Counted from the first letter of the stretch, positions 1-64,000 are shown. The stretch: DNA of 64,000 bases from Euglena gracilis (GCA_039621445.1 CP154954.1:8000634-8064633); one strand, 5' to 3'. A program made the numbers and translations. Notes: generated from the sequence alone by a model not told the origin.

Positions 1-35
1 TGAAACAAAAGCTGGATTTATTTCAGGCTGAGATT

Positions 36-1606
36 TTGGTGATGAAAAATCAGCAAGCTGAATCTGCCAAATCTGCGACAGTGGATCTGACAAAGGAAAC
101 GAGAGAAAAATCAGCTGGAAACCCAGAAATCGACGAGTTTGATCTTTTTGGTTGCAATGATTTACCTGTGATCGAGAAAAATCTGGTTGAAATTGAAGAC
201 TATGAATACGCTGAACCAGGGTCACATGCGACACATGTCAGGCAGGTTTGTGCACGACCTGTGGGGGCAGTGCCTGCAGGTGCAGGGCTGGTTTCATCAA
301 ATGCAGTGGTAACGCATCAATTGATGAAAAACCTGGTAGCTCCAAATTTTTCTGGACAGCCAAAAGACTGGTCGTCCTTTGTGCGGGATTGGGATCAATA
401 TGTCAGGACGTTGGTTATTTTGCAAAATGGACATGTGTCTGATTCACTCAAACTTCGGCTTTTTGCAATGACGCTGGACGACACAAATAAAAAGGAATTG
501 CAATCCCGAATGGAATTCAACCGAAAAACATCTTTCGACGAGGAATTTGACAGGATTGACGGGAAAATGCTGGAACTCAGTCCGACTGTGCCAGAAAAAA
601 ATGGAATGATGTCCACCTTGTGAACCAAGGGAAAATTACTGTACGGGAATGGCAAGACTTTGTCATAAATTTCAAAATGGCCTGGAGACAGGTGAAAAGC
701 GCCACTGACGATGAGGCAGAAAGACTGGTCAAAGGAAAACTGCCAAATTTCATTTTGCATTGGGTCGCCGATGAGGAGGAAAGGAAATCAACGTGTGGAC
801 CGAAAGTCAAAATGTACCCTGGAGTGCCAGCAACGGAGGAAAACATTATTTGTGCTGTGGAACGTGTCACTGGGGAAAAGCCCTGCAAGGTTTCGAAAGT
901 TTCACCGCTGGAGTTCGAAGTCTTTTTGCCCTATACTACGATTTGCTACAAACTGAAAGAGGTCAGTGTGAAACCAATCACAGGCACGGATAAAAGAATC
1001 AAAATTGTGGAGGAACAGTCAAAAATGTGAGCTGAAGAAATTTTCCGTTTTGTTGAGCGAAAATTGTCATCCAGGGATAATCAAGACATGTTACACAGTT
1101 CCGGAGAGCCAAATGGGTCCGGAAACCGGAGGGCCAGGACTGAAAAGGCAGATCGGGCCAAGGGGTCCAGGACACCCTCCCCAGCACGGTCAGCAAAGGG
1201 GGGCGAAACGGTGGTAAAACCGTCCGTTGAAAAATCAGATTCACAGGTGGCAGCTCCGGCGACCGATGCAAACGCGAACCCCCAAGTGCAAAATCCAGTG
1301 CCAGTGGTTCGATCACAGTCATATTCACCCCCCCAGCAATCTCAATTTGGCAATGGGGGTGGATGGAGAAACGATTCTGGGAGGAATTCCAATGCCAATG
1401 CCAATTTTCAGGGAAATCAGTGGTGGCACTCAAATCAACAGAATTTTGATTCACAGTTTGGTGGTGGCAAAGGCAAAGGCAAAGGAAAGGGCAAAGGAAA
1501 CAATTCTTGGGGGAAAGGAAACAATGGAAATGACTGGTCTAGGGGAAAGAGCCAAGATGGTGGAAAAGGCAAAGGCAAAGGAAGGGGGAAAGGAAACCGT
1601 TGCTAG
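36..1606 (+). pseudogene. gag: gag-like region (disrupted) with Gly/Lys/Asn-rich C-terminus
   Basis: ORFs 36-623, 620-1030 and 1064-1606. Contains 'APNFSGQPKDWSSFVRDW' (capsid-like PxFxG motif) and a GKGKGK tail; lies upstream of pol. Confidence 0.7.
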
Positions 1607-1870
1607 GATAGCCGGGGTGGACCGTTGGGGGCGGGGGCCGCCCCGGGCTCACATACCCAGCCCCACACAAAGACATACACAAATCCCAGGTGGCATGAAA
1701 AATCTCGTGCGAGTGAAACCACGATGAAAAATCTGCCATCCCAGGAGATCTCTGCACAAGGTGTGTCCAGTGTGTCGGGTGCGTGCCTGCGTGACGTGCA
1801 AATCTGTGACTCGGCCCAAATCTGTAAAGAATCAGACCTCATAAGAGGTCGTGCACAGCCTTCCGTAAGG

Positions 1871-2465
1871 AAAAGAGCTTTAGACTTTTTTTGCGGTAAA
1901 GGCTCGGTTGGGGATTGCCTGAGAGAGCAGGGGTTTAAGGTTGTGTCAGTGGACATAAACCCCAGATTTAACCCAACCCACTGTGCAAATATTTTGGAGT
2001 GGAGATATTGGAGGTAACCCCCCCGGATATTTTCAGATCATCGCTGCGGGGGTGCCCTGTACAGAATATAGCTTGGCCAAAACGTTGGGAGTCAGAAATT
2101 TGGAGGAGGCAGATCGGCTGGTCAAAAAAACTTTGGAAATTGTCGAATATTTCGACCCAAAGTTGTGGTGGATTGAAAATCCCCGTCATGGGTTGCTTCG
2201 AAAAAGACCCTGTGTTCAAAATCTGACCTTTGTCGATGTTGATTATTGTCAATTTTCAGAATGGGGATATCAAAAGCCCACCCGAATCTGGGGGAGCGAA
2301 AATCTGAGCAAGCTACAAAACAAACTTTGTGATGGCCAGACCTGCCCGAATTTGATTCCTGGGGGGAGGAGTCACCAAGAAAATTTGGGAGGATATGGAA
2401 TGACAGTTGGTACTCAGAAAAAATGGAGGGTGCCCAAACAACTGGTGGAGTATTTGTTAACCGTG
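1871..2465 (+). pseudogene. C5 cytosine DNA methyltransferase domain in the Gypsy polyprotein (one frameshift near 2012)
   Basis: Motif I LDFFCGKG, motif II VSVD, catalytic motif IV GVPC (~2055), motif VI WWIENP (~2175), YCQF..GYQKPTRIW, and C-terminal RVPKQLVEYLL. Confidence 0.9.
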
Positions 2466-2489
2466 TTGGAACGAAAAAGCGGATATCGT

Positions 2490-2890
2490 AGGGAGCATTA
2501 TGCTGTTAGGAAAGTTTGTATGGAGGAAATTGAGAAGGAATTTCGGGTTAAGGCGTAACGGGATTGTTTTGCAACCAGCCAAAATGCCAGGTGTGAAAAG
2601 TTTTATGGGGAGGATGATGATGCCACGAAAAAGGAATGGGGGGCGGAGGAAACGTTGTGGATGAACCCCCCCTGGACTTTGTGGCCTGAGGTGGCTGAAA
2701 AATTGCAAAATTCCAATTGTCGGGCAATTTGTATTTGCCCAGACTGGAATAGGAGGTGGGTGAGAAATCTGGTGGCTATTGCTGTCAAAAAGATTTATTT
2801 TCCCAAGGGGACAAAGTTGTTTGAGGCTGATGGGTGGATTTTGAGGGGTACCCGTTGGGGGGTGTGGGCCTTGTTGATTGATAGAAGGCA
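2490..2890 (+). pseudogene. Dam-like amino-methyltransferase domain (phage Dam / DIRS-type, likely N6-adenine)
   Basis: In frame with the C5 domain and protease across a TAA at 2556-2558. Reads RDCFATSQNARCEKFY...DDA...W...LWMNPPW (NPPW at 2664-2675)...ICICPDWNRRW. Confidence 0.8.
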
Positions 2891-2999
2891 ACCCTCCCAG
2901 GGGGGGGCAGCCCCAGGAAAGAAAAAATTGGTGCGGCTGAAAAAAAGAATGTTGAGGGGGACAAACACTCGGGGAGGAGCAAAGAAACTTGGGGAGGAC

Positions 3000-3400
3000 A
3001 GACAACTGCTGTTAAAAACACAGATACGGTTGGCAAATGGGGAGGAAAAAACGGCCAGAATTTTAATTGACACGGGGGCTGAGGCAAACCTCATTCGACA
3101 AGGGTTGATAGGGGACCACCTAATGTATCCTGCTAAGGACCCGTTAAGGTTTGAAACAGCCAATGGGCAAACTTTGGCGGGGGGGAGCAGATGTGCTAAG
3201 GTGAAAATGATCCTTCAACAAAATTCGAATGAGGAAAGGGAAATTGAGTTTGTGGAATATGAGGTTGAATTTTATGAGGCAAACATCAAAGTTGATGCCA
3301 TTCTTTCTTATCCATGGTTGGCGGAGGCAAAACTGGGAATTTTTCCACACCACAAGGCATTGGTGAAAGACAGCCCCGACCTGATTTTTTTGCGGGGTGT
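3000..3400 (+). CDS. Retropepsin-type aspartic protease domain
   Basis: ARILIDTGAEANLI catalytic DTG motif and downstream DAILSYPWL (D-x-ILG-like). Confidence 0.9.
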
Positions 3401-3699
3401 TGAAGGACGGAGGGGTCCGCAAAAATTCAGGGATGACACAAATGTTTTAGTGGACAATGTGACTGTGGCGGACGGGTCTTCGTTTGGGTTGCAAAAACTT
3501 GGTCTTTGTTTGCCATTGGAAGGGTTGGACCAGGACTTGCAATTTTTGAGTGACGAGGACTTGGGGGAGGTTGCCACAAATTTGGAAGGAAGTGACCCCC
3601 CAGTGCAAGTTGTCAACCGAATGATAATTGCAAGGGAGGGGGAGGACAAAAAAGAGGAGGAACGGGTAGTCAAGTTGAGGGAACAAGTTTTGGAAGATT

Positions 3700-4500
3700 A
3701 CCGGGGGACGGTATTTCGGTAATCGCCATTTCCAGACCCCCCCCGAAAGAGGACAATATGGTTATGCATACATACCTTTGAAGGAGGGGGCAAAGCCAAC
3801 CAGACAGAAGCCTTTTTTCATGTATGCTGAGAGGAAAGAGGAACTTGAAAAAATCACCCAAGACTGGCTCGACAAAAAAATACATTGAGCCAGCCACAGC
3901 CAAAAATTCTGAATGGCTGTCCCAGACTTTTCCAGTTCCAAAAAAATCCAACGATTCTCCTTGGAGGGGGGTGGTGGACCTCAGGGGCCCAAACAGCCAA
4001 ACAAGGCGATGCAACTACCCCTTACCCAAAATTGAAGACATTTTGGTCAAACATGGTGCAAACCAAATGTTTTCGATCATTGATTCAAATCAAGCTTTTC
4101 ACCAACAACCTTCACACCCAGAAAGTCGACCCATAACGTGTTGTTTCACCCCCAAAGGGATTTTTCAGTGGAGGGTGAACGTAATGGGTTTGACAAATGC
4201 CCCCCAACAATTTCAGCAAATGATCGATGACCGTTTGACACCAGTAAGGGATATCGCCACAGGGGACATAGACGACATACTGGTGTGGACAACGGTCGGG
4301 GAAGGGGAGGATCTAGTGGGGGCACATGAAAAAGATTTGAGGAGAGTGTTGGAAGTGCTCAAAACAGAACTTTTGGTGGCTGATGAATTCAAAGCCAAAC
4401 TTTTTGTGGAGGGGGTTTAATTTTGTGGACAGATTTTAGGAAATGGGACTAGGAGGCCTGCACCGGGTAAGCTACGAGCGATCGAATAGTGGGAGGTTCC
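3700..4500 (+). pseudogene. pol: Gypsy reverse transcriptase (inactive)
   Basis: WRGVVDLRGPN, YPLPKIEDIL, GIFQWRVNVMGLTNAP. Catalytic YxDD is mutated to DIDD; internal stops. Confidence 0.93.
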
Positions 4501-5160
4501 AAAAACAATTACGGCTTTGAGAGCCTTTTTGGGATTCACAAATTATTACAATGCATACGTTCACATGTATGCGGAAGTAGCTGCCCGGCTGCAAGACAAA
4601 TTGAAAGTCCCTAGGGAGGTGGGAAAGAAAGGAAGTCGAAAACCTGTGGAATTTGATGGGGAGGTTTTAAAAGCTTTTGAGGAGCTGAAAAAATGGTTGT
4701 GTTCGGGCCTAATGTTGCAACCGGTAGACCCAGATAAACCCTTTGTGCTAAGGGTAGATGCCAGTGGGTACGCCGTGGGGGGAACGTTAGAGCAAATGAA
4801 GGAGGGGGGCCCACAGCCCAAGATGTGATTGAGAAAAAAACTGTGCCAGTGGCTTTTATGTCTCGAAAATTGACCGAGGGGCAAAGAAAATGGACCCCCA
4901 GGGAGTTGGAGACATATGCCATAATTTTGGCACTACAAAAGTGGGAGAGTTGGATTGGATTGCAACCCGTTTTGGTTTTAACCGACCACCAAAGTTTGGA
5001 GTCTTGGACAAGGGAAGTCCTGGACACCCCCAGTGGTCCGGTTGGGAGGAGGGCGAGATGGCACCAAATTTTCTCCAAGTATGATTTGACGGTGGGATAT
5101 ATCCCGGGTAAAGAAAATACCATAGCCGACATTATTAGTCGGTGGGCATACCCAGCTTCA
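4500..5160 (+). pseudogene. pol: RT connection and RNase H
   Basis: LRAFLGFTNYY, VDASGYAVGG, ELETYAI, TDHQSL, NTIADIISR. Confidence 0.92.
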
Positions 5161-5699
5161 CAGGCCCTAAGGGATATAAGTAAGCATGGGTCAGCCGAAG
5201 ACAAGGATGAAATGGAAAATTTTATCCGGGAGGAAAAAGAAGAGGAAAAACAGTGTTTGGAGATAAGAATCAAAAACCAGCCCAATTTACGTAATGCCTG
5301 GATACGGGGGGTGACAACCCGTAGTGGCAAAAACGTAACACCTGAGGAGGAAAAAGGAGAGTGCACAAGGAGGGGAACCGAGGGTGGGGTAGACCCAGGA
5401 GGAAAAGACACCCCTGTGGACACCCACTCACAATGGCCCAGGAAAGAAAAGAAACGGGTTCATTTTTGGGATGAGAAAGTGGGGGGGGGAGACGACCCCT
5501 GTCCCGGAGACGGCTGAAAGTTCGAGGGGGGACACTCGTATGGAAGTGGGGGACGCCCTGCCAAGTAAGACCCCTAAGGATATTAAGCCCGTATGGGAGC
5601 GTGATTGGGGGGAAGCATATTCCCAATGCCCCACATGGAAAGAAAAATGGGTAGCTACCAAAGGCGATTCAATTTGGCCAACGGGCTTCAAAGAGCTAA

Positions 5700-6690
5700 A
5701 TGGCCAATTGCTTTTTGAAGAAAAGTTGTGTGTGCCGGAAAGTTTTCAACACTTGGTGATTCAAGAACTTCACGAGTGTTTGGGGAACGTTGGCCCTGAA
5801 AAAGTTGGAAACACATGGCAATCCGTTTTGTTTGGGCTGATGAAAAGGCTGCAAAACAACTCAACCAAAAGTGCAGCAAAAATTGTTTCACATGCCAAGC
5901 GAGTGTGAGGGGGAAGAGTTTGAAAGGACCGATCGAGTCCACACCCATACCCCCTGCACTAATGACAAGTGTTGCCATCGATTTGTTTCGAATGCCAAGG
6001 GTTTTACACGATGGGGGGGAGTATGACACCCTAGCCCTTTGTGTGGATAGGCATTCGGGATGGATTGTGGGGGTTGCATGCAAGGACAAGGGATTAACCG
6101 GTGCCAAGTTGGCTAAGGAAATGGTGAAAAATCAGTGGAGGCCTTTTGGGGTTCCCTCGGTCATCTCAAGTGACCAAGGGAGCCGTTTCACAAGAACTTG
6201 GTGGAAAAACATGTGTGCACTTTTGGGGATTAGGCAAGCATATTCCCAAGCATACCACCACCAAGCAAACGGGAGGATTGAGAGAGCCGGACAACAGGTA
6301 ATGGAGGTGTTGAGAAATTTGTACGTGAAAGAAAAAATTAATTGGGTTGAAGCTTTACCCCAAGCTGTGGACCGAATTCACGACGTAAAGGGGGAAAGTG
6401 GGTTCAGCCCATATGAAATTCTACATGGGAGGGAACGACCATTAGCAGGGGTACCCTACCAACCACCCAAAGAATGTGAGGATTCGGTGGATTTTTTCCG
6501 AAGGATGCAAGACATTGATGGGAGGGTGGCTAGGATACTCAACAAAAAGCATGAGGAGGAGGTGGCAATGATAAATAAGGGGAGGAAAGAAATGGAACCC
6601 CTAAAGGTGGGGATGATGGTTTGGTATAGGAGACCCGAAGGGTCGGGTGAGAATCTGACTGTAGGTGGGTGGGACCTGGGGTCGTGAAGG
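5700..6690 (+). pseudogene. pol: Integrase (degenerate Zn-finger plus DDE core)
   Basis: H..CFTC Zn-binding remnant, VAIDLF, ISSDQGS, YHHQANGRIER, SPYEILHG. Confidence 0.92.
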
Positions 6691-6842
6691 GTAGAGAAGG
6701 GGAACGAAGTTATGTAATCGAAATGAAACCTGGGGTGGAGACAAAAGCTCATAGGAGTTTTTTGAAGGAGTATCGGGAACCCCAAGTTAAAGGGAAAGGG
6801 GTGCCTTTTTATATTATAAACGTACCGAAAAAGAAGAAGAGG

Positions 6843-7068
6843 CATTACCTGATCAGTGGGAGGTGGAGAAAATTCTAAGGCATCGGAAAGGAAAGGATGG
6901 AAAGTGGGAGTTTTAAACAAAGTGGGTCGGATATGAAGACGGAGAGCAGACCTGGGAACCGGCTGGGAATTTTATTCACAGGTTCAGTTGGGAGTTTGTG
7001 AAGTATTGCCGTGAGAAAAAAGTGAAAATGGACATAATGTCCGAACTTAAAATTGACGGTGGGCCGTA
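6843..7068 (+). pseudogene. C-terminal chromodomain
   Basis: Manual translation WEVEKILRHRKGKDGKWEF*TKWVGYEDGEQTWEPAGNF fits the chromodomain consensus (EVE.IL...W.GY....TWEP). Confidence 0.88.
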
Positions 7069-7827
7069 GGCTCTAAGGTGAGCCATAAGGCCCTGTCCAA
7101 GGCTTTCTACCTTTCTCTACCTTTCAGGAGTGCAAGGGGCACCTCAGTGCATTCGCCGCCGCATTGCTATTATATTTCCCCCCACTGCGCTCATTGCCCC
7201 ACCGCACTATCTATATTTGCCGTCCCCTCCTCTTCCCTCCCGATGTTGTTAGGGTTTGGAGATTGATTCTTTGAGATGATGGGTTACATTGTGGTTGGGA
7301 GTCCTTGGTCACATTATGAACCCCCGTTCGGTTTGACAAAAATCCCCCCGACCTGAGGAGAGGGGGGGGGGCATGATTTTTTTGACAAAAATCCCCCCGG
7401 CCCGAAAATGGGGGGGTGCGCTTGATTTTTTGACAAAAATCCCCCTGCCCGAGGAGGGGGGGGGGGCTTGACGAATTTGAACCAAAAATCCTCCCGACCC
7501 GAAGGGGGGGGGGCGCCAACCGAAATTTTACCAAAAACCCCCGACCCGTTGGAAGGGGAGGGGAAGATCTTGGTGAAGACCCTCATACCACCCGTGGAAG
7601 CGGGGGGAGGGGCAGCCTAATACTCGTTGGTTGGTGAACCGAGTCTTTCCCAAAGGTTTGAAGGCACTTGAAAGCCATAGTCCCTGAAGTTTGTTTCCCA
7701 TTTGTTGATTCAAGGGAGAATGGGTGGGGGACATAGGCTTTGGATGAAATAGTGCCGAATGGAGGATTTTCCCTCTGTTGTTGAGGAACGGGGGGGGGGC
7801 GAATTTTTGGTGTCCGACTAAGGTCGC

Positions 7828-7838
7828 AAGGGAGGGGG
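7828..7838 (+). promoter_or_regulatory. Polypurine tract
   Basis: AAGGGAGGGGG immediately before TGTCGG. Confidence 0.7.
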
Positions 7839-8462
7839 TGTCGGCCGCCGGCTTTCGCCGGCAGCCAAAAATTGCCAGAAAGCGTAAATTACAAAGTCGC
7901 GGGTAACAGCCAATCAGTTAGAGAAACCCGCGACTTAAATTGGAAGCGGGTCAAATTTCTAAGCGCCTTCAAATTTGTCATTTTTCACAGAACTTGAGGG
8001 GTTTTCCCCATTATTTGGCAAAGAGGAAATACATTGAATTGGATTTGATCAATCACATTGTTTAATTGGAATTGACAGTTACATTGTTGGTCATTACATT
8101 GTTGGTGGAGTTGTTGAAGTCAATTTGGTATTGAAATCAAGAAGGAGACCCTACAACACCGCCACCCTCACCGCCGCTTCTATTCCCTATACCCCTCTTC
8201 CTTGCCCCAGGTTGTTTTTTTTATCACATTCAGTCACTCTCACAGATTTCCAACAGTGTGATTGCTTCTCCAGTGGGTTGGAATTCATTTCAGAATTCAG
8301 TGGGTTGGTTTTTCCTTCAAGGTGTGCAAGAGAGTGTGAGAGAGAGAAAGAGAGAAAAGTGAGATTTCAGAGAGAAAAGTTCTATTTCATTGCAAATGGC
8401 AGATTTTTCGGTGTTCACCAAATTTTCAGAAAACATTACAAAAACGATCCTACGCACCGGCA
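7839..8462 (+). repeat. Putative 3' LTR (~624 bp)
   Basis: Starts TGTCGG after the PPT and ends CCGGCA (TG...CA with imperfect 6-bp inverted ends). No partner LTR in the window to confirm. Confidence 0.6.
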
Positions 8463-9139
8463 GGGGTTGGGGAAAATACCTGAGTGAAACAAACGGGGGT
8501 TGGCTTGAGCCCACCAACCCGGCCCCACCCCGGAAAAACCCCCCCCTCGGCTGTTGGTGCGTTTCCACGACGGCGAGGCCCCCCCGGGCCCTCGGCCCAC
8601 CGGGACTCGCCGGTCGCGGGGGCGACCGGCGGCGCACAGGGGGTGGGGCCGGCGAACAAACGAAACGCTTGTTGTGCATGGACAAAAAGACACACTACAA
8701 CAACGGTGGTGGCGCGAACCGAGTCCACCGACCAGAGGCACAGCCTACTGGATTTGATGTGTTCCAGGGGTAAGGCTATGTACAGAAGCGATAGTCTGTG
8801 CTAGGGCCAGGCGATGGGAGGGCAGGGAAAAGGGGAAAAGATGTGAGCTAAAGAAGGGTGCGAGGTGGGGCCGCGATTGATCGGCTGCCGGAGTGGCTTC
8901 CGGGCACTAGTTCCTCAGATTGTAGTTGAGGAAGATGGTGGATCCTCTGCCACGTGGGTCATCATGCGTCGCTACGGGGCTCGCTGTTTTGTTTACACCG
9001 CCGCCGGAGATGGAGGACTGTCGTGCCCGCATGTGCACATGCGCACCGAGAGGAACTTTTCCCAAGCCTTTGGCGGTTATCGGGCAGTCTCTCACCGAAG
9101 GGCTGCGTTGTAAAACGCGGGTCATTGAAGGGGGGCGTT

Positions 9140-9810
9140 TGGCCGGACCAACCTAACCGGCTGGCCGGACCAACCTAGCCGGCTGGCAGACCAACCTAGC
9201 CAGCCAACATGCCGGCTATCCAGACCAAACAACACGCACGCCGTACGCAGTGACGTCTGAATCAGGAATGAATGTGTGCACCGGAGGGGGACTAAGTTGA
9301 AGCCCGAAGTGCACCCGGGTGAACGTTCGGACAGAAATACGGCCCGCCTGTTGGCTTTAACCCGCACGGGAGGACAAAAGACGTACCGGCCGAAGGCCCC
9401 CCCGCCCAAAAAAACCTGTGGCCACTCGTTCGCCTCGTTGGGAAAATATCGCCAGCAAATGTGGCAAAAAACATGGCCACCCATCTTTCCAAAACTGCCC
9501 ACTACAAACCCTCCAATACTTACCCATTTGCCCACTACAAACCCTCCAAAACTTACCCATTTGCCAGACGCAAAAACCGAACCCCCCCAAATGTTTAGGT
9601 TTTTTGAGCAAGAGAAATTGTTGCACAGGAAAAAAAGAATGCAAAAAACAAAAAAAAACAAGTTTCAGAAGAAAACGAGCACCTCAGGACAAAAAGGTTT
9701 CTGGTCAAAATCTGGCACCATCTGGCCCAAAACTGGCCACCACATCTGGCCCAAAACTGGCCAACACATGTGGCCCAAAACTGGCCACCACCTGTGGCCC
9801 AAAAATCTTC
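9140..9810. repeat. Cluster of short tandem repeats (21-bp GGCCGGACCAACCTA.., 36-bp CCCACTACAAACCCTCCAA.., TGGCCCAAAACTGGCCA..)
   Basis: Direct tandem copies at about 9140-9205, 9495-9565 and 9710-9800. Confidence 0.75.
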
Positions 9811-10599
9811 AAAATCTTCAAAATCCCTTTCACATTTAGCACACTGGCACAATCTGAATGGGAGCTTTGCAAAAACAGACCGAAGTTCCTCGGTTTCCTT
9901 TGTTCTGGGGCTATTTTGTAAACAGAAACAAAAAGAAAAGGCAAGAAACAAAACAGTTCACAAAAAGTAAAACAGACCGACTTAAAGTCAATTCTGCAGT
10001 AACCAGCAGCATACGGCCAAAGAAGCCCCAGCACTGAGGCTAGAAGCACTGTCCACCAGCGTACATATGCTCTTGCAAACAGTTCTCCACTTCGCCTTGG
10101 TCTTTTCCTTGGACTTACAATGTTGTACAGAAAGTTGAAACTTGAAAACTTGTACTTTATAATCCCAGCTTGTAACTAGAACCCCACCGGGGGACATGTC
10201 AGCCATGTGACATGTCGAAAAAAAACATGCAGAAAAGCTACAAAGGACGGTTGAGAATTCACGGTGGGTAGCACAGCTTCACCCGAACCGTGCCCTGGGC
10301 CCAGGGTATCGTTTCTTTTGGCCCGCGCCACAAGAGGAACCCTCTTGTGACTTCCTGTGCCGCGGGTAGGTTATATCGCGGGTAGGTTATACTGATGGTA
10401 GTGTACACTGCAAGTATAGGCATTGTTGGCGGTCAGCTGGTTAGGAGACCGTGGGCAAGACCAACGATCCATATATATATACCTTGGCGGGGGGGGGGGG
10501 TGTTTGCATGGCGGGGTGTGTTTGTGTATGGTGCCCCTGCTTTTCTGCCCGTGGGCAAGACCCACTTCCTATATGTTACGTGGCGCGCGGCAAGGATTT

Positions 10600-11617
10600 C
10601 CTGCGTCGCAGACTTCTACTCAGGTGGGGCCCGGCGTGTGGGTGTGACCGACTACGCAATCGGCCCGCAACTATCCCTTGTCACCCCCGTTTTGGACGAA
10701 GTCAGGGGCAGGCTCGGAGCCAACCATGCCACCGTCACCACCTCCCTCAACAATCCACAACGAATCGCCTCCAAGGACCAAGAACCTGGGAAACAAAACT
10801 GGTGGAACCATGAGCTGGGCAAGAAGGCAATGGACGACCGGGACCAGAACCGCCTGCTTGAACAGGTCACGGGGTTTGGACACGGTTGGATGGCAGCTAC
10901 CCCCTCGAACAACTCCCACACCACCTTCTCCAGCGAAGAATACACCCTGGGACTGAAATGGTGGTTGAGCCTCCTGGTGTTGAATGACGTCAGCCAGCCG
11001 TGCACAGGATGCGGCCAACCCCTGGACAAGGAGGGCGACCACCTCCTCTTCTGCCGCAGGAACAACTTCGCAACACGCCACAACGCTGTATAGGACACCC
11101 TATTTCAAACATTGTCCAACAGCGGTCAGCGGGTGCAGAAGGAAGTTTCATTGCCGACAGCCAGAGACAGCCATCTCCGCCCGGCGGACCTCCTTCTGGA
11201 CTGCTGGTCTGAGGGGAAGCCGACAGCGCTGGACGTCACCGTCTGCCATGGATGGCAGGCTACAGAACTCACCGCAACCCGCGAACGCTGGAGATCCTTC
11301 CTAAAGAGGAGGGAGGACGCCAAAAAGCAGAAATACAACATCCCATGTCAGCAAGCATGGTGGGGCTTCACGCCTTTCGCCCTCGGGACATGGGGCGGCA
11401 TGGGACCGGAAACTGCCAGGACACTGAGCAGAGTGGCCAAACGTGCCTCGTCCTGGCAGCAGGGCGCTGAGCGCGAAATCAAGGAGGCGGAAATCTACCA
11501 AAACGTGGCCATCGCCCTGATACGAGAGGTATTCCACCTCCTACAACCCAAGCACCTACTCCGTTAAGAAAGAAGAAGAAGAAGAAGAAGAAGAAGAAGA
11601 AGAAGAAGAAGAAGAAG
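10600..11617 (+). mobile_element. 5'-truncated CRE-like (RLE) non-LTR retrotransposon with (GAA)n tail
   Basis: CTGC..H..C..RHNAV Zn knuckle, RPADLLL..PTALDVTV..K endonuclease motifs, FTPFALGTWGG. Stop at 11567 is followed by a GAA run. Confidence 0.88.
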
Positions 11618-11923
11618 GGCAACACAGCACACACACAACAACACACACACAGAGAGAGACAACGACAAACCGCCCCCCCCCCCACCCCCCCCAAACCCCC
11701 TCTTTCAAACCCGCCGACGACCATACCACACGGTTTGTAGCACCGCCCTGCCCTCCCCCTGCGCTTTATATTGAAGATGGGCCTTGCCCATTTTCCTCCC
11801 GCTGAGCCCGGCGACAGTTGACACCTCGGACTATCCATGGGGTTCCCCCATCTGTACATAGCCTCCGACACCCCTGAACACTCAAAACCAGTAGGCTGTG
11901 CCACTGGTCGGTGGACTGAGTTC

Positions 11924-11949
11924 AATTTCTGAGTGTCAATTTTTTTTCG
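11924..11949 (+). other. Genomic copy of the euglenid spliced-leader exon
   Basis: AATTTCTGAGTGTCAATTTTTTTTCG versus Euglena SL ACTTTCTGAGTGTCTATTTTTTTTCG (24/26, SL recalled from memory). No GT donor follows; ATG lies 13 nt downstream. Confidence 0.8.
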
Positions 11950-13935
11950 CCTTCCGCATAACATGGCCGGAAAGCCCCAGACGGGGTCCAAGAGCATCGT
12001 CGCCGCCCTGACCACGCAGACTGGAACCAAGCGGAGACTCGACATGGAGGTGGACTGTGAAGACCCTGCGTCACGTCGCAGACTACTGCAGACTACTGGG
12101 CAGCCTGCTGCATGACGACGAGAACGAAGACGACGCCGTACTACCGTGCCGACGTGGTCGCCGCCGACAGTCAACTACTACTGACAGCCTGGGTGCATAT
12201 TTGAGCTTGCAAAAGCTCTCCACGTCACATTTGGGCTTGAAAAAGCCCCAACCTTCAATATTGGGCCTGCAAAAGCCCCCTCTGGAAGCCGTCTCAAAGT
12301 CTGGAATATTGGGTTTGCAAAACCCTCCACTGGAATCGGCTCTCCCTCCTCATGTATTGGGCCTGCAAAAGCCCCCCAGAAAAAGCCTGTCAGCCTTTTG
12401 GACCTGCCAAAGCCTTTTTGCAGTCAACATTGCAGCAATTATTGGCCTAATTTTCTCATTGGCCCCCATAAGTCAGCAACCATCCATTCATGCCTCAGAG
12501 TCACACTGATGTTTGGCTCCTTCTTTCTGGCATTGGGACCAGTACCATCCCCATCCACCATGTTGAGTTCGCACCCAGCCTTCAACTCCTCAGTTTCCCC
12601 GACCCCATCTACACCACAACCTGAACCATCACCTTCTGGTGCTGTGGCTCTATCGACATCTCCCACCTTGGCTGTGGTTACATCGACATCTCCCACTCAG
12701 GCTCTGGCAGCATCGACACCCCTCACTCCAGCTGGGGACTCCCTGCCCAAAACCTTCTGCAGTTGGGGGACCATGACCTGCCCAGCTATCAGTTCCATTG
12801 GGACCCAAGTGGGTGGACCCAGATGCAGGGTCAGAGATCAGGGGTCACAGACCAATGCATCCCAGGCTGCCAGGCCAAGACCCCCAGCTCAACCAAAGCC
12901 TACCAAGGTTGATGCCATTGATGTGGAAGGCCTACAACCCAAGACCAACCCTGGCCCTGTACTGAGACCCTGGTCCATTCATGAGCCACCACCGTTGAAC
13001 CACTACACAGCTGAACATCTCACAACCTTTGGCTCACCAACAAGACCGCCACCTTCAATGTCATCCTCCAGCATGCCCTCATCAGAGTTCAATTTGGTCC
13101 AGGCTACCCTCAACCTGTACATCAACCTCAACCCCAGCTCCCTCAACCCCCACACCAACCCCATCATCCAGTTCAACCACGCTACCAGCCAAGACCCATC
13201 AACCCAGCGGACTGGTCCCAGAAGGACCTGGTGATGGACATCCCGCAGCTGCTGCATTGAGGAAGCAGACCCAACCAGGGAAATGCTCATGGTGGCCAAG
13301 GGGCCAATGACAGGAGAGCCCAGTTCAGGAGGGCCCTCTTTGTCAAGTCCACTGCTGGCATGGTCTCTGGTCACATGACACCACATTTGTTCCCCTCTAC
13401 CATAGTTGCTGATTCACATGTCCCCTACCCCCCAGCATAATGTCTGGCTACTGCCTTTCATTTCTTTGGGATTGTTGTCAGAACACTGGGGTTGGATGAT
13501 GACTTTCATACTCGTTGGCTACAACAAACTTTTATGAGGCATTCCCCCCATCCTGCTTGGCTTTTGCTCCAACAAACACTTCTGAGGCACACACCTTCAA
13601 ACCACTCAACCCAATCAATCAGTGGCCTTCTGGGGACTGACACCAGAGCTTCCCCATCTGAGACCCACACATTTTGGCCCTGACCCTCAGCCATCAACAG
13701 CCCACCCAGTACTGCATCCTGGCCCAGTACACCCTGGCCCAGCAGTTTATATCTATCATTGTGGGCCTTGTGGGCCTTTGGAGCAGTTCCTCAACTGCCC
13801 ATAGATCCAGGACTTCCTCCACCGGTGTGCCCTTATGGCCCTGCTCAACCTGTTCAGCTGATCAGACAACCCAGAGCCCCCCCCCCCCGGCATCAATATT
13901 CGAAGAAATATCTCCCTGCAACGAACATTTCAGCC

Positions 13936-14265
13936 CCAGCCTTTTGTTTCATCCGTGCCCAAAATTGTCATCAGCTTAGCACCCCCAGACATCGGGAAAT
14001 TCCAGCCAGTTTTTTCATCCCTGGCCAACATTGTGATCAGTTTGGCAACCCCAGAGCTTTGAGAAAACCAGCCTGTTGTTCCATCCCTGACCAACTTCGT
14101 GATCATTTTTTCAACCCCAGGGCTCTGAAAAAACCAGCCTGCTGCTCCATTCCTGGCCAACATTATGATCAGTTTGGCAACCCCAGAGCTTTGGAAACAC
14201 CAGCCTGTTGTTCCGTTCATGTCCGACATTGTGACCAATTTTCCAACCCCAGAGCTCTGGAAGCA
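13936..14265 (+). repeat. 66-bp tandem repeat x5 (22-aa unit)
   Basis: CCAGCC recurs at 13936, 14002, 14068, 14134 and 14200. The open frame reads PACCSIPGQHCDQFGNPRALEK-like units. Confidence 0.9.
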
Positions 14266-14514
14266 TGGAATCACTTAAATGCACTTTTTGACCGTTTGTG
14301 GCCCCCCTCAGCATCCCAGTGCCCTTCGGGCGCTGTCCGCGGGGACTTTTCCGAAGTAGGGTCTGTTTCTCGTTTTGGCAGGCTCGAAGTTCGTTCAGTT
14401 GTGGGCTGAGGTGTAGTGGCCGTAGGGGTGTGCACGGGGGTCCGCAGTAACGGTGGGGGCCACGCAAGGAAGGTGGGTATCGGAGTGGTCCTGGTTTTTC
14501 TTCGATGTAGACGT

Positions 14515-14556
14515 TCACTCCTCACCTGCGGAGACGTGGAAGAAAACCCAGGACCC
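14515..14556 (+). other. 2A-like ribosomal skipping (StopGo) peptide SLLTCGDVEENPG|P
   Basis: Exact D(V/I)ExNPGP motif; identical to the last 14 aa of T2A; in frame with the downstream RT region. Confidence 0.88.
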
Positions 14557-17500
14557 GCAGCACCCACGACGGCGCAAAACAAGTCATGCAAACGCAAGGA
14601 ACGATCCAGCTCCGCCTCCACTCGAAGACCAGCAGACAACGCAGACACCACTGACCGCCTGAACGACCTAGCCCACCCATGGGAAGGCAGAGACGCAGCA
14701 ACCGTAGCAGACTCGGCGGGCAACGAAAGCAACCTGAGAAACAACGCCAGATGCGGGATAACCATCAGTGCGAGACCTTGCCCAATTGAGGACATCCTAC
14801 AGCTCCGCGTGAACACCATCCTGCATGTCCCCGCAACTCTCCAAACCACGATATGAGACATCCTTGGAGCCGCCCTCGACGCATACACAAGCAACCCAAC
14901 CGACGACGGGCTCTGTGCAATCCTGGCTTTCCCCAGATTGGTGCTCCACACAGTAAATGCGAAAGGTACACACGCCCCCGATGAACTCGCCTCGGCAATT
15001 GGAAGACGAAACGGCCTGTTCCGATCCGGCGAGTACGGCACGTTACTGACAGAGCTCCACTCAGCACAGAAATCCGCAATTTCAAACGCCACAGCGCTAA
15101 TTAAAACCAGAGCGGAAAAACGGGCAAGAACAGAACCCTCCAGCCTACCAGACCGAACCCTGCAGAGAGTCAAAACGCTCACAGGGGAAGGAGGCCCAGC
15201 CAAAGCACTCCAACTATTACTCTCCGAAGGTTCCCACAAACCACAGGACCCACAGGTGTGGAACAAACTGGAAGCCCTTCACCCAAACGGTAAGCCGGTG
15301 GACCTGAACAACCTCCCCGCCAAGATGACACCGTTCCAGGAAGGACAATCAATCTCGTGGGAACCAATCCTGCATGAGGCAATCATTGAAATTCCCTCGG
15401 ACTTCATCCCCAGGACCTTCTGGGCTCCGCCCTGCTCACCTGCAAGACGCAATCAAGCGCCCAGGCAGAGGAGCACAGCTAATTACAGCACTCGCCAAAC
15501 TGACCAACACCTGGGTGAATGGGGACCTCCCTGCTGCACACTCCCCGTTCTGGTGCGGCGCCCACCTGACTCCGCTCAGAAAAAAGGATGACGGTGTCAG
15601 ACCGGTGGCAGTGGGTGAGACCATACGGAGGTTGATTGGCAAAGCCCTCTTGGCAACAGGCACGGCAAAAGACCAGGTCAGCAAGCTCCAACCCACACAA
15701 GTCGGCGTTGGGGTCACAAATGCAGCAGAATCAGTGGCAGTAGGCTTTCAGCACCTGGTGCACAAACTGGACCCAGCCGGCAATTGGGCAAGTTTGCAAC
15801 TGAACTTCTCCAACGCCTTCAATTGCATAGACAGGTCACACCTGCTGCTCGAGGCAACAACCACCATAACCCCCTGCCTCTTCAACCACCTCAACTTCGC
15901 GTACAAGAACCCTGCCCTCCTATTCTGCGCTGGCAAAATCCTCTGGTCCCGCTGCGGAACTAACCAGGGCTGCCCACTTGGCCCAGTCGGCTTCTGCGTT
16001 GGTCTGCAACCTCTGGCAGAGACCATCAGAAACAAAGCGGAGCTACTCTGGAGTTCGTGGTGTCTGAATGATGGTATCATGGTAGGCCAACCCGACAAAC
16101 TGCAGAAAGTCATCTCCTTCCTCCAGGGCGAAGCCACACGCCGCGGACTCCAACTGAACCTCCGAAAGTGTGTGGTATGGGGGCCAGCTGGCAACCTAAT
16201 CACCTCCGCACCAGATATGACCGTCATACCATGGCAAGAACATTCAGGGATCACGTATTGGGAGTTCCAGTGGAATTCCCTACAAGCCACCAAAAGACAG
16301 CTGAAGCGTGGGTTGCGGCCACACGGAAAATTGAACACGCAGCAGACATTGTAACCCAAATGACAGATGCCCAAATTTCTCATCACCTGCTACGCTCCTG
16401 TCTTGACGGTTGCAAAGTGAACCACCTGCTCCGCGCCTCCAACAGCTACCTCTGTAAAGAAGCAGTCACCCGATCTTCGGAAACCATTCTTCAAGCTTTT
16501 GAGAACGTCGTTGGAGTGCCTCTGAACACCACACAGAGACTGCAAGAAGCACTGCCACTCACCCTCACACAACCAAGCAGCGGAACGTACAGCAGCCCTT
16601 TGTGCCTTTTACACAGAAGGATATCAGCCAATCAGTTTGCCTCAGTATGCAACAGACCCAGTTGCAGATCTCATTGAACTACCACTCAAAAACTTGTGTG
16701 CTGCCCTGCCCAACCACTCGACAGCCCGAAGACTGCTGGGGAATCTGGCCCACACCAAGACCTCCGGAAAAAATGAACAATCCCAAAAATGGTGGTCCAC
16801 AGAAATAGGAAAAACCACAATGGACAACCTCATCAACCAATGCAAACCACGAGACCAGGCCTGCCTTTTGGAACAATCCTCAGGAATTGGACATGGTTGT
16901 ATGGTCTCTCCACCGTCCCCCGCCCTGCACACTGTCTTCTCAAGTGATGAGTACTGTCTTGGCCTCAAATGGTGGCTCGGAATGCCCATCATAGACGACG
17001 ACACGCAGAAATGCCAAGGCTGCCCCACTGGACAGGGAAGGGGACCACCTCATCTGTTGCCCACGAAACAACTTCACTGTCAGACACACGGCTGTTCAGG
17101 ATGCAATTTTCACCCTCCTATCCTCCACAGGCCAAGGTGTCCAGAAGGAAGTCACAATCCCCAATGCCCCCGATGCCAATCTGCGCCCCGCTGATCTCTT
17201 ACTGGCATGCTTCCAGGATTGCAAGCCCACAGCCCTCGACGTCACGATCTGTCATGCATGGCAGATCCCAGAACAAAATACCTCACGGGAACGATGGAGG
17301 TCTTTTCTTCGACGCAAATAATCTGCCAAGCAAACTAAATATGACGTCACCTGCCAAAATGCAGGTTGGTCTTTCACCACCTTGGCAATGGGCACATGGG
17401 GAGGCCTCGGCCCAGAGGGCGCCCGCTTGCTCGGTCGCATCTTCAAACGAGCCACGGCGAGGCAAGAAGGAGAAATAGGGGAACTCAAGCAGGCCGAAGG

Positions 17501-17699
17501 CTATCAGTCCGTCGCTGTCGCACTCACCCGCCAAATCTGGCAACTCCTCCGAGTGGAACACACCGTCCGCTAAACATGCACACCGCTAGCCACAAAATGC
17601 TCCACCAGCAGCGTCACACAGAGCACATACAGCCAAATGCGTACTACTTCGGGAAGCCGAGAGACAAACAGGGAACCTCCTCTCCATCAAAAGACACAA

Positions 17700-18375
17700 A
17701 CACGCCCCGCCAGGCGAACACCTGACACACCCCTCGTCTGTGATGCCCCACCCTGTCTTATTGCACGGCAAGGTGATTTGTTTCCAATGCAAGGCAGACA
17801 GGGGTGCCCCCACAATGTCAGAGGCAGCACTCCGGATGGAGTCGGAGATCACTTGCACATTGTGAGTCCCGGAGGAAATGTTGGTCTGACGCAGAAGGTG
17901 CGTGACGCGGCAGCCATCCAGACAGTTGCGCAGCAAACAATGTTGGAGTTGAGGATCCGGCAGTTGTTGGAGGCGCGAGATGGTAGCTTGAAATTTTTCG
18001 GATGCCTTGGCCCACGCGGTGTCAGAAAAGGTGCAGTCACCAGGATAGTCGCAGGGTACCCCTAGGCACAGGATGCCACTGCCCGGTCCCCATGGGGTGA
18101 CCGGGAAGTTTTGTGGAAGGTGGTCGGGAGGCAGGATCTGAAGAGCCGGGGGTTTCGGAGTGGCACAGGGTACACCTGGTCACCACAAGGCACACTTAGA
18201 GGGGTTGAGGTGGAGCCCAACGCTGCCAAGTGCCGTGGCCAGAGACGCCGTAAAAGGCAGAACATCAATGGCAGGGCCGATGACAGTGCCGTCGTCCAAG
18301 TACCATGCCTGCCACACCGTGTTGGGCAAATTGGCCGAAGCCTGTTGCAGCGCCTGATGGAGACCCAAGGCAAAG
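17700..18375 (-). pseudogene. CRE-like RT fragment, opposite orientation
   Basis: FALGLHQAL..AWYLDDGTVIG..GLHLNPSKCALW and LLRNCLDGCRVTHLLR, paralogous to 15960-16440. Confidence 0.85.
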
Positions 18376-19349
18376 GCAATGGAAGGAAAAGGTATAAGAA
18401 GAATATAAAAGAATACCACCTGTGGAGAGAGAAGGGGCACCCATTAGGAAATCCTAATAGGATCTGCTTCCATCCTAACTTCCTCAACGGAAGGGGACAG
18501 AAGCATACGCCTGGTACACATCCCCCTCCCAGGGCTATGCCCGATTTCCCCTTTGGACCAGGCATTCTGGCCACAGGGATTTCGGACACAGACCTGGTCT
18601 GTGGGAGGTGCACCCTGGCGCATCCACAGGGGCCCTTTCCGTCGCACAGGGGTCCACTCAAAGGGGGGGGGGCGGAAAGGAGGGGACCCAAAAAGCCCAA
18701 AACGCGCAAAATGGTTTCACCTATTTTGCGGTGGCTTATGGGTGTATAGTATATTATAGCCCATTGGGGAAAATGGGGCTGGCAGGTTTCCTTGCCAAGC
18801 AAACCCATCCACCCAGTTTGGGTGTGCCAAAGGCACTTGGGGTTGGGTCCATGGGCATTCCAGGAAAACCCATGGGGAGGGTGTGGAAGGAGGGGGCCTC
18901 TGACCAGTCAAACCTGGGCAGGGCGCATGGCCAGTCAAACCTGACCACGCAAAAGGAAATCCTACTCTACAAAACCAACTGCCGGCGACAGCATTTGCCC
19001 CGGGGGGAAAGTAGAGAGGAGTGGGGGGTTGGCTTAGGCCAGAAAAGTTGTGCTGTCTGGCAGCCTTAAGGCCTCAAACGGCCGAAAAGAAAAGAAAAGA
19101 AAGGGAAAGGAAAAGAGGCCGTCGGCCCTGTGCGCTGCGTGTCGCACGCCCGCGAGAGGGGAGAGGGGAGAGGGGTGTGCATGCATGCGCACGGAATCCT
19201 GCACATGGCAGCATCCCGGTGGGAACTTACTAGCGGCGAATACCGCAAAGGGTCTTCGAAGGGGCTGTTCGGGCGAATACCCAAACAGGGTGTCAGGCGA
19301 ATACCTGACGAGGGTGCTGAAAGACGCCGCATTGGCGCTGACAGACACC

Positions 19350-20543
19350 TCACCTGCCTTTATTGGCTGGACGTTCGCGGACCTCACGCCAGTAGTCGTG
19401 TTGGGGGTCCCCTAATGGGTCCTCAACCAACTCCAGTTGGCGTGGGGAACGCGGCGGAGCTGATTCACTCCGAATGGTGTTGAGCTCCGGATCGTTGACA
19501 TCAAAGGAAGGGGTCTCCCAGTCCTTGATCCAATTATCCGGCAGCTTCTCCCTGGTACGTTCAGCATGATGCTGAAGATACCGTTGGAGCTGCTCCCAGA
19601 AAATTCTGGGCAGCATCACCGGCCAGATGATGTAATTCATCCGGGGGTGATTCGCAGGCACCTGCGGGGGCATCCCCGGGGTCTGCTTGAAGTTGATGTC
19701 ATACATCCACCTCGCTGTCCGAGCTCTTGCGGTATGGGGCCGTAATACAGCCGCCAACCAACCTCTGAAGTCCACCAAATCGTGTTCTTCAGGAGGCCAC
19801 AGTGGCAAGGCGTATCCGCCATGCTGACGCTTGGAGAACAGGGGGTAAACCTGTGTCTCCCAGTCGCCATCAGTCCAGAGGTAAGGCATTCTTACCTTGG
19901 CGTGTTCCTCGACGGCGAGGCGCATTGCCCCAGCGTCGATCTGGAACTCACGGGCCATTCCCGTGTGGCGGTAGCTTTCTACCTTTCGGAAGTCGGAGTG
20001 CTTCAGGCGGCCTTCCACCTGCTTGTACTCCTTCTTCCACTTCTCCAGTGTCTCCCAGTGCTGGGGGACAATGGTGGTGACTGCTCCATCAGCAGTCTGC
20101 ACGAACTTGCCTCCTATACAGTTGATGCACAAGGCAGGGATATCCCTGTCGTGAGCATTCTCACTGTAGGAGTAGTTCAAGCTGTGCTTCCAGGCATTCA
20201 GGCACTCGCCACATACGAGCGCCACACAGTTCGGCACATATGCCCTGTGATGGAACCACGAGGATTGCACCTGCCGCTTGCACACATGCACAAGCGGTTG
20301 GTTATGCCGCACATGGTGGCATACGGTGCACGTCCAGGCAAAGGACGTGCCGTGCTGGAAATCCAACACGCAGTCCTCGCCAAAGTACTGTGCCAGTACT
20401 CTGGGTGAGCGCCTGTTCCAGAATGTCCAGGTATGGTTCCCATCATCATTGCCTCCACCTGGCATCGCTTTCACGCGGATCAGCCACATAGCTCCACATT
20501 GGCAGCAACCAAAATGCCCCCTGCCACGAAGGGTCCTATACAA
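19350..20543 (-). CDS. Intronless 397-aa orphan ORF with several CxxC pairs
   Basis: Long open frame of ordinary complexity with CCQC, CTVC, CGEC and CINC. No family recognised; the start is uncertain. Confidence 0.5.
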   Translation of the reverse strand: MYRTLRGRGHFGCCQCGAMWLIRVKAMPGGGNDDGNHTWTFWNRRSPRVLAQYFGEDCVLDFQHGTSFAWTCTVCHHVRHNQPLVHVCKRQVQSSWFHHRAYVPNCVALVCGECLNAWKHSLNYSYSENAHDRDIPALCINCIGGKFVQTADGAVTTIVPQHWETLEKWKKEYKQVEGRLKHSDFRKVESYRHTGMAREFQIDAGAMRLAVEEHAKVRMPYLWTDGDWETQVYPLFSKRQHGGYALPLWPPEEHDLVDFRGWLAAVLRPHTARARTARWMYDINFKQTPGMPPQVPANHPRMNYIIWPVMLPRIFWEQLQRYLQHHAERTREKLPDNWIKDWETPSFDVNDPELNTIRSESAPPRSPRQLELVEDPLGDPQHDYWREVRERPANKGR

Positions 20544-21709
20544 AGCTTTTGATTTCCCTCCAGCTCCATTATTCCCCTTTTTTGTGTTGGCTGCTCCAGC
20601 GCAGTCTGAATGGCGGGCAGCTCCTCAACGAGAGGTTCCCAACATCCAAGCACATTGAATCTGTTGGGCCGAGGCTTCAATCCTTGCCAGTGGAAGAATA
20701 TTTCCAACGTTGATCGCAACCACCCTTTGCCTTTGCCAATCCTGTTGGCAATGGTGACCTCAGAGCTGACTCATGCTTGGAAATGTGCATACAGACCTGG
20801 AAAAGATAAAAACCCCGCTAGCCGTCAAATTCGAGCTACTCTGGGATTATGACAACAGGGGTGTGCGCATGTGTGTGTGTTCACACACCAGCAGAACTCA
20901 TCGGAGATCTCAAACACTGTGGGGAGGACGTTAATGATTGTCATTTCCGGGGCTGTTGATATACTCCAGATGGTTCAAACCAAACAGTCCGGCTAATTTA
21001 GTCTGTATCCCGGCTAGTTTTGAGTTAACATTGGCCCAATTCTTCCAAACCAGGAACTAACTGCTGAAACTGTGACCAAATTTCGGTCCGCCTGTCCTAA
21101 CCCTTCCATTGTATGAGTGCAGAAATGGATTGGGTATGAACAAAAGCATGAGGCTGAGGATAGTGGCCTGGTCCTTCCGTCTGTTGTGCGGGATTGCGTT
21201 GCTTAGAAAACACTGATAAAAAATCTAAACCCCCCAAAAATGAGACCCCCAATTTTCAGCAACAAAAATTGGCTGACCCCAAGAATAAGCCCACTCTCTA
21301 CCCCAGAAGTTGAATCCAAAAAAAACACTTATAATAAGAATACCCCCCAAAAAAACTGCCACAAAAATGGGTGATTTTTTTTTCTTTTGTGGGGGGAGGA
21401 GGTTGCCCATTTAGAATAAGCTAAAGTTGGCTCCTTTTGGGACAACATTCGCCCATTGATGAAAATTGTGCTTTATTGGCCCTATTTTTGAACCTCCCTC
21501 CGGAAAGGTTCTTCAGGCCGAAATTTTCAGCAGAAATCCAAAAAGGAGACTGCCCCCCCCCCCCCCAAAAAGCAGACCCTCGCTTGGGATTATAAGCAAT
21601 GGACCCCAAAAAAAAAACTGGATACAGCTTCTCTGGGGGGGGGGGGGGTAGGCTAATACTATCGAATTCACCAGAGGCCCAGGGACCAACGGGCAAGCAA
21701 CGGGACGCC

Positions 21710-63998
<42,289 letters not shown>

Positions 63999-64000
63999 CT

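Follow-up and report, generated by a model that had tools for sequence, protein, structure and literature searches.

A dead Ty3/Gypsy-like LTR retrotransposon of Euglena gracilis with adjoining C5 and Dam-like methyltransferase domains in pol

Organization and decay of the element

The window, the whole stretch of 64,000 nucleotides of Euglena gracilis DNA that was analysed, was examined by stop-to-stop open frames, Pfam scans and tblastn mapping against intact relatives. Positions 1–7066 of the plus strand very probably hold a dead, 5'-truncated, high-copy LTR retrotransposon that is Ty3/Gypsy, chromovirus-like and of the 'EpiLTR' kind. All features described below lie on the plus strand. The gag-like region (3–1606), assigned by position only, consists of open frames without a Pfam family and is truncated on its 5' side by the edge of the window. 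Its tail is rich in Gly and Lys; a TGA interrupts its frame at 1028–1030, and a TAG follows at 1604–1606, shortly 5' of pol. The first pol domain is a C5 cytosine methyltransferase, of which the N-terminal part is in frame 2 (1877–2014; 54–64% identity in tblastn against the intact relatives P0121 and P0123) and the C-terminal part in frame 3 (2019–2480; 62% identity to P0121, PF00145 with an E-value of 8e-4). The two parts are separated by a +1 frameshift within the domain (2015–2018), where one surplus base is present at 2016/2017 and frame 2 runs into a TAA at 2015–2017. The Dam-like (PF05869) methyltransferase domain follows at 2487–2890, identified by its Pfam profile (E 4.7e-10), an AlphaFold model and fold matches. 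Further downstream are an aspartic protease (2997–3341, with DTGAE at 3069–3083; PF13975/PF13650, E 1e-3; 66% identity to the P0121 protease), a reverse transcriptase (3763–4423; PF00078, RVT_1, E 1.3e-12) with DIDD at 4265–4276 where YIDD is expected, RNase H (4709–5106; PF17917, E 2.7e-17, plus PF17919), a DDE integrase core (5800–6687; PF00665, rve, E 6.6e-10) and a chromodomain with the end of pol (6833–7066; PF00385, E 5e-10, 39.6 bits), inside which a stop is found at 6914. The pol of this design thus starts with a C5 enzyme of ∼210 residues, a very short linker and a Dam-like enzyme of ∼135 residues, and continues from the protease onward.

The order of protease, reverse transcriptase, RNase H and integrase along 2997–6687, obtained from Pfam and tblastn, is that of Ty3/Gypsy elements, and the Ty3-typical families PF17917 and PF17919 are present; the Ty3/Gypsy assignment is made from the domains. 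DIRS elements with a Dam-like domain carry the same PF05869-type domain but a tyrosine recombinase, whereas Pfam detected no tyrosine recombinase in any of the scanned pieces of the window element and instead recognized a DDE integrase (rve) together with a chromodomain. The combination of a DAM, a DNMT and a chromodomain in one LTR-type element, which defines EpiLTRs, was found in the window copy as well as in intact relatives. The initial annotation had described a DDE-integrase Ty3/Gypsy element with tandem C5 and Dam-like enzymes upstream of the protease, and a protease to chromodomain series downstream of them. Pfam, tblastn and motif searches bear out the first of these statements, and the matches to DTGAE, RVT_1, RT_RNaseH, rve and Chromo the second; every motif that had been named sits where it had been placed.

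When element pieces were compared with the whole window by tblastn, no second copy of the element was found; an unrelated, weak reverse transcriptase match was recorded at 39011–39725. The 3' flank (7067–9500) was compared with the window by blastn as a possible LTR, and no long repeat of it was present elsewhere; the 5' end of the element lies outside the window. A repeat search over the whole window was dominated by one microsatellite-like array.

The window copy is dead and able to make neither enzyme. Mapping by tblastn against the relatives placed frame changes at about 2016, at 3720–3820 (twice), and at 4810, 5490, 5800, 6657 and 6806. The frameshifts number at least seven, and unambiguous in-frame stops are found at four positions (2556, 4418, 4487 and 6914; stops at 3720 and 3779 adjoin frameshifts); the copy is as decayed as had been claimed, and two details can be placed more exactly. 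The frameshift reported at ∼2012 exists, but the break is at 2016/2017, where one surplus base lies in the C5 domain downstream of motif I and upstream of the PC motif. A TAA is likewise present at 2556–2558, yet it does not separate the two enzymes; it interrupts the Dam-like domain, whose start is put near 2487 because the conserved E.Y.VR helix that opens this domain is located near 2490.

Other copies of the element were surveyed by aligning contigs of public sequencing runs to positions 1600–3800; as contigs were used, the proportions are rough. The DNA run X1 alone gave 7153 contigs on this 2.2 kb segment, and the element family is thus very abundant. In X1, 181551 of 181790 depth at position 2556 was G, as was all depth in the runs X15, X18 and X20. 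Since nearly all other copies read G, the stop at 2556 is private to the window copy. The surplus base at 2016 is distributed differently: it was shared by 97574 of 99187 depth in X1 (1613 of 99187 being without it), but was missing from the single contigs of X15, X18 (guessed to be RNA) and X20 (an RNA library). As most of the X1 depth carries the surplus base, the C5 enzyme may be non-functional in many copies of the genome. The possibility of a programmed frameshift at 2016 was set aside: the position falls within the C5 domain, the frame of intact relatives runs on uninterrupted there, and the RNA-type contigs are without the surplus base.

The two methyltransferase domains

The C5 domain contains FCGKG (motif I) at 1889–1903 in frame 2, and VPCTEYS at 2052–2072 and ENPR at 2175–2186 in frame 3. 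The C5 signatures in frame 3 are PC (2055–2060), ENP (2175–2183), DYCQF (2241–2255), KPTRIW (2274–2291) and KWRVP (2421–2435). A comparison with the PF00145 profile, as proposed in the initial annotation, gave a divided answer. The broken window copy remained below the cut-off of 22 bits (19.1–19.4 bits, E 8e-4 to 1e-3), whereas PF00145 was found in nine of the 10 intact relatives scanned, six of them above the cut-off (23.2–28 bits); for the tenth, P0140, only PF05869 was listed. The matches in the relatives span positions 2–112 of the 324 positions of the profile only. The enzyme is therefore atypical over its C-terminal half, and the placement of motifs IX and X is uncertain. Motif retention among 99 C5 domains was 97/99 for PC..[YF]S, 96/99 for ENP, 92/99 for KPTR and 79/99 for FxGxG. 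The C5 domain of the intact relative P0124 (residues ∼170–385) was modelled by AlphaFold with pLDDT values >90, and Foldseek matched this model to DNMT1 (E 2.3e-8) and also to DNMT3A/B and M.HhaI. Judged on this relative rather than on the window copy, the C5 domain is predicted to have the catalytic fold of DNMTs.

The Dam-like domain shows DCFA at 2562–2573, NPPW at 2664–2675 and CPDW at 2736–2747, all in frame 3. With X at the position of the stop, the window domain scored 39.8 bits against PF05869, which is above the cut-off of 28.1 bits and bears out the expectation that the profile would recognize it; without the first helix the score was 32.3 bits. PF05869 was matched by all 10 intact relatives scanned; six exceeded the cut-off, with up to 49.4 bits. 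Of 36 Dam domains, 34 retained NPP[WFY] and 32 retained D.FA; conservation of the NPP triplet is also described in a preprint on Euglena elements (bioRxiv 10.64898/2026.05.21.726589), where the DAM fold is given as a five-strand sheet. When the Dam sequence was compared with the PDB, four matches to a viral glycoprotein were obtained (E 0.17–0.23), which were discarded as chance.

The window Dam-like domain (134 residues, X at the stop) was modelled by AlphaFold from a 25-row alignment, with a pLDDT of 94.3 and a pTM of 0.89. In the model of P0124, made from a 77-row alignment, both methyltransferase domains had mostly pLDDT values >90 and were joined by a linker of ∼6 residues. The best structural match of the window domain was PCIF1/CAPAM (Foldseek E 2.9e-5, TM 0.64; Z 10.9, rmsd 2.6 over 123 residues), followed by Erm and DIMT1/KsgA (Z ∼9.0), E. 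coli Dam (Z 8.9) and T4 Dam (Z 8.7); only 13 chains reached Z ≥8 in this comparison. The best structural matches are class I-fold N6-adenine methyltransferases, and a class I SAM-methyltransferase fold is predicted for the Dam-like domain. The possible objection that the NPPW segment lacks a methyltransferase fold is not borne out by the model and its PCIF1 and Dam matches.

These matches bear on the substrate of the Dam-like domain, which could be RNA (the transcript or primer of the element) or the RNA:DNA hybrid of reverse transcription rather than double-stranded DNA, or the domain could be a non-catalytic SAM- or nucleic-acid-binding module. The top match, PCIF1, is an mRNA cap-adjacent adenosine N6-methyltransferase that leads the other matches by ∼2 Z units, and most of the rows at Z 8–9 are rRNA adenine methyltransferases. 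The domain is also a reduced, five-strand version of the fold, and representative retroelement DAMs expressed in dam-deficient E. coli gave no gain of 6mA (bioRxiv 10.64898/2026.05.21.726589), the authors of that study raising the hybrid as a substrate themselves. The family PF05869, however, takes its name from DNA adenine methyltransferases of phages and bacteria, and E. coli and T4 Dam match the model as well (Z 8.7–8.9), a shared fold that does not reveal the substrate. The same preprint reports more 6mA in the DNA of copies of DAM-bearing LTR elements, in three species. We consider an RNA or hybrid substrate, or a mere binding function, unlikely, while giving it some weight.

Relatives, domain orders and viral kin

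Searches with the read-through C5–Dam stretch yielded 116 proteins of comparable size as well as 52 that are longer. Domain mapping against the P0121 domains showed both enzymes in 43 of 179 fetched proteins. Uninterrupted polyproteins with the domain order of the window element are P0118 (1804 residues), P0121 (1763 residues) and P0123 (1911 residues). The closest named relative, P0133 (EukProt Euglena gracilis EG_transcript_113), is 95% identical over the Dam part and 74–92% identical along pol, and a member of the family is thus present in a transcriptome assembly. The relatives scored for motifs are 26–78% identical to P0121. The conservation of the motifs suggests that both enzymes are under purifying selection; selection was judged by motifs, as the relatives with DNA sequences are 39–50% identical in protein, with synonymous sites saturated, and near-identical copies are represented by aligned contigs only.

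Three domain orders, which differ relative to the protease, were found among the 179 mapped proteins. The order C5–Dam–protease is that of the window element, P0118, P0121 and P0123; protease–Dam–C5–reverse transcriptase is found in, for example, P0128, P0129 and P0131, and Dam–C5–protease in, for example, P0134, P0140 and P0146. In a quick tree of 49 C5 rows, the Dam-first and C5-first forms were split into two starred groups, one with 14 rows and one with 35. The window element was placed in a starred clade of 14 rows that are all C5–Dam. A further 17 relatives have a C5 domain that is followed by the protease after 37–199 residues, without a Dam match or an NPP motif; they include full polyproteins such as P0155, P0154, P0149 and P0161.

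The distribution of the domains addresses the origin of the pair in the element. The two methyltransferases could be foreign to it, brought in by a nested insertion (for instance of a DIRS element with a Dam) or joined to it in an assembly chimera; the preprint itself warns that mixtures of DAM-LTR and DIRS elements in Euglena may be nested insertions or assembly artefacts (bioRxiv 10.64898/2026.05.21.726589), and the 17 relatives with C5, protease and no Dam domain would fit such an origin. Independent metagenome assemblies nevertheless give single frames of 1763–1911 residues that run from the C5 enzyme through the chromodomain, and the window element belongs to a clade of 14 rows that are C5–Dam throughout. 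Positions 1–7066 contain neither a tyrosine recombinase nor, by Pfam and tblastn, a second reverse transcriptase, and the linker between the enzymes is ∼6 residues in the model. A foreign origin is therefore highly improbable. The initial annotation had allowed for a one-off insertion, against which stands the finding that many relatives keep both domains in one open frame, some being without the Dam-like domain. The intact dual-enzyme polyproteins in many independent metagenome assemblies also argue against the caveat of the preprint.

A metagenome scan with the C5 signatures was used to collect further relatives of the C5 enzyme. Out of 114 relatives 80 were kept, eight of which have a protease or reverse transcriptase adjoining the C5 domain, while 72 are stand-alone. 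The 64 stand-alone enzymes with a match over most of the domain are open frames of 194–344 residues, with 31–45% identity over the whole domain. The stand-alone viral C5 enzymes share the DYCQF and GY.KPTR.W signatures with the element enzyme. Eight long contigs that were examined are densely coding, with a G+C content of 32–37%. Contig L080 carries Sputnik-type virophage capsid genes (PF21915, E 4e-86; PF22031, E 2e-53; V18/19, E 2e-36), contig L016 encodes the N-terminal domain of a capsid protein of the NCLDV type (PF16903, E 1e-8), and contigs L045 and L059 encode D5-type primase-helicases. Eight neighbours of the stand-alone methyltransferase of L016 gave no PHROGs matches. A tailed-phage reading of these contigs was dropped, since PHROGs matches were lacking and the capsid and primase matches point elsewhere.

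In a quick tree of 98 rows, a starred branch sets off 35 rows with the retroelement C5 domains, two of these rows stemming from short contigs, and the stand-alone viral enzymes lie beyond that branch. Two changes of the label retroelement or stand-alone were needed on this tree, which is unrooted and gives no direction of transfer. In the ESM Atlas, the C5 domain adjoins viral PF00145 clusters of 213–222 residues with a score of 0.95. The nearest stand-alone relatives of the ∼210-residue C5 enzyme are thus located in virophage and polinton-like virus contigs. In contrast to the element enzyme, each viral stand-alone C5 enzyme is the product of its own gene in the genome of a small dsDNA virus, and neither a Dam partner nor a protease or reverse transcriptase is encoded close by.

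Known systems and possible roles of the enzymes

The initial annotation had named no known DDE-integrase Gypsy element with both enzymes, and none of this kind in euglenids. This claim of novelty is superseded, because LTR retrotransposons of Euglena gracilis with DAM, DNMT and chromodomain were described, and named EpiLTRs, in a preprint of 22 May 2026 (bioRxiv 10.64898/2026.05.21.726589). The architecture is thus already catalogued, and the design of the window element is that of the known EpiLTR. A full-text literature search found no other descriptions of EpiLTRs or of Euglena gracilis LTR elements with methyltransferases. The Euglena EpiLTRs share with the window element the host lineage, a PF05869-type DAM, a C5 DNMT, a chromodomain, a Ty3/Gypsy-like nature and the conserved NPP; there is no difference that would define another kind, the domain order not being given in the text of the preprint, as far as its main-text parts go. 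In these main-text parts no mention was found of permuted domain orders, C5-only relatives or viral kin of the C5 enzyme. The preprint places the DNMTs of EpiLTRs as sister to DNMT4; here the nearest stand-alone relatives are viral. LTR-borne DAMs are described in the same preprint as derived from DIRS elements.

Related designs are known from other species. The EpiLTR of Cymbomonas tetramitiformis is chromovirus-like and has a DAM and a DNMT, the latter monophyletic with that of Euglena (bioRxiv 10.64898/2026.05.21.726589). Its DNMT is appended to pol at the 3' end, whereas both enzymes of the window element occupy the 5' end and precede the protease. From the reverse transcriptase and DAM trees it was concluded in the preprint that the Cymbomonas and Euglena EpiLTRs were assembled independently. 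KnitGypsy-Dnmt3 of Klebsormidium nitens (PMC5890265) is similar in having a Gypsy pol and an in-frame C5 DNMT under purifying selection, but this DNMT is a host-derived Dnmt3 without a Dam, while the element in the window has a minimal DNMT of ∼210 residues from another lineage that is paired with a Dam. SymbioDIRS-Dnmt3 and SymbioLINE-DNMT of Symbiodinium (PMC5890265) are likewise C5 DNMTs of retrotransposons, in a host with near-complete CG methylation; they differ from the DDE-integrase Gypsy element described here in their DIRS and LINE backbones and in having no second methyltransferase. In yeast, SymbioDIRS-Dnmt3 methylates CG de novo, and the SymbioLINE and KnitGypsy DNMT domains gave no methylation (PMC5890265).

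For intact copies, the most likely role of the two enzymes, which we put forward tentatively and on the analysis of the domains, would be to mark the element's own cDNA or pre-integration complex. The position of the enzymes at the start of pol, with a gag that ends in a same-frame TAG (1604–1606), suggests that they would enter the particle as part of Gag-Pol, packaging and protease cleavage being assumed from this position. The initial annotation had likewise proposed that the protease would free both enzymes and that these would mark nascent cDNA with 5mC and 6mA/4mC. Inside the particle, fresh cDNA would be a substrate of both enzymes. From the C5 enzyme it would receive CG methylation, a mark that the Euglena genome bears by default, and the Dam-like enzyme may seed 6mA that the host AMT1 would maintain as a permissive mark, as in the model of the preprint (bioRxiv 10.64898/2026.05.21.726589). 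The chromodomain may then steer integration. That copies of DAM-bearing LTR elements carry more 6mA in three species, that CG methylation in E. gracilis is near default and that the expression of its LTR elements is low are all reported in the same preprint.

The abundance of the family allows for a different role, in which the enzymes would work in trans on host DNA and help to make or maintain the unusual, almost fully CG-methylated methylome of Euglena. A family with 7153 contigs in one DNA run, and with a member (P0133) in a transcriptome assembly, might provide such an activity; E. gracilis methylates CG nearly by default (bioRxiv 10.64898/2026.05.21.726589), the window is CpG-depleted throughout (observed/expected 0.57–0.72 in seven of eight bins of 8 kb), and a parallel proposal has been made for the retrotransposon DNMTs of Symbiodinium (PMC5890265). 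Euglena, however, has host DNMT1 and DNMT5 (PMC12344493), so that an element enzyme is not needed; the expression of LTR elements is low, and most of the genomic depth carries the frameshift at 2016. We regard an action in trans on the host genome as unlikely, and clearly so.

A more far-reaching proposal combines the structural matches with the viral kin of the C5 enzyme. The Dam-like domain would be an N6-adenosine methyltransferase for element RNA or the RNA:DNA hybrid, and not a DNA enzyme; together with a minimal C5 enzyme of the virophage/polinton-like virus type it would form a two-enzyme cassette that has moved round the protease at least three times and sets both marks on replication intermediates before integration. 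We offer this as a speculation that is improbable as a whole. Overall, the structural reading of the element is right, and its functional reading, marking of the element's own cDNA before integration, is plausible and unproven.

An element with putative writers of 5mC and 6mA as well as a chromatin reader suggests that mobile elements may set their own epigenetic state, beyond suffering the silencing by their host. As such a self-set state has already been published for Euglena, the window adds one more copy, and a dead one. The C5 enzyme belongs to a minimal family of ∼210 residues that is also present in virophages and polinton-like viruses, a hint that genes may have passed between retrotransposons and protist DNA viruses; this viral link and the permuted cassette are leads that deserve the attention of specialists.

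Order and combination of the methyltransferases among relatives

In metagenome relatives, the order of the C5 and Dam-like methyltransferases varies, both mutually and relative to the protease. The order protease-Dam-C5-RT was found in P0128, P0129 and P0131, Dam-C5-protease in P0134, P0140 and P0146, and C5-protease-Dam in P0135 and P0144; in every order seen, the RT lies downstream of both methyltransferases. The Dam-first and C5-first forms are separate on the quick tree of the C5 domain.

A C5 methyltransferase without the Dam-like domain was found in 17 related chromovirus-like polyproteins (P0155, P0154, P0149, P0161 and 13 others), in which the gap between the C5 domain and the protease (37–199 aa) holds no NPP motif. 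These C5-only polyproteins are intermixed with the dual-enzyme forms on the C5 tree.

Stand-alone C5 methyltransferases in virus-like contigs

The metagenome scan also yielded stand-alone C5 methyltransferases, encoded in open frames of 194–344 aa and 31–45% identical to the retroelement enzyme. The contigs that bear them are AT-rich and densely coding. In L080, the enzyme (6477–7040) shares the contig with Sputnik-type virophage capsid genes (12497–15491), and in L016 (5444–6082) with an NCLDV-type capsid N-domain (10965–12383). A D5-type primase-helicase is present on the two other contigs, at 5107–7533 in L045 (methyltransferase at 9992–10702) and at 2473–4917 in L059 (methyltransferase at 5540–6259). 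All four contigs look like virophages or polinton-like viruses.

The extra base in the C5 frame

The extra base at window 2016–2017, which breaks the C5 frame of this copy, was present in all but 1613 of the 99187 summed depth of the contigs from DNA run X1. It was missing in the single contig obtained from each of X15 and X18 (guessed to be RNA) and X20 (an RNA library). These observations, made on contigs only, hint that many genomic copies may carry the frameshift and that the copies in RNA-type runs may be open at this position.

Repeats, retroelement remnants and base composition of the window

Directly downstream of the retroelement pol lies a diverged tandem repeat (window 7332–7563; offset about 97 bases, 76% identity) with many C and G runs, which may be part of the 3' untranslated part or LTR. 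Two RT remnants, both on the + strand, are unrelated to the family of the retroelement at window 1–7066: one at 15329–16354 (PF00078, E 1.2e-8) and one at 39011–39725, seen as weak tblastn matches of 27–42% identity. Retroelement debris is abundant in the window.

A long short-unit array occupies 56542–58400 (spacing 8–14 bases, 154 overlapping 300-nt copies; G+C 0.645, GC skew −0.34, AT skew +0.63). GC skew is strong at 32001–34000 (+0.31) and 50001–52000 (+0.49). These two segments also hold long open frames (33139–34180 and 50251–52211), which run on either strand and in several reading frames; skew and frames together suggest low-complexity repeats.

CpG is depleted window-wide (1–64000), with observed/expected values of 0.57–0.72 in seven of the eight 8-kb bins, and TpG/CpA is in excess (1.18–1.42). 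This composition is consistent with a heavily CG-methylated genome.
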